A stretch of 64,000 bases of DNA from a virus (IMGVR_UViG_3300029419_000188), one strand, 5' to 3'; positions 1-64,000 are shown, counted from the first letter of the stretch. Numbers and translations: made by a program. Notes: generated from the letters alone by a model not told the origin.

Positions 1-39
1 TATAATTGACTAGTTAAGAAAGTATTATGTCTTTACATA

Positions 40-252
40 ATGTGGACTTAGGTGGTTGGGATTGTCAGGTATGCTTATGGATAGGCTGTAAGTGATTTGA
101 CTAACAATAGGTGAGAAACAATTTTGTTTCAAGATACTTGAAGACAATGACGCTTGACAAAATGGATATCGTCCAAGATAATCAGACAGATGATTTCTTT
201 GGAACATGAATGCCATGATAGACTTACACTAGAAGTCTGTCTATTTTTTTTC
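40..252 (+). ncRNA. candidate small RNA / 3' structured element: GC-richer segment ending in a rho-independent terminator
   Basis: GC-enriched relative to surroundings; no credible ORF; terminal hairpin agacttacactagaagtct followed by a T-run at ~219-252. Confidence 0.2.
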
Positions 253-598
253 TTTTCATGTTGCAAGGGGATTATCTGCCAAGATATATGAAATGAGTAC
301 GGTGTTTTATATAAAAAATTTGTTTTGAGTAATTTCAATACATTGTATTAAATTTTTACATCTTGGCAGATATTTCTCCCTCGAAGACAAATGTGTATTG
401 TTTTTATATGAAATCAAAAATTGATATCTTGTCTGAGAGGTGAATGCGAAATATACCTATTTAAAATTTTAAATAAAATTATAAATAATAAAAAGCATTC
501 ATCTAATTATATCTGTATATTCTGAAGAATAAATGAAATTGGTTCACGTACTGTGAAAGGATTTGCATAACAACAGAGTGTTTGTTTTGAAGTAATGA

Positions 599-1006
599 TT
601 CCTATCAGAATATATAAAACAAATATGAAATAAATGTTATTCCTATTTTGATATTCATTAAAATCCAATTCTAAATCATAAATATCAAATAGTAATCTGA
701 TAGGATACAAAAAAAATGATTATTGAATTCTAAAACAAACACGAACTCAATAGTGTTTGGTTGTAAGATAGATACCTATCAGAATATTTAAATCTAATCT
801 TAAATGAATGTATTTCAAATATTGATATTCATTAAAATCTAATTGTAAATCGTAAATGACAAATGGTAATCTGATAGGATATCAATCAAATAGTAAATTC
901 ATACCAAACACTATAAAGCAGTGTTAGATTCAAATAGTAATTCCTATCAGGATATAAAACTTATACTCTTATCATAAAAAATACATGATAATCTGATAAG
1001 ATATAT
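599..1006. repeat. three tandem ~110-bp modules, each bounded by inverted repeats (TTCCTATCAGA ... TCTGATAGGA), within a ~1.7 kb non-coding region
   Basis: copy 1 ~599-708, copy 2 ~774-882 (~80% identical to copy 1), shorter copy 3 ~941-1006; additional IR pair tctgccaagat (281-291) / atcttggcaga (362-372). Confidence 0.6.
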
Positions 1007-1678
1007 TACTAAATATTGTAATAATAAACACTGCAAACCCAGTACTGTAGTTGCAAATCCATTCCCTTCTATAGTAACAAGAACAATAGACAAGCTATTG
1101 TTCTATTTTGCGTTTTATGATTTCATTCTTCTATTAAGTATGATAAATTTATATAAAATCAGAAAGTAATAATATATAAAATACATCATACGTTTCGGTA
1201 ATTTTGATTGATAAAAATTATAAATAGAAATTTGTAAAAAAAATGATAAACAATCAAAATACTCCAAAGAACAGATTTAAAACAAGTAATGATTATAGAT
1301 GTTTTGATAAATAAAATATAATTGAAAATATATAAAATAAAATAGTTAACAAAACAAATTAATATATTAAAAACTGTTCTTTGTGATAGATACATCATTT
1401 ATGATAAGTTCTGTGTTCTTTAATAATTTCTTACCGATAAAAAAGAAGAATGATAATAGATGTACTGTTATCTTTAGAAACGCTATAGTATATTGAAATT
1501 ATATTTATATTGTTATATGATAAAACATTTATATATTATATTATTCAGATGAAAACTAATCAAAAATGTTTTTGTGTAATTTACACAAATTAAAATTTAT
1601 CTAAAATTTAAAAATATCTAAACACAAAAAAGTTAATACAGTTTTTTTTGTATTAGATTTCATGTTTTATAAAGTTTT

Positions 1679-1690
1679 ATCTATAATAAA
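1679..1690 (+). promoter_or_regulatory. recurrent promoter motif (T-rich)-ATCTATAATA, representative copy
   Basis: the same extended -10-like motif occurs at ~2557, 3417, 9835, 10296, 10650, 17583, 19174, 21583, 22403, 25792, 30793, 34894 and 46486, each 20-60 bp upstream of a start codon. Confidence 0.55.
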
Positions 1691-1729
1691 AAAATGAAAT
1701 TAAAAAAGAATAAAAAAGGAGGAGTTTTT

Positions 1730-2497
1730 GTGAAAGTTGGATATGCAATTTTATATAAAGATGGTACTTTAACCATTTCTAAAAAACATACTATTTTACA
1801 AAAACCAATTTATAAAGATTATGGTGAGTTTGATGATAATAAGATTCCTTGGGCATGGGGAAAAGATGATAATTGTTTTATCATTGTACAAGTATGGATA
1901 TTGAATCAAGTAAAATCTAATTGTATGAAAGAATGGTTTGCTGATTGTTACAATTTAACTACATTAATAGATTTCCAAAATTTAGATGTATCTGATTGTG
2001 AAGATTTTTCATGTTTATTTTATGATTGTCAAACCTTAAAAGATATATCATCATTAAAGGAGTGGAATGTTTCGAGTGGTAAAAGTTTTTCTAATATGTT
2101 TAGAGATTGTTACTCATTAATAGATATTTCAGCATTAGAAAATTGGAATGTATCAAATGGAAAATATTTTTCTTTCATGTTTTATCGGTGTAAATTATTA
2201 ACAAATATATCATCATTAAAAGATTGGGATGTTTCTAATGGTAGAAAATTTGATAGTATGTTTATAGCTTGCAGTTCATTGACAGACATTTCTGCTTTAG
2301 GAAATTGGCAGATGTCTAATGGTAAAGATTTTAGAACTATGTTTGGAGATTGTATTAATTTGAGAAAAATTCACTTACCAAATACTTTAAATTTTTTAAC
2401 ATTTATCATGTTTGATGGTAGTAATGAAAATTTAAAAATCCATTGGAAAAATCATGTTTATACTTATGATGATTTACTTGAATACAAAAGATTTTAA
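1730..2497 (+). CDS. DUF285 / PARCEL-repeat protein (repeated WNVSNG..F..MF..C.SL.DIS units)
   Basis: tandem ~25-aa repeats with W(D/N)VSNG and MF motifs; start reassigned to GTG 1730, 7 nt after AGGAGG (the ATG at 1694 lies within a few nt of the TATAAT box); N-terminus aligns with the pseudogene copy at 59461. Confidence 0.7.
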   Translation: MKVGYAILYKDGTLTISKKHTILQKPIYKDYGEFDDNKIPWAWGKDDNCFIIVQVWILNQVKSNCMKEWFADCYNLTTLIDFQNLDVSDCEDFSCLFYDCQTLKDISSLKEWNVSSGKSFSNMFRDCYSLIDISALENWNVSNGKYFSFMFYRCKLLTNISSLKDWDVSNGRKFDSMFIACSSLTDISALGNWQMSNGKDFRTMFGDCINLRKIHLPNTLNFLTFIMFDGSNENLKIHWKNHVYTYDDLLEYKRF

Positions 2498-2605
2498 AGA
2501 AATGCAAAAGTTAGAACATTTATTGGTATTAGTTTTTATATCTTTTAAAGTTTTCTCTATAATAAAAAAATGAAATTAAAAAAGAATAAAAAAGGAGGAG
2601 TTTTT

Positions 2606-3361
2606 GTGAAAGTTGGATATGCAATTTTATATGAAGATGGTACTTTAACCATTTCTAAAAAACATACTATTTTACAAACACCAATATATATAGATTTTGG
2701 AGAGTTTGATGATAATAAGATTCCTTGGTATCATGAAATAGAGTTTATTAAAAATGTACAAATTATTGAACCTATGAAAGTTACATGTTTGGTTTATTGG
2801 TTTTATCATTGTACAAATTTAACTACATTAATTGATTTTCAAAATCTAGATGTATCTGATTGTGAAGAATTTTCTTATTTATTTTGTGGTTGTCAATCAT
2901 TAAAGAATATTTTATCATTAAAGAATTGGAATGTTTCTAATGGAAAAGAATTTTCATTTATGTTTGCAAATTGTACATCCTTACAAGATATTTCAGCATT
3001 ATCTAATTGGAATATGTCTAATGGAGAAGAACTTTCTAATATGTTTTGTGGTTGTAATTCTCTAACAGATATTTCAGAATTACAAAATTGGGATGTATCT
3101 AATGGGAAATTCTTTTCATTTATGTTTTGTAGTTGTAAATCTTTAATTAATGTTTCAGCATTACAAAATTGGAATATGTTTAATGGAGAAACTTTTTATT
3201 ATTTGTTTTGTGATTGTTTCAATTTAAAAGAAATTCATTTACCAAATAGGTTAAATTTTTTAACATTTACCATGTTTGATGGTTGTAATGAAAATTTAAA
3301 AATTCATTGGAAAAATAAAATTTATACTTATGAGGATGTAATTGAATATAAAAAATTTTAA
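2606..3361 (+). CDS. DUF285 / PARCEL-repeat protein, tandem paralog of 1730..2497
   Basis: same promoter, leader and N-terminus as upstream copy; same repeat architecture; GTG start after AGGAGG. Confidence 0.7.
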   Translation: MKVGYAILYEDGTLTISKKHTILQTPIYIDFGEFDDNKIPWYHEIEFIKNVQIIEPMKVTCLVYWFYHCTNLTTLIDFQNLDVSDCEEFSYLFCGCQSLKNILSLKNWNVSNGKEFSFMFANCTSLQDISALSNWNMSNGEELSNMFCGCNSLTDISELQNWDVSNGKFFSFMFCSCKSLINVSALQNWNMFNGETFYYLFCDCFNLKEIHLPNRLNFLTFTMFDGCNENLKIHWKNKIYTYEDVIEYKKF

Positions 3362-3447
3362 AACATGAAAAGCTAAGACATTTTTTGTATTAGATTTTAT
3401 ATTTTATAGAGTTTTATCTATAATAAAAAAAATAAAAATTTATTATT

Positions 3448-3562
3448 TGGAAAAGAATACTCCAACTGATTCATGAACAAAACAACGTTTTGTGAATGAC
3501 AGTATTTTCATGAACAACACAATGTTTTGTGAATAATCAGTCAGAGATGAATTTTCCAACTC
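3448..3562 (+). repeat. IS200/IS605 left-end-derived repeat, copy A (contains a ~65-bp internal duplication-bearing insert)
   Basis: shares ggaaaagaatactccaactgatt ... atcagtcagagatgaattttccaactcg with the IS end at 62084-62172; near-perfect inverted copy at 6478-6562. Confidence 0.6.
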
Positions 3563-4220
3563 GTAAGAGTACAAACAGAGAAAATCTTTCTCTGTTTGTT
3601 GTAATTTTAAACAAAAGTAAATAACTTAATGATAAAAATATTGTGTAATTTTCACAAAAAAAATAGATAATGCAATAAATGATTATACATTTATCATAAA
3701 TTGTAATATAATAGAAATTGATAATTCAGAAAAAGATATTATTTTTGAAAAATTTAAGAAATATTGTTTAAAAGAAGTTAGTGAACTACCACAAACCCTC
3801 TAACGAGGGAATGTGGCTTCTATTCAATAGTTCACTAGACCATGACATTAAGAAATTGAGATGATGCAGGGATAGATAGATTATAACACCTACGGTTGTC
3901 GCCTCAGACTGTTGTTCTGTCGTATATATTTAAGTAGAGTTAGCGTAAGCAAAGCTCGGTGATATATACATGTAAGTCTCTTTATCAAGGTCGAGAGGAA
4001 GTACAAATGATATATTGTGGTATAACTTCTTTATACATATGATATATCAGTAGTCATAACAAAATATAGAAAAGTTTTCTTTCCTATATTTTGAATTATC
4101 GTATTCAGTTACTTCATTTTTTATAATTGAACAGAAATTCCATCAGATGTTTAAGAATATTTTAAATTTTTCACAACATATTCTTATACTTCTTTTTCAT
4201 TAACTGAAAGGAAAAAATAA

Positions 4221-4610
4221 ATGAATACAGATATTGATATAATTATTGAAGATTTAGTTATGATTGCAAAAGAACAGATAAACATAAATTATCCAATTCA
4301 AATTGAAGAACTAAAGCCATATATTGTTTCATTTAATTCTGATTTTAAGGATTTATCTTTATTTGATATGTGTTTTGAATTAGGAAAATTTTTGATAGAG
4401 ATGTTAGATTATCATTCAGAAATATTTTCTGATGAACAACTTTATAATAAATTTGCAGCTAGATTTTTATTTCCACCAGAATTATTTGTTGACAATTGTA
4501 GAAAATTTATGAAAAATGGAAAAGTAAATTGTACAAAAGTTGCTGAGTATTATAAAGTACCTATCAAAGTCATTGTACTACGTGGAATGGAATTAAATTT
4601 ATGGACATAA
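4221..4610 (+). CDS. ImmA/IrrE-like (DUF955-type) domain protein with a degenerate metal site
   Basis: C-terminal E..YNKFAARFLFPPELF resembles the ImmA motif (AN.FA..LLMP); the expected HEXXH position reads FELGKFL, suggesting an inactive peptidase; RBS GAAAGGA. Confidence 0.4.
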   Translation: MNTDIDIIIEDLVMIAKEQININYPIQIEELKPYIVSFNSDFKDLSLFDMCFELGKFLIEMLDYHSEIFSDEQLYNKFAARFLFPPELFVDNCRKFMKNGKVNCTKVAEYYKVPIKVIVLRGMELNLWT

Positions 4611-4898
4611 GAAAATTTATAAAAGAGACATGTCTCAACTTGATTTTTTTAATACAGTTGATGAAGACTGAATTGATACAGATATTTTATATCTACACAA
4701 AAATCAATGGACAGATTTTTAAACAACAAAAGATTTAAATGAAGAAAAAAAAAAGAAGATATTCAAGAATATGGACCAAATTCCACTATTATAATTCATT
4801 AAAACAAACCAGTCATCACTGATGGCTGGTTTTAGTCTATTATAAATTATAAAAACAATTAATTAAATTGTATCTACAATTCTTTATTTTTTCTCAAA

Positions 4899-5246
4899 TT
4901 ATCTCATCTCAATTTTTTCTTCAATACCATCAACAACATAGTAGATCATACAATCTTCTGGTTTTACATAAATTTGTAATTCTGTTGCGTTTGGATGTTT
5001 TTCTCTAATTTCTTCTTCAACTTTTCTCAAATCAAATTGAGTATCACCAATTTCAAGATAAAGTTCATTTTTCTTTAATCTCTTCTTCCGTTTCTTCTTT
5101 GGAATTTCTTCTTTCATTTTTTCAACAACTTTTTCACTAGTTGTTTTTTCTTTCTTCTTTTCTACATCCTTTCCCTTTTTCTTAGGTTCTGTAATTTTTT
5201 CAACAGTAGTTTCTTCAACTACATCTGTATTTTCTAATTTTTTCAT
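4899..5246 (-). CDS. hypothetical lysine-rich basic protein
   Basis: ORF with good RBS (aaaggaag) on the minus strand; highly charged N-terminal half. Confidence 0.5.
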   Translation of the reverse strand: MKKLENTDVVEETTVEKITEPKKKGKDVEKKKEKTTSEKVVEKMKEEIPKKKRKKRLKKNELYLEIGDTQFDLRKVEEEIREKHPNATELQIYVKPEDCMIYYVVDGIEEKIEMR

Positions 5247-5556
5247 TTTTTTCTTCCTTTCAAATTTTGATGTTTATAAGTTAAATAATTAACTATAATA
5301 TTTATAGTAACATTGTAGTATAGTATAAATTAAAAAAAAATATTCAAGAAAAATGTATGAATTGGGAAAAGAAGAATAATTAATTGTGTTTAGACATTTT
5401 TAAAAACTAATCAAAAATGCGTTTATGTAATTTGCACAAAATTAAAAAAGATATATGATTTTACAGTGTTTTTTTTAATTTTTGAATAATTTTACATCTT
5501 TCATTTATAATACAAAAAATAAAATATTAAAATTTATAAAAAAAGGAGAGAAAATT

Positions 5557-6138
5557 ATGAATAAAATTTTTTGTATTATGGGTAAATCATCATCTGGAAA
5601 AGATACAATTTATAATCTTATTAAAAATCAATTTGAATTTGAGAATCTTTTGCCTGTGGTAATTTATAGCACTCGTCCAATGAGAGATGGAGAAATTCAA
5701 GATGAAACATATCATTTTATTTCTATGGACAAGATGAATGAACTTGAAAAGAATGGAGAATTAATTGAGAGAAGAAATTATGATACGGTAAATGGTATTT
5801 GGTCTTATGCAACTGGAATTAATTGTTTCAAACATAATAATAATTATCTTATTATTACAACACCAATTGCTTATAAAGAAATGCAGGATAAAATTAATGA
5901 TTTTGAACTTATACCAATCTATATTGAAGTAAATGATTATATTCGACTCACACGTGCATTAAATAGAGAAAAAATGAATGAAAACGAAAATTATGCAGAA
6001 GTGTGTAGAAGATTTTTATCTGATGCAGATGACTTTAGTGAAGAAATTCTTGAAAAATTAAAGATTACAAATAGATTTAATAATGATGAAAATTGTCTAA
6101 AAGAAGTTGAGTCATTTATAAAGCAAAATATAAATTAA
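5557..6138 (+). CDS. guanylate kinase-like nucleoside monophosphate kinase
   Basis: P-loop GKSSSGKDT and VIYSTRPMRDGEI..ETYHFIS match the Gmk pattern (G.SG.GK.T ... TTR.PR.GE..G.DYHF); start moved to the ATG with RBS AAAAAGGAGAGAAAATT. Confidence 0.65.
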   Translation: MNKIFCIMGKSSSGKDTIYNLIKNQFEFENLLPVVIYSTRPMRDGEIQDETYHFISMDKMNELEKNGELIERRNYDTVNGIWSYATGINCFKHNNNYLIITTPIAYKEMQDKINDFELIPIYIEVNDYIRLTRALNREKMNENENYAEVCRRFLSDADDFSEEILEKLKITNRFNNDENCLKEVESFIKQNIN

Positions 6139-6477
6139 AAAAGGAACTACTAACTGTTTGAACTAATTTACACAATTTATATAAAACTGAATATGTTTGA
6201 ATGGTTTTCAATAACAAATATAATTTAAGAGTACATTAAACATTGGTTGTAAAAAAAAGGAAGGAAAAATAAATGAAAAAATGATTGAATAAACAAATGA
6301 GTGCATTTGTTCTTGGATTTTTGGATACAGAAATGAATTATCGTTCTACAACAGATGAGGTTGTAGATGCCATCAAAATTGTAAAAGAACATATTATTAA
6401 AAAATTTTGGACAAGTTAGAAAGAAGTAATTATGAAACAGTAGAATGTGAATGATCTTATACAATTAATGTACATTC

Positions 6478-6562
6478 TTCATTGTGTTGTTCATGAAAAT
6501 ACTGTTATTCACAAAACGTTGTTTTGTTCATGAATCAGTTGGAGTGCTCTTTTGCCATTTTT
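6478..6562 (-). repeat. IS200/IS605 left-end-derived repeat, copy B (inverted relative to copy A)
   Basis: reverse complement matches copy A over ~70 bp with ~1 mismatch; its outer flank tctatc(a/g)aaaatggcaaaagagcactccaactgatt matches the IS end at 62084. Confidence 0.6.
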
Positions 6563-6615
6563 GATAGAAAAGAATTAATTATAAAAAAAATTAAATTTTA
6601 AAAGGAGAGAAAAAA

Positions 6616-7236
6616 ATGAAAGAAAATAAAGAATCTGTAGTTAGTAATGAAGATTTTACAAATATTTATAATAAAAATTCAGAAGAAATCAAAAATTTAA
6701 ATATAAAAAAGTCAGAAAGAAATTTTGAAAAAACAGTAACAAATATGAATGAAATAGATTATTTGAGACGAATATATACAAATCCAATACTTAGAATGAC
6801 AGAAATAGATTGTTCTAGTATTTCAACTGAAAACTGTGAAATGTGTTGTATGTTTATTGGAGATAATATATATTCTAGTGCATATGGTCAAATAAAAGGC
6901 TGTTTTAGATATAAAGATAATCGATTATTTGTATTTAATTGGAATATTCATCAACCAAATCAACCAGCAAAATTAGTAAATAGAATGACAAATATTAAAG
7001 AATTTGTAAAAAAATATGATGCAAGATTTAATTTGGAATATTTTTCATTTGAAGATACTTTATTTGGACTTAAATCATTTTTTATCTATACACCTTATGA
7101 TTCATTAACAACAAATGATGATAAAGATTTGAGAATATTAATGAAAAGTATAAGATCATTTGTAACAAAAGAAGAATTATATAAAAAAATAAAAAAAATG
7201 GATAAGAAATATTTAGAATTAAAAGGAATGGTTTAA
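6616..7236 (+). CDS. hypothetical protein, paralog family A (Cys-rich core CSSIS..NC.MCCMFIGDNIYS)
   Basis: consensus leader and RBS; ~75% identical over the core to 7947..8453. Confidence 0.6.
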   Translation: MKENKESVVSNEDFTNIYNKNSEEIKNLNIKKSERNFEKTVTNMNEIDYLRRIYTNPILRMTEIDCSSISTENCEMCCMFIGDNIYSSAYGQIKGCFRYKDNRLFVFNWNIHQPNQPAKLVNRMTNIKEFVKKYDARFNLEYFSFEDTLFGLKSFFIYTPYDSLTTNDDKDLRILMKSIRSFVTKEELYKKIKKMDKKYLELKGMV

Positions 7237-7237
7237 T

Positions 7238-7816
7238 ATGGAAACGTTGAAGAGTAATTGGAGAAAAATTGAAGAAAAAAAGAAAGAGTGGTTAAATTTT
7301 TATAAAAAAAATACAGAATATAAAAATGTAAATATGAAAGTTTTACAATTCATTAATGAAATTACATTTTTTCCAAATTTGGATTGTACTTCAGATGGAT
7401 GTATTGACAATCTTTTTTTTAATGGATATTGCTATTATTTTGCACAAATTTTAAATACTGCTTTTTCAGGTGGTACCGTTTGTTGGAGCGTAGATCGAGG
7501 TCATATTGTTTGGTTGGATGGTACTGACTTAGAAAATGATATTGCTTATGATATTACTGGTGTTTATGAAGATTATGAAGAACTTCGTCCAGTTTCATAT
7601 CTTGGAACAACAATTGTTGATTTTTTACATAATGGTGAAAAATGGAAATCAAATGATAAAGAATTTGAGAAATATTGTAAAGAAAAAAATGTGGAAGAAA
7701 TTTATGAAATTGAAACAATATGGATGAATATTCCAAAAGAAATATTAAAAAAATATGATAAGACAAATTTAACATTACCAGAAGTTGCATTAGATTATTG
7801 GCATAAAAACAAGTAA
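7238..7816 (+). CDS. hypothetical protein
   Basis: ORF coupled 2 nt after the upstream gene; terminator hairpin at ~7824-7862. Confidence 0.5.
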   Translation: METLKSNWRKIEEKKKEWLNFYKKNTEYKNVNMKVLQFINEITFFPNLDCTSDGCIDNLFFNGYCYYFAQILNTAFSGGTVCWSVDRGHIVWLDGTDLENDIAYDITGVYEDYEELRPVSYLGTTIVDFLHNGEKWKSNDKEFEKYCKEKNVEEIYEIETIWMNIPKEILKKYDKTNLTLPEVALDYWHKNK

Positions 7817-7946
7817 TCCTAACAAAAGAACTTGCAAATTATATTTTGTGAGTTCTTTTGTTTAAAGGTAATATTTTGTTTATAATTATTTATAATATAT
7901 ATATCATAACTATTAAAAATAGAAAGGAGAAAAAATATTAATTAAT

Positions 7947-8453
7947 ATGGATGAAATAAATTATTTAAGAAAAATGTATACAAATAAGATAATGCAAATG
8001 ACAGAAATGGATTGTTCAAGTATATCAACTAAAAATTGTAAAATGTGTTGTATGTTTATTGGTGATAATATATATTCTAATGCATATGGACAAATAAAAG
8101 GTTGTTTTAGATATAAAGATAATAGATTATTTGTATTTAATTGGAATGTTCACAGACCAAATGAACCTGCAAAATTAGCAAACCAAATGACACTTATTCA
8201 AGAATTTTCAAGAAAATATGATTCTGAATTTAATTGTGAATATTTTGCATTTGAGGATACATTGTTTGGTCAGAAAGCATTTTTCTTGTATACACCATAT
8301 ACTTCATTAACAACAGATGAAGAGAAAGATTTAAGATTATTAATGAAAAATGTAAAAAATTTTGTAGTAAAAAAAGAATTATGTAAAAAGTTACGAAAAA
8401 TGGATAAAAAATATTTGAGATTGAAAGAGACACAAGAGACTTATGAAGATTAG
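7947..8453 (+). CDS. hypothetical protein, paralog family A
   Basis: paralog of 6616..7236; RBS AAAGGAGA. Confidence 0.6.
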   Translation: MDEINYLRKMYTNKIMQMTEMDCSSISTKNCKMCCMFIGDNIYSNAYGQIKGCFRYKDNRLFVFNWNVHRPNEPAKLANQMTLIQEFSRKYDSEFNCEYFAFEDTLFGQKAFFLYTPYTSLTTDEEKDLRLLMKNVKNFVVKKELCKKLRKMDKKYLRLKETQETYED

Positions 8454-8784
8454 ATTAGATTTTGTTACAAATTCATCAAGTTCATCATTTATTATTACAA
8501 ATACAAATAATCAATCAATTAATGGATTAGGAATTGCTTTTTAGCTTAAATATGAATTTGAAAATGTTTGTGAAGAACTAGGAATTGATAATTATACATT
8601 TCAAGAATTTATAAATGATACATTTAGTCGTATTTCAAGGAATATTCAACCATGTGAAACTATTACGATTGAGTGTGAAGACAATGGATCTAATATTTTT
8701 GATACAGTTATTTATGAAACAATAAGAAACACATGGAAAGAATTTTCAACATTTTTAATTCAATTTGAAGAAAATCATCATTGA
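8443..8784 (+). pseudogene. ORF interrupted by a single in-frame TAG (8542-8544)
   Basis: ATG 8443 and TGA 8782-8784 share one frame (342 nt) with only one internal stop; no alternative start after the TAG. Confidence 0.3.
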
Positions 8785-8808
8785 TATTTTTAAAAAGGAG
8801 GAGTTTTA

Positions 8809-9495
8809 ATGAATAAAGAAATGATAGAAGCGTTAAATCATATTCAAAAAGATATAAATAATTTGGAAAAACAAAAAGAAACAATAAAAAATATCGATTT
8901 GAATAAATCTGTAACAGAAACAGAATGGCATAATATTTGTTTAACACCACTACGGAATACAACTATTATGAAAAAGCTTTTAAAAAACATATTTCCAAAT
9001 GCAACTGACATTAAAGTTAGAGCAAATGATGTATTATTTACATTATATGGATTTGAATGTTCCATTCCAACATGGATAGGTAAATGTATTAATTTAAATA
9101 TGTCTTGGAATTATGAATTAAAAGAACCAACAATTGAGAGTTTCATGAGTCGTAGTGAATACAGTATGAGATTATACTTTGAAACACTTGATAATCATGG
9201 TCAGTGGGAATTATTATTTAACTATAGATTACCAACTTATAAAAATAGTAAAAAAATAATAAAATTTTTCATGTGGTTTGGAAAATATAAATGGAAAGAT
9301 GTTCATCGAGAAAAATGGGAAGAACAATTCAAAAATACAGAAAACAAATTAAAAACAGAATTAGAAACATATAAACAAAAGAAAAAAAATATAGAAAAAA
9401 AGAGAAAACTACTACATGAAAAATTACTACCAGAACTTTATGATTTTACAAATGAAGTTTCACATATGAATGATCAATCAGTTATAATTTCTTAA
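8809..9495 (+). CDS. hypothetical protein, paralog family B
   Basis: RBS AAAAGGAGGAG; paralog of 19220..19903 (shared NATDIK, LYGF.C..PT, WFGKYKWK.VHREKWEEQFKNTE). Confidence 0.6.
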   Translation: MNKEMIEALNHIQKDINNLEKQKETIKNIDLNKSVTETEWHNICLTPLRNTTIMKKLLKNIFPNATDIKVRANDVLFTLYGFECSIPTWIGKCINLNMSWNYELKEPTIESFMSRSEYSMRLYFETLDNHGQWELLFNYRLPTYKNSKKIIKFFMWFGKYKWKDVHREKWEEQFKNTENKLKTELETYKQKKKNIEKKRKLLHEKLLPELYDFTNEVSHMNDQSVIIS

Positions 9496-9755
9496 AAAAA
9501 ATAAGAAAGGAATAAAATTTTATGAATGATAGATGTTTATATAATGTACAAAAATCAATTATTGAAGAAATTAAACAAGAATTGTTAAAGAAAGCAGAAA
9601 CAGAAAGACAAAAAAATGTAATTAAAGAAGTTTGTAATTCGGTTGCAAGAAAACACAGATTTGATGATTTAAAATAATTTAAGTGTTAAAAAAATGCATT
9701 ATAATTGATATTTTGGTTAACTTGATTCAAAAACTTAACTTCACTATAAAAAATT

Positions 9756-9795
9756 ACTCCACTTGATTTAAACAAGTGGAGTTTTATAACTTTAA
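9756..9795 (+). terminator. rho-independent terminator
   Basis: hairpin actccacttg-attt-aaacaagtggagt followed by TTTTAT. Confidence 0.6.
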
Positions 9796-9886
9796 TAAAA
9801 AATAAACTTTTAAGTTGTAATTATTTTTCTTGTATCTATAATAAAAAAGAACAAGTAATTAATAAGAATAAAAAGGAGAAAATTTT

Positions 9887-10117
9887 ATGAAATTTGAAAA
9901 ATATAATAAAGTATCATTTTTACATCAAAGATATATTCAACAAATACGGACGTATTTAAATTCAGTTGGAAATTTAAATGCAACAGATCTTGAATTAGAA
10001 AATGCTTGGATACAATTTTCAGAGTATTTTCTTAATCAAAATTGGATTGAAGTAACTAATATGCATCTAAAAGTCTTTGCAGAATGGTTACAAAAATATT
10101 GTGATGAAATTGAATAA
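9887..10117 (+). CDS. hypothetical small protein (NATDLELENAW family)
   Basis: promoter tctataat at 9835 and RBS; C-terminal motif shared with the C-terminus of 46978..47478; terminator hairpin at 10161-10196. Confidence 0.5.
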   Translation: MKFEKYNKVSFLHQRYIQQIRTYLNSVGNLNATDLELENAWIQFSEYFLNQNWIEVTNMHLKVFAEWLQKYCDEIE

Positions 10118-10695
10118 AAGATAAGTTTTAATGTTTTTTCTTAAAATGTTTAAAATAATTAAATTGTCTCTATTTTTATGGAGACAATTTAATTTTTGAG
10201 TCATAATGAAAAAAATAAATAGAAATTATGTTTAGATATTTTTTTTAAAAGTAGAAACTCAAACTATTTTTTTTTCATATTTTTCTTACATTTGTCTATA
10301 ATAAAGAAAAATTTCAGAAAGAATTAAAAAAGGAGAAGAAATTATAATTTATGGATGAAAAAGTATTGAGAAAATTTAAGACAAATAATTTGACAACTAT
10401 GAAAAAGATATTTCATAATTGTAGTGAATGCTACTCAAATAATAAAAGAAGAAAGTGTAAGTAAGAATGCTTCTGATTCATTAGATCTAACTTGGATTAT
10501 TAAATAAGATATTTACCATGCAAATTTGCATGGTATTTTTTTTGATAAAATTTGGAAAATGATTTAATTGTCTACACAATTTTATCTAATTTCAATTATT
10601 TCATAATATCTTAAATTTTCTTAAATTCATTATATTTGTCTCATAATTATCTATAATATAAAAAAGAATTTTAAGTTTTTAAAAGGAGAGAAATT

Positions 10696-11340
10696 ATGAA
10701 TATTAATGATTATCTTAAAATGTTTAATGAAACATTAATGAATGCAAAAATTAAAGATACAATAGATATTGATCATTTGAAATATGTTGCAATTCAAACA
10801 ATTGAAAAACAATATAAAGTAAATTATCTTACTTCTGATTCAATATCTGTTTCCTATCCATTTTCAAAATTTACAACAGATGGATATGAAATTAAATGTA
10901 AGTTAAATTTCATATTCAAAATTCAAGTAGGTAAAACAGATAAAAAGGAAATGATATCAGAAAAGAAATTTAAATATCTAAGACATTTGAACGGAATTAA
11001 ATTTGTTAAAAGTACTATTTCTTTAAAAGTTAATATATTTAAATTTGTATCTAATAAAACAATTGCTGCATCTGATTGGTCTGGAATTTCTCCAATTGAT
11101 ATTAAATTGAAAAAAAATCAAGAAATAAAAAATTTCATTGAAGAGTTAGATATTGATAAATTTAAGATTGATACAAAACAGATTGTGTGTTTTCCATTTA
11201 TATTGAAAGCTGAACATGAAAAAGATTTCGCAGATCAACATAATTATAATCAATTCATTATTGGACAGCATAAATATGATTTTGATAAAATGTATCAATA
11301 TATTTTTGATAAATTTGAAGTAAAAAAACAAATAAAATAA
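10696..11340 (+). CDS. hypothetical protein
   Basis: consensus leader TTTTAAAAGGAGAGAAATTATG; promoter tctataat at ~10650. Confidence 0.55.
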   Translation: MNINDYLKMFNETLMNAKIKDTIDIDHLKYVAIQTIEKQYKVNYLTSDSISVSYPFSKFTTDGYEIKCKLNFIFKIQVGKTDKKEMISEKKFKYLRHLNGIKFVKSTISLKVNIFKFVSNKTIAASDWSGISPIDIKLKKNQEIKNFIEELDIDKFKIDTKQIVCFPFILKAEHEKDFADQHNYNQFIIGQHKYDFDKMYQYIFDKFEVKKQIK

Positions 11341-11478
11341 TATAAGAAAAATTAATGGAAAACTTATAAAAACAGATATTGAACAACATGTAATGCAAGA
11401 AAAATATTATTTGAGAGAAGAACTTTCATATAAATTTATATAAATTTGATTAAGTTTTCAAAAGGAGAGAAATTACGA

Positions 11479-11664
11479 ATGAAAGAAATTGAAAAAAAAT
11501 TAAATAATCTTGAAGATGAGTTTGAAAAAATGAGAGAAAAAATTAAAACAAATAATTTATCAAATTGGAAGTGTTCCTGTAATTTAAATATTTCAGAAGA
11601 AGAATTAAAGAATTGGAATACAGATAATCCAGATAATATGTGGAAGATTAAATTTATGAAATAA
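11479..11664 (+). CDS. hypothetical small protein
   Basis: consensus leader AAAAGGAGAGAAATTACGAATG; start moved to the internal ATG with RBS. Confidence 0.45.
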   Translation: MKEIEKKLNNLEDEFEKMREKIKTNNLSNWKCSCNLNISEEELKNWNTDNPDNMWKIKFMK

Positions 11665-11676
11665 GGATAGAAAATT

Positions 11677-11718
11677 ATGGGAAAAGTAATATTTTGTTAT
11701 GGAGGTAGAAACAGTTAG
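11677..11718 (+). pseudogene. remnant of a thymidine kinase 5' end (MGKVIFCYGG..stop)
   Basis: matches the first ~10 codons of the TK gene at 19920 (MGKLIFCYGAMG), then an early stop. Confidence 0.4.
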
Positions 11719-11907
11719 AACATTATTACACAAATATGTACAATTTTTCTTGATTGTACATATTTTTAGTTACATATTTTAATTGGTTGTTATATAATAT
11801 AAAAAAATACAAGAAAAAAGAATCTTATATGTTCAGGTATTGAATATTTAAATAAATTAGATTTTAGAGAAATTAGAAATCATTTAGCAACTTACGAAAA
11901 AGATGAA

Positions 11908-12135
11908 ATGGAAAAATTTCATTTACCAGGTCGAACATGGAAAATGGAATTATCAGAAGTCATTTCAAATGTAAAAACAATGTGGGTAAATACTGCTGAT
12001 GAAATAAAACATTATATCCATGATAATGAGTATCTAACAAGTGAAGATCAACATTATTTATTTTATATATTAAAAAGTACGGATTTATGGACAGAAGCAT
12101 TACAATTTAAAAAAGTATCTGAAACTAAAAATTAA
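11908..12135 (+). CDS. hypothetical small protein
   Basis: ORF only. Confidence 0.35.
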   Translation: MEKFHLPGRTWKMELSEVISNVKTMWVNTADEIKHYIHDNEYLTSEDQHYLFYILKSTDLWTEALQFKKVSETKN

Positions 12136-12216
12136 GTACAATTCAAGTCTCAAAAGATAAATCTTATTTATGATGTTGGTTAAAAACTTCCTAGTAGAAA
12201 ATAATAAAAAAATTTG

Positions 12217-12236
12217 AAATATCTGTTGACAATTGT
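12217..12236. promoter_or_regulatory. 14-bp palindrome TTGACAATTGTCAA-like candidate operator overlapping a -35 element, representative copy
   Basis: further copies at ~36884, 40822, 46417 and 56326, each matching the palindrome at 12-13 of 14 positions. Confidence 0.5.
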
Positions 12237-12284
12237 CTTTAAAAATGGTATTATAAATTCATAAATAAGAAAGGAAAGAAGTTT

Positions 12285-13679
12285 ATGATTCAAATTATTA
12301 TTCCAATTATTGTAGCAATTATTTTAATCTTTTTTATGGGATATGTAAAAGCTCCACCAAATATTGCAATTATTATTTCTGGTTTAAAGAAAGAACCAAG
12401 GTATTTGATTGGACGAGCTGGAATTAAAATTCCATTTCTAGAAAGAAAAGATACTCTAATTGTAAAACAAATTTCAGTTGATATTAAAACAAATGGTGCA
12501 ATTCCAACTGCAGATTTTATTGGTGTTGATGTTGATGCTGTTGCAAAGATTAAAATTAAAACTGATCAAGATGGTATTAAAAAAGCAATGGGAAACTTTC
12601 TTAATATGTCTGAAGATCAAATTATTGAAGCACTCACTGATTCTCTTCAGGGCAACATGAGAGAGATTATTGGTACAATTCCATTAAAAGATATCTGTAA
12701 TGATAGAAAACGTTTTGGAGATGAAGTACAAGAAAAAGCACAAACAGATATGAATGCACTTGGTATTGAAATTATTTCTTGTAATATTCAAAGAGTAGAA
12801 GATGAAAATGATTTAATTAATGCTCTTGGTCAAGATAATATGGAACAAATCAAGAAAGATGCAAGTATTGCTAAAGCAAATGCCAAAAAAGAAGTTGCCA
12901 TTGCAGAAGCTGAAGCAAGAAAAATTGCAAATGAAGCAGATGTTGAAGCTGACAGAATTATTGCAGAAAGAAATAATGAGCTTGAAATTAAGAAATCTGA
13001 ACTTAAAAAACTTGCTGATATGAAGAAAGCAGAAGCTGATGCTGCATATTCAATTCAAGAACAAGAACAAAGAAAATCCATTGAAGTAACAACAGCAAAT
13101 GCAGATATTGCAAAAGAAGAACAATATATTATTCTAAAACAAAAAGAAGCAGATGTTAAAGAACAATCTCTTAATGCTGAAATTAAGAAAAAGGCAGAAG
13201 CAGACAAATTTGCAAAACAACAAGATGCTGAAGCTCAATTATTTGCAAGACAAAAAGCAGCAGAAGCTAAAAAATATGAATTAGAATTAGAATCTGCTGG
13301 TATTAGAGCAAAAGGTGAAGCTGAAGCCGATGCAATTAGAGCAAAAGCAATTGCAGAAGCTGAAGGTATTGAGAAAAAAGCAGAAGCAATGCAAAAATAT
13401 GGTGAAGCTGCTATTCTTGAAATGTTCTTTAATGCATTTCCAGAAGCAGTTAAAAATGCAGCAGAGCCTCTTGGTAATGTTGAATCTATTACCATGTACG
13501 GTAGTGGAAATAATGAAAAAATGATTGATTCAATTATGAATACTGTAACACAAGTATCAGATGGAATTAAAGGATCAACTGGATTAGATGTAAAAGCTAT
13601 TATTGAAGAAATGATTGAGAAAAAGAAAGAAACAAATCAAGATTTCAAAGAAGTTGATGTTGAAGAAACTGTTGAATAG
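12285..13679 (+). CDS. flotillin-like SPFH/Band-7 domain membrane protein
   Basis: N-terminal TM helix, SPFH core, then a long Ala/Glu/Lys-rich coiled coil (AEAEARKIA...) typical of FloT/YuaG-like flotillins; sigma-70-like promoter TTGACA-17-TATTAT upstream, overlapping the palindrome TTGACAATTGTC. Confidence 0.7.
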   Translation: MIQIIIPIIVAIILIFFMGYVKAPPNIAIIISGLKKEPRYLIGRAGIKIPFLERKDTLIVKQISVDIKTNGAIPTADFIGVDVDAVAKIKIKTDQDGIKKAMGNFLNMSEDQIIEALTDSLQGNMREIIGTIPLKDICNDRKRFGDEVQEKAQTDMNALGIEIISCNIQRVEDENDLINALGQDNMEQIKKDASIAKANAKKEVAIAEAEARKIANEADVEADRIIAERNNELEIKKSELKKLADMKKAEADAAYSIQEQEQRKSIEVTTANADIAKEEQYIILKQKEADVKEQSLNAEIKKKAEADKFAKQQDAEAQLFARQKAAEAKKYELELESAGIRAKGEAEADAIRAKAIAEAEGIEKKAEAMQKYGEAAILEMFFNAFPEAVKNAAEPLGNVESITMYGSGNNEKMIDSIMNTVTQVSDGIKGSTGLDVKAIIEEMIEKKKETNQDFKEVDVEETVE

Positions 13680-13681
13680 TT

Positions 13682-13712
13682 AAAGAGAGAGTTTTTAACT
13701 CTCTCTTTTTTA
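13682..13712 (+). terminator. rho-independent terminator
   Basis: hairpin aaagagagagttttt-aactctctcttt plus a T-run. Confidence 0.7.
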
Positions 13713-14162
13713 GTTTAAATTTTTCCCATATAATTTTTTGTTTATAAAGTTTTGATTACAATCCAATTGATATAAATCTGTATTATTATAAGGAATATAA
13801 ACCATATAATATGTTTGTCCAATACGAATTTGATTTAAATTTTCTCTTAAAGTAAAATCTTCCGTTAATTTCAAATTATCATAATTTGAAAAAAGCATTT
13901 TTTGATAAGAACGTTTATGTTTCCCACTAGTTTTATAATGTTGAATATCGATCAATTCAACTTTTTGAATATAAAAATTATTTTCTTTAATTTTTTTTAT
14001 AATTTTTTTTGTAAGAATTTAAAGCAAAATTATAAATTAACAGATATAAAATTGCAATTGTTGCTTCATGAAATGAAAATAAAAGATTATTTGTTATATT
14101 TTTTTTATAAAAATATATAATATAAAAATTAAACTTATAAGAATTTTAAAAGGAGTAAATTT

Positions 14163-14393
14163 ATGAAAAAACCAACTAAACAAGAATATGAAGAAGCTTG
14201 TAATAACATTAATTTTTGTAAAAATACAATTCGTTTAACAAGACAGAAGATTGATAAAAATTTAGATGAACTTTGTTCTTTAAAAAGTCAATTAAACACT
14301 TATCAAGAATTTTTAAATCAATCAATTAAAATCAAAGATAAATATGAAATTTATGAAGGATTAGAAAACGAGAAAAATGAAGAAAATTTGTAA
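14163..14393 (+). CDS. hypothetical small coiled-coil protein
   Basis: RBS AAAGGAGTAAATTT. Confidence 0.45.
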   Translation: MKKPTKQEYEEACNNINFCKNTIRLTRQKIDKNLDELCSLKSQLNTYQEFLNQSIKIKDKYEIYEGLENEKNEENL

Positions 14394-14448
14394 GACAAGT
14401 AGAATAAACAAATGAAAATATTTAAAATTTTCAAAAGGAGAGAAAATT

Positions 14449-15063
14449 ATGGAAAAATTTAAGTTAGAGAAAACTATTGAACTTGGGAAGAAAGTAATTA
14501 TTTCTGATCCTGGATATAATATGGATACTTGGTGTATTGGCATATTAAATGACGTACTACTTGGTACATATGAATGTTTTTATGAAATAATTGAAGATAA
14601 TTCTTGGGGAAGAAGAATTGCTTCAATTGAAGTAAAAAATAAAGATTATGAATTTTATGATTTTTCAGAAAACCTTGATGCAGAGATTGGAGTTGATTCT
14701 GGACAATGTGGAATCTATGATTATGATTATTTTAAGCAGAATAATCAGAAAGAAGATTGGTATGGTCAAATTTGTAATTTAACATATATTGAAGAAGAAA
14801 ATCCAAATTATAAAAATTTTTATGAATCAAAATATTATTTTGATCAAGATATAGATGATTTAAAATGGATTAAATATCAAAAATATGTAGATGATGAAGA
14901 AATTTCAAGAATGTTTTTTTCTAGATTTGCAGCAGATACATTCGAGGATAAATGTCTTGTATCTTCATCTGGATATGGTGATGGTTTATATGATGCATTT
15001 GTAGAAAGAAACAATGATGGAAAAATCATTGGAATAAAAATTTCATTTATTGAAGAAGAGTAA
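14449..15063 (+). CDS. hypothetical protein
   Basis: consensus leader; terminator hairpin at 15069-15100 (aaatacattctaga-ttt-tctagaatgtattt). Confidence 0.5.
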   Translation: MEKFKLEKTIELGKKVIISDPGYNMDTWCIGILNDVLLGTYECFYEIIEDNSWGRRIASIEVKNKDYEFYDFSENLDAEIGVDSGQCGIYDYDYFKQNNQKEDWYGQICNLTYIEEENPNYKNFYESKYYFDQDIDDLKWIKYQKYVDDEEISRMFFSRFAADTFEDKCLVSSSGYGDGLYDAFVERNNDGKIIGIKISFIEEE

Positions 15064-15171
15064 TTTAAAATACATTCTAGATTTTCTAGAATGTATTTTA
15101 CTTAAGATAGATTCCTTTTAATTTTGAATCATTCCACTGATTTTGATTCAAATTATTACTTTGATATCTTT

Positions 15172-15455
15172 ACTACTCAAAAAAGTGGTCACAGTCTCCA
15201 CAATGATAGATCTCAACATTTGGTTTATCAAAACTATCGTATTCAAATTCTTCATTTGTGTAATATTTTCTATCATTGACTGCAATGTAATCTACACCGC
15301 TTGTCCTGTCAAAATCCATTCGAAACTTAAAAATCTTCTTACTACCACAATATGGACATTGACATTATCTGTATTGGGCAAGTGTCTTTAAATGTGAAAG
15401 ATAGTGTTCAGTCAGATATTCAATGTCATCAATATCTTCATCAATCTTGTGAATT
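15172..15455 (-). pseudogene. disrupted paralog of the Zn-ribbon gene 61350..61772, with an in-frame TAA and its 5' part separated by an IS insertion
   Basis: minus-strand translation ...LAQYR*CQCPYCGSKKIFKF...EIYHCGDCDHFF aligns with ...KQYRKCKCPRCGSKKIFKF...EIFHCGECDYLFS; the likely N-terminal remainder lies beyond the IS at ~17257-17330. Confidence 0.5.
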
Positions 15456-17256
15456 ACTCATGACTAAAGTCACGAGTGTCTTTCAAGATACATGTTTATA
15501 ACTCATTAAAAATGAGTATAGGATTAAATGCACAATCCAGATATTTTCTTACCTCATATGCCTGATGCAAATTTTTTGGATTTGTCTTACTCTGGCTCGC
15601 ATAGTTATCCCTTGATAACCATGATCGTACTATATACGATATAAGCTTAAACTACCACCATTCCCAGCGGTACTAAATTTTTTATATAATAATTGATAAA
15701 ATCTATTGTTGATATTTCATTTACATCGTTATATATATATAATTAATTTTATAAAGTTTTTTTATTATAACCTAAAATTTTATATTACAAGAATATTATT
15801 AAGAGACAAAATACTAATACCTTCATCAAATAAATTATTTTTTGCATTTGCATCTCGATCATGATGTACTCCACAAATTGGACATGTCCATTCACGATTA
15901 TTTAATTTCAAATTTACATTCTTATAACCACAATGATTACATAACTTACTAGATGCAAAAAATCTATCTACTTGAAGAAAAATGCCACCTTTCTTTTCCA
16001 TTTTATATTTTACAAATGTTAAAAATTGTCCCCAACCAACTGATGCAATTGCTTTCGCTAACTTATGATTTTTTATCATACCTTTAATATTTAAATCTTC
16101 ACAAATAAAAACATCACATTTATTTACAATTTCTTTACTTAATTTATGATGAAAATCTTTTCTTTGATTTTTAATCTTTTGATGTTCTTTTGCTAATTTG
16201 TATTTTGCTTTTTGATAATTATTAGATCCTTTCTTTTTTCTACTAAGTGATTGACTTAATCTTCTTACTCTTTTTTCATGTACTTTAATAAATTTTGGAT
16301 TTTCAACTTTTTCAGTATAATCTTTATTTCCATAAATAGCAAAATCTTTAATTCCCATATCAGATGCAATAATATTTTTTACATGCACAGTCGTAATAGG
16401 AATTGGTTTATCAACAATTGCTTCCATTTGCAATGAAATAGTATAAGTATCTTTATTTCTTTTTATTGTTGCACTTGTAATATTTGTATTCTCTGGTTGA
16501 ATATCCTGTAAGGTTTTTCTTTTTGGTAAAACAAATCTTACTTTTCCAACTTTAGGAATTTTTACATATGGTAATTTATCAATCATTAATAATTCAATGT
16601 TGTTATTTGTATATTTTGTTGTATAGGAGTTTCCACTTTCTTTATATTTATCTACAAATTTAGGAAATCCTGCTTTTTTACCATTTTTAATATTTTCAAA
16701 AAAATGATTATATGCATCATCAACATGTTCAATTGCACTTTCTAATGCAAATTTATCAGATAATTTTAAGAATCCATTTTCTTTTTTTAATTTTGGTAAA
16801 AAATTCTTTTTATAGTCAGATACAAATAGAGTTTCTTTTGAAGTTTCATAAAGATTTTTACGTTCTGATAAATAATTATTTCTTACAAATCTTGCATTAC
16901 CAATTTGTTGATTAATATTGATTGTTTGCTTTTCATTTGGTAATAAAGACAAAATAATACCATAATTAAAAAGCATTTTTCCATATGGTTCAAGAAGTGT
17001 ATTCTTATCTTTTGTAATAGTGAAACTTCTGCCATGAAAAATATATTTATTATTAATGATTTCTAATGTTAGCATATTTTTTATTCCTTTCATATCTGAT
17101 AAATATCATTCTATTACATTTATTGACAAAAGTCAATAAAAAATTCGTTTTTTAGTATTTTTTTATATTTTTAATAATTTCTTTATACATTAAAAATATC
17201 CTACAATAATAGTATTATTGTAGAAAGAAACTTTACTCATGACTAAAGTCACGAGT
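15455..17256 (-). mobile_element. TnpB-only IS200/IS605-family element (IS1341-like) bracketed by a 23-bp direct repeat containing an imperfect hairpin
   Basis: tactcatgactaaagtcacgagt at 15455-15477 and 17234-17256; tnpB inside; GC-richer 3' region 15480-15780 where a right-end guide (omega) RNA would be encoded. Confidence 0.55.
15780..17075 (-). CDS. tnpB: TnpB (IS605 OrfB family RNA-guided nuclease-like transposon protein)
   Basis: GNARFVRNNYL N-terminal motif and a C-terminal zinc finger CNHCGY...CPICG followed by HDRDANAKNN (RuvC-III-like); start moved to the ATG with RBS GAAAGGA. Confidence 0.7.
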   Translation of the reverse strand: MLTLEIINNKYIFHGRSFTITKDKNTLLEPYGKMLFNYGIILSLLPNEKQTININQQIGNARFVRNNYLSERKNLYETSKETLFVSDYKKNFLPKLKKENGFLKLSDKFALESAIEHVDDAYNHFFENIKNGKKAGFPKFVDKYKESGNSYTTKYTNNNIELLMIDKLPYVKIPKVGKVRFVLPKRKTLQDIQPENTNITSATIKRNKDTYTISLQMEAIVDKPIPITTVHVKNIIASDMGIKDFAIYGNKDYTEKVENPKFIKVHEKRVRRLSQSLSRKKKGSNNYQKAKYKLAKEHQKIKNQRKDFHHKLSKEIVNKCDVFICEDLNIKGMIKNHKLAKAIASVGWGQFLTFVKYKMEKKGGIFLQVDRFFASSKLCNHCGYKNVNLKLNNREWTCPICGVHHDRDANAKNNLFDEGISILSLNNILVI

Positions 17257-17632
17257 ATGCAGTTTCTATTTTAATCAAATGCTGAGTTAATTTCCAATGA
17301 TGTATCAATTACAGCTGCAAATAAAACTGTAAAATTTGAAAAGGTAAATACTTCAACTGCAGACAAAGAAAACACAAATACAGTCAATAATACAACAACT
17401 GATAATCAAAATAAAGTAGATAAAACACAAACAAGCGATAATAATCTTGTTGTAATTATTCAATATTCATTAATATTTATTTTCTGTATTGAATTAGTTT
17501 GATATTTCATAAAGAAAAAAAATTAATCTTTTAAGAAGAATGCAAAAAATTGCATTCTTCTTTTATATTTTTTATATTTTTATCTATAATATAAAAAATA
17601 ATATTTTTGAATTTTAAAAGGAGAGAAAAATT

Positions 17633-18136
17633 ATGAAATATTTAAGCAAATTAACAGATGCAGAACTTACGGAAATTTACAAATCTTTTATGACTTCAAC
17701 TGATAAATTTGTAGATTTAATAATTACAAGAGATGAGAACAGTATTACACTAGAAGGACATATTCGTATTCCAGAAGAAGATAAAGAGTATGCAGATGAA
17801 GAAGGATATTGTCTAATTGATGAAGATTATGAGATTACAGATTACAATGTAACAGCATATCATCATTCTGGAAATATGGATTATAAATTAAGAGAATATT
17901 TATATGAAAAATTTGGAGTTGAATATGCAAAAGATTTCTTATTTATGAATAATAATTTTACTGGGCATTATGATGTAAATGGAAAACCAATCTTCCTCGG
18001 AGATACTATTATTGAAGGTTGTAATGGACTTATCAGTAGTGTTGAATTTAATAAAGAACGTGGTGCATATTGGTTAAAAGGACTTGGTGATGGTTATTCA
18101 ATTGAAAATTCATCTATTGAATGGGAAAAAATTTGA
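17633..18136 (+). CDS. hypothetical protein
   Basis: promoter tctataat at 17583; consensus leader. Confidence 0.5.
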   Translation: MKYLSKLTDAELTEIYKSFMTSTDKFVDLIITRDENSITLEGHIRIPEEDKEYADEEGYCLIDEDYEITDYNVTAYHHSGNMDYKLREYLYEKFGVEYAKDFLFMNNNFTGHYDVNGKPIFLGDTIIEGCNGLISSVEFNKERGAYWLKGLGDGYSIENSSIEWEKI

Positions 18137-18149
18137 AAGGAGTGAAAAT

Positions 18150-18464
18150 ATGTATTGTAAAAAACTGAAAGAAAAGAATTGTTTAAAAATAGGTGGAATC
18201 TATAGTATTGATGATAAATATTTGATTATTCCTATTACAAATGATTTACAAGCAGTACTTCAATTAGATGATATTCTTAAAAAATATAAAAAACAGATAC
18301 CAAGTAATGAATTGATTAATATATTTGTTGAAGATTTTTTTGAAGATACTGAGTTTAAACATTTTGATCAAATATATTATAATGGATATTTAGGTCAACT
18401 TGATAAAAGGAATTTGAATTTGATAGAACTTAATTATCAAACAATTCAAGAAAAAAAGAAATAA
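18150..18464 (+). CDS. hypothetical protein, KIGGIY paralog family
   Basis: N-terminal LKIGGIYSIDDKYLII shared with 34519, 42353 and 53419(-); RBS GAAAGGAGTG. Confidence 0.5.
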   Translation: MYCKKLKEKNCLKIGGIYSIDDKYLIIPITNDLQAVLQLDDILKKYKKQIPSNELINIFVEDFFEDTEFKHFDQIYYNGYLGQLDKRNLNLIELNYQTIQEKKK

Positions 18465-18499
18465 TATTGAAAAATTTAAGATTAAAAAGGAGAAAAATT

Positions 18500-19021
18500 A
18501 TGAAAATTAAATGTACAAAAAAAGTATCATATGAGATGAGTAGATATCCAATAAATTGTAAAGAGTGCCCTTACTTCTCAAAAACACCGTATAGATACAT
18601 GAACGAATGTGGCGAGGAAGGTCATTGTGAACTTGGATATTTTGAAGATGATATGAGAGATTTTTCTGGAATCATTAAATATCCAAAATGTAATATTCAA
18701 AATGATCCACGTGTATCATTGATGAAAAAAGATAGAGAAAAATTAAGAGAATTTCTTCTAGACCAAGATGTATGGGATAGAGAAGTTGATGAAATTCTTG
18801 ATGATTTTACGAATGATGTTACAGTAGATGATTTAAAAATTGTTGTAATATTTAATTCTTTATATGATTTGGCAGAAAATTATATTGACAGTGTAATTGG
18901 TTCATTGGATCATTATATTGACTCTGTTCTTGATTATGAGGAATTAGGTAAAAGAATAGCAGAAAATGGTGATGAATACATGATTCTTTCAACAGGAAGA
19001 ATTGTTGAATTTGAATTATAA
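18500..19021 (+). CDS. hypothetical Cys-rich protein
   Basis: RBS AAAAGGAGAAAAATT; CKECPYF...CGEEGHCELGYF. Confidence 0.45.
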   Translation: MKIKCTKKVSYEMSRYPINCKECPYFSKTPYRYMNECGEEGHCELGYFEDDMRDFSGIIKYPKCNIQNDPRVSLMKKDREKLREFLLDQDVWDREVDEILDDFTNDVTVDDLKIVVIFNSLYDLAENYIDSVIGSLDHYIDSVLDYEELGKRIAENGDEYMILSTGRIVEFEL

Positions 19022-19219
19022 ACTTAAAAGAACAACTGACAATTTGAATTAATTAAAAAAAATATGTACAAATAAAATAAATTTGTACATATTTTTTATT
19101 ATTTGGAAAAGAAATTGATATAAATATTTTTTTACTATTCTTTTAATTTATCTTCATATTTTTCTTTTTTTTATCTATAATATAAAAATTGAAAATCAAG
19201 TTTTTGATAGGAGAAAATT

Positions 19220-19903
19220 ATGAAAATAGAGATACAAGAAGTATTAGAAACTCTTCAATCAGATATTACTGAAAAAGAAAATCAAATTAATTTAATCAAA
19301 AATATTGATTGGACAAAATCTGTAACAGAAGAAGAATGGCATCAAATTTGTGAAACTTTATTACGAACTTCAGATTCATTATGTGATCTCTTAAAAAATA
19401 CTTTTCCAAATGCAACAGATATTAAACTTGGAATGAATTATGTAAATTTTAATTTATATGGATTTAAATGTTTACTTCCAACATCTATTTATGAAGAAAT
19501 ACTTGTTGATATGAGTTGGAATAAAAATCTAAAAAAACCAACACTTGAAAACACAATGAATCAATTTGAGAGAAATATGCGAGAATATTTCAAGTCAGTA
19601 GATTCTCATGAATCTTGGTTAAAATTATTTGATTTAAGATTTTTACAGTTTAAACATTATAAAAAATGGATTAAATTCATTTTATGGTTTGGGAAATATA
19701 AATGGAAAAATGTTCATCGAGAAAAATGGGAAGAACAATTCAAAAATACAGAAGAAAGAGTTACTGAAAAATTAAATTTGTATAAAAAAGAAAAAAGAGA
19801 AATTGAAGAAAAAAATAAAATACTTCATGAGAAATTGTTACCAGAATTATATCAATTTACAAAAAATGTTTATGATAAAGATTACAAAAAAGAAATTATT
19901 TAA
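19220..19903 (+). CDS. hypothetical protein, paralog family B
   Basis: promoter tctataat at 19174; paralog of 8809..9495. Confidence 0.6.
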   Translation: MKIEIQEVLETLQSDITEKENQINLIKNIDWTKSVTEEEWHQICETLLRTSDSLCDLLKNTFPNATDIKLGMNYVNFNLYGFKCLLPTSIYEEILVDMSWNKNLKKPTLENTMNQFERNMREYFKSVDSHESWLKLFDLRFLQFKHYKKWIKFILWFGKYKWKNVHREKWEEQFKNTEERVTEKLNLYKKEKREIEEKNKILHEKLLPELYQFTKNVYDKDYKKEII

Positions 19904-19919
19904 AAAAAGGAGAGAAAAT

Positions 19920-21161
19920 ATGGGAAAGTTAATTTTTTGTTATGGAGCAATGGGTGCATCTAAAAGTGCAGAATTACTTATGTGGCGGTATAACTATGAA
20001 CAATCTGGATACTCAGTATTATTGATGAAACCTAAGATTGATAATAGAGAAGAATTTTTGTCAAATAAAATGGGCGTGATTTCATCTAGAATTGGATTAA
20101 CTGCAGAATGTTTATTAATTGATAAAAAAATTGAAGAATGGGAAAATGAAATACAATGTCATGATATTATTATGGTTGATGAGTCTCAATTTTTAACAGA
20201 ATTACAAGTAGATGAATTATATCAAATTTCTATGAATAAAACTGTTATTTGTTTTGGTCTTAGGACTGATTTTACACAACACTTTTTCTCTGGTAGTAAA
20301 AGACTTATGGAATTGGCAACAGATATCAGAGAATTAAAGACAGTTTGTACTTGTGGGAAAAAAGCAACTATTAATGCTAGATTAAATGGAGATAAATTAG
20401 TAACAGAAGGTGAACAAATACAAATTGGTGCAAATGAATCATATAAAGCAATGTGTAAAGATTGTTTTGAAAAACTAAAAAAAGAAAGTGAAGAAAATCA
20501 TGAAATAACAAAAGAAGAAATTACTAAAATTATTAAAAATGACAATTTGGATTTACAAATTCTTGATGAAGGTATTGATATATCATTTAAAGAATACGCA
20601 GAAAAACATTCATTGGAAGAGTCAATAAATATATTATGGAATATATTTAAAAACGAAAAATCTGCAATAAAAAATGGATATTCAAAAGAACATTATCAAG
20701 ATTATCTATCATTATTTAAAAAAGAAATGCAAAAAGACATTAATAAAACATATAATGCATTAGAAATATCAAAATATATAATAAATAAATGTTTAGAGGA
20801 TAAAAAACCTATCTCGCATATACAACTTCAGAAAATATTATATTCTATTCAATTAGAATTTTTAGAAATCAATAAAGTTTTGTTTTCTGATAATTTTTAT
20901 GCAATTCAAATTGGCCCAGTAATTTTAAGTGTATATAATTATTTTTGTGGATCTGGAGCACAAAAAATCATGACATCTTTTAAAACAGATATTCAGTGGA
21001 ATGAATTAGATAAAATAATCATTGATCAAATTATAAAGGAAAAAAGAGAATTATTGCCATGGGAATTTAATGAAGAGATTATGTATAAAAATTCTCCATA
21101 TGATATTACATGGCAAAATGGAAAAGGAAATTGGAAAATAATTAAATTGACAAAAGGATAA
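19920..21161 (+). CDS. tdk: thymidine kinase with a C-terminal Panacea (DUF4065)-like domain
   Basis: N-terminus has P-loop GAMGASKSAEL, MVDESQFL and a C-terminal CxCG Zn site typical of type II TK; the final ~200 aa contain ISHIQLQKILYSIQLEF...FYAIQIGPVILSVYNYF, matching the Panacea-domain pattern (LQKLLY...AW.yGPV...vY); start at the ATG after AAAAAGGAGAGAAAAT. Confidence 0.6.
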   Translation: MGKLIFCYGAMGASKSAELLMWRYNYEQSGYSVLLMKPKIDNREEFLSNKMGVISSRIGLTAECLLIDKKIEEWENEIQCHDIIMVDESQFLTELQVDELYQISMNKTVICFGLRTDFTQHFFSGSKRLMELATDIRELKTVCTCGKKATINARLNGDKLVTEGEQIQIGANESYKAMCKDCFEKLKKESEENHEITKEEITKIIKNDNLDLQILDEGIDISFKEYAEKHSLEESINILWNIFKNEKSAIKNGYSKEHYQDYLSLFKKEMQKDINKTYNALEISKYIINKCLEDKKPISHIQLQKILYSIQLEFLEINKVLFSDNFYAIQIGPVILSVYNYFCGSGAQKIMTSFKTDIQWNELDKIIIDQIIKEKRELLPWEFNEEIMYKNSPYDITWQNGKGNWKIIKLTKG

Positions 21162-21173
21162 AAAGGTGAAATT

Positions 21174-21347
21174 ATGACAATTTATACAATCTCATATTAT
21201 GAAGAAGATGAACAATTTGGTGGAACACTTACATTAAAAGATTATGTTTATAGTAAAACAGAAGAAAAAGCTCTTGAAAAATTTGATAAAAAACATCCAA
21301 ATACAAAAGTAAGATTTGTTTCAAATTGGATAACTGCTGATTATTAA
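21174..21347 (+). CDS. hypothetical 57-aa protein tightly coupled downstream of TK-Panacea
   Basis: RBS AAAAGGTGAAATT 12 nt after the upstream stop; not in the ORF track (<60 aa); coordinates approximate. Confidence 0.35.
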   Translation: MTIYTISYYEEDEQFGGTLTLKDYVYSKTEEKALEKFDKKHPNTKVRFVSNWITADY

Positions 21348-21617
21348 GTATAATTATTAACTAAATATATACTTATAATAAGATTACTTGGCAAATGCTA
21401 AGTAATCTTATATTTTGTCTAAAAAGAATTTAGTTTCATTTGTCAAAATATCACAATTTTCATATCATTATTGTATCTGATTGTTTCATTGAACTACAAA
21501 TTTGAATTACATTTGTCTAATATTTTAGACTTTATTTTTTTTTAATAAATACATTTTTTTATTATATTTTTTATTTATTTATCTATAATAATAAAAATAA
21601 AATTGAGAGGTGACACT

Positions 21618-22367
21618 ATGTTCAATCAAAGACGAAAACATAGTGCTTATTTGGAATATGATGATGGTAAAATTAAATCAACAGAACCAAATAGCACAAA
21701 AGAAAAAGTACAAAATATTATAAACTCTCATAAAAAGGAAGATTCTTTTACAAGTAAAGATTTTATATCATTATTATTGTTTTTAATTATTACAATTACT
21801 TTTATTTTATTAACATCATTTTTTATAAAATATATTTCAATTAGTATGAATTCAAAAACATCAAATTATAAAGTAAGTAATACTATCTCCAAAACAACAA
21901 GTAACATTAATTTAACAGAAAGAAAGAATAAAGAAAATGTTTATGAAAATATGTCATTATTATTAACATCTGTAAATAATTATAATACAGAAATAACATC
22001 TATCTATTCAACTTTAAAAGGATATATTAGTATTTATTATAATGGGAAGGAAGGTCGAATCATGACACAACGATCTTTAACAGCAATGGAAGATAGAATA
22101 GATTTAGATATTTCAATTATAAAAAATGATGAAATTTTTAAAAATCAAGAAAAACTAAAAAATTTATATATAAATCGATTTGAAAATATCAGAAATTATT
22201 TACAAATTGAAATAAATGATAAAGAAAAAGCCTTAAATGATTTAAATAAAATAATTTTAAAAGAGAATGATTTATATAAAAAATGTGATAATGAAATTTC
22301 AAATATTTTAGAAAACAATCAAACAACTTATGTAATAATGAATAATAAATATCAAATACAAAAATAA
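21618..22367 (+). CDS. hypothetical membrane-anchored protein (single central TM)
   Basis: promoter tctataat at 21583; RBS GAGAGGTG; hydrophobic segment FISLLLFLIITITFILLTSFFI. Confidence 0.5.
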   Translation: MFNQRRKHSAYLEYDDGKIKSTEPNSTKEKVQNIINSHKKEDSFTSKDFISLLLFLIITITFILLTSFFIKYISISMNSKTSNYKVSNTISKTTSNINLTERKNKENVYENMSLLLTSVNNYNTEITSIYSTLKGYISIYYNGKEGRIMTQRSLTAMEDRIDLDISIIKNDEIFKNQEKLKNLYINRFENIRNYLQIEINDKEKALNDLNKIILKENDLYKKCDNEISNILENNQTTYVIMNNKYQIQK

Positions 22368-22435
22368 TTATGCAAATCTAAGTAATAATAAATTTATAAA
22401 AATCTATAATAAAAAAAAAGAAAAGGAGAAAAAAC

Positions 22436-24034
22436 ATGTATGGAAAAAAGAAAAAGATAATAATTGCTGTTATAATTGGTATTGTTTTGTTATCAATTAT
22501 AGGAATTGCAATTCATCTCCTTTCAAATAAAGAGGAGAGATTAGGTATTAAATATATTGGAGGAGATAAATATGTAGATGCTAGATTAACTGCTGAAGAT
22601 TTTGAAGTTACTGATTTAAAATCAGGAAATAAAATTTCTTCTAAAAAATTAAAAATTTCTGCTGAACCATTGAATATGGATGGAACAATTGTAACCATTT
22701 CAACTACATTGGATGGGAATGAATATTCTGGACAAATTACTGTTTATCCAACACTTGTTATTACATCAATAAAAGCAGAATTAATACCTACAAATAAACA
22801 TATTGGTAGTAAAATTTCCCAAAAAGATTTTAAGGTAATTGGGAAAAACAATAATAATAAAGAAGTAAGATTAAAAGATTTTACACTGGATCATTCCACA
22901 TTAAAACAAGCAGAAAATGATGTAAAAATAGAATATAAAACATCTGTTGGAACAGTTAGTACAACATTACATATTAGTGTAACTGAAAATTTTGTAAAAG
23001 GTGTAAAAGCAAAATATAATGGTAAAGCAGCTTTTATAGGACAAGATGTAGACGAAGATGCATTTGATGTTTATGCAATTTGGGATGATGATGAAGAAAC
23101 AAAAATGGAAGAATATAATATAGAAGATCCTACATTAACAAGTAGTACAACAGTTGTTACTGTTTCAATTACAGATGATTTAGGTAAAACATTTTATACA
23201 GATGTAAAAGTAAAAGCAGTTAATTATGTGGTAGATATTGATCATGTTTCCTATGTAGGACAAGAACAAACAATTGGAAATACAGTTGAAAAAAGTGATT
23301 TTGAAGTATATGGAATTTATTATGATGGTTCAATAAAAAAAGTTGATAATTTTAAATTCAAAAGTAGTGCAGTATTAAAAGCAACAGAAAACACAATTAC
23401 AATTGGTTTAACAAATGAAATTGGTTCTTCCATTGAATACCAAGTAGGTGTTAATGCTGAACAAAATATTATATATGTTGGAGATTCAAGAATAAAAGAA
23501 CTACAAGTATATAATAAATCAGAAGAAGCAAAAGAAGCAAATGGATATAATGAAAAAGAAGAAAAATGTTATTATATTTATTCAGATAGAGCAGACTATA
23601 ATTGGTTTGAATCAACAGCAAAAGGACAAATTCAAAGTATTTTAGATAAAAATCCATATACAACATTTAGAATTGTCATTTCAATTGGAACATTTGATTT
23701 TAATAATATTAATAAATATTTGACAAGTTATGAAAAATTAGCTAGAACAACATGGAAAAATCAAAGAATGTATATTGATTCATTAAATCCAGTTGATGAA
23801 ACACAAATGGAAAAATCAGGGGTATATTCTAGAAAAGATATTAATACAACAAAAATTAATGATTTTAATAAACAATTAAATCAATCTATTGCAAATTATA
23901 ATTTAACTAATTTAAAATATATTAATACATATGGATCATTAACAAATAATGCATTTAAAACAAAAGATGGATTTAATTATACAAATGAAACTTATCAAGT
24001 TTTACATGATAGTGTAAAAGAATTATCAATATAA
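22436..24034 (+). CDS. membrane-anchored protein with Ig-like repeats and a C-terminal SGNH/GDSL-like hydrolase domain
   Basis: N-terminal TM; repeated beta-rich ~90-aa segments; C-terminus has IIYVGDSRI (GDS block I) and later ISIGTFD and DGFNY...HD blocks; terminator hairpin at 24041-24071. Confidence 0.45.
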   Translation: MYGKKKKIIIAVIIGIVLLSIIGIAIHLLSNKEERLGIKYIGGDKYVDARLTAEDFEVTDLKSGNKISSKKLKISAEPLNMDGTIVTISTTLDGNEYSGQITVYPTLVITSIKAELIPTNKHIGSKISQKDFKVIGKNNNNKEVRLKDFTLDHSTLKQAENDVKIEYKTSVGTVSTTLHISVTENFVKGVKAKYNGKAAFIGQDVDEDAFDVYAIWDDDEETKMEEYNIEDPTLTSSTTVVTVSITDDLGKTFYTDVKVKAVNYVVDIDHVSYVGQEQTIGNTVEKSDFEVYGIYYDGSIKKVDNFKFKSSAVLKATENTITIGLTNEIGSSIEYQVGVNAEQNIIYVGDSRIKELQVYNKSEEAKEANGYNEKEEKCYYIYSDRADYNWFESTAKGQIQSILDKNPYTTFRIVISIGTFDFNNINKYLTSYEKLARTTWKNQRMYIDSLNPVDETQMEKSGVYSRKDINTTKINDFNKQLNQSIANYNLTNLKYINTYGSLTNNAFKTKDGFNYTNETYQVLHDSVKELSI

Positions 24035-24141
24035 AAAAATAGTCTCAGAATTTTCTGAGACTATTTTTTTTATATTAAACACATTTTCTCTTTAAAAATG
24101 AAACCAAAAAGAATATAATATAAAAAAAGAAAGGGGATTTT

Positions 24142-25119
24142 ATGAAATTTTTAAAATATTTAATGATATGTTTTGTTTTTTATTGTTTATCAATAAATGC
24201 CTCTGCTGCAACTTTAAATGATTTAACAACACAGTTAAATAATGAAACAAAGGAAATTGAAAATTTAAATAATAAGATTACAATAAAAACTGAAGAATTA
24301 TTAGGATTAGAAGCAAATATTAAATCATCAGAACTTAATTTAAAAAAACAATATGCAGATATGAAATTAAGAATTCAATATATGTATGAAAATGGAAATC
24401 CATCTTATTTAGAAAGTTTTTTAACAAATAATAATTTTTCAGAACTTGTCAATGATATTTCATATAAATCAGAAATTGTGAAATATGATAGAGATAAATT
24501 AGAAAAAATACAAGAAACTTTAAATGATATAAAAGAAAAACAAGATAAAATAAATGAAGAAAAGAAATCATTAGAAAAATTAAAAACAGAAAATGAAAAT
24601 AAAAAAACAGAATTAGAAAAAATAATTAAAGAAAAAAAAGAAGAAATAACAAAAGCAGAAGAAAATAAAAAACAAAAGAATGTAATACAATCTAGTGTTA
24701 AACACGCAAATGATGTAATTAATTCAAATACAGAAATTACATATCAAACAGCAAATAATTATGGTTATTCTGATCAACAAATTGATTTAATTTGTGCAAT
24801 TGTTGCACAAGAATCTTGTAGTGATTATAATGGTTCTTTAGCAGTTATAACATGTGCAATGAATAGATGTGATTCACCAAAATGGAAGTATAATGGTACT
24901 GATCCATTATCACAATTATGTGCTAGAGGACAATTTTGTTATTCAATTGATGGGTATCATAGAAAAAGATTGAATGGAAATTATCCATCCTTTGTAAAAG
25001 ATGCAGTTATGGATTGCTTAAACGGTAAAAGAAATCACAAGTTTTTATGTTTTAGAGGATATCCAGGTAATGGTAGTACAACTTGTATTGGTGGAAATTG
25101 GTACTTTTCTTCATTGTAA
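24142..25119 (+). CDS. secreted cell-wall hydrolase, SleB/CwlJ (Hydrolase_2)-like C-terminal domain, with an N-terminal coiled coil
   Basis: signal peptide MKFLKYLMICFVFYCLSINASAA; C-terminus ICAIVAQES...SLAVITCAMNRCDSPKW...ARGQFCYS resembles LiyAEARGE...VAVaaVvlNRv...pgQFs; terminator at 25123-25153. Confidence 0.5.
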   Translation: MKFLKYLMICFVFYCLSINASAATLNDLTTQLNNETKEIENLNNKITIKTEELLGLEANIKSSELNLKKQYADMKLRIQYMYENGNPSYLESFLTNNNFSELVNDISYKSEIVKYDRDKLEKIQETLNDIKEKQDKINEEKKSLEKLKTENENKKTELEKIIKEKKEEITKAEENKKQKNVIQSSVKHANDVINSNTEITYQTANNYGYSDQQIDLICAIVAQESCSDYNGSLAVITCAMNRCDSPKWKYNGTDPLSQLCARGQFCYSIDGYHRKRLNGNYPSFVKDAVMDCLNGKRNHKFLCFRGYPGNGSTTCIGGNWYFSSL

Positions 25120-25154
25120 AATGGACCTCAGTTTTGACTGAGATCCATTTTTGT

Positions 25155-25358
25155 TTAATTATTGTATTGACGATTTACAAATTTTTTAATATTTTCTACA
25201 TTTAAAAAACCATTACTTTTATTTCCAAATTCAACTCCTGCATCTGGAAATTCACGTTCACATAATAGAATTAATTTGACACAGACATCTCTTCCACAAA
25301 ATTTGATTCTACCAGATTTATCAAATACTTCATCATATTGTTTTATTAATTCCTCCAT
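25155..25358 (-). CDS. hypothetical small protein
   Basis: strong minus-strand RBS AAAAAGGAGGAAGAACT. Confidence 0.5.
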   Translation of the reverse strand: MEELIKQYDEVFDKSGRIKFCGRDVCVKLILLCEREFPDAGVEFGNKSNGFLNVENIKKFVNRQYNN

Positions 25359-25841
25359 AGTTCTTCCTCCTTTTTTCTTAAATTAAGAAATTATAAAAAT
25401 TTCATAATATATTTTATAATTTATTAAAAAAAATATTCAAAAAAAATGTATAATTTTTAAAAAAAATGGAATATTTTTTTTAGAATATTATATTATAATA
25501 TAAATAAATAAAAAGGTGATTTTTTTTGAAGAATTCTTAATGGAATTCTTGTGGTAGTGTGAGCCGTTATCACACATAACTGTTTAATTTGTATGGTACA
25601 ATACTTTTTAAACTTTATATAATTTAAATAAATGGGTAAATCATTCATGTCCCACTTAACTAAACTTTGTACCAAGTATAGTAAGAAAGAATGTTAATCC
25701 TTATAGATTAAGAAAATGGGAATCTCATATAATTTTGAGATTCTCTTTTTTTGAAATAATTTCTTTTAAAGTTATATTTTTTATCATTACATCTATAATA
25801 AAATAATTAGAAAAATATAAAAATGTGAAAAGGAGAAAATT

Positions 25842-26888
25842 ATGTATAATTGGAAAGATTTTAAAAAGATAACAACTTATTATAATAATGTTATTTTGGG
25901 AGATAAAGAACAATTTGATATTCGATTTTCTAAAGGGAAAGATGGTATTTTAAAATCTGTTTTAAATTATAGACACATGACATTTTCTATTGAATTTTAT
26001 CCAACAGAAGAAGATGAATGTGTGGATTTTAAAAATATTACAGTTTCCTATATAGAATTTTGTAAAGCATTAGGAACTATCAAAAAAAATAAACTAATTG
26101 ATTTAAAAGTTATAGATAATCAATTGGCTTTACAACCAGATAAAGGATCTACTGTATTTATTCCTTGTAATAAAATTATGACAAGAGATTTTAATGGAAC
26201 AAAAATTGCAAGTATTAATATTGAAAATTTTAATACAGCTTTTTCATTAAATGATATATCATCAAGAGCAGGCATTGCAGATTTTGATAAGAATCTTATT
26301 TTGACATTTGAAAATAACTATACATATTTAAATAGTTATAATGATGGTATTTATGTTGGAAATAAAATTAAATGTAAAACTCAATCAACTTTTTCATGTA
26401 AATTAGTATATGATTATACAAGTACAATAAAAAAATGGTTAAAGTATGCAATCAAACCAACGAATAATATCTTAGATGATGAATTGGAATTATCTGTATT
26501 TCAATCATTTTTAATGATGAAAATTTCACATATATCAACAATTATTCCTATTAATTTAATTCAAGCTGATATTATTGGTGAAAAATTTAAAGAATTAACA
26601 GAATTTCAATATCCAACAAAAGAATTCATTTCAAAGAAAGTAATTGATGAATATTATAGTAATAATTTAAAAGAAAAATCACAAAAAGTTTCTGCTATGA
26701 ATTTGTTTCATGAAGAAAGTACATTATATCGTCCAATGTTTATGAGTCTAATAAAACAATTTTATGATTCAGATTCTGAGTTTCAAACAAAAATTGTAGA
26801 TTCAAAAGATTTAGTTCTTGAATTTGATGCATGTGAAGATGATATGACTTCAAAAATTTTACTATTTGGAATGAAACCTAAAAATTAA
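25842..26888 (+). CDS. hypothetical protein
   Basis: promoter tctataat at 25792; RBS AAAAGGAGAAAATT. Confidence 0.5.
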   Translation: MYNWKDFKKITTYYNNVILGDKEQFDIRFSKGKDGILKSVLNYRHMTFSIEFYPTEEDECVDFKNITVSYIEFCKALGTIKKNKLIDLKVIDNQLALQPDKGSTVFIPCNKIMTRDFNGTKIASINIENFNTAFSLNDISSRAGIADFDKNLILTFENNYTYLNSYNDGIYVGNKIKCKTQSTFSCKLVYDYTSTIKKWLKYAIKPTNNILDDELELSVFQSFLMMKISHISTIIPINLIQADIIGEKFKELTEFQYPTKEFISKKVIDEYYSNNLKEKSQKVSAMNLFHEESTLYRPMFMSLIKQFYDSDSEFQTKIVDSKDLVLEFDACEDDMTSKILLFGMKPKN

Positions 26889-27185
26889 TATGAAGATATT
26901 TCTATTTTAACACCTTGTATATTACAAGGTGTATTTTTATGAATATTATAATTCATTTAATGAAAAATGTTCATAAAATTATCAAAAAATATCGAGAAAA
27001 CATTTTTAATTATATTAAAAATGTTCAAATCATCGCAAACATTTAAATTATATTTTGTATAAAGTTATATTTTAGAAAAATTAAACTATAATAAATTATC
27101 AAAAATAAAAAGAAAAGATATCAAGTAAACTTATTATTTATAAGTTTTGTATTACAAATGAATATTTTGGAAGGAGGAATTTTAG

Positions 27186-27575
27186 ATGAAAAAAGAAGAA
27201 TTTGAAAAATTAGAATTAACTAAAGTAATTACTGCATCTGATTTAATTAATAAGAAAGATAGAACACTATTATATGGATATACATGTACAAGAGAAACAT
27301 TTCATGTATATCTGAAAAACATGAAAATACATGTAGTAATTTATCAAAATTATTATGGATGTGAAATTGTAAAACTTAAAAATATGAGAGAAATTATAGT
27401 AAAATCTAATATTGATTATATTCCAGATAAAAGACTGTATCCTGAAGCTTGTGATTTTGAATTTTGTAAATTATTGGAAGAAAAAAAACTTCATTTACCA
27501 TTTACAAATTTCAATAATAATCGAAAAGTTTCTGATTTTTATGGATTTACACTTGAAGATAGAAAGGATAATTAA
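27186..27575 (+). CDS. hypothetical protein
   Basis: RBS GGAAGGAGGAATTTTAG. Confidence 0.45.
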   Translation: MKKEEFEKLELTKVITASDLINKKDRTLLYGYTCTRETFHVYLKNMKIHVVIYQNYYGCEIVKLKNMREIIVKSNIDYIPDKRLYPEACDFEFCKLLEEKKLHLPFTNFNNNRKVSDFYGFTLEDRKDN

Positions 27576-27667
27576 ATGGCTAAAGGATATCCTATTGATG
27601 TTGAATTTAGAGATATTTTTGGTGAATTTTTGAGTATTTAATGAGATATGAAAAGGAGTATATTTTT

Positions 27668-28123
27668 ATGACAAATAAAAGAAGAATTTCAAAAGATGAA
27701 TATTATTTAAATATTGCAAAAGTAGTAGCAGCTAGAAGTACTTGTCTGAAAAGACAATATGGTGTAGTAATTGTAAATAATGATGAAATTGTTGCAACTG
27801 GTTATAATGGCTCTGCTAGAGGTGAAATAAACTGTTGTGACATTTACACACATTGTCCACGTTATAATGAACCACATAATCAAGGTAATTATACTGATTG
27901 TCCAGCTGTTCATGCAGAACAAAATGCATTGTTATCAGCTTCTAGACATGAAATTGTAGGTGGTACACTGTATTTAAGTGGATATTCTATTGAATATGGG
28001 GAAAACAATGAAATTATTAAAAATGAAATGAAAGAAACAACACCATGTCTTATATGTTCTAGATTAATTAAGAATTCAGGTATTACTAGAATTGTAGGGC
28101 CACAAGGTGATATCAAATTATAA
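27668..28123 (+). CDS. dCMP deaminase (cytidine/deoxycytidylate deaminase zinc-binding family)
   Basis: RSTCLKRQ.G..IV.....V.TGYNG, HAEQNAL (zinc-binding H.E) and PCLICSRLI (PC..C) motifs; start at the ATG with RBS GAAAAGGAG. Confidence 0.7.
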   Translation: MTNKRRISKDEYYLNIAKVVAARSTCLKRQYGVVIVNNDEIVATGYNGSARGEINCCDIYTHCPRYNEPHNQGNYTDCPAVHAEQNALLSASRHEIVGGTLYLSGYSIEYGENNEIIKNEMKETTPCLICSRLIKNSGITRIVGPQGDIKL

Positions 28124-28146
28124 TTTTTTTAAGGAGGAAATTTAAA

Positions 28147-28374
28147 ATGGCAAAAATTAATATGGAAAAACATATTTGGGAAGGTTGGACAGTTAAAGAT
28201 TTCATTGAAGCTTTAGAGTTACAAGTAAAAATGATTATGAATAATGAATCTTGGCAAAAACCGTTTAAAACAAAAGCAGAATTAAAAGATTGGTGTATTC
28301 AAAATCAACCTTATTATAAAAAATACATTCCAGATGTTGTAAATTATTTTGCAAAAACATATGGACTTAAGTAA
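28147..28374 (+). CDS. hypothetical small protein
   Basis: RBS AAGGAGGAAATTT; terminator hairpin at 28381-28420. Confidence 0.45.
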   Translation: MAKINMEKHIWEGWTVKDFIEALELQVKMIMNNESWQKPFKTKAELKDWCIQNQPYYKKYIPDVVNYFAKTYGLK

Positions 28375-28517
28375 TTTTTTACACATACAAAATCATTGAT
28401 TTTGTATGTGTTTTATTTTTTTGTAATAGTTCATAAAAAATATTGTATATTGTCCATATTTTAAGTATAATTTATTTATAATATTATATAATTAAACATA
28501 AATGAAAGGAGTTATTA

Positions 28518-29267
28518 ATGAATTCAAAACATATTTTACCAATTAAAAATAAAAATTGTACTTGTATGAATTGTTTAAAAGAATTTAATGAAAATGAATT
28601 ACATATAATTAAAATAAATGAATTAGGATATGGATCTGCATTTGATGGGTTAAACACACGAATTATTCTTTGTAATAATTGTTTTGAAAAAAGTAATCAA
28701 AATTATTCAGATATTTGGACTTTAAATGTGAAAAAACAATGGGCTTCAGAATGTACAAATTATAAAGATGTTAAAAAAGATTTTATAATAAATGAAGAAT
28801 ATGAACATGAATCTGAAATACTTATTTATATCAATTCATTACCTATTCAATCACAAGAATTAATCTGGAATACTTTTGCAACTGGCTGTTTAGCTGATTA
28901 TAAAATGGAATCTCAAGATTGGATTGATTATGAATTAAATGAATTACCATTTGAAAAATGTCAAGAATATTGTTTGATTTCACCAGAAGAGATTAAAGCA
29001 TATAATGAAAAATTTTCAACTTGTGAATGGGTTGTAAATGTAGAATATAGTGATGGATCGAATATGAGTACTTGTCCATATCATGCATATGGTGATAAAG
29101 ATCAAATCCCTATTAAAAGATATTGTCCAGAGTGTTATATTTGTGAAAATTATAAAAAACGTGAAAATGAAATAAAAACTATTCCATATGAAAATAGAAG
29201 AAATTTTGAAGAAGAAATTTGGATTGAAATGTTGAAAGGAAAAATAAATGAAAAAAATATTAAATAA
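28518..29267 (+). CDS. hypothetical Cys-rich protein
   Basis: RBS AAAGGAG; multiple CxxC pairs; its 3' end overlaps the start of the next gene. Confidence 0.45.
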   Translation: MNSKHILPIKNKNCTCMNCLKEFNENELHIIKINELGYGSAFDGLNTRIILCNNCFEKSNQNYSDIWTLNVKKQWASECTNYKDVKKDFIINEEYEHESEILIYINSLPIQSQELIWNTFATGCLADYKMESQDWIDYELNELPFEKCQEYCLISPEEIKAYNEKFSTCEWVVNVEYSDGSNMSTCPYHAYGDKDQIPIKRYCPECYICENYKKRENEIKTIPYENRRNFEEEIWIEMLKGKINEKNIK

Positions 29268-30720
29268 TAAATACATACATATACCATTATTTGTAATGTT
29301 ATTTACATTCATTGCATATATGGTTTCTGATATTTATTTTGATAATGATGGATATTGGATTATAGCATCTGGAAAGTACATTGTAAATCATGGAATTCCA
29401 ACTAAAAATCCATTTACATTCATAAAAGATTTAAATATTATTATTCAACAATGGCCATGGGCAATTTTTTGTTATAAAGTATATTCACAATTTGGTAATT
29501 TAGGACTTTATATTTGTACATTATTAATTTTTCTTGCAGATGTTATAATGTTTTCTAAATTAGCTAAGTTGAAAAATGCAAATGTAAGCATCAGTACATT
29601 ATTTACACTCTTAATATTTTGTTTCTCATATATATTTATTTCAATACGTCCAACAATGTTAACGGTATTTTTATTAATATCAGAAATCTATGTATTAGAG
29701 TATTATAAACAGACAGAAAAAAAAGGTGTATTGGGATTTTTAATACTGATTTCTTTTTTTGAAATTAATTTACACTCAGCAATTTGGTTTTTCCATTTTG
29801 TTTTTATGCTACCATATATTGTTCCTCCAATTAAAAATCCATTTGTGAAATTTAAAGAAGATAATATGAAAAGAAAACCTTTATTTTTCACAATGATTCC
29901 AATGTTTCTTGTTGGATTTTTAAATCCTTATGGAATAAAAGGAATGTTATATATTGTATATTCTTTTGGTAATCAACTAAAGAATGCAGGAATTAGTGAA
30001 TTAGAATGCTGGACATTAAAGAGTTTTTATGGATTAATAATGATTATTACGATATTAATTGTTACATACATATTAAAGAAGAAAAAAATTGATTCAGCAA
30101 CCTTTTATTTATTTTGTGGAACAACAATTATGGGATTTATGTATAAACGCAATTTAATTTACTTTATCTTTGGTTTAATTATTCTATTTATAGAATTAAT
30201 TAAAGATATAGATTTTGCTAAAATAAATACGTGGTTTGAAAAACAAATAAAATATACTTGTTGTTATGTTTGGTTGGTTATTGTTATATTTTGTATATTA
30301 TTTGGAAAATCAATGATACATACTGTTTTAATAAATCCAGAGGAAATGAATGTACATCCTGTAAAATGTGTACAATATTTAGACAACAAAAATGTTGACA
30401 AACAAACAACTAAAATTTATACTGAATTTAATTCTGGTGGATATTTTGAATTTAAAGACTATCATTGTTTTATTGATGCAAGACCTGAATTATATTTTAA
30501 AAAATTAAATAAAAAACAAGAAGTGTTTAAAGATTATGACACATTACAAATCACTTCAAATATTTCAAAACTTGAAAAAATATTACAAAAATATCAATTT
30601 GATTATTTATGTGTATCTGTTAATACAAATTTAGATACTTATTTAAAATTAAAAAATAATTATAAGATTGTGCAAAAAGATAAAAAAACAGGATTCAATC
30701 TTTATCAAAAAATTAATTAA
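29248..30720 (+). CDS. polytopic membrane protein, possible GT-C-fold (ArnT/PMT-like) glycosyltransferase
   Basis: ~11 predicted TM helices in the first 340 aa; first loop DNDGYWIIASGKYIVNHGIP resembles the DE..Y....ASG.WivP loop of ArnT/PMT; soluble C-terminal ~150 aa; terminator at 30727-30775. Confidence 0.35.
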   Translation: MKKILNNKYIHIPLFVMLFTFIAYMVSDIYFDNDGYWIIASGKYIVNHGIPTKNPFTFIKDLNIIIQQWPWAIFCYKVYSQFGNLGLYICTLLIFLADVIMFSKLAKLKNANVSISTLFTLLIFCFSYIFISIRPTMLTVFLLISEIYVLEYYKQTEKKGVLGFLILISFFEINLHSAIWFFHFVFMLPYIVPPIKNPFVKFKEDNMKRKPLFFTMIPMFLVGFLNPYGIKGMLYIVYSFGNQLKNAGISELECWTLKSFYGLIMIITILIVTYILKKKKIDSATFYLFCGTTIMGFMYKRNLIYFIFGLIILFIELIKDIDFAKINTWFEKQIKYTCCYVWLVIVIFCILFGKSMIHTVLINPEEMNVHPVKCVQYLDNKNVDKQTTKIYTEFNSGGYFEFKDYHCFIDARPELYFKKLNKKQEVFKDYDTLQITSNISKLEKILQKYQFDYLCVSVNTNLDTYLKLKNNYKIVQKDKKTGFNLYQKIN

Positions 30721-30845
30721 TATAAATAACTTCTAGATTTTCAATTTCTAGAAGTTATTTTTTTTATTTTTGTTATTTTTTTTTTAATATAATCTATAAT
30801 TTATAAATGATATTTAATAAAATATTTTTTAGGAGGAATTTTTAT

Positions 30846-31436
30846 ATGAAATTATTAGAAATGTTTAAAAATGATTTAAAACAAAGTGGAGAAGAAACAA
30901 TTGACACAATTATGCATGCATTAAAAATTGTTGAGAATTTTGTGCAAAATTCTTCAAATGAAGATATTATTGAATTTGGTTCTTATTTTTTAGATCATTA
31001 TGATGATTTAACAAAAGAAAGACGGTTATCAGATTATAATGGAATGGAACCAATTTCTATTGGTACATTTAAATTTATAGAATCAAATAGAATGGATTTA
31101 GAATTCTTTGATATATATCAAAGGGATTTTACAAAAAATGAACAATTTGAATTAATTTCATTCAAAAAAGAATTAAATGAGTTATTTATCAGATATAAAG
31201 AACTTATTATATCAAAAGAAATTAAATTAGGAGAATCATTTTTGTCAAATTATTTTATTGTAGCTCCAATAAAAGATTTTAATCTTATGGATAATGCATT
31301 AGTTGATGTATTCGTTAAAAACGCAATTTTATCAGATACAGCAGAAGTTACCATTCTTCTTCCATATACAAATCATAAATTAAATTATTCATTTGTGAAT
31401 GGACATTGGATTAGTGAAAATGGAAGAAAATGTTAA
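30846..31436 (+). CDS. hypothetical protein
   Basis: promoter tctataat at 30793; RBS AGGAGGAATTTTTAT. Confidence 0.45.
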   Translation: MKLLEMFKNDLKQSGEETIDTIMHALKIVENFVQNSSNEDIIEFGSYFLDHYDDLTKERRLSDYNGMEPISIGTFKFIESNRMDLEFFDIYQRDFTKNEQFELISFKKELNELFIRYKELIISKEIKLGESFLSNYFIVAPIKDFNLMDNALVDVFVKNAILSDTAEVTILLPYTNHKLNYSFVNGHWISENGRKC

Positions 31437-31449
31437 GAGATGCTATATT

Positions 31450-31665
31450 TTTAATATTGACAACCTCCCACGGATAAATCCGTGGGATTCCTTAGATTCG
31501 ACAATCGCACTAGCATTCCTAAGAACACTAGATATAAATTGTCTCTTTCAGGATTTCGTGCATTTCGTTCAAGGCAAAGCCTTTTACTAGATATCTTGTT
31601 TTCACAAGAACAACGCGGTTGATGTCTGAACCGTTTTTTATTTATTTATATGTTAATTAATTAAA
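31450..31665 (-). ncRNA. putative TnpB guide (omega/right-end) RNA scaffold region
   Basis: GC-rich structured non-coding DNA immediately 3' of tnpB with several hairpins, where IS605-family TnpB omega RNAs are encoded. Confidence 0.4.
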
Positions 31666-33235
31666 ATCCAAAACAATTTTTATAACTAATTTTTTTTGCT
31701 TTCATATCTGCAATCAATTCATTTTGCAACTTTATAAAATTATCAAATTCTGCAATACACTTATCTCTATCAACATGTTTAAAACTTATATCTGCATTAT
31801 GGTATAAAAATGCACTATATAAATCTCGTTGTACTTTTTGTCCATCAATTATTTTTTCTCTTTGGTTTAATGGTATTTTTACATAAGTATCTGTATCATG
31901 ATTATATTGACTACCTTTATATGTGATAGGATTCACATAAACAATTTTTCCCTCCATTTGTTTTACTTTTTCTTCTAACAATTTTAAAAATCTAGCTGGT
32001 GATCTATCATTAATTGTTTTTCCAAAACGTTTACATCTATTTTTATTATTATTTGATTTTATTTGTTTATCATTATTTTCAAATGTTGTATTTGTTTCTT
32101 TTTTATTATTGACATTTTGTTCATTTGAACAATCTTTTGTTTCTACAAGTTTCTTTTTTTCCTTCTTTTTTAATGCATTAAAATTCATATCTTCAATAAT
32201 AAAAAATAATGAGTCTTTTACTATTTCATTTACTTGAGTTCTGTGTGAATGTGTTGTATATTCAGATTTTTGTCGATACAAATTTTTTAATTTATTTCTT
32301 AACATACAATATCTTTTTGAATATACCCATTTATCTTTACTTCTCTTTTTTATTGTTCCATCTTCATTATATTTCTTTGGATTTGTTATACGCTTTGAAT
32401 ATTCCATCTTTTTTTGAATTTTTGCAATTTTTCTATTATAATTTTTACATTTTGGTGCTAATTCATTTAAAACAGTTTTTGTCTCTGAATATCCAGCAAC
32501 AGTTGAAATACTTGGATCCATTCCCATTGTGGAACCTTTTGATGTTATATTTCGTTTTGGTGGTTCTCCTTTGACATAAATTAGCGCATAATAGTGCCAA
32601 CCATTATTAAACATTCTACGTTTAATTTCACAATAAGAAATTTTATTTTCTAAAGATTCAAACAAATACACATCTTCAAGATTATATTTGGATATTTTGC
32701 ATTTTAAGTTAAGACCTAAATATTCAATTGTATAAGTATTTTTGTCAAATTTAATTCCATTTTTTAGACTTTTACTTGGAAGTGTATTAAAATCACGGAC
32801 TTTTTTATAATGAATTGTTTTTCCAGTTGAAAACAAAACCTTTTGAACACCATTCCAAACATTATCTACCTCTTTTTGAACTTGTGAGGATGCCAACATT
32901 TTAGAAAATTGACTACCACAAACTTTCATATAAGACTCTAATCCAGTTTTTGTGAGTCCGATTTCATACTTTATTTGATTCATGATATCTGATAATTCTT
33001 TTTTCCGTTTTTGTTTTTTTTCTTTATCAGATTTTGTATTTGGTTTTGATTCATTTAATTTAATATATTCTGTCAAAGCATTTTGATATTTTTTATTTGT
33101 TTTTAATGAGTTGATAAGTTTTTTTGTATGAGATACACATACATTATGAACATGTTCTAATGCAAAAAATCGATTTGCTAACTCTCTATGATCATATTTT
33201 GTTGTATCAATTAATAATTCTACAGTATACATCAT
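31661..33235 (-). CDS. tnpB: TnpB (IS605 OrfB family)
   Basis: 524-aa protein in the canonical position downstream of tnpA within paired IS ends. Confidence 0.65.
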   Translation of the reverse strand: MMYTVELLIDTTKYDHRELANRFFALEHVHNVCVSHTKKLINSLKTNKKYQNALTEYIKLNESKPNTKSDKEKKQKRKKELSDIMNQIKYEIGLTKTGLESYMKVCGSQFSKMLASSQVQKEVDNVWNGVQKVLFSTGKTIHYKKVRDFNTLPSKSLKNGIKFDKNTYTIEYLGLNLKCKISKYNLEDVYLFESLENKISYCEIKRRMFNNGWHYYALIYVKGEPPKRNITSKGSTMGMDPSISTVAGYSETKTVLNELAPKCKNYNRKIAKIQKKMEYSKRITNPKKYNEDGTIKKRSKDKWVYSKRYCMLRNKLKNLYRQKSEYTTHSHRTQVNEIVKDSLFFIIEDMNFNALKKKEKKKLVETKDCSNEQNVNNKKETNTTFENNDKQIKSNNNKNRCKRFGKTINDRSPARFLKLLEEKVKQMEGKIVYVNPITYKGSQYNHDTDTYVKIPLNQREKIIDGQKVQRDLYSAFLYHNADISFKHVDRDKCIAEFDNFIKLQNELIADMKAKKISYKNCFGF

Positions 33236-33247
33236 TTCATCTCTTTC

Positions 33248-33649
33248 TTAAGGTCTTGTTTTTTGTGTATTAATATAATTTTTAATTGTTAAACTACTAA
33301 CATTTTCAGCAGTTGAAACAAAATAACTTCTAGTCCATAAACTTGGCATTTTACTAAGTTGTGGAAATGTATCTCTTAATATTTTAGATGATGAACCTTT
33401 AATCCATTTCATAACATCTTGTGGTGATTGAGTTGGCAAACATTTCACAAATAAATGGACATGATCTTTATGACATTCCATAGTTAATATTTGAATGTTT
33501 CGTCTTTTGTATTCATTTATTGTTAATTGTTTAAACATATCTTCTACACCTTTAATTAAAAATATTTTTCTTCTATATCTTGGACAAAATACGAAATGAT
33601 AATGAATCATTGAAACTGTTGTTTTGGTTGAAATATAATCATTTTGCAT
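33248..33649 (-). CDS. tnpA: IS200-type Y1 (HUH) transposase TnpA
   Basis: HYHFVFCPRYRR, HxH motif HKDHVHLFV and catalytic-Tyr region RSYFVSTAENVS. Confidence 0.75.
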   Translation of the reverse strand: MQNDYISTKTTVSMIHYHFVFCPRYRRKIFLIKGVEDMFKQLTINEYKRRNIQILTMECHKDHVHLFVKCLPTQSPQDVMKWIKGSSSKILRDTFPQLSKMPSLWTRSYFVSTAENVSSLTIKNYINTQKTRP

Positions 33650-33946
33650 AATATTTATTTTAAAATAGATGTCTTTGTTTGATACATCTATTTGTTCCTT
33701 TCATTTGTTAATAATATTAACATGTTTATTGACATTTATCAACGAGTTTTTCGAAAAATATTTCATTTGCAACAATTCATCCCACGATTAAAATTGTGGG
33801 CATTCTTGTTGAATCATAGTAAAGAATTTAACCTATGCAAAATTTGTATAGGTTAAAGATTTATTTATAAAAATTGATTATATTTTCAATTAAATCATTT
33901 ATAATGAAAAAAGAATATTAAAAAATATTTAAAAGGAGACAAATTT

Positions 33947-34522
33947 ATGTATAAAAATATGAGTAAATTATTAAAAGATGGAAAAGTTGGTGATTTTAAA
34001 TTAGAGCATTTTGAAATCAAAAATAATGATTTATATGCCTTATTACATGGTATACAACCTGGAACTTATGTTAAATTAACACAAAATAATGAAGTTGTAA
34101 TGTCTAATACACAAATGGAACAACATACAAATATTGATTTTGTTGAAAATGCTCATGGAAATGTTTTAATTGGTGGATTAGGAATTGGAATGATTATTCT
34201 TGCAATTCAAGAAAAGGAAACTGTAAAATCAATTACAGTTATTGAAAAAAATAAAGAGGTAATTGAATTGATTCAACAACAATTGCCATTAAATGAAAAA
34301 GTAAAAGTTATAAATGATGATGTATTCAATTATAAACCAGCTCAAAAATTCAATACTATTTATATGGATATTTGGAATTATATAAATGAAGATGTTTATG
34401 AAAATGAAATGAAACCATTAATGAAATATTATAGAAAATATTTAATTTCAAAGACTGAAGATAAAAATAGATATATTGATTGTTGGTGTAAAAAACAAGC
34501 AAAAAATGGTGAAAGAATATGA
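33947..34522 (+). CDS. putative class I SAM-dependent methyltransferase (spermidine-synthase-like fold)
   Basis: Gly-rich motif I VLIGGLGIGMI, acidic INDDVF, and IYMDIW resembling the proximal motifs of PABS-like methyltransferases. Confidence 0.35.
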   Translation: MYKNMSKLLKDGKVGDFKLEHFEIKNNDLYALLHGIQPGTYVKLTQNNEVVMSNTQMEQHTNIDFVENAHGNVLIGGLGIGMIILAIQEKETVKSITVIEKNKEVIELIQQQLPLNEKVKVINDDVFNYKPAQKFNTIYMDIWNYINEDVYENEMKPLMKYYRKYLISKTEDKNRYIDCWCKKQAKNGERI

Positions 34523-34842
34523 TTAAAATTGGTGGTATTTATAAAAGTAAAGAAGATAATGATGTATATTTTTTAATTCTTGATGTTGATAAAAGATATC
34601 TTTATGATTATATCTTAATTGAACCATTTGAAACAATTTCAAATTTGGATATTAATAATCAATTAGATGCTGTTGAAAACTTCACAGATTTTTTTGACAT
34701 AAATAATTTTTCATTTCTGACTAAGAAATCTTTAATGAAAATTATTGATGGATATTTAGGTGAATTAACAGAAGAAAATTTAACATTTATAAAAGATACT
34801 TTTAAAACAACAGAAATATATGAAAAAATTTATAACAGATAA
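34519..34842 (+). CDS. hypothetical protein, KIGGIY paralog family
   Basis: MIKIGGIYKSK... and IIDGYLGELTEENL shared with 42353; start overlaps the upstream stop. Confidence 0.5.
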   Translation: MIKIGGIYKSKEDNDVYFLILDVDKRYLYDYILIEPFETISNLDINNQLDAVENFTDFFDINNFSFLTKKSLMKIIDGYLGELTEENLTFIKDTFKTTEIYEKIYNR

Positions 34843-34958
34843 ACAATTATATCATGAAATTCATTAATATTTTTTAAATTTTTTTATATTTTTCAGATAC
34901 TCATCTATAATAAATTATCAAGTAAAATTATAAAAAATTTAAAAAGGAGGATTTTTGG

Positions 34959-35306
34959 ATGTTAAATAGGAGTGATGTACATTATATTGAAATGATGTAT
35001 GGAAAGAAAAGCACAGAATATTCAATTGCAGAACAATTAAACATTATTAATGAAAGATTAAATGAAACAAATACTGTTTCTTTAATTAAAGATTGCAAGA
35101 TGGAAACAATTTCTTATATTGCAACAATTGTTGATAAAAATGATGAAAGTTATTTTATATTAAAAAAACTGTATAAAAATAAAAATTCTGGAAAAGTAAA
35201 AGAAAAAGTAACGGAAGAAAAAAATGCTAAAAAATATCAAGTTTTAGATCATTTCATAAACTTTACAGCTTATGATTTGTTACTAAAAGGTTACAAATTA
35301 GTGTAA
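34959..35306 (+). CDS. hypothetical protein
   Basis: promoter tctataat at 34894; RBS AAAAAGGAGGATTTTTGG. Confidence 0.45.
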   Translation: MLNRSDVHYIEMMYGKKSTEYSIAEQLNIINERLNETNTVSLIKDCKMETISYIATIVDKNDESYFILKKLYKNKNSGKVKEKVTEEKNAKKYQVLDHFINFTAYDLLLKGYKLV

Positions 35307-35334
35307 GAAATATTTCATTTAAGGAGAAATTATT

Positions 35335-35493
35335 ATGAAAAATTATGGAATTGAAGTTGATAAAAACGGTAATCAAACTGATTTTTTTGGATACTATACT
35401 GAAGACAATAGTACAAAAAGAACATATATTTGCCAAGCTTATACTGAAGAAGCTTGTAAAGAAATGTTAAATAAGATCCAAAAAAAGAAATAA
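35335..35493 (+). CDS. hypothetical 52-aa protein
   Basis: RBS TAAGGAGAAATTATT; bidirectional terminator at 35498-35540; not in the ORF track (<60 aa); coordinates approximate. Confidence 0.35.
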   Translation: MKNYGIEVDKNGNQTDFFGYYTEDNSTKRTYICQAYTEEACKEMLNKIQKKK

Positions 35494-35554
35494 TAAAAAG
35501 AACTATTACCTTATATATTTAGGTAGTAGTTCTTTTTTTTTCAAGTTAGTTCTA

Positions 35555-36796
35555 TTATTTTTTTTTAATTTTTTTCCAATATTCTTCATACATTTTTTCC
35601 ATTTGACTTGTTCCAAAATGATAATATTGTTTATTCTTTAATTTTTCTGGCATATATTCTTGTTCTACATAATGATTTGGATAATCATGTGGATATAAAT
35701 ATCCATTTCCATGATTTATATTTTTTGCATTAGAATAATGACTATCTTTCAAATGATGAGGAACTTCTTCTACATTTACATCTTTCATAGCTTCTTCAAT
35801 CGCTAAATAGCATTTGTTACTCTTAGGTTGAAGTGTTAAATATACAACAGCTTCTGATAGTGGAAGTCTACATTCTGGATATCCTAGTTGTATTGCAGTA
35901 TCTACTAATGATTTAACAACTACAATGGCATTGAAATTTGCTGATCCAACATCTTCACATGCAGAACAAAGTAATCTACGTATAATTACTGGTAGGGCAT
36001 TATTTCCACCTTGCAAAAGTAAAGATAAATAATGTAGTGCTGCATCTGTTGCTGATCCACGTAAAGACTTCATAAATGCACTAGCTAGATCATAATATCT
36101 ATCATTTTGTGAATCAAGACTTAAATTAATAGCTAGTTCATTTAAATCTTCAGTATGTAAAAATACATCATTAGAAAATGGATTTTTATTTTTAAAAAAA
36201 CATGTTTCAAATTTGTTCAAACAATTTCTTAAATCTCCATTTGTTCTCATAATTAATTCTTCAATGAAATTATCATCCATTTTAATTTTACAATTGAAGT
36301 CTTTCTCAATTTTCTCTACAATTAAATTTAATCTTTTACTAATATCTTCTTGATTTAATTCTTTAAATTCAAAAATAATACAACGTGAAAGAATTGCTTT
36401 GTTAATTGTGAAATATGGATTTTCTGCAGTGCTACCAATGAGTATTACATTTCCATTTTCTACAGATTCTAATAGTACTTGCTGAGTTCGTTTTGAGATT
36501 AAATGTAATTCATCAATATATACAATTTTTTCTTCATCATTTTCATTTATTATATCTTTTAAATCTTTTACAGATAAATCAACAGCATTTAATTGAATAA
36601 AATGTTTATTCAATTCCTTTGCTAATATTCTTGCTAATGTTGTTTTTCCTGTACCTGGTGGTCCATATAAAATAATAGATTGAATATACTGATTTGTAAT
36701 AAATCCTTGAATGATACTATTTTTGTGTAAAAGATGCTTCTGTCCAACCATTTCTTCAATTTTTTTTGGTCTATATTTTGTTGCAAATGGTTCCAT
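35555..36796 (-). CDS. rarA: RarA/MgsA-family AAA+ ATPase (replication-associated recombination protein A homolog)
   Basis: N-terminal KYRPKKIEEMVGQKHLL, Walker A GPPGTGKTTLA, Walker B IVYIDELH, and the MgsA C-terminal helical domain (DRYYDLASAFMKSLRGS.TDAALHYLSLLL.GG ... LAIEEA); start at MEPF with RBS GAAAGGGGA. Confidence 0.75.
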   Translation of the reverse strand: MEPFATKYRPKKIEEMVGQKHLLHKNSIIQGFITNQYIQSIILYGPPGTGKTTLARILAKELNKHFIQLNAVDLSVKDLKDIINENDEEKIVYIDELHLISKRTQQVLLESVENGNVILIGSTAENPYFTINKAILSRCIIFEFKELNQEDISKRLNLIVEKIEKDFNCKIKMDDNFIEELIMRTNGDLRNCLNKFETCFFKNKNPFSNDVFLHTEDLNELAINLSLDSQNDRYYDLASAFMKSLRGSATDAALHYLSLLLQGGNNALPVIIRRLLCSACEDVGSANFNAIVVVKSLVDTAIQLGYPECRLPLSEAVVYLTLQPKSNKCYLAIEEAMKDVNVEEVPHHLKDSHYSNAKNINHGNGYLYPHDYPNHYVEQEYMPEKLKNKQYYHFGTSQMEKMYEEYWKKIKKK

Positions 36797-36926
36797 AAAA
36801 TTTCCCCTTTCTATTATCAATTATTATCTAAGTATAATATGTTCAACTTGAAAAATATTTCAATTTATGATAAAATCATAAATGAAATAAAGACAATTGT
36901 CAATAAAAAATAGAAAGGATTAAAAA

Positions 36927-38558
36927 ATGATTACAGATTTTATAGTTGGGTTTGTCCAATTTTTAAATAAAAATGAATATACCATTTCACAAGAACAAAT
37001 TTCTAGATTTTTTTCATTAATCTATTCTTTAAGAATTTCATTTATAAATGAACAAGATATTATTGATTTAATGAAAACAGTTTTTTGTTCAACTAAACTA
37101 CAATCAGAGTATATTCAAAAATATTTTAAGGAATATACAGATATTTATTTAAAAGAAAATTTAAATAAAAAAAATAAAAAAGATTTAGAACAAAAAAAAG
37201 AAACAGAATATCAAAAATTTCATAAAAACATACAAAACAAAGAAATTTTCTTAAAAGAACTTGACAATGAAATTAATAAAAAAATCCTTGAAGTAAAAAA
37301 TGAAGCTGTTGATTATCAAAAAATAATGACAAATAAAGATAAAAAATTTGTAAAACAAAATTTAGAAAAATTGAAAGAAATTAATCATGATAATAAAAAT
37401 ATGATAAAATTTTTAGATGAATTTGAAAAAGATTCAGATTGTTTTGCAATTAGTTCAATATTTGAAAAAGAAAGTGAAAATTTAATAGAAAAGGCTGAAA
37501 AATTATTATTTGATGGTAAAATTAAAGAATTTGAATTAGAAGAAGAGTTTTATCAAATATCTAAACGTTTAAAAAATAAAATTGAAAAAACTGATATTGA
37601 GTCAAGAATTCAAAAAGAAACAAGAAGTTTAAAAACACAACAGAAAAAAATTCAAAAAGAAATAGAACAAGAAAAAGAAGAACATACAAAAATTATGAAT
37701 CAAATTGAACAGATTCTTCAAAATCAAAGATTAGAAACAGAATCAAAAATTATAAAAAAGGAAGAATCCATTAATCATAGAGAAATATTTATTGGTGGTA
37801 ATAGTTTTGTACAAACAGATAAAAATACAAAAGAACTGTTTACAAAAAATATTGGAAGTTTAAATAAAGACGAAAGAAATCAAATTATTAGATATATTAA
37901 ACGAAACATTCTAAAATTTAAAACAAAAATGAACAGAAGTATTCATACAAACCAAAGACTTGATTTTAATATAAAAGATACCATTCAAAATGCATGTAAA
38001 ACAAGTGGTTTACCAATGCAATTAATTTTTGATAAACCAATGAATAATAAATCAAATCTTGTATTGATGTTAGATGTCTCAGGGTCTTGTTCAACTGCAT
38101 CAAAAATGATGTTAACATTTATGTATCTTTTAAAAGATGTTTTCCCAAGAGGCTGTGATACTTTTGCATTTGTAAATTCATTATATGATATTTCAGATAT
38201 CATGAAAACATCAAATATTGAAACAGCAATTGATTCTGTGTTAAATGCAATTCCAAGAAAAGGTGTTTATTCTAATTATTATAAACCTTTGGAAACATTA
38301 TGGACTGAATATAAAAAGACAATCACGAAAGATAGTATTGTTATTTTTATGGGAGATGCCCGTAATAATAAAAATAATACTGCTGAAGAATTTATGAAAA
38401 ATATTGGACATCGTGCAAAAAAATGCTATTGGTTAAATACAGAAAAATATGATAAATGGAACAAAGCAGATTCTCTTGCATCATTATATGGAAAATATGC
38501 AACTATGTATGAAGTAGTTAATATTGGAGAATTAATTAATTTTATTGAGAATATATAG
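36927..38558 (+). CDS. coiled-coil protein with a C-terminal von Willebrand factor A (VWA) domain
   Basis: MIDAS-type DVSGSCS (DxSxS) followed by a conserved T and GDARNN; ~330-aa K/E-rich coiled-coil N-terminus; NorD/CbbO-like architecture; palindrome AGACAATTGTCAA ~40 bp upstream. Confidence 0.6.
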   Translation: MITDFIVGFVQFLNKNEYTISQEQISRFFSLIYSLRISFINEQDIIDLMKTVFCSTKLQSEYIQKYFKEYTDIYLKENLNKKNKKDLEQKKETEYQKFHKNIQNKEIFLKELDNEINKKILEVKNEAVDYQKIMTNKDKKFVKQNLEKLKEINHDNKNMIKFLDEFEKDSDCFAISSIFEKESENLIEKAEKLLFDGKIKEFELEEEFYQISKRLKNKIEKTDIESRIQKETRSLKTQQKKIQKEIEQEKEEHTKIMNQIEQILQNQRLETESKIIKKEESINHREIFIGGNSFVQTDKNTKELFTKNIGSLNKDERNQIIRYIKRNILKFKTKMNRSIHTNQRLDFNIKDTIQNACKTSGLPMQLIFDKPMNNKSNLVLMLDVSGSCSTASKMMLTFMYLLKDVFPRGCDTFAFVNSLYDISDIMKTSNIETAIDSVLNAIPRKGVYSNYYKPLETLWTEYKKTITKDSIVIFMGDARNNKNNTAEEFMKNIGHRAKKCYWLNTEKYDKWNKADSLASLYGKYATMYEVVNIGELINFIENI

Positions 38559-38568
38559 AGGTGAAATT

Positions 38569-40767
38569 ATGGGAAAAAGTAAAGGTGGAACAACTTTATT
38601 TCAAAAATTTATAAAAAATAATATAAATGAATTAAACAATGAAATTAATCTTTTAATCAAAGATTATCCACAAATTAACTCATTAGAATCTATTACTTTA
38701 ACATCAAAGACAGAAGCAGAAGCTATTTTTAAATTAAAAACAGGATTTTATGTGAAAACTGAAATTAGAAAATGCAAAATAAATAGATGTATCAGTGAAC
38801 TAAAGAAATTTTTGGATAAGTATTTTTCAATAGAAACGCCATTCCAAAAATACTTAAAAAATAATTTAGATGAATTAAAATGTGATATTAATAATTTATT
38901 AATTATCTATCCAGATATAGATTCATTAGAAACTATTATATTAACATCTAATAAGACTGCAAATGTTAAATTCAATCTAAAAAGTGGAAAACATATTGAA
39001 ATAGAAATAAAAAGATGTAGTACTGATAAGTGTATCAAAGAATTAAAAAATTCATTAATAAAAACCATTGAAAACAAAGAAATATTTGAAATTTATATAG
39101 AAAACAATTTAGAATCATTAAAAAATGAAATAAATACTTTGATTGTAGATTATCCATATATTGATTCTTTAGTAAATATCACATTGATATCAAAAAAGGC
39201 TGCAAATGTGAAATTTAAATTAAAAACAGGAAAAATAATTGAAACTGAAATTAGAAAATGTACAGTAAATAACTGTATAAAAGATATCAATAATTATTTA
39301 ACTTATTATTTTATGAATAATCAGAAACTCATTGAAAAGGACTTAGTTCAAGACATTTTAACAAATAATGATTATAATGAAATTGAAAATAGAATAAACA
39401 ATATACTTGATGATAAAAGAATACATATAAAAATTTCAAAAAATGTTCAAGTCTATTATGATACAAAAAAAGTATATACAAAATCATTTTTTGATTTAAT
39501 CAATTTAATGGACTATTTTGAATTAAAGTTTTCAGAAAACAAAAAAGAGACTATTCTCAAAAAACCAAAAGAAAAGATGTATACAAGTATTTCTAAAAAA
39601 TTAAAAACAAAATTAAAGAATGTAAATATTGATGTACCAAAAGAAAATAAAATTGTAAAAGAAGCTGAAAAAATTTACAATGATTATAAATTAAAAAATA
39701 ATACAATGTTAAATACAAAACAATATAAAACAAAAACTATGAATTGTAGTCATTCATTATTAGATTTGTCAGAGCTTAAAATAGACACAAAAGAATTCAA
39801 AATTATAGATAGTAAAAATGAACTACACATAAATTATAAGCCTAGTTTTAAAAATTATAATGATATTGTAAATTCAGATTTATTTCAAAGAGCTAATACA
39901 ATGTTAAAAAATTACATTAAAAACTCAGAATACAATTTTACAGAATTTAAAGGTCTTGGATTTTGGTTTGGTTCAACAACATTTTTGGTTAGTAATTCTA
40001 AATGGGAACAATCTTATTTAATTAAAATTGATTCTCCATATTCTGAAAAAATGAATGTAGAAGATTGGATGACGGATGTTACAAATAAAACAACATCAAA
40101 GATTGTTGATATTGAAAGAAAAATTGAAGAAAAAAGGCAGAAAATTTATAAACAAACTACAAAATATCGAAACAGTTTTTTAGCAAGAGATATTGTATCA
40201 TTTATAAAAAAGAATGAAGAATATATTACAGAAAATGCAGTTATTCAATATATGAAGGGAAATACTGTTCAATTAAATACAGTTATTCATGATTTACCAG
40301 ATTTCATACCATATAAAAATTATACAAAAGATGAAATTTCTAAAATCATAAAATCATTGGTAAATAATAATATTATAGAAGAATGGGCATATAAAGGTAC
40401 GTATGGAACATTTTATACTTTACATTTAACAAATAATAATTATAAACAAATTCTTTTAACTGTAAAGGAAACTGGTATTACTCTTGATCCATTTTCCAAA
40501 ACTGTATTCACAGATTTTGAAGCTGAAAAAATATTTTTTGATTATGAAAATAAGATTCATTTAGCAATAAGAGATTATATAATGTTATTTAATTTAAGTT
40601 CTTCAAAAGGATTCTTGATTAGATATTATGATGAATATATTTCTATTTTACAAAATGCACCAAAAGAAGTAAAAAAACTTTGGAAAATGAAAATAGATAT
40701 GGAGCAAAATAAATTTATAAAAAAATTTTTAAAAGAAATTATAAAAACTCCAAAAGTTCATAATTAA
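38569..40767 (+). CDS. large hypothetical protein with three N-terminal tandem ~83-aa repeats and a C-terminal winged-helix-like segment
   Basis: repeats FQK(F/Y)(I/L)KNN..EL...IN.L...YP.I.SLE.I.LTS...A...F.LK.G......EI(R/K)(R/K)C....CI.ELK occur three times; the start overlaps the VWA gene end, suggesting translational coupling; terminator at 40784-40812. Confidence 0.5.
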   Translation: MGKSKGGTTLFQKFIKNNINELNNEINLLIKDYPQINSLESITLTSKTEAEAIFKLKTGFYVKTEIRKCKINRCISELKKFLDKYFSIETPFQKYLKNNLDELKCDINNLLIIYPDIDSLETIILTSNKTANVKFNLKSGKHIEIEIKRCSTDKCIKELKNSLIKTIENKEIFEIYIENNLESLKNEINTLIVDYPYIDSLVNITLISKKAANVKFKLKTGKIIETEIRKCTVNNCIKDINNYLTYYFMNNQKLIEKDLVQDILTNNDYNEIENRINNILDDKRIHIKISKNVQVYYDTKKVYTKSFFDLINLMDYFELKFSENKKETILKKPKEKMYTSISKKLKTKLKNVNIDVPKENKIVKEAEKIYNDYKLKNNTMLNTKQYKTKTMNCSHSLLDLSELKIDTKEFKIIDSKNELHINYKPSFKNYNDIVNSDLFQRANTMLKNYIKNSEYNFTEFKGLGFWFGSTTFLVSNSKWEQSYLIKIDSPYSEKMNVEDWMTDVTNKTTSKIVDIERKIEEKRQKIYKQTTKYRNSFLARDIVSFIKKNEEYITENAVIQYMKGNTVQLNTVIHDLPDFIPYKNYTKDEISKIIKSLVNNNIIEEWAYKGTYGTFYTLHLTNNNYKQILLTVKETGITLDPFSKTVFTDFEAEKIFFDYENKIHLAIRDYIMLFNLSSSKGFLIRYYDEYISILQNAPKEVKKLWKMKIDMEQNKFIKKFLKEIIKTPKVHN

Positions 40768-41131
40768 TGTATGTTTTGAATTTGAAACCATTGAAATTTC
40801 AATGGTTTCATTTCATTAAACATTTGACTATTGTCAATAATCATGATAAAATAAAAAAATATAAAAAGATTAATTTTTATAAAAAACAATAAATATAACT
40901 TCAGCAATCATTAAAGTGAATTAAAGAATACTGAGAGAAATTGTGAAAATGACAAAAGAAGAAAAAGACAATATAAGAAAAGAATTAAATCAATATACTA
41001 AAGAAGAGTTAATTGAAAAAATAATTATTGAAAGAGAAGAAAATCAGAATCAATTACTTTTTCTTGAAATGAAAATTGATGAAATAGGAACTTTATTAAA
41101 ACTTTGAAATAATTAGAAAGGTGAAAAATTA

Positions 41132-42037
41132 ATGAATATAATTGAGATTAAAAAAGGATTAAAAAATGTCAATTATATGGCATCTAATGATATTATTTTT
41201 GCAGCAGCAGGTACAATTAATGAACAAATCCCATTATTAATAGAAGGTGCACCAGGCGCAGGGAAGACTGCATTAGCAAAAGCTGTTTCAGAAATGTTAG
41301 GATATAAATTGATAAGAGTACAATTTTATGAAGGTTTAACAGCTGATAAAATTTTATATGATTATGATTATCAAAGACAATTACTTACTATTGAATCTAT
41401 AAAAAGTGTTTTAGCAAAAGAATTAAATGATAAAAATATTGAAGAAGCAATTGATGCAACAAAAGATATTAATTTTTATGGGAAATCATTTTTAATTCAA
41501 AGACCAATTTTAGAGTCTATTATGAGTGATGAACGATGTGTATTACTTTTGGATGAAATTGATAAAGCTTCTGAAGAAATTGAATATACATTATTACAAT
41601 TTCTAGATGAATTTTCATTGTCAATCCCACAATATGGAACAATTACTGCAGATGAAAATAAAAAACCAATTGTATTTTTAACATCTAATAATTATAGAGA
41701 TTTATCTGATGCATTAAAGAGAAGATGTAATTATCTTTATATAAATAATAAAACAAAAGAAGAAATGATGGAAATTTTAAAAATGAAAGCAAATATATCT
41801 GATCAACTTGTAAATGGTGTAGCATCTTGTTTAGTTGATATTCAGAAATTAAATTTAAAACAAATGCCATCCATTGATGAAGGTATTAAATGGGCAACTT
41901 ATCTTCAAAAGAATTTTAGTGAAATTAATGAAGATAATATTGATTATACCATTTGTATGCTTGCAAAAAATAATGATGATGTAAAGGAAATTTTAAAAGC
42001 AAATGTAGTGAAAAAAAACATTGGAAAACAATTCTGA
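41132..42037 (+). CDS. MoxR-family AAA+ ATPase (CbbQ/NorQ/GvpN-like subgroup)
   Basis: Walker A GAPGAGKTALAK, ...LIRVQFYEGL...LYDYDYQRQLL resembling CbbQ/NorQ, Walker B VLLLDEIDKAS; palindrome TTGACTATTGTCAA in its promoter region at ~40822. Confidence 0.65.
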   Translation: MNIIEIKKGLKNVNYMASNDIIFAAAGTINEQIPLLIEGAPGAGKTALAKAVSEMLGYKLIRVQFYEGLTADKILYDYDYQRQLLTIESIKSVLAKELNDKNIEEAIDATKDINFYGKSFLIQRPILESIMSDERCVLLLDEIDKASEEIEYTLLQFLDEFSLSIPQYGTITADENKKPIVFLTSNNYRDLSDALKRRCNYLYINNKTKEEMMEILKMKANISDQLVNGVASCLVDIQKLNLKQMPSIDEGIKWATYLQKNFSEINEDNIDYTICMLAKNNDDVKEILKANVVKKNIGKQF

Positions 42038-42352
42038 AAAAGAAGGGAAATATTATGAGAATTTCGTATAGAAAGTGAATTAAACAGCTTAAAGGTCAGA
42101 GTTTTAACTGAACAATTTTCAGATGGTCGACCTAAAATAATACACTTAAAGTTTAATATAGATGATATTTTGAAATTGGAATGTTAACTCTGTGTAGAAG
42201 AACAGAATTGATATCTATAATTAATTATTGAAATTTTGTTTTGTAATTTATACACTCCTTTTATTTTTTTCTTAAATTTTTTTTATATTTTTCTCAAAAT
42301 TATATATAATTCATTAAAAAAATTAAAAAATATAAAAAAGGAGAAAATTTTT

Positions 42353-42655
42353 ATGACATTAAAAATAGGTGGAATTTATAAATCTAAGACTATATACAAT
42401 TTATATTATATTGTACTGACAGCTGATAACAAATACATATATGTTTATGAATTTAAAACAAATCAATATTCAAATATGGAAATTAATAATCAAATTAAAG
42501 TTTCAGATTCATCTAATTTTTCATATTACACAAAATCAATATTTCCCAATATTATTGATGGATATTTAGGTGAATTAACAGAAGAGAATTTAAATCAATT
42601 ATCAATAATTTTCAAAAAAACATTATATTATAAATGTATGTATGATAAGAATTAA
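42353..42655 (+). CDS. hypothetical protein, KIGGIY paralog family
   Basis: MTLKIGGIYKSK...IIDGYLGELTEENLNQL; RBS AAAAAGGAGAAAATTTTT. Confidence 0.5.
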   Translation: MTLKIGGIYKSKTIYNLYYIVLTADNKYIYVYEFKTNQYSNMEINNQIKVSDSSNFSYYTKSIFPNIIDGYLGELTEENLNQLSIIFKKTLYYKCMYDKN

Positions 42656-42668
42656 AAAGGAGCAAATT

Positions 42669-43262
42669 ATGAAAAAAATTATTTTTGATGTAGATGATAC
42701 ATTATGGTCCTTAAATAAGAAAGTTTGTACGAATCTTAATATTCCATATGAAAAAATTATTACATTTTCTGTGTATGAAAATCCATTATTAACAAAAAAT
42801 GAAAAGAAAAAAATGGTAAATGCATATGGTAATCCTGAACTATTTAAGGATATTTTGTGGTTTGATGGAATTAAAAGAATTAATCAATTAAATGATGTTG
42901 ATATTTATATTAATTCAAACAGTGTCAATGAAGAATGTACAAAATGTAAATATAAACAATTGACTTCAATTCTAAAGATACCAAGTAATCATATTTTAAT
43001 TAATACAATTGGTATTAAAAATGAAAATGTAACAAAAAAGGATATTGATAAAGATACGTATATTTTTGTAGATGATTCAGTACACAATGTTTCATTATCC
43101 AATGCAAAGTACAACATTATGATAAAAACACCATGGAATCAATCTGCATCAGCAAAACAATTAATCAAAAATAAAAATGTTATTTTTTGTGAAAATTTAA
43201 ATGAAGTAATTGATGTCATTGAACATTTAATTTCTGAAGAAAATGTGAAATCTATTAGTTAA
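42669..43262 (+). CDS. HAD-superfamily 5'(3')-deoxyribonucleotidase-like protein (NT5C/YorS-type)
   Basis: N-terminal KKIIFDVDDTLW (DxDxT motif I) and later IFVDDS (motif IV-like); ~197 aa, as in phage YorS-type deoxyribonucleotidases; terminator at 43267-43300. Confidence 0.55.
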   Translation: MKKIIFDVDDTLWSLNKKVCTNLNIPYEKIITFSVYENPLLTKNEKKKMVNAYGNPELFKDILWFDGIKRINQLNDVDIYINSNSVNEECTKCKYKQLTSILKIPSNHILINTIGIKNENVTKKDIDKDTYIFVDDSVHNVSLSNAKYNIMIKTPWNQSASAKQLIKNKNVIFCENLNEVIDVIEHLISEENVKSIS

Positions 43263-43392
43263 GAGTATCCGCCATTTATAAATAAAGTGGCGGATTTTTT
43301 ATTATTTTATAAAATTTAAAGTTATATTTTTTATATATTTATTTATAATGTATTATTGAAAATAATTTAAGTTTTTAAAAGGAGGAAATTTC

Positions 43393-43974
43393 ATGAAAGA
43401 GAAAAATCTCTATAGATTATTAAACAATTTTTGTGAAGAATTTGGTCATAAAGGGAGATACATTATTAATGATGTTGATAACAATGCAATATACGTTAAA
43501 ATTCAATTTGATGATTTACTGACAAATAAAGATGAAATTAAAAAAGATCAAGTATGGGCAATGGGATATTGTTTTGTTGAGAAAAATAGTTGTATGTGTA
43601 AAATATTTGTAGATCAAAAAACAACTAATACTAGACCAACTTTTAGATTTTCAAGTCATCCAATAATCAGTAATGATAATAGTTTATATATAAACTATTA
43701 TCTGATGCCAGATTATAATATTGCAAAACAATGGAGTACAGCATTAAAAACTTATTCTAAAAATTCAATTTATGAAACAAATGTATACATTTCAAATAAG
43801 ATGTTACATACATTTATTCAAAATTGTGAACAAACTATTAAAAAATACAAAAATATGATAACATTGGAAAATTTAGATGACATTGAAACATATGCAAAAC
43901 ATTTGACTGAAACTATTAAAATGTATCGGTTGTTAAAACTTGAAGAACAGTATCGTATGAATTCAAAAAATTAA
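43393..43974 (+). CDS. hypothetical protein
   Basis: consensus leader TTTTAAAAGGAGGAAATTTCATG. Confidence 0.5.
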   Translation: MKEKNLYRLLNNFCEEFGHKGRYIINDVDNNAIYVKIQFDDLLTNKDEIKKDQVWAMGYCFVEKNSCMCKIFVDQKTTNTRPTFRFSSHPIISNDNSLYINYYLMPDYNIAKQWSTALKTYSKNSIYETNVYISNKMLHTFIQNCEQTIKKYKNMITLENLDDIETYAKHLTETIKMYRLLKLEEQYRMNSKN

Positions 43975-43984
43975 CATATAAAAT

Positions 43985-44220
43985 AGTTGGAGAGCTTCAT
44001 TAGATACTTTATATTTAGGTGATTGGGACTTTTCTAATGGAGAAAGTTTTGATTACATTTTTTCTAATTGTAAAAATTTAAAAGATATATATTTATCAGA
44101 TACCTTTCCACAATTAACAGAAGATATGTTTTTTAATTGCAATCCAAATTTAAAAATTCATTGGAAAGATAAGATTTATACATACCAAGATTTAATTGAA
44201 TATTCAATATTTGAAAATTA
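43985..44220 (+). pseudogene. C-terminal remnant of a DUF285/PARCEL family gene
   Basis: translates to ...LGDWDFSNGESFDYIFSNCKNLKDIYLSDTF...NLKIHWKDKIYTYQDLIEYSIFEN*, matching the C-termini of 1730..2497 and 2606..3361; no start or N-terminus. Confidence 0.55.
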
Positions 44221-44233
44221 AGGGGAAATAATT

Positions 44234-44962
44234 ATGAATAATTTTAAACAACAATTAAAATCAACAGAATATGATTTTCTTAGAACAAATCCATTATTCG
44301 GAAAACAGTTACAAATGTTGTGTTTATCAGGCAGTAATTCATATGGAACAGCTATTAATAATTCTGATTTGGATATTAGAGGTATAGCATTAGAATTGCC
44401 AAAGGATTTATTATTATTGAAACAATCAAGAAATATTGCAGATAATAATACAGATACCACTATTTATCAATTTAACTCATTTTTAGATTTGTTAATAAAG
44501 GGACAACCAAATGCAATTGAATTATTGGGACTTCGTGAACAAGATTATTTGTTTAAAACTTATATTTTTGAAGAAATATTGAAAAACAAAGACATGTTTT
44601 TATCTCAACATATTCTTCACAGAATAAAAGGATATGCAGAAGATGAATATAAGAATAATCCCAAAATAAGTAATGATAAGAAAAGAAATAAATCTTTAAT
44701 GCATATTATTCGGTTATATACATTTGGAATTGAAATTGCAAATGGAAATATTGTAACCTACAGAGATAAAGAACAATCATTACTCTTAGATATTCGAAAT
44801 GGTAAATTTACTGATATTGAATTTGAAAATATTTTAAGAAAATATAAAGAAAGATTTGAAATTGCAACAAATAAGTCAATAATTCCAGAAGATGCAAATT
44901 TGGAAGAAATTGAAAAAATAAGAATAAAGATTAATAAAAGAAATATTTGTGAATGTATTTGA
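44234..44962 (+). CDS. polymerase-beta-superfamily nucleotidyltransferase (PF10127 Nuc-transf-like)
   Basis: CLSGSNSYGTAINNSDLDIRGI matches the GS-x(9-13)-DxD nucleotidyltransferase motif, in the form typical of ~250-aa predicted nucleotidyltransferases. Confidence 0.5.
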   Translation: MNNFKQQLKSTEYDFLRTNPLFGKQLQMLCLSGSNSYGTAINNSDLDIRGIALELPKDLLLLKQSRNIADNNTDTTIYQFNSFLDLLIKGQPNAIELLGLREQDYLFKTYIFEEILKNKDMFLSQHILHRIKGYAEDEYKNNPKISNDKKRNKSLMHIIRLYTFGIEIANGNIVTYRDKEQSLLLDIRNGKFTDIEFENILRKYKERFEIATNKSIIPEDANLEEIEKIRIKINKRNICECI

Positions 44963-44977
44963 AAAGGAGAGAAAATT

Positions 44978-45163
44978 ATGACAGTTCAAGAATTATTAAG
45001 TCATTTTGATAATGAAAACTTATATGTAGATATGTGTATGCCATCAATAAGGATGTGCGGATCAATTAAAGAGATAATGAATCCAACAAATTCATTATTT
45101 TTCAATTTATCAGTTTCAAAATGGAAATTGACAGATAAAAATATATTAAAAATTGATATTTAA
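44978..45163 (+). CDS. hypothetical small protein
   Basis: RBS GAAAAGGAGAGAAAATT; bidirectional terminator at 45169-45202. Confidence 0.4.
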   Translation: MTVQELLSHFDNENLYVDMCMPSIRMCGSIKEIMNPTNSLFFNLSVSKWKLTDKNILKIDI

Positions 45164-45201
45164 ACAAAAATACTATCTGCAAAATGCAGATAGTATTTTT
45201 C

Positions 45202-46377
45202 TTATATTTTTTCAATCAATAATTCTTTAATTTTTTCAACATTACTATTTCCACAATGAAGCAATTTTGTATTTGTTTGTTTACAAATTTCTTTAACATG
45301 ATAATAAGTTGTATGATTTACATAATTTGTAAAAACAACTACATAATCAGATTTTGGAATACTATTTTCATAATTTTTAAATGCAATTTTTGCAGTAGGA
45401 AATGCATTTTGTAATTCATTTAAAAATGTACATCTGTCTGAAATGATAAATAATAATTGATAATCATTAATATTTTTATCAAAAGTTGTAATCATTTCTT
45501 CTTCTTTTTCTTCTTCTGTAATGGTTATTTCTTGTGAAGTTTGTTTCTTTAATTTTTCTCTCAATTCTTCATTATTTTTTAATAATTCATAATTTTCTTT
45601 TCTCAATTCTTCTGTATTTCTTTTTATCAATAATCTAGTTTCTTCATTTTTTTTCTGCAAATCATTTTTTAATTTTTCAATTATTATTTCTCGTTCTGTA
45701 AGTTTTTCTTCTAATTTTTCATTTTCATGCATTGTGTCAAACATCTGCTTTGTAACATCTAATAATTCTTCACCATTGTCTCCTTTATAATCCTCATTAA
45801 TTAAAATTAAATGTTCAAATGATACGATTATTTTATAAAAAGCTTCATTTAATATCTTTAATTGATCTGGATCAGATAGAGGTAACAATTCTCGAATATA
45901 ATTAACTTCATTGATTGTTGGATTTTTTGCTGATAAATATGCAATATATTCTTGATATACATTTTCTAATTCATGATGTATCATTTTATAAATTACTGGT
46001 CCTTGTGTAAATACATCTTTTACTTCTTCTAAATCCTTTTTTGCAATTAAAATAGATGGAATTTCTGGTAAATGAAAGAGATGTAATAGTACTTTCATTT
46101 TTTTATAATCTTCATTCAAACTATGTACATATATTACCATATTTGCTAAAAGATAATCATCAATATTTGTTATTTTAAATGGTCCATTATGATAAATTTT
46201 ATCAAATGAAGGTGTATTATCTTTCACATATTTAAATAAATCCAATTTTGCCTTTGTTACAAATCTCGAAAATCTTTTACCTTTGAAATCTTCATCCATT
46301 GCAAAAGAATGAAGATAATTTTCATCCATATTATTCATAGTATCTAAAGCTTTTTCTAATATTTTTTCTAAATCCAT
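45202..46377 (-). CDS. hypothetical coiled-coil protein with a C-terminal domain resembling DUF2325
   Basis: RBS AAAGGAGTG; long coiled coil; C-terminus DYVVVFTNYVNHTTYYHVKEICKQTNTKLLHCG; palindrome AGACAATTGTCAA ~40 bp upstream of the start. Confidence 0.45.
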   Translation of the reverse strand: MDLEKILEKALDTMNNMDENYLHSFAMDEDFKGKRFSRFVTKAKLDLFKYVKDNTPSFDKIYHNGPFKITNIDDYLLANMVIYVHSLNEDYKKMKVLLHLFHLPEIPSILIAKKDLEEVKDVFTQGPVIYKMIHHELENVYQEYIAYLSAKNPTINEVNYIRELLPLSDPDQLKILNEAFYKIIVSFEHLILINEDYKGDNGEELLDVTKQMFDTMHENEKLEEKLTEREIIIEKLKNDLQKKNEETRLLIKRNTEELRKENYELLKNNEELREKLKKQTSQEITITEEEKEEEMITTFDKNINDYQLLFIISDRCTFLNELQNAFPTAKIAFKNYENSIPKSDYVVVFTNYVNHTTYYHVKEICKQTNTKLLHCGNSNVEKIKELLIEKI

Positions 46378-46532
46378 ACTATCACTCCTTTATTATATTT
46401 ATATTGTATCATATTTACAGACAATTGTCAAAAATATTGTAAAATTTAAAACAATATAAAAAAATAAGAATATTTTTTATTTAAGAATCTATAATAAAGA
46501 AAAAAAATGTAAGTTTTGAAAAGGAGAGAATT

Positions 46533-46823
46533 ATGAAAAAAATGAATTTTATAAATGGAGTTTTAATTGCACTAATTATTTTTGTTTCAGTTATTGGAAT
46601 TGGTGGAGTTATCTATCAACGAGTTGTATTGGATCAAAAAGAAACAGCTACAATAAGTAATACTGAAGTTGATACTACAAATATTAATTCCAATACGTCA
46701 AATGTTATTGACAATGGAAATGGTACACATACACATACTTATATAGATGAAAATGGTGAAACAGTAAAAGAAACACATAATGATACAGATCATTTAACAT
46801 CAGAACAGAATGAAACTGAATAA
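46533..46823 (+). CDS. small membrane-anchored protein (N-terminal TM, Thr/Asn-rich tail)
   Basis: promoter tctataat at 46486; consensus leader. Confidence 0.45.
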   Translation: MKKMNFINGVLIALIIFVSVIGIGGVIYQRVVLDQKETATISNTEVDTTNINSNTSNVIDNGNGTHTHTYIDENGETVKETHNDTDHLTSEQNETE

Positions 46824-46977
46824 AAAATAAATCTAAAATATTCCTTGAAAAAATGTAAATTACTAGAAAGACAAAAACATTTTCGTTTTTTGGAATAAAT
46901 TAAAACTTACTATTTATAATAACTATAGAATTTATACAAAAACAAATTTATTCAAGTTTTTAAAAGGAGAAAAAATT

Positions 46978-47478
46978 ATGAAAAAACGAGAGATTTATAC
47001 AATTAATAATAATCATGGTATTATTATTATTATAAATGAAAAACAATATCTTTATATGTCTAGTTTTATTAGATCTGTTAGATCTGAATCATATTCATTA
47101 ACAGAAACAGATATAAATATGTTGTTTTCATCATTAAAACGGTATATATCTTATATGCCATTGAAAAAGCTATCAAGATTAACTGTTGAAGATTACAAAT
47201 ATATTGGAATGATTGATGAAAAATTATTTTTATCAGTATTTCCAGAATCAAAATATCAAAAATGTGAAACTTCAAATATTATAATACATAATGCAAATTA
47301 TTTAGAATTACAAAGATTACGAAATTTTTTGGAAGAGAATGGAATATTAAATGCTACAGATGAAGATCTTGAAAATGCATGGATCAAATTTTCAAATGAA
47401 AAAATCTTTACAAATTGGGCGGATATGGATGGGTATAATTTGAAAAGATTTTTACAGTGTAGCCACAGATATTTATAA
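46978..47478 (+). CDS. hypothetical protein (C-terminus shares the NATDEDLENAW motif with 9887..10117)
   Basis: consensus leader; terminator at 47488-47521 with the same hairpin arms as the one at 35498. Confidence 0.5.
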   Translation: MKKREIYTINNNHGIIIIINEKQYLYMSSFIRSVRSESYSLTETDINMLFSSLKRYISYMPLKKLSRLTVEDYKYIGMIDEKLFLSVFPESKYQKCETSNIIIHNANYLELQRLRNFLEENGILNATDEDLENAWIKFSNEKIFTNWADMDGYNLKRFLQCSHRYL

Positions 47479-47733
47479 AAAACATCAAAGAACTATTACT
47501 TTAAAAGTAGTAGTTCTTTTTAAAGAGTAATTTTAAAAATCATGAAATAATGATAGAGAAAAATTTAAGAAATGTTCGTGAAAGTATCAAAAAATATCGA
47601 TGTTAGAATTTTAAGAGTAAGAAAAAGGTTCGTAAAGAAACGAATATTCAAAAAACAGAATAATTAAATTCAAAAAATGGAATAAATAAAAAAAATTCAT
47701 ATATAATATTAAAAATTGAAAGGAAAGATAAAC

Positions 47734-48414
47734 ATGAAAAAATGTATTAAAAAATTAGTAAACATCTTATTTGTTATTTCATTTCTTTTGACATTATGTG
47801 TTCCAATTCATGTAAATGCTATTTCAACAGATGATTTAGCTAAAAGTGGTGACATTGGATACATGAGAATGAAATTATTTATAAAAGAAAATCCAAATGA
47901 AATTATTGTACATTTGTTAAAAAATGATAGTGGAGAAATTATTGATTTATATACCTATCCACAAGATGATTATATTATTGATGCTACATTACCAGTTGGT
48001 CAATATACAGTACAAGATATCTCATCTAAAGAAAAAATTTCTTTTGATATTGGTCAAACTTTTACAATTGAAAAAAATGGTATATCAACTGTAAAGATAC
48101 CACAAAGCAAAATGACTTTTGAAGATTTTGATGAGCCACTTTCTTCTGATGGAATAGGTGAAGATATTTCTCTTATTTCTGAAAACTCAAATAAAGTAGT
48201 TGATACTGAAGAAATTGAAGATAATGAGATTAAACCAAGAGATGTGGAAACTAATGAAATTGCACTTTATGCAGAAGATACTGGAATAAGTAAATCAACA
48301 CAAAGTGAAAATGTAAATAAAATTATTATAATTGGTGTTTGTGTAATTGTTGGAATTATGGGAATATCTTTTATATTTAAGAAAAAAAAGAAAGAAGAAA
48401 AGACAGAAAATTAA
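47734..48414 (+). CDS. cell-surface protein with an N-terminal signal peptide and a C-terminal TM anchor
   Basis: signal-like KKLVNILFVISFLLTLCVPIHVNA; C-terminal IIIIGVCVIVGIMGISFIF followed by a KKKKKEEK tail; terminator at 48421-48458. Confidence 0.5.
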   Translation: MKKCIKKLVNILFVISFLLTLCVPIHVNAISTDDLAKSGDIGYMRMKLFIKENPNEIIVHLLKNDSGEIIDLYTYPQDDYIIDATLPVGQYTVQDISSKEKISFDIGQTFTIEKNGISTVKIPQSKMTFEDFDEPLSSDGIGEDISLISENSNKVVDTEEIEDNEIKPRDVETNEIALYAEDTGISKSTQSENVNKIIIIGVCVIVGIMGISFIFKKKKKEEKTEN

Positions 48415-48518
48415 GTTTTAAAACTCTCAATATTATTGAGAGTTTTTTATTTTTTTATAAAAAATTCCACACAAAAATTCCAACTAAAAACAAGAGGCTG
48501 TACCTCTTGTTTTTAGTT

Positions 48519-50321
48519 CTATATATTTTTTTCCATTTTGGAATATATGATATAAATCAAGAAACATAAAGAACCAGCAATAATAAACCCAATTGCTTTT
48601 TGTATTGTATTTTGTAGTGAAAGATCACATAATATTAATTTAAAACAACTAAAAAATGTTAATCCAAGAGAGTATATTCTAAACATTTTTAGTTTAAATT
48701 TAAATCCAATACAAACAAAAATAATTGCTAAGAAAATTAATGTTAGCGTAATTATCAAGTTTAAAGTATTTATCAAATCTAATACATACCATATATATGC
48801 TGTATATTTTAATCCAATCCAAACAATTCCATAATTTTTATTTAAACATTCTTTCACAGAAACTGTTAATAAAGCAAAACCTATCAATATATAATACAGT
48901 AATTTTATAGTTGATGGATGATAAGCACTCAATGAAATTGAGACAATAATTAATAAATACACATTGAAAATTCTTCTTAAAATTATCAAATATTTTTCTT
49001 CTTTATCAGTAAACAAAAATACATATACTTGAATACCTAATCCCATCAAAAGAGGAATCGCAAAATAAGAATTTAAATTCATATAGAATATCCATAATAT
49101 AAGTAATATGTATGTTGTTAACAAATCTTTCTTTTGATTTACATATGTAATAATCAATATTGATATTGGAACAATTGAAAAATAAATTGGATAATAACTC
49201 ATTATAAAAGTGAACATTCCAATTATTATAAACTTAGTCCATTTATAAACATTTTCATTTGTTAAATGTTCTCTAACTGCAAAGAAAATATAAATGATAG
49301 ATATAATAATAAAAGTTATAAATGGATAGAGTGTTTTTTCATTCAAAAGTAATAGAGAAGATATATTCGCGAATAAAGAATAACAGAGAAAAATATATGG
49401 AATGTTTTGTGTAAATTTCTTTTCTCTTATTCTTATAAACAGTATTAATGATATTGCTGTAATTATAATCTCTATTAAATTTGAAATATCATTTATTTCT
49501 TTTGTTGTTAATCCATGAGTAAAAATATAAGGTATTGTTAGATTAATAATTGTTAGAGATTGACAAAATGCAGCAATAATGTTTACTGAATCTTCTTCAT
49601 TTTTAAAAGAAAATGAATAAATAATAAAAGGAATAATAATTAAAACAGTTAATTTACTATTAATAGAAAGATATAAAATTGTTGCAATAATCAGCATAAA
49701 ACTATTCACATATTTTTTCCATTTTGTATCAATTCTAAAAATATTTGAAAGAAGAATGAAAGAGAAACAACTCAATAATTCTTTTTTTATATAAATTCCG
49801 AATATAGACACAATAGTTAAACCTAATATACCTGTAAGAGAAAATGTCTCATCTTTTTTTTGTTCGTAAAACAGTGCAAATAGCCACAACAAAATTAATA
49901 TATAAAAAACGATCTCAGGAATTAATTTAAAATATCCATATGTGGTAAAAAATGATAAATAAATTGACATATAACCACAGTGTTGAATTACTTGATAATT
50001 TTTCTTTTTACCCAAAAGTAATAATCCAATACTGATAAGATACATAATTACTACTTTTATAACAACTGAATCCATTGCAATCACAAGAAAAGATATTCCA
50101 CACAAAATCAAACAAGCAGCAATAATTCCAATAATTTTTCCAATATTTTTTTCAATATTTTCAAAAGTAAATGATTTTTTCTTTTGTTTTTTCAGTAGTT
50201 GTGTCTCATATGTTGAATGTTTAAATTCTTTTACGGTTTTAGACTGTTCTTTTTCTTCCAACATTTTTTCTAATTTTAGAACTCTTTGTTCTAATTCTTC
50301 AATTCTTTTTTCTGTATCCAT
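48519..50321 (-). CDS. large polytopic integral membrane protein with an N-terminal cytoplasmic coiled coil
   Basis: RBS GAAGGGGATTT; MDTEKRIEELEQRVLKLEKMLEEKEQ followed by >12 hydrophobic helices; terminator hairpin at 48487-48522. Confidence 0.5.
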   Translation of the reverse strand: MDTEKRIEELEQRVLKLEKMLEEKEQSKTVKEFKHSTYETQLLKKQKKKSFTFENIEKNIGKIIGIIAACLILCGISFLVIAMDSVVIKVVIMYLISIGLLLLGKKKNYQVIQHCGYMSIYLSFFTTYGYFKLIPEIVFYILILLWLFALFYEQKKDETFSLTGILGLTIVSIFGIYIKKELLSCFSFILLSNIFRIDTKWKKYVNSFMLIIATILYLSINSKLTVLIIIPFIIYSFSFKNEEDSVNIIAAFCQSLTIINLTIPYIFTHGLTTKEINDISNLIEIIITAISLILFIRIREKKFTQNIPYIFLCYSLFANISSLLLLNEKTLYPFITFIIISIIYIFFAVREHLTNENVYKWTKFIIIGMFTFIMSYYPIYFSIVPISILIITYVNQKKDLLTTYILLILWIFYMNLNSYFAIPLLMGLGIQVYVFLFTDKEEKYLIILRRIFNVYLLIIVSISLSAYHPSTIKLLYYILIGFALLTVSVKECLNKNYGIVWIGLKYTAYIWYVLDLINTLNLIITLTLIFLAIIFVCIGFKFKLKMFRIYSLGLTFFSCFKLILCDLSLQNTIQKAIGFIIAGSLCFLIYIIYSKMEKNI

Positions 50322-50496
50322 AAATCCCCTTCTTTCTTTTCTTTTATTATAGATAAAAGGAGAAGATTTATAAGAAAAAAATGATTCATTTTTTCTTATA
50401 AAAAATTTATTTTTTTAATTATGAATAATTTTTTAAAAAATATTTATAATGATGATAACTAAAAATAAAAATAAGTTTTGAAAAGGAGAGAAAAAC

Positions 50497-51063
50497 ATGA
50501 AATATTTAGCAGATGATGGAAAAGTTTTTGAAAAAGAAAATGATTGTAGAGAATATGAGGAATCCTTAAAAAAGAAAAAGAATGAAGAAATTCTAGAAGA
50601 AATGAAAGAATTAGATTTAAGAATTTGGAGAACATTTCATCCAGAAGATATAAGTACTAATGAACCATCTTTAGTACTTGCTCCAATTTGGTTAAAAACA
50701 GACATTTGTTCCATTTTTATTGATTTTGAAAATAGTAAAGAAACTATTCTTGAAATGATTCATGATTCAAAATATGGAAGAGAAATTCTTGATAAATATT
50801 TAAAATGGTCAGATATTGAAAAAAATGTTGAAGTAAGAAAAGATTTTACTACTGCATTTAAAAATGTAAAATATGGAACTGATCTATCTAAGATTCTAGA
50901 TTATGCTTTTAACAAACGTGATTTAAAAAATCTTGCAAGTTTACATAAGAAAAACAAATATAGAAGAAAAATTGAAGAATTATTATCAGATTGTAATTTT
51001 CATCATGTAATTGCAGATTTTCATGATAAAAATTATGATAAATATTTGAAAGAAGAAAGATAA
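50497..51063 (+). CDS. hypothetical protein (a decayed paralog fragment lies at 60415-60525)
   Basis: consensus leader TTTTGAAAAGGAGAGAAAAACATG. Confidence 0.5.
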   Translation: MKYLADDGKVFEKENDCREYEESLKKKKNEEILEEMKELDLRIWRTFHPEDISTNEPSLVLAPIWLKTDICSIFIDFENSKETILEMIHDSKYGREILDKYLKWSDIEKNVEVRKDFTTAFKNVKYGTDLSKILDYAFNKRDLKNLASLHKKNKYRRKIEELLSDCNFHHVIADFHDKNYDKYLKEER

Positions 51064-51099
51064 TATAATTTGTTTAAGTTTTTAAAAGGAGAAAAAAAT

Positions 51100-52143
51100 A
51101 TGCTAAAAAATTATGAAGATGGAAAAATGGTGAAAGAAAGTGTAGTATCAAATATGAATACATTTGAGATGGTCAAGTTCTTTTTTAAGAATGCAATTCC
51201 ACATACAAATTATGATATTCCAATTATCGTAGATGAAGAGAAAATGAAAAAATATTCTTATCCAACAAATAATCAATTTTCTGTTGGATATGAATTACCA
51301 TTGATTTCAAAATCTATTTTTGATTTTCATGAATTCATTGATAAAAATAAAATAGATTTAAAACATGATCAAATTGATTGTTACCTGCAAGCTTATAGTA
51401 AAAATGATCGAATGATTTGGAATTGGTCATCAAAAGAAACTTTATCACCTATGGGATTGGATATTATGAAAAAAATCATGACATCAAAACAAGGTATGAT
51501 TTCTTTATATCCATGTAAAAATAGTTTTAAGGCAGAGTTTGGTATATCTTATGACAATGATAAAGTTCGGTTTTCATTTTATTTACCTGTATATATTTAC
51601 ACGAATGAAAATGATTCACCTAAACTTGCATTTGATGAACTTCCAAATTATATAAAATGCTGGTCTGCAATAAAAGAATATTTCCCAACTGAGAATCGAG
51701 ATGTTGTCATTGAACCAATTCATACAAATTTAGAAAATAATTTTTGTATCAAGCAAGATTGGGATTGGGATGGTTCTCATGATATTTTACCATTTGTACC
51801 ATTTGCTCAAAATATAATGTGGCCAAAGAATGAAGATTTACAAACTGTTCTTCAAAAATCTTATCCTCATTTACTTCCATATTTTGATAGTATCAAGGAA
51901 ATAATTTTTCATCGACCATATTCATTTTGCTGCAACATTGAACGATACAACGAGTATAATAAAAACATTGTTGATCCAATTGAAGAAACAAAATATTCAA
52001 ATCTTATCCCAAAGTTTCTTCAAGCAAAAAAATTATATGCAACACTAACACAAAGAGAAGATGCAATTCAAGTAGCATATAAATTTTCAGCATTTGGATT
52101 TCAATTATCTTTTCCTGTATATATTTATATGGATGAAAAATAA
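51100..52143 (+). CDS. hypothetical protein
   Basis: consensus leader; terminator at 52152-52185. Confidence 0.5.
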   Translation: MLKNYEDGKMVKESVVSNMNTFEMVKFFFKNAIPHTNYDIPIIVDEEKMKKYSYPTNNQFSVGYELPLISKSIFDFHEFIDKNKIDLKHDQIDCYLQAYSKNDRMIWNWSSKETLSPMGLDIMKKIMTSKQGMISLYPCKNSFKAEFGISYDNDKVRFSFYLPVYIYTNENDSPKLAFDELPNYIKCWSAIKEYFPTENRDVVIEPIHTNLENNFCIKQDWDWDGSHDILPFVPFAQNIMWPKNEDLQTVLQKSYPHLLPYFDSIKEIIFHRPYSFCCNIERYNEYNKNIVDPIEETKYSNLIPKFLQAKKLYATLTQREDAIQVAYKFSAFGFQLSFPVYIYMDEK

Positions 52144-52299
52144 TATTTAAAATAGACATGGTGTAATTGCCATGTCTATTTTATGTGTATCATATTTTAC
52201 TTTATTTTTTTCAAATATTTTTTCTTAACTCATTCTTGATATTGTAATATTTCTCAAACAATTATTTATAATTTAGAAAAAAATGAATGAGGTGTAAAC

Positions 52300-52500
52300 A
52301 TGAAATTTGGAATGAGAAAACCAAGTTTTAAAAAATCAATTGCAGCTAGAACAACTGGAAAAATCAAAAAATCAATTAAAAAGACATTAATTCCTGGATA
52401 TGGTAAAAAAGGAATGGGATTAATAAAAAATCCAAAGAAATCAATGTACAACAAGATATACAAAAAAACAACTTTTTCAATTTTTGATTTGTTTAAATAA
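52300..52500 (+). CDS. small, very basic protein (possible nucleic-acid-binding)
   Basis: 66 aa with >30% Lys/Arg; RBS TGAGGTG; preferred over the antisense ORF 52266..52628. Confidence 0.4.
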   Translation: MKFGMRKPSFKKSIAARTTGKIKKSIKKTLIPGYGKKGMGLIKNPKKSMYNKIYKKTTFSIFDLFK

Positions 52501-52599
52501 TTTATAAAATTAAGAACTGAAAAAATGAAGTATATAATTAAATGATGTGGAAAAATTCTTGAACAAAATAATACATATTTAAAGAAGAAAGGAAACAAT

Positions 52600-53280
52600 A
52601 TGAAAATTACTATTAATACAACTGGCACAGCAAATCAAATGCCAACAATAATACACTTAACTTTTAAATTCAATGCAACTAATAAAGAAAAAGAACGTGT
52701 TATTAATTTTGGTTCAAAACAAATTTTAAAATTTAAAGAAATATTGAAAAAATTAAATATTTCAGAAGAAACAATGGAAACAATATCTTATGATTTAAAA
52801 GAAAAAACAAAAAGAGTTGAAAATACAAAAGGATTTGTAAATAAAGAATTAACTACTGAATATGTTTTTGATCATTATGAGTTAATACAAACAATTTCTA
52901 TTGATATTCCTTATGATTTAGAATTATTTTCTCAATTAATTGCAGAAAAAGAAAAATCAAATGATAAAATTACTTGTAATTTTTCATTTACATTAACAAA
53001 AGAAGAATTTGAAATTCTAGAAGCTGAAGCTATTTCAAATGCAATTACAAATGCAACAAAAAAAGCAGAAATAATTAAAGATAATTTAAAGAAAGAAAAT
53101 CTAGAATGTATTTCAATGAATTATCAAGAATATCAAAATTATGGATATGCAAGAACTGCTGTTAATTTTGAACAGGCAATTGAACAACAAGATATTAATA
53201 CAAAAGACTTAGAAAGTAGTTTATATCCACAAAAAATTAAGAAAAATGTAAATTTGACTGTAAATTTTAAACTAAATTAA
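52600..53280 (+). CDS. hypothetical protein, possibly SIMPL (DUF541)-like
   Basis: RBS GAAAGGAAAC; two-lobed pattern loosely resembling SIMPL/BP26 proteins. Confidence 0.3.
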   Translation: MKITINTTGTANQMPTIIHLTFKFNATNKEKERVINFGSKQILKFKEILKKLNISEETMETISYDLKEKTKRVENTKGFVNKELTTEYVFDHYELIQTISIDIPYDLELFSQLIAEKEKSNDKITCNFSFTLTKEEFEILEAEAISNAITNATKKAEIIKDNLKKENLECISMNYQEYQNYGYARTAVNFEQAIEQQDINTKDLESSLYPQKIKKNVNLTVNFKLN

Positions 53281-53418
53281 AAATAGTTTGAAAATATTTT
53301 TAAGTAAAAGTAATTGTTTTACAATTTAATATTTTTTCTTTTTATATATACAATTATTATTATTGAATCAAAAATGAAAACAATTTAAAATAATTAAAGA
53401 GATGTTATTAACATCTCT

Positions 53419-53913
53419 TTAATCTCTTGTTTCAAAGTTTTTACAATTAGAAACTTTCATATCATCAATATATCCATTTATTGTATCATCTTTATTGCAA
53501 AAATAATAAAGTTCTGTTCCTGTATAATCAAAAGTTTGTGTTAGATGTTTGCAATTCATACAAGTATATTGTTTAAAACAATAATCATAAGTATATTCAA
53601 ACTTAGTAACATCTACAATATCAAATATCTTATTACCTATTTGTAAAATTTCTTCATCAATTTGTCCAATATATCCAGATATATTAGATTTCAAAATGTC
53701 TTCTGGTCCATAACACCATTGAACGTAATTTTTATATGAATCATATTCTAGAGAATATTCTTTTAATTGATTTTTAATGCTTTTTTGCAATTTTTCATTA
53801 TTTTGAAAACTTGAAAAAAAACAAAATCCATAATAATCTTCTGCAAATCCTTTATCAAAAATTACAATATATAAATTATTACTCAAACTATAGATTCCAC
53901 CTATTTTTAACAT
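53419..53913 (-). CDS. hypothetical protein, KIGGIY paralog family with a Cys-rich C-terminal extension
   Basis: MLKIGGIYSLSNNLYIVIFD; SGYIGQIDEEILQ; RBS AAAGGACAAG. Confidence 0.5.
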   Translation of the reverse strand: MLKIGGIYSLSNNLYIVIFDKGFAEDYYGFCFFSSFQNNEKLQKSIKNQLKEYSLEYDSYKNYVQWCYGPEDILKSNISGYIGQIDEEILQIGNKIFDIVDVTKFEYTYDYCFKQYTCMNCKHLTQTFDYTGTELYYFCNKDDTINGYIDDMKVSNCKNFETRD

Positions 53914-53965
53914 TTCTTGTCCTTTCTAATTTTTCTCAATTGTTTTCTTTATTATAGATTTTTTT

Positions 53966-54418
53966 TTGTGTATTATTCAGTTTTTGTCTATTATTTTTAC
54001 ATATTCACTTGTGGAAAAGATAGATTTAAAAACAACAAAAAGGAAAAGTACCTATCAAAATAAGAAATTAAATAAAATCACACATACAATTCCATACGCA
54101 AGATATTTAGAAATGGTAAATTATCTTGGTTATAAATTTGAATTTTTGATTATTAAAGTTCATCTTGCCTATACTAGTCAAATTGGAAAAATAAAATATC
54201 AAGACAAAATGAAAATTCCATCTCATATTGCTGCTAGTTATGTAATTGCAAGACGTGGAATGAAATATAGTCATAATGAACATATTCCAAAAGAATATAA
54301 ACATTTCATTCAAGATATAAAAGAAAAACATTATTGGAGTAAATTTAATAAAATTTACAAGGAACTAGAAAACAAAAAAAGGCAACTAAAAAACATAAAA
54401 CTAAACAACAAACCATAA
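53966..54418 (+). pseudogene. truncated, degenerate TnpB-like C-terminal fragment
   Basis: LAYTSQ (RuvC-II ..YTSQ-like) followed directly by HIAASYVIARRG (RuvC-III D.D.NAA.NI.RRG-like, with D replaced by H); no zinc finger or N-terminal domains. Confidence 0.4.
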
Positions 54419-54780
54419 ATAATAAATAAACTTATATATAGGAAGTACTCAGTTCTTTGAAGGACTTGTTAATGAATTGCTATGTATCAACCTGTAAATC
54501 TGATAGGAAGTTGTTTTTTGTGCCGACTTGATTTTCTCTCCATGGGATTAGAAAATAGTGAAAAAAACACATTTCTATCAGAATACAAAAAGTCTACCGC
54601 GATGTAGATAGTAAGATTGTAAGACTCAAATTCTTAAACTGTACTCATGTGTGGGTATAAGTAAGAATCTTCCCACTTCAGCACAATAAACAACTGGTCA
54701 CAGTTGATTATTGTGTAAGTGGGAGTAGTTCAATCTAGGAAAATCTAAAAATCAAACTAAAGTATAAAATTAAACATATA
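54419..54780 (+). ncRNA. GC-rich structured non-coding region, candidate IS right-end/omega-RNA remnant
   Basis: long hairpin tcttcccacttcagcacaataa-[caactggtcacagttg]-ttattgtgtaagtgggag with a nested hairpin; lies immediately 3' of the TnpB-like fragment. Confidence 0.35.
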
Positions 54781-55020
54781 AAAAAATACATAACAAACAG
54801 AGATATTCAAAATGGATATCTCTATTTTATATGTTTTTTTTAACATTTAAATACAAAACTATTTATTATATGTATGCTTTTTACAATAGCAATTGGTATT
54901 ATAAATTTATTACAAGACAATGCAAATGAAATTAATTTTAGAAAATCTGCATTAACAGAATATTACATAAGGAAAAACAAGAAATAAGGAGTGAATCCAG
55001 CGTTCCTTATTTTTCACCTT

Positions 55021-55731
55021 CTAACATTCCAAAATTTGAATACTATCATATGTTTCCAAATTCAATGTACCATAACTACCATTCATTCTTCCAAATAGAA
55101 TGATATTATATTCCTTTTCTTCATTAATTCTTCCTTCAAATTTCGTGAGATAAATATTACATAAAAACCTATTGCCTTGATATACAGACAAAAAGTAATA
55201 GTTTCCAAATTTTTTTCCCTCTTTTTTTCTTAATTTTAATCTCACTTTTCTACCATAGTATAAGTAGAGAGAATCATCTGTTTTGTCCAAGAATCTTAAA
55301 GATTTTCTGCGTATAGTTTTCTTTGATGTCTGTCCCTTCTCACTTCTCTTTTCATTTTCTTCTATCAAAAATGGGTTTACAGTTTCTATGTTGTCTTCAG
55401 TCTTTATTTTCTCTTCAAACAAGCTTCTGTAAAAAACAGATAATTTCTCTTGTATGTTTCCATTTTTCTTCAATTTATCCACATACTTCATCATTGTACG
55501 ATTGCTAACTTGGTTGTAATTATTAATACAATTCTCTTCATGATGATTATCTATCAATTGTCCATTTGTGGAAAGATATCCCTCTTTTCCATGATAATAG
55601 ACCAATTTTGCTTTTTTACAAACAGGACAGAGAATATGTCCTTTCTGTATTTTTTTAAAATTTTCATCTTCTAATTCTTCAATCATATGATATTGTCCAT
55701 CCAAATTACTGTAAAATTGTTCATATTTCAT
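55021..55731 (-). CDS. hypothetical Zn-ribbon (CPVCKK) protein
   Basis: RBS AATAGGAGAGATAAAG on the minus strand. Confidence 0.5.
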   Translation of the reverse strand: MKYEQFYSNLDGQYHMIEELEDENFKKIQKGHILCPVCKKAKLVYYHGKEGYLSTNGQLIDNHHEENCINNYNQVSNRTMMKYVDKLKKNGNIQEKLSVFYRSLFEEKIKTEDNIETVNPFLIEENEKRSEKGQTSKKTIRRKSLRFLDKTDDSLYLYYGRKVRLKLRKKEGKKFGNYYFLSVYQGNRFLCNIYLTKFEGRINEEKEYNIILFGRMNGSYGTLNLETYDSIQILEC

Positions 55732-56461
55732 CTTTATCTCTCCTATTTTTTTCTTTCATTATAGATGAAATTGTTTTTTTTATTCCTATTTTTTCATTCC
55801 TCCTCGGTTTCTCTTTCCCATAGAGGTCCTTCTACACAAACATTGGGAATGGTTTCAACCATTCCCTATGTCCTCACTTCTCCCTTTCAACAAAAGCGAC
55901 TATCTGTTAGAAGTCCTTTCCCCATTTTTTCAAACATCTTTTCTCGAATCTATCCAATTCTTCTCCTTTCTTCCATTTTTCAAAAATTCTTTCCTTCTCT
56001 TTCTTATTTTCTTCTTCAATCTCTCTAATTCTTTTCCCTAGTAAATCAATAAGATTATCAGTCCATTCTGCCACTTCTTCTTCTGTAGTATCTAGTTCAA
56101 TTGGATTATCAAGATCAAGAACACTTGCAGACAAGTGGTTATGAACAATTCTTCTCGGCACTAAAGTACCGAGGATGCTTGTTCAATAATCCTTAAAGTG
56201 TATAAATACCTTCATTTCAAATAGACATTCCTATTTCATAAATTCTTTCTATTTCATGGGACTGTTTTGTTTTGCATCAACAAAGTGTACAAAAATTTCT
56301 GTCAAAATGAAAGAAAATTTGTGACAATTGTCAATAGACAAGTGAAACCACAAATGATATGATGTGTAAATACATTAAGTGAAAGGAGAAAATTTGCTGA
56401 TGAAAACAAAAAAATTGGATGATGTAAGAAAAATGAATGAAAAATTTTGGAGGGAAAATAG

Positions 56462-56815
56462 ATGGATATAGAAAAATTAATCATTATCGTTTTGTTTTAT
56501 CTTGTACTTTTTGCAGTGTTTTTCATTATTGTTCTAAGTAAAATTGGAAACCCCACTATTTATGCACTTTGTCCATTTGCAGACGGAAGATATATCCACT
56601 ACAACAAAGACAAAAATACATTAACAATGTTGCAATATATTGACAAAGAAAATACTACATATAAGTATATTTCTTATAGTCTTAATGACGATGTAATCTT
56701 TAAGATTGCAGAAACAGCAAGTATCATCAAAACAACAGCATTGGATAGTCCCATTATTTGTCTTCCAAATTTGGATGAAGAACAAGTATTCATTGCAGAA
56801 AAAGAAAATAGCTAA
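56462..56815 (+). CDS. small membrane protein
   Basis: N-terminal TM IIVLFYLVLFAVFFIIVL; palindrome GTGACAATTGTCAA ~130 bp upstream. Confidence 0.4.
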   Translation: MDIEKLIIIVLFYLVLFAVFFIIVLSKIGNPTIYALCPFADGRYIHYNKDKNTLTMLQYIDKENTTYKYISYSLNDDVIFKIAETASIIKTTALDSPIICLPNLDEEQVFIAEKENS

Positions 56816-56848
56816 AACTTAAATTTGAAAAAGAAAGGTGGTTTTGAG

Positions 56849-57049
56849 TATGGCAAAGACATATCATCACATTCAAGGGAAGGATACTTATGATCAATAG
56901 GCAGAACTGACAATTTACACTGAGCATGGCAATGTTAATATCCTTTCTAGTGAGGAAGGTAACTCAGTTGTGCTCTCCAAAAAACAAACAAAAGAACTGA
57001 TTGAGATTTTGAAAAAATGTTTGAAAGAAGATTGCAAGTTTTTCCCATG
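56849..57049 (+). pseudogene. 66-codon ORF with a good RBS, interrupted by one in-frame TAG (56897-56899)
   Basis: AAAGGTGG RBS then ATG; translation MAKTYHHIQGKDTYDQ-TAG-AELTIYTEHGNVNILSSEEGNSVVLSKKQTKELIEILKKCLKEDCKFFP-TGA, all in one frame. Confidence 0.3.
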
Positions 57050-57110
57050 AATAAAAAAATAAAAAAACTCCAATTATATATAATACAAAAAATATAAAAG
57101 GAGTTTTTTT

Positions 57111-57578
57111 ATGGATTTTATTACATTTTTAAAAACATATTTCAATCAAATTAGTACTATTTGTGATACAAGACAACAATCAAAAGTCATTTATCATATA
57201 AGTAATATTTTAATTTTAATTATCATTGCTATGATGTGTGATTATAAAAATATTTTGACAATTCAACAATTTGTTGAACAAAATAAATCAATTTTATACA
57301 AACATCATTTATTGGAAAATGAAAAACAAATACCTAGTAAAAATACATTTTATAGAATACTAGATATTGTAAATTGGAAACAATTAAAATCAATATCTAG
57401 AATTATTATGTATGAATTACCATCTGAAATTCAAAATTTATTAAAAACAAATCAAATTTCAAAAATAATGGATGGTAAGTTCATAAAAGGAAATAAAAGA
57501 AATTCTATAAGAGCTGTAAATATAGTATCTTTATTTGATACTGCATTAGGGAGAAATATACCATTCACTACATCGTAG
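57111..57578 (+). pseudogene. ISAs1-family (H-repeat-associated) transposase, N-terminal fragment
   Basis: N-terminal region resembles the DDE_Tnp_1-associated N-terminal domain; ends at ~155 aa, whereas full-length ISAs1 transposases are ~370 aa. Confidence 0.5.
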
Positions 57579-58131
57579 AAGGATGTCTACTCTACTTTGT
57601 AACTGTACCAAGAGAGAAAAAAATTCAACAATCACTTTTTCTAGATGTACTGTCTTTGGTAAAAGAAGAAAAACAGAGAAAAAAGATTGAAGAATATGTG
57701 AAAGATAAATATACACCATTGAAAACAGAAGAGAACTCCTAACAGCTAGGAGTTCTCTATTTATTCCATTTCTTTCAAAAAAAGAACCCCCATTTCTAGG
57801 AGTTCTCTTTGATTTTACATCTATGACTCTATGTCTACAGTCATAGGTATAATGAGTGGCTGTTTTAGCATCTCTACAACATATCCTAATGCGTCGCAGT
57901 ACATGCTGATTATTTCATCTTTGGAAAAGGTCAGCCCATCCATTTCTGTTGTTGCGTTTTTAAACATTTCTTCCATTTTCTTCTCCTTCTCCTGACTTTC
58001 ACAGGCACAACTGATTGGCACAATCAGTTGTGGTATTATTCCTACCTTTTTGTTTCAACTGCTGTATTATAGATATGTATACAAAATATATTCCATTTTT
58101 TTTAATTTTTTCATTTTTTTCACAATTTCTC

Positions 58132-59250
58132 CTACTTCACTTCATACAACATTTCTGTAATTTTTTCTCCAGCTTCTCGATCCATTTCTTTTAATGTATG
58201 AGCGTAGATGTTAAGAGTAGTTGTAATATTACTGTGTCCAAGTCTGTCAGATACAATCTTAGAATTCACATTCTTCTGAATTAACAAAGTTGCATGTGCA
58301 TGTCTTAAATCATGAAAACGAATTTGTTTTAATTCTTTTTTTATTAAAAATCTTCTAAAACGTTGTGAAATACAATCTTCTCCAATTGGATTTCCTTTTT
58401 TATCAAAGAAAATTAATTCATCATTTATTCTTTCACCTTTTAATCTTTTTTGAATTTGTTTCTTACGTTCTTTCTTTAACATTTCAAAAATTTCTTGTGG
58501 TCCTGATAAATCACGGATAGAACTTTCTGTCTTTGGTTCTTTTAATATTACTTCACCATTTACTCTTGCAGTAATTTGTCTAACATGTATCACTTTATTT
58601 TCAAAATCAATATCTTGCCATCGAAGACCAAGTATTTCACTAATTCTTAAACCAAATCCAACTGCTAGATGTATTGGTAATTCAATATTTTTATCTTTCA
58701 CTTTTTCAAATAATATTTTCAAATCTTCTTCTGTATAAATTTCATTCTTAAATTTATTATTCTTTGGTATCATAATCCTATCAACAATTTTATCATCAAT
58801 TATTTGAAGTTTATATGCATAAGTAAGTGCAATACTTAATATATTTAAATGAATTTTTACTGTTTGTGGCTTTAATTCTAATATTTTTAAATCTACATAT
58901 TTTTGTAAATGAATGGGCTGCAACTCAGATAGCTTCAATTTACCAAGTATTGGATAAATATGTTTGATTAATATTTTTATATATTGTTCATATGTTGTAA
59001 TACTTATATTTCGTTTATATGAATTCATAAATTCATTCATATAATTTTCTAATGTTTGTTCATTTGGTAATTGCAATTTATTTATATCTTTTAAATATGA
59101 TAATTCTCGTTTTCGTTTTTCTGCATCTTTCTTATTCGTATAAGTTCCCATATTCTTCTGACTTCTTTTCTTAAACTCATCTTCAGATGTAAGATATACA
59201 TAATATTTACTGTTTCGTTCTCGTATAAATATACTCACTATTCTTTCCAT
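58132..59250 (-). CDS. tyrosine recombinase / phage-type integrase
   Basis: C-terminal catalytic region HDLRHAHATLLIQ...GHSNITTTLNIYAH (R..H..R..Y signature); N-terminal SAM-like core-binding region; RBS GAAAGGAGTATATT. Confidence 0.8.
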   Translation of the reverse strand: MERIVSIFIRERNSKYYVYLTSEDEFKKRSQKNMGTYTNKKDAEKRKRELSYLKDINKLQLPNEQTLENYMNEFMNSYKRNISITTYEQYIKILIKHIYPILGKLKLSELQPIHLQKYVDLKILELKPQTVKIHLNILSIALTYAYKLQIIDDKIVDRIMIPKNNKFKNEIYTEEDLKILFEKVKDKNIELPIHLAVGFGLRISEILGLRWQDIDFENKVIHVRQITARVNGEVILKEPKTESSIRDLSGPQEIFEMLKKERKKQIQKRLKGERINDELIFFDKKGNPIGEDCISQRFRRFLIKKELKQIRFHDLRHAHATLLIQKNVNSKIVSDRLGHSNITTTLNIYAHTLKEMDREAGEKITEMLYEVK

Positions 59251-59460
59251 AATATACTCCTTTCTATAAACAATTCTTTAAATTGTATATACTTATAATA
59301 CAATTATATCATATACTCTGAAAATTAACATCTCTAGCCATAAGTACTAGTTAGTGCATGAATATATAATAAATGACATAAAAAACTACTATAATGAGAT
59401 ATAAAATTTATATCAAAACATATAATTAAAGAAAAAAAGGAGCTATTAAAGAAAAAAATT

Positions 59461-60069
59461 ATGATTGTTGGATATGCAGTACTTTATAAAGATGGAACTC
59501 TTGTAATTTCAAAAAAACATAGTATTTTATCAAAAAAAGTGAGAAAAGATTATGGTCAATTTGAAGATACAAATGTGTCATGGAAAAATGAAATAAAAAA
59601 AATAGAAAAGGTTCATATTTTAGATTAAATAAAATCAAATTATCTAAAAAAATGGTTTGAAGATTGTATCAATTTAACTACATTGATTGATTTTCAAAAT
59701 TTAGATACTTCTGATTGTACCAATTTTTCAAGAATGTTTACTTATTGTAAATCCTTACAAAATATAAATGAATTACAAAATTGGAATGTTTCCAATGGTA
59801 CTAATTTTTCATGTATGTTTTCATTTTGTGAATCATTACAAAACATACAATCTCTTAAATTATTTAATGTGTCCAATGGTATGAATTTTATAAGTATGTT
59901 TGAGGGCTGTAAAAACATTATAACACTTGAATATCTAAAAGATTGGGATGTATCAAACGGAACATTGTTTGGAGAAATGTTTAAAGATTGTATAAATTTA
60001 ATAGATATATCTGCTGTAGATCAGTGGAATATTTCTAAAGGAAAAGATATTGAAGATATGTTTGATTGA
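59461..60069 (+). pseudogene. DUF285/PARCEL family gene with an in-frame TAA (59626-59628)
   Basis: MIVGYAVLYKDGTLVISKKH...VHILD-TAA-IKSNYLKKWFEDCINLTTLIDFQNLDTSDC... aligns with the 1730..2497 protein; the stop falls where the paralog has Gln/Asn. Confidence 0.6.
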
Positions 60070-60414
60070 TGGTGAAAAAAAGAGAAAAATATTTGAAAAA
60101 AAACACTTGAACAATGTTCAAGTGTTTTTATTTATAATGAAAAAATCTTTGTATTATCCATAAAATATAGGAAAAAAGACAATATCAGAAAAGAGAAGAA
60201 ATAGTATAAGCAATATTGATAAAATGAAAAATATTTTCATATTCAACCTTCTTTCTTTTTTTATAATACACAAATATCAAAAAAATTATAAAAAAAATGA
60301 AGAACCTGAATCAGATTATCTTGTAAAAAAATTTGATTTTTTTTGGAAATTATGAATAATTTTATAAAAAATTTTTATAATCATAAAAAGTGAAAATTAA
60401 GTTTTCAAAAGGAG

Positions 60415-60525
60415 AGAAGATTATACAATATTTAGCAGATGATGAAAAAATTTTTAAAAAAGAAAATGATTGTAGAGAATATGAGGAATCTTTAAAAAAA
60501 ATAAGAAGCGAATGGATGATATGAT
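60415..60525 (+). pseudogene. 5' fragment of a paralog of 50497..51063 with the start codon mutated (ATA)
   Basis: leader and first ~30 codons (IQYLADDEKIFKKENDCREYEESLKK) match those of 50497, but ATG is replaced by ATA and a stop follows. Confidence 0.45.
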
Positions 60526-60695
60526 TAAAATACTTATTAAATCCAAAGGTGCCATTGTGGAATGTATTATTATCAATCAAAAACATTTCCACGGATTTAA
60601 GAAAATCTTTTGTTTTGGAGATGAACAATTTGAATTGGTAAATACAGAAAACTTTTAAGAAATGCTAGAAAAGAGTGGAAAAAAGGAGAGAAATT

Positions 60696-61202
60696 ATGAA
60701 GAAATTATTGAAGAAAAGTATGTTAATGTTAAGTGGATTAAGTCTTTTGAATTTCACTACATCAAACATTGTAAAAGGAGAAGAAGTAATGAAAATAAAT
60801 GAGACAGATGTTTCAAAATTAAATGTCAATAAAGTTTCCAATAAACAGTGGAGTAAAATGTTTAATGAAAATATATATTTGAATGAAAAAGAAACAGTAG
60901 AAGAAGTAATTGAAAAAATTAATGAAAATATTAAGAATGTTGATAACATTACTTCATTATTAGTAATTGCAGGGAAAAATGATTACACAAGAAAGAATCA
61001 AATATTTCCATTGAAAGAGATTTCATTAAAATATAATGATTCTAATGAGATTATTGATATTGAATTTCTTTCACCAGAGATGGATACCTTAAATATCAAT
61101 GAGAAAGAATTAGATTACTTACTTGTGAATTATAAGAATGACAAAATAGATACTGTTCATTTTATCTTCAAAAATTACACAAATTACACAATATTTTTTT
61201 AA
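60696..61202 (+). CDS. secreted hypothetical protein (signal peptide)
   Basis: consensus leader; MKKLLKKSMLMLSGLSLLNFTTS; terminator at 61206-61237. Confidence 0.5.
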   Translation: MKKLLKKSMLMLSGLSLLNFTTSNIVKGEEVMKINETDVSKLNVNKVSNKQWSKMFNENIYLNEKETVEEVIEKINENIKNVDNITSLLVIAGKNDYTRKNQIFPLKEISLKYNDSNEIIDIEFLSPEMDTLNINEKELDYLLVNYKNDKIDTVHFIFKNYTNYTIFF

Positions 61203-61349
61203 CAAATTAACTGGCTGTATTGCAGCCAGTTAATTTTCATAAGTATTTCAAATTGTCTATGCAATTTCCTATATTTTTTTTAATTGTTTGAATAATTGAA
61301 GAAATAAAAATGGAATCATTGGTGTTAAATTAAAACAACATCCTTTTTC

Positions 61350-61772
61350 TTGCCTATCTCATATTTTCCATTTTCAAACACAAAAGGAATTTCAGTCATC
61401 AATCTGGCATCTGATGAACTTACGTACTATGTTAGTGAAGATGTTCCTGCAAAAGAATACACATTAACACAAATAGTACAACTATGCTTTGATACAATTG
61501 ATGAGGCTATTGATGAGAGCGAAAAAAATATTGTAAAACAATTATCAAGTTTAGATAAATTGAAACAATATCGTAAATGTAAGTGTCCACGTTGTGGAAG
61601 TAAAAAAATCTTTAAATTTTGTTTGGATTCAGATTTGACATCAAGGGCTGGTGATTATTGTCCAGTAAATGAAGAAACATACTATACAAAAGAAGAATAC
61701 CATGTTGATGCATTTGATAGACCAGATATTGAGATTTTTCATTGTGGAGAATGTGATTATTTATTTTCGTAG
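61350..61772 (+). CDS. hypothetical Zn-ribbon protein (CKCPRCG...HCGECDY)
   Basis: intact paralog of the disrupted gene at 15172-15455; weak RBS. Confidence 0.45.
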   Translation: MPISYFPFSNTKGISVINLASDELTYYVSEDVPAKEYTLTQIVQLCFDTIDEAIDESEKNIVKQLSSLDKLKQYRKCKCPRCGSKKIFKFCLDSDLTSRAGDYCPVNEETYYTKEEYHVDAFDRPDIEIFHCGECDYLFS

Positions 61773-62172
61773 TAATTATAAAGAGTGGACATATTTTTGT
61801 TCACTTTTTTTCTTATATTTTTTTCAAATAATTATCATTATCAAACTGAATACAAATACTATATTGTAAAAATTTTGACTCTCTAAAATCAATTCTAAAC
61901 CCTTTTCAAGATTGTCTTAATGTATTTATATCATGACTGAGATTATAATTGTCTTAATTGTTTCTAGTATGTTTTCCGAAATTTAATAAAAATAGGTTTA
62001 CATAATTACATTATAGTTAACTTATTTGGTACTTGTGAATATTGTATCTTGATTTTTATCAATTGATTATCATTTCTATCGAAAATGGCAAAAGAGCACT
62101 CCAACTGATTTTTTAAATCAGTCGGAGATGAATTTTGCTCAACTTGAAAAGTTGGTTGAATAAATAGTTTAT

Positions 62173-62592
62173 TTATTCAACTTTTTGATTTTTGATATAT
62201 TCTTCCACTATTTTTGTGTTTCTTTCACTAACAGTACAAATAAAATAAGAATGACTCCAAAAATATGGTTTCCAATAATATTTATTTAATTGTTGTTGAA
62301 AGTTTTTTCTTATGTTCCTTGATGAAGCACTTTTAAATGCATTTATAAACTGAGATAAATTTACATTTGTACCACATTCAAATAATATATGAATATGATC
62401 AATATTTGTATTTATTTCAAGTAAATGAAAATCTCTTTCACTAAAATATGTATTTGTATAGTTTATTAAAAATTTTTCTAAATCATTATTAATTATAGGT
62501 TTTCTGTATTTTGTAACTAACACTAAATGGTATTGTAATAAAAAGCAACTATGTCGATTTAAATAATATGTATTGTTGTTATTTTTTTTCAT
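62173..62592 (-). CDS. tnpA: IS200-type Y1 (HUH) transposase TnpA
   Basis: HxH motif IDHIHILFE and Tyr region HSYFICTVSE; start at MKKNNNN with RBS AGGAAGGAG. Confidence 0.7.
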   Translation of the reverse strand: MKKNNNNTYYLNRHSCFLLQYHLVLVTKYRKPIINNDLEKFLINYTNTYFSERDFHLLEINTNIDHIHILFECGTNVNLSQFINAFKSASSRNIRKNFQQQLNKYYWKPYFWSHSYFICTVSERNTKIVEEYIKNQKVE

Positions 62593-62783
62593 TTTTTTAT
62601 ACTCCTTCCTATTTCTTGAATATTTTTTATGATACAATATATAATACAAATGTAACAACTGATAAATTTATTATATATATAATAACATATAAGTATTGAA
62701 AATTCAACACTTTTATATTGACAAATTGTATAACAACTGATATAATATAATTACAAAATATTAAATAGAAAGGAAGTGAGAAA

Positions 62784-64000
62784 ATGTATTACCAACAAGA
62801 TGAAAATAAAATGTATCAAGCTCAAACAATTGTAGTAAACAAACTAAAAGAACAAAAATTATTTCATTATTGTGAAGAACAATGTCATGCTGCAAAATTA
62901 TTAAGGAATGCAACTGTATTTCGTGGACGGCAATTACTTTTTGCATATAATAATGATTATAAAAATTTAAAAAATCATCAAATAGAAGTCATTGATGAAT
63001 TTAATACCTATATATCTGATAAGTATGGAAAGATTTCAAAAAATCACTATTTACCATATTCTCAAGAGTTTGAATATTTATATAAACAGAGTAATAATCC
63101 TGATTATTTTAATCCAATTTTAACATCTCAAACAAGAACTAGAGTTGTAAAACAAGCAATGGAAGATTTTAGTTCCTTTTTTAAGAATACAAAAAAATAT
63201 TATTCAGATTCTAAAAATTATACAGGCAAACCAAACTATCCAAAATATACAAAAGTTGAAACAATTACAGTCGATTATTCTAATCAAGATTGTACTATTT
63301 ATGAAATAGATGGTATTACTTATTTAAAATTACCACATATGCAAAAAAATAAAAATGCAAAATTGAAACCTAAAAAATGTGGTTATATTAATCTTGGTAA
63401 ATTAAAAATTAGAAAATTAATGAATTTAAAAATTTCACCTTATTATGACACTTATAAAATCAGTCTTGTTTATGAAATTGAAAAATTCACTACTTCATTA
63501 GATAATACAAGAATTTTAGGTCTTGATCCAGGACTAAATAACTTTTTAACTTCAAGTAATAACTGTGGATTACATCCATTTATTATTAATGGAAGAGATA
63601 TGAAGTCTTACAATCAACACTATAATGAAAAACTTGCTTATTTAAGAAGTAGATTACCAAAGAAACAATACACTTCTAAACAAATACAAAGATTATCAAA
63701 AAAACGAGACTGTTATTTTAACAATAAATTTCATAAAATAATAAATTATATCATCCAATATTGTATAAAAAATAACATTGGTACAATTGTTATTGGACAC
63801 AATAAATTACAAAAACAAAATTATAATAACGGTAAAATTCAAAATCAACATTTTTGTTTTATGCCAAATTATAAATTTCTTAAAATGTTTAAATTAAAAT
63901 GTGCAGTTTATAACTTAAACATAATAGAAACAGAAGAAAGTTATACCTCTCAAGCAAGTTTTTTAGATATAGATAAAATTCCAACTTATAAAAAGGGAAA
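62784..64000 (+). CDS. tnpB: TnpB (IS605 OrfB family), partial; continues beyond the window
   Basis: LGLDPGLNNF (RuvC-I D) and ESYTSQ (RuvC-II E) motifs; no stop before position 64000. Confidence 0.7.
   Translation, partial: MYYQQDENKMYQAQTIVVNKLKEQKLFHYCEEQCHAAKLLRNATVFRGRQLLFAYNNDYKNLKNHQIEVIDEFNTYISDKYGKISKNHYLPYSQEFEYLYKQSNNPDYFNPILTSQTRTRVVKQAMEDFSSFFKNTKKYYSDSKNYTGKPNYPKYTKVETITVDYSNQDCTIYEIDGITYLKLPHMQKNKNAKLKPKKCGYINLGKLKIRKLMNLKISPYYDTYKISLVYEIEKFTTSLDNTRILGLDPGLNNFLTSSNNCGLHPFIINGRDMKSYNQHYNEKLAYLRSRLPKKQYTSKQIQRLSKKRDCYFNNKFHKIINYIIQYCIKNNIGTIVIGHNKLQKQNYNNGKIQNQHFCFMPNYKFLKMFKLKCAVYNLNIIETEESYTSQASFLDIDKIPTYKKG

Follow-up and report, generated by a model that had tools for sequence, protein, structure and literature searches.

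A conserved MoxR-VWA gene triad of Bacillota with a possible DNA-structure-binding third component

Pairs of a MoxR-type AAA+ ATPase and a VWA-domain protein recur in several bacterial systems, and among them the CoxD type includes the nearest annotated relatives of the ATPase described here. CoxD-type ATPases of plasmid pAO1 belong to a gene set, MoxR-VWA-XdhC, that is located next to Mo-hydroxylase genes. MoxR-vWA ternary conflict systems, which comprise VMAP, iSTAND, FtsH, and beta-propeller classes, have been proposed to derive from CoxD-CoxE pairs, and the VMAP-C architecture consists of 7 strands and 6-7 helices (PMC7159879).

The window, a 64,000-nt stretch of DNA recorded as viral (IMGVR_UViG_3300029419_000188), contains a related locus (Table 1). 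A sequence-only reading had described four genes in a row, and all four ORFs were recovered where it had placed them. The conserved unit, however, consists of three genes, not four: those of a CoxE-type VWA protein, a protein called X here, and a MoxR AAA+ ATPase. The 733-aa ORF overlapping the VWA gene exists if a TTG start is used, but gene callers place the start of X at an ATG (38569; 732 aa) that lies 10 nt past the VWA stop. No TM-like hydrophobic segments were found in any of the three proteins. Purifying selection acts on all three genes, with dN/dS values of 0.11 (AAA), 0.25 (VWA), and 0.32 (X).

Table 1. Features of the locus; positions are counted from the first nucleotide of the window.
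Feature	Position	Strand	Basis
RarA/MgsA AAA+ ATPase, 413 aa counted from ATG	35555..36796	-	Pfam MgsA_C
Promoter-like site for VWA-X transcript	36848..36876	+	consensus match only
Palindromic element AAGACAATTGTCAA	36890..36903	.	
CoxE-type VWA protein, 543 aa	36927..38558	+	Pfam VWA_CoxE
MIDAS motif D383-V-S-G-S387 in VWA protein	38073..38087	+	
Protein X, 732 aa, third component	38569..40767	+	
Three tandem ~82-aa repeats of X	38593..39333	+	alignment
C-terminal module of X (XC, X residues 490-732)	40036..40767	+	family conservation, model
RQC-like winged helix inside XC, X residues 537-620	40177..40428	+	
Hairpin, terminator-like	40783..40810	+	
Promoter-like site TTGACT-17-TAAAAT	40824..40852	+	
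Small ORF, 52 aa, uncertain status, between X and AAA	40949..41108	+	
MoxR-type AAA+ ATPase (CoxD-like), 301 aa	41132..42037	+	Pfam AAA_5

The ATPase is MoxR-like (Pfam AAA_5, 4.5e-16), with a Walker A motif (GAPGAGKT, residues 39-46) and a Walker B motif (VLLLDE, residues 137-142). Identity between Bacillota families is 52-67%, and the protein is 35-38% identical to plasmid-borne CoxD-type MoxR. Its best NCBIfam match is MadB_ATPase (NF047784), which it matches over the full length with 188 bits against a cut-off of 475. It had been read as a MoxR ATPase of the CbbQ/NorQ type. The MoxR part of that assignment holds, but the CbbQ/NorQ part does not: CbbQ_C and NorQ are absent from its profile matches, and no CbbQ/NorQ match was found in the PDB.

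The VWA protein has a conserved N-terminal ~70 aa, then a coiled-coil insert (~76-275) that is variable and K/E-rich, and at its C-terminus the VWA_CoxE domain with the MIDAS (residues 337-521; Pfam 1.3e-22, 80.7 bits, cut-off 26.4). Pfam and the homologue alignment thus agree with the earlier description of a K/E-rich part and a C-terminal VWA domain carrying a DxSxS motif, the K/E-rich part being the middle of the protein (K+E 36% across residues 76-300). Homologues numbered 120, most of them full length, and D383, S385, and S387 of the MIDAS plus G476-D477 were unchanged in 42 homologues. The best NCBIfam match is a MadC-family VWA (NF047783; 68 bits over the VWA domain, cut-off 600). Residues 269-507 are 20% identical to the pAO1 CoxE-like VWA protein. 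By the relatives of both proteins, the pair is CoxD/CoxE-like in sequence, and a CbbQ/NorQ affiliation of the pair was rejected on the same grounds.

Protein X is given no family by Pfam, NCBIfam, or PADLOC and, in line with the earlier reading, does not belong to the known virion or structural proteins. A word search returned only 4 close homologues, and the X family amounts to 111 representatives among 1.84 billion proteins, whose matches lie mostly over residues ~430-730. The three tandem repeats that had been noticed, at ~83 aa each, align as three repeats of ~82 aa (residues 9-91, 92-172, and 173-255) with ~63-67% identity at the DNA level and a CxxxxC pair in each. In an AlphaFold2 model the repeat folds as a helix, three strands, and a helix (pLDDT ~80-86), and a fold search of the PDB gave no match (best Foldseek E = 0.012). 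The repeats and the N-terminal part are lineage-specific; the N-termini of other family members are unrelated, and X of one relative (L025, 568 aa) retains one repeat only. The dN/dS across the repeats is 0.21 and therefore indicates no diversifying selection. The dS of the N-terminal two-thirds of X is 2-3 fold below that of its C-terminal module and the flanking genes, a low value that suggests recombinational exchange in this part.

The constant part of X is its C-terminal module of ~240 aa, XC. The full module is present in 102 family members, C-terminal in every case, and in Erysipelotrichaceae XC is a separate gene of ~200 aa. Its predicted structure (pLDDT 93.8, pTM 0.88) contains 2 strands and about 13 helices, arranged as a long helix, an RQC-type winged helix, and a C-terminal helical bundle. 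The winged-helix-like C-terminus of the first reading thus reappears in the model, where it looks like an RQC-type winged helix. The best Foldseek matches are BLM, RECQ1, and WRN-type RQC domains, the BLM alignment spanning 192 columns. Pfam RQC matches are weak and recurrent, occurring in 10 of 60 XC members and always below the gathering threshold. Conserved motifs include L-R-G and a K-G-T-Y-G turn that places Tyr612 at the wing tip. The residues at this position in RECQ1 and WRN, Tyr564 and Phe1037, stack on the terminal base pair. The scores of XC against ArsR, PadR, and MecI-type repressors are as high as those against RQC.

The triad was found in more than 12 independent loci in Lachnospiraceae, Erysipelotrichaceae, Peptococcaceae, and uncultured low-GC Bacillota (the window, L025, L031, L023/L005, L003, L006/14/15, L010, L011/12, L016, L017/18, L021, L027-29, and L030). 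The proposal that VWA protein, large repeat protein, and MoxR form a partner set is borne out, because, in several Bacillota families, every locus examined that was long enough contains the three genes as an operon. In other words, many Bacillota inherit the strongly conserved ATPase, the VWA protein with an intact MIDAS, and X jointly as one operon. Lineages do not share flanking genes, which identifies the triad as the conserved unit. The order VWA-X-MoxR had been taken as a defining feature; the widespread order is instead AAA-VWA-X, with X following VWA in related loci, and the order in the window is a lineage-specific permutation of it. In L025, X and AAA are separated by 13 nt. In Gemella and Owariibacterium an AAA-VWA pair occurs but no X was detectable, so the pair is able to function without X. 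As had been supposed, no named system in Pfam, NCBIfam, or PADLOC matches the set, which represents a conserved triad of gut Firmicutes that is uncharacterised so far.

Is RarA a fourth member, and is the locus part of a phage-like mobile element? The divergent minus-strand gene does encode a RarA/MgsA AAA+ ATPase (Pfam MgsA_C 9.1e-56, AAA, and AAA_assoc_2), and in L025 RarA lies within ~2 kb of the triad, but on the other side. L031, whose X is 82% identical to that of the window, has SecY/SecE upstream of the triad, and RarA is absent from the locus there and in all lineages examined besides the window and L025. RarA is thus a neighbour only. The window contains IS200/IS605 elements, an integrase, and a SocA/Panacea domain. 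However, a PHROGs search with its 10 largest other ORFs matched only transposase, integrase, and thymidine kinase, with no phage hallmark genes; there were no tRNA or Rfam matches, and no phage or plasmid record was similar or carried the triad. The triads of relatives lie among chromosomal genes (GyrB, FtsH, PtsI, RecG, FtsK, ParE/ParC, SecY, and SbcCD), and the triad is chromosomal rather than phage-borne. With CbbQ/NorQ features also missing from the ATPase, a four-gene system of RarA, VWA protein, repeat protein, and CbbQ/NorQ-type MoxR on a phage-like mobile element is highly improbable.

How, then, is the triad best explained? Our preferred reading, which is tentative and carries somewhat less than even confidence, is that the three proteins make up a self-contained MoxR-VWA machine belonging to the CoxD/CoxE lineage, in which X serves as the dedicated third subunit and binds DNA structures. 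DNA is its likely site of action because XC looks like the segment with which RecQ helicases clamp duplex DNA ends and branch points. Soft support for a DNA role comes from DNA-metabolism genes near the triad: RarA (window and L025), SbcCD (L006), RecG (L023), RecX (L027-29), FtsK and ParEC (L003), and GyrB with a 5'-3' exonuclease (L025). Neighbours in other loci are unrelated to DNA repair (LRR proteins, KptA/PARG, and M16 peptidases).

If the triad works like CbbQ-CbbO, NorQ-NorD, CoxD-CoxE, and the chelatases BchI-BchD-BchH and CobS-CobT-CobN, the ATPase would form a hexameric motor on which the VWA protein docks, using its MIDAS-bound metal to take hold of an acidic residue in the client. 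X itself would be that client, gripped via its constant C-terminal module, and ATP hydrolysis would remodel X or the cargo of X. On DNA ends, forks, or other structured DNA, the motor could thereby load X, release it, or reshape it, and the variable N-terminus of X may provide lineage-specific contacts.

A rather unlikely but sizeable alternative is a biological-conflict (anti-phage or anti-plasmid) ternary MoxR-vWA system of the kind described by Kaur, Burroughs, Iyer and Aravind. Here the ATPase-VWA pair would be a threshold-setting switch, and X a sensor that detects the invader, either via its variable N-terminus or via its RQC-like domain, which would recognise foreign DNA ends. The triad is the sole unit conserved across lineages with differing neighbourhoods, and its distribution is patchy. 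Non-homologous N-termini of X, the change in repeat number from 3 to 1, the lowered dS, and mobile or conflict-flavoured neighbours (IS605, integrase, and SocA/Panacea in the window, LPD28 in L029, and KptA/PARG in L030) point the same way. However, effector domains (nuclease, peptidase, TIR, pore, or cyclase) are lacking from all three proteins, and the defence-system profile scan that had been proposed, run on the triad with PADLOC, gave no significant match, only generic P-loop matches. The VWA domain is C-terminal with no fusion after it, in contrast to the systems of PMC7159879, and the strand and helix content of XC differs from VMAP-C. The dN/dS of the repeats and the position of many loci amid housekeeping genes in small low-GC genomes also argue against a conflict system.

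A classical CoxD/CoxE-like maturation chaperone, which would supply an unlinked enzyme with its metal or cofactor, X serving as scaffold or insertase and its CxxxxC pairs carrying metal, is improbable. The closest annotated relatives of the pair do have this very function beside Mo-hydroxylases, with XdhC in the operon position of X, and every X repeat has a conserved Cys pair. But the Cys-bearing repeats are limited to the lineage of the window, the part of X that is conserved consists of a winged helix and a helical bundle and is not a known metal-binding fold, and within ~10 kb in >12 contexts there is no gene for a Mo-hydroxylase, XdhC, CoxF/G, or another metalloenzyme.

Upstream of VWA-X there is a promoter-like TTGAAA-17-TAAAAT with TG, and L025 and L031 carry an equivalent TTGAAA-17-TATAAT upstream of VWA. 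As noticed before, the MoxR gene lies behind a hairpin and a promoter-like site of its own. The hairpin has a perfect 12-bp stem and a weak T tract and begins 16 nt after the X stop; terminator-like sites number 2 observed against 0.7 expected, and the hairpin is absent in L025. The -35 box of the following site belongs to palindrome TTGACTATTGTCAA, and the site is a separate promoter-like element from which the small ORF and the AAA gene would be transcribed. In the lineage of the window, the ATPase gene has moved behind X and acquired a putative promoter of its own. The small ORF encodes a charged, probably helical product with no Pfam match; it is called as a gene in L001/L002 and was not found in L025.

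As had been reported, the VWA/RarA, AAA, and flotillin genes are preceded by the palindrome TTGACAATTGTCAA. In the VWA leader it is present as AAGACAATTGTCAA, and read on the minus strand this element supplies the -35 box of the RarA promoter. L025 keeps it ~20 nt upstream of VWA, though without a divergent RarA, and L031 has TTGACAATTGTCAA-...-TATAAT at the same position ahead of AAA. The motif TTGACWATTGTC occurs 5 times (0.02 expected after TTGAC[AT]) and is also found at a DUF2325 gene and at ~56.3 kb; a relative has 3 copies within 13 kb. The motif is thus not specific to the cluster: the shared palindrome stands as a lineage-wide promoter element, but cluster-specific co-regulation does not. 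Could X be a transcription factor that binds TTGACAATTGTCAA via its winged helix under MoxR-VWA control, with autoregulation and a regulon of flotillin, RarA, and DUF2325? At least 4 promoters have a -35 box that overlaps the palindrome, XC matches repressors as well as RQC, and its long N-terminal helix could dimerise. Nevertheless, such a role seems quite improbable. The palindrome is missing upstream of VWA in L031 and absent from L023, L003, L006, L027, L029, and L030, whereas XC is conserved far more widely; the density in the relative suggests a global regulator or promoter feature; and the sequence signature and best Foldseek matches favour RQC over repressor families.

Compared with known systems, the triad is closest to CoxD-CoxE, which act in Mo-hydroxylase maturation (for example Oligotropha CO dehydrogenase and Paenarthrobacter pAO1). 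In both, a ~300-aa MoxR AAA+ precedes a VWA_CoxE protein whose VWA domain is C-terminal and carries a MIDAS, and a third accessory gene lies directly downstream; identity to the pAO1 proteins is 35-38% for AAA and about 20% for VWA. The triad differs in that no Mo-hydroxylase or XdhC/CoxF/G genes are nearby, its VWA protein has a ~200-aa coiled-coil insert, its third gene encodes an unrelated winged-helix protein, and its hosts are anaerobic gut Bacillota. MadB (NF047784) and MadC (NF047783) have a similar architecture, with an AAA of ~300 aa and a protein of ~500 aa whose VWA domain is C-terminal. Because their scores are far under the equivalog cut-offs, the ATPase and VWA protein are relatives, not members, of these families; X matches no NCBIfam model, and the meaning of 'Mad' was not found in the searchable literature.

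CbbQ-CbbO, NorQ-NorD, and RavA-ViaA share the general principle of a MoxR AAA+ with a VWA/MIDAS adaptor. The triad lacks a CbbQ_C domain, any NorQ, CbbQ, or RavA family or PDB match, and a Rubisco, NOR, or respiratory-complex context, and its VWA is CoxE-type, not CbbO, NorD, or ViaA. The AAA+ chelatases BchI-BchD-BchH and CobS-CobT-CobN, each of three subunits, follow a common logic, in which an AAA+ motor works via a VWA/MIDAS adaptor on a third, large subunit. Unlike them, the triad has no tetrapyrrole context and no VWA fused to an AAA-like domain, and X has no sequence relationship to BchH/CobN. The MoxR-vWA ternary conflict systems are alike in the pair and in a constant third component whose N-terminal part varies greatly, but X is none of VMAP-C, iSTAND, FtsH, or beta-propeller, no effector is fused to the C-terminal VWA or present anywhere in the triad, and those systems occur in multicellular bacteria whereas the triad occurs in unicellular gut Firmicutes. 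Finally, XC shares the L-R-G motif and an aromatic residue at the beta-wing tip with the RecQ family's C-terminal region, and its modelled winged helix is nearest to the RQC domains of WRN, BLM, and RECQ1. Its helical bundle stands where HRDC would be and is putatively HRDC-like. X lacks a helicase core and a Zn-binding domain, and its Pfam RQC matches are sub-threshold; XC is instead joined to lineage-specific repeats and encoded beside a MoxR-VWA pair.

The MoxR AAA+ ATPase, the CoxE-type VWA protein and the large third protein (X) of the window form a real, conserved three-gene module, or triad, that has no existing name and that varies the MoxR-VWA theme with a RecQ-C-terminal-like partner. 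The module was traced from diverged homologues of the VWA protein and of the ATPase (2151 of the latter at E <= 1e-10) into their contigs, together with a scan of one genome per GTDB species. A sequence-only reading of the window had grouped the VWA gene, the large repeat protein and the MoxR gene, and the same three-gene operon indeed recurs in many Bacillota loci. Its products are a ~295-300-aa ATPase, followed by a VWA_CoxE protein ~545-590 aa long and by a protein of 440-750 aa in which Pfam finds no domain. In all triad loci the third gene is found by a profile built on the C-terminal ~240 residues of X. Carriers are found in Lachnospiraceae, Erysipelotrichaceae, Allobaculum, Peptococcaceae and several uncultured low-GC lineages, and include a cultured strain, Anthropogastromicrobium aceti H6_35 (Lachnospiraceae). 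The triad is regarded as a unit because only close relatives have flanking genes in common. Two variations were seen: in Erysipelotrichaceae the C-terminal module of X is a separate ~200-aa gene after a 503-aa gene, and only the ATPase-VWA pair is present in Gemella (sp. GL1) and Owariibacterium (komagatae). The order VWA-X-AAA is restricted to the window and its nearest relatives, the loci L025 (ATPase 82% identical) and L031 (X 82% identical). In other words, it is a lineage-specific permutation of AAA-VWA-X, and in this lineage the ATPase gene acquired a promoter of its own. The anatomy of the triad, as described here, is highly probable.

Features of the window cluster, its surroundings and the related loci
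Feature	Position	Strand	Details
RarA/MgsA	35555-36796 (from its ATG)	minus	Pfam MgsA_C 9.1e-56, AAA 3.7e-18, AAA_assoc_2 2.9e-12
VWA protein, 543 aa	36927-38558		Pfam VWA_CoxE at residues 337-521, 80.7 bits (cut-off 26.4)
X, 732 aa	38569-40767		ATG start in two independent gene calls
N-terminal two-thirds of X	38569-40035
C-terminal module of X	40036-40767
Hairpin, perfect 12-bp stem	40783-40810		between X and ATPase gene
Promoter-like site	40824-40852		TTGACT-17-TAAAAT, between X and ATPase gene
52-aa ORF			between X and ATPase gene
MoxR ATPase, 301 aa	41132-42037		AAA_5/MoxR type, canonical Walker A and B
Palindrome sites, window	12226-12239, 36890-36903, 40824-40837, 46418-46431, 56321-56334
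Palindrome sites, L031	503, 2661, 12246
Palindrome site, L025	6606
Flotillin, 464 aa	12285-13679		Band_7/SPFH + Flot
Second TnpB, 437 aa	15780-17093		OrfB_IS605 + Cas12f1-like TNB
Thymidine kinase-SocA/Panacea ORF, 452 aa	19803-21161		TTG start
IS200/IS605 pair	31661-33649		TnpA Y1 transposase 133 aa, TnpB-like 524 aa
Small paralogous proteins	34519-34842, 42353-42655
DUF2325 protein	45202-46377	minus	coiled-coil, C-terminal DUF2325
DDE_Tnp_1-associated fragment	57111-57578
Tyrosine integrase	58132-59250	minus	Phage_integrase + SAM-like N-terminal domain
Second VWA protein of L025, 707 aa	3624-5747		weak VWA, faint CobT_C
SecY and SecE-like genes of L031	5384-6730, 8021-8209
DUF2325 counterpart in L023	4548-5753		29% identity

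The four ORFs named at the cluster, those of the triad and of a RarA/MgsA ATPase, are all present, and Pfam detects the AAA+ module, AAA_assoc_2 and MgsA_C of RarA. The MoxR gene was said to stand behind its own terminator and promoter; a terminator-like hairpin and a promoter-like site are both located between X and the ATPase gene. X was said to overlap the VWA gene, but its best start is an ATG that lies 10 nt past the VWA stop. TM-like segments are absent from all three triad proteins. At ~22% GC the window is very AT-rich, and metagenome contigs of up to 97 kb carry exactly the same proteins. The low GC raised a suspicion of genetic code 4 (Mollicutes), which was ruled out: the coding sequences use TGG, some ORFs stop at TGA, and long ORFs are intact in table 11. 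The organism belongs to an uncultured, very low-GC (22%) lineage with the standard genetic code. Most window ORFs have no Pfam or PHROG family. One ORF combines a thymidine kinase domain (residues 41-222) with a SocA/Panacea antitoxin-like domain at its C-terminus (342-423), a fusion that would be unusual if it is a single gene.

The ATPase is a single ~300-aa MoxR AAA+ module with intact Walker A (GAPGAGKT at residue 39) and Walker B (VLLLDE at residue 137) and a linked VWA/MIDAS partner. Its Pfam matches are AAA_5 (4.5e-16), AAA (5e-13) and AAA_3 (3e-7), and in all loci its gene is next to the VWA_CoxE gene or has only X between. The proposed CbbQ/NorQ type finds no support. CbbQ_C is absent from its significant Pfam matches, NCBIfam gives no CbbQ/NorQ signature (GvpN alone, scoring 21.9 bits where the cut-off is 266.8), and a phmmer search of the PDB returned midasin, Lon and NVL and no CbbQ or NorQ at E <= 1e-3. 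The gene context does not match either: genes for Rubisco, nitric-oxide reductase or gas vesicles are missing both from the window and from the more than 12 related contexts.

To which MoxR proteins is the ATPase related? Among annotated proteins its nearest relatives are CoxD-type MoxR proteins, which are 35-38% identical over >93% of the length and one of which is annotated as CO dehydrogenase subunit D. Its partner falls in Pfam VWA_CoxE, and residues 269-507 of that partner align to a CoxE-like protein of Paenarthrobacter pAO1, where the gene order is MoxR, VWA protein (363 aa) and XdhC, adjoining molybdenum-hydroxylase (kdh) genes. These relatives would suit a triad that matures a cofactor, a role that is nonetheless improbable: molybdenum hydroxylase and XdhC/CoxF/CoxG genes are missing from every triad context examined, which argues for a relative of the CoxD-CoxE pair and not for a functional member of a CO-dehydrogenase-type maturation system. 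The AAA-VWA pair thus belongs, by sequence relationship, to the CoxD/CoxE lineage and has been recruited to another third partner.

The set was also supposed to match no described system, and database comparisons agree. The best NCBIfam models are the MadB family AAA-type ATPase (188.3 bits over the full length, equivalog cut-off 475) and, for the VWA protein, the MadC family VWA (68.3 bits, equivalog cut-off 600). Literature searches for 'MadB/MadC' gave only lanthipeptide, Phycomyces and unrelated uses. PADLOC-DB 2.0 gave no significant full-length match: the ATPase and RarA had only short P-loop matches (IetA, DolB, TRIP13), the VWA protein had a single weak match to LmuB (E = 0.006), and X had none. 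The MoxR and vWA entries in the PafBC paper concern proteins unrelated to the triad.

The VWA protein has the predicted architecture, a K/E-rich coiled-coil region (residues 76-300, 36% Lys+Glu) and a C-terminal VWA domain with a MIDAS, after which no domain follows. The MIDAS residues D383-x-S-x-S387 and the pair G476-D477 do not vary among 42 homologues with identities as low as 26%, and residues 76-300 are the variable part of the family. The 120 homologues found are mostly full-length (~540 aa). PDB sequence searches with the VWA protein and with X gave no useful match. L025 encodes a different, second VWA protein two genes upstream of its triad; no counterpart was identified beside the window triad.

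X is divided into a variable N-terminal part and a constant C-terminal module, referred to as XC (residues 490-732). The three tandem repeats noticed in the sequence are shown by alignment and by the structural model, although BLASTP of X against itself does not report them. They occupy residues 9-255, are ~82 aa long and each have a conserved CxxxxC pair. AlphaFold2 models them as units of a helix, three strands and a helix with pLDDT ~80-86, and a fold search of the PDB with the repeats gave no significant match. There are three repeats in the window and L031 and one in L025; more generally, X N-termini are alignable within close lineages only. Clustered at 50% identity, the family has 111 representatives in a set of 1.84 billion proteins. 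Its members resemble one another mainly over the C-terminal ~240 residues, and XC is at the C-terminus in all 102 members carrying the module.

What is the constant module? Modelling of full-length X with 4 close sequences gave a pTM of 0.27 and an unusable C-terminus. A model of XC from a 60-sequence alignment reached pLDDT 93.8 and pTM 0.88, and shows a 33-residue helix, a winged helix and a bundle of about six helices. The winged-helix-like segment proposed for this end of the protein is therefore seen, and its fold is closest to RQC structures. The Pfam RQC score of the window XC, 19.1 bits, is below the gathering cut-off of 23; sub-threshold RQC matches occur in 10 of 60 XC members (best E = 3.3e-4). 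RQC domains of the RecQ family have an L-R-G-like motif and, at the wing tip, an aromatic residue; this residue stacks against the end of a DNA duplex. The most conserved residues of XC are an N-E-x-Y-I-T-E-N-A...L-R-G stretch and a K-G-T-Y-G turn, and the turn is located exactly at the tip of the beta-wing, between XC strands 114-121 and 124-131. The wing-tip tyrosine (Tyr612 in X) is present in 86% of 103 sequences, and we take Tyr564 of RECQ1 and Phe1037 of WRN to be its equivalents. A 192-column alignment with BLM hints that the terminal bundle may be an HRDC domain; no Pfam HRDC match was seen in 60 XC members. X contains no helicase or Zn-binding domain, and a literature search for MoxR with RQC or a winged helix found nothing relevant.

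Comparison of the window with L031 (Nei-Gojobori dN/dS) shows that all three genes are under purifying selection. The ratio is 0.11 for the ATPase, 0.25 for the VWA protein (0.55 in its coiled-coil insert) and 0.32 for X, in which the repeats (0.21), the middle (0.40) and the C-terminal module (0.36) differ. Diversifying selection on the repeats was not found. In the N-terminal two-thirds of X, dS is 0.14-0.29, which is 2-3 fold below that of the module (0.45) and of the neighbouring VWA and AAA genes (0.50-0.54). This local decrease suggests a recent recombinational exchange of the N-terminal part.

The sequence-only reading also pointed to one palindrome in the VWA/RarA, MoxR and flotillin promoters and took it as a sign of co-regulation. 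The motif is confirmed. TTGACWATTGTC occurs 5 times in the window against 0.02 expected given 71 TTGAC[AT] sites, GACAATTGTC with <=1 mismatch occurs 7 times against 2.4 expected, and all sites are intergenic. The TTGACA half is 17 nt upstream of a -10-like hexamer at the promoters of flotillin, RarA, the DUF2325 gene and the small ORF/ATPase. A site lies in the VWA leader, and L025 has a copy at the same place without a divergent RarA. The ATPase gene of L031 is preceded by a strong promoter whose -35 box is overlapped by a perfect TTGACAATTGTCAA, and two further copies in L031 precede unrelated genes within 13 kb. Because the palindrome precedes unrelated genes throughout the lineage, it is not evidence for co-regulation specific to the cluster, and that part of the claim falls. 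The palindrome TTGACAATTGTCAA is an operator or promoter element found across the lineage; it probably either serves a global repressor as operator or is a signature of promoters in these uncultured organisms. Could the triad itself regulate by binding it? The site in the VWA leader would invite this idea, which is very improbable: the palindrome is absent from more distant loci. No HTH-family regulator was found among the neighbouring ORFs. The DUF2325 protein lies within 3-4 kb of the triad, as does its counterpart in the distant low-GC relative L023, and may be loosely associated with the triad.

RarA is a neighbour and not a member of the module, contrary to the four-gene cluster first proposed. 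It is divergent from and adjoins the VWA gene in the window alone; in L025 it is ~2 kb past the ATPase gene on the opposite strand, in L031 SecY and SecE are found upstream of VWA and RarA is absent, and it is likewise absent from the locus in all other lineages examined. The SecY and SecE-like genes of L031 lie amid orphan ORFs and a GIY-YIG gene, outside a ribosomal-protein operon, and may be an accessory Sec pair of that lineage.

Nor is a phage-like mobile context supported. PHROGs searches with the 10 largest other window ORFs found only transposases, an integrase and thymidine kinase, and the window had no tRNA or Rfam matches. DNA-level comparison with phage and plasmid records returned only short RarA matches, and no similar triad was present in them; by tblastn of the ATPase, phages had no triad-type relative and plasmids only CoxD-types of <=38% identity. 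The relatives have chromosomal-type neighbours, such as GyrB, FtsH, PtsI, RecG, FtsK, ParE/ParC, SbcCD and SecY. A four-gene, phage-borne system, which the adjoining RarA and the phage-like setting had seemed to indicate, is accordingly close to untenable, and annotation of this locus as a CbbQ/NorQ, phage-borne or RarA-containing system should be avoided. The window holds IS200/IS605 copies and an integrase, so it may derive from a genomic island or large replicon. One IS200/IS605 pair is just upstream of the cluster and a second TnpB is farther upstream. The tyrosine integrase lies beside a DDE_Tnp_1-associated fragment, which hints at a possible integrated element within the window. The RarA-VWA-X-AAA block is bracketed by two paralogous small proteins (44% identical, E = 1e-24) that start '(I/L)KIGGIYKSK', have 'IDGYLGELTEENL' in common and belong to no Pfam family; they could be traces of a segmental insertion or rearrangement by which the block arrived.

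How would such a module work? MoxR-VWA pairs are widespread and their known clients are few: Rubisco, NO reductase, CO dehydrogenase, respiratory complexes and chelatases. By analogy with CbbQ-CbbO, NorQ-NorD, CoxD-CoxE, BchI-BchD-BchH and CobS-CobT-CobN, the ATPase would assemble as a hexameric motor, the VWA protein would be an adaptor whose MIDAS metal grips an acidic residue of the client, and the co-inherited X would, by way of its constant module, serve as client or targeting subunit. Since this module is an RQC-type winged helix, the likely site of action would be structured or terminal duplex DNA, and the variable N-terminus would supply lineage-specific contacts. Motor, adaptor and a client acting at DNA make a plausible, tentative scheme. 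Soft support for a DNA role comes from the repair genes near triads, which include RarA, SbcCD, RecG, RecX, FtsK/ParEC and GyrB with a 5'-3' exonuclease. A fuller hypothesis, more speculative than this scheme, is that a CoxD/CoxE-type MoxR-VWA motor has taken over a helicase-less RecQ C-terminal module (an RQC whose wing tip bears an aromatic 'pin', and a helical bundle) as its dedicated client or targeting subunit. The result would be a new ATP-driven machine in gut Bacillota. It would recognise ends or branches in DNA, serve as a genome-maintenance factor or an effector-less anti-mobile-element system, and change its specificity when the N-terminal repeat domains of X are swapped.

If true, the triad would add a nucleic-acid-linked class of client to MoxR-VWA pairs and would place a RecQ-type RQC domain at work outside a helicase. 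The lineages that carry the triad are common in human and animal guts (Lachnospiraceae, Erysipelotrichaceae and uncultured low-GC Bacillota). The hypothesis is directly testable because cultured carriers exist. A genome-maintenance role would make the triad a new accessory factor near the RarA, SbcCD, RecG and RecX pathways, and a defence role would make it a Firmicutes MoxR-vWA ternary class without a conventional effector.

The main rival to a DNA-directed machine, which we consider somewhat less likely, sees in the triad a ternary MoxR-vWA conflict system as defined in PMC7159879. That account allows effector-less systems where the third component has a hypervariable N-terminus, and the X N-termini, alignable only within close lineages, would accommodate it. 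However, an effector domain is absent from all three proteins, and selection is purifying. The vWA of the ternary systems bears C-terminal effector or superstructure-forming domains, whereas the VWA domain here is itself C-terminal with nothing fused. The fold of X is also unlike the third components VMAP-C, iSTAND, FtsH and beta-propeller, for which there was no Pfam match in X or in 60 family members; VMAP-C is described as 7 strands and 6-7 helices (PMC7159879), while XC is a winged helix and helices with 2 strands. What the triad and the ternary systems have in common is a constant third component, represented here by XC in its 102 members, combined with a highly variable region.
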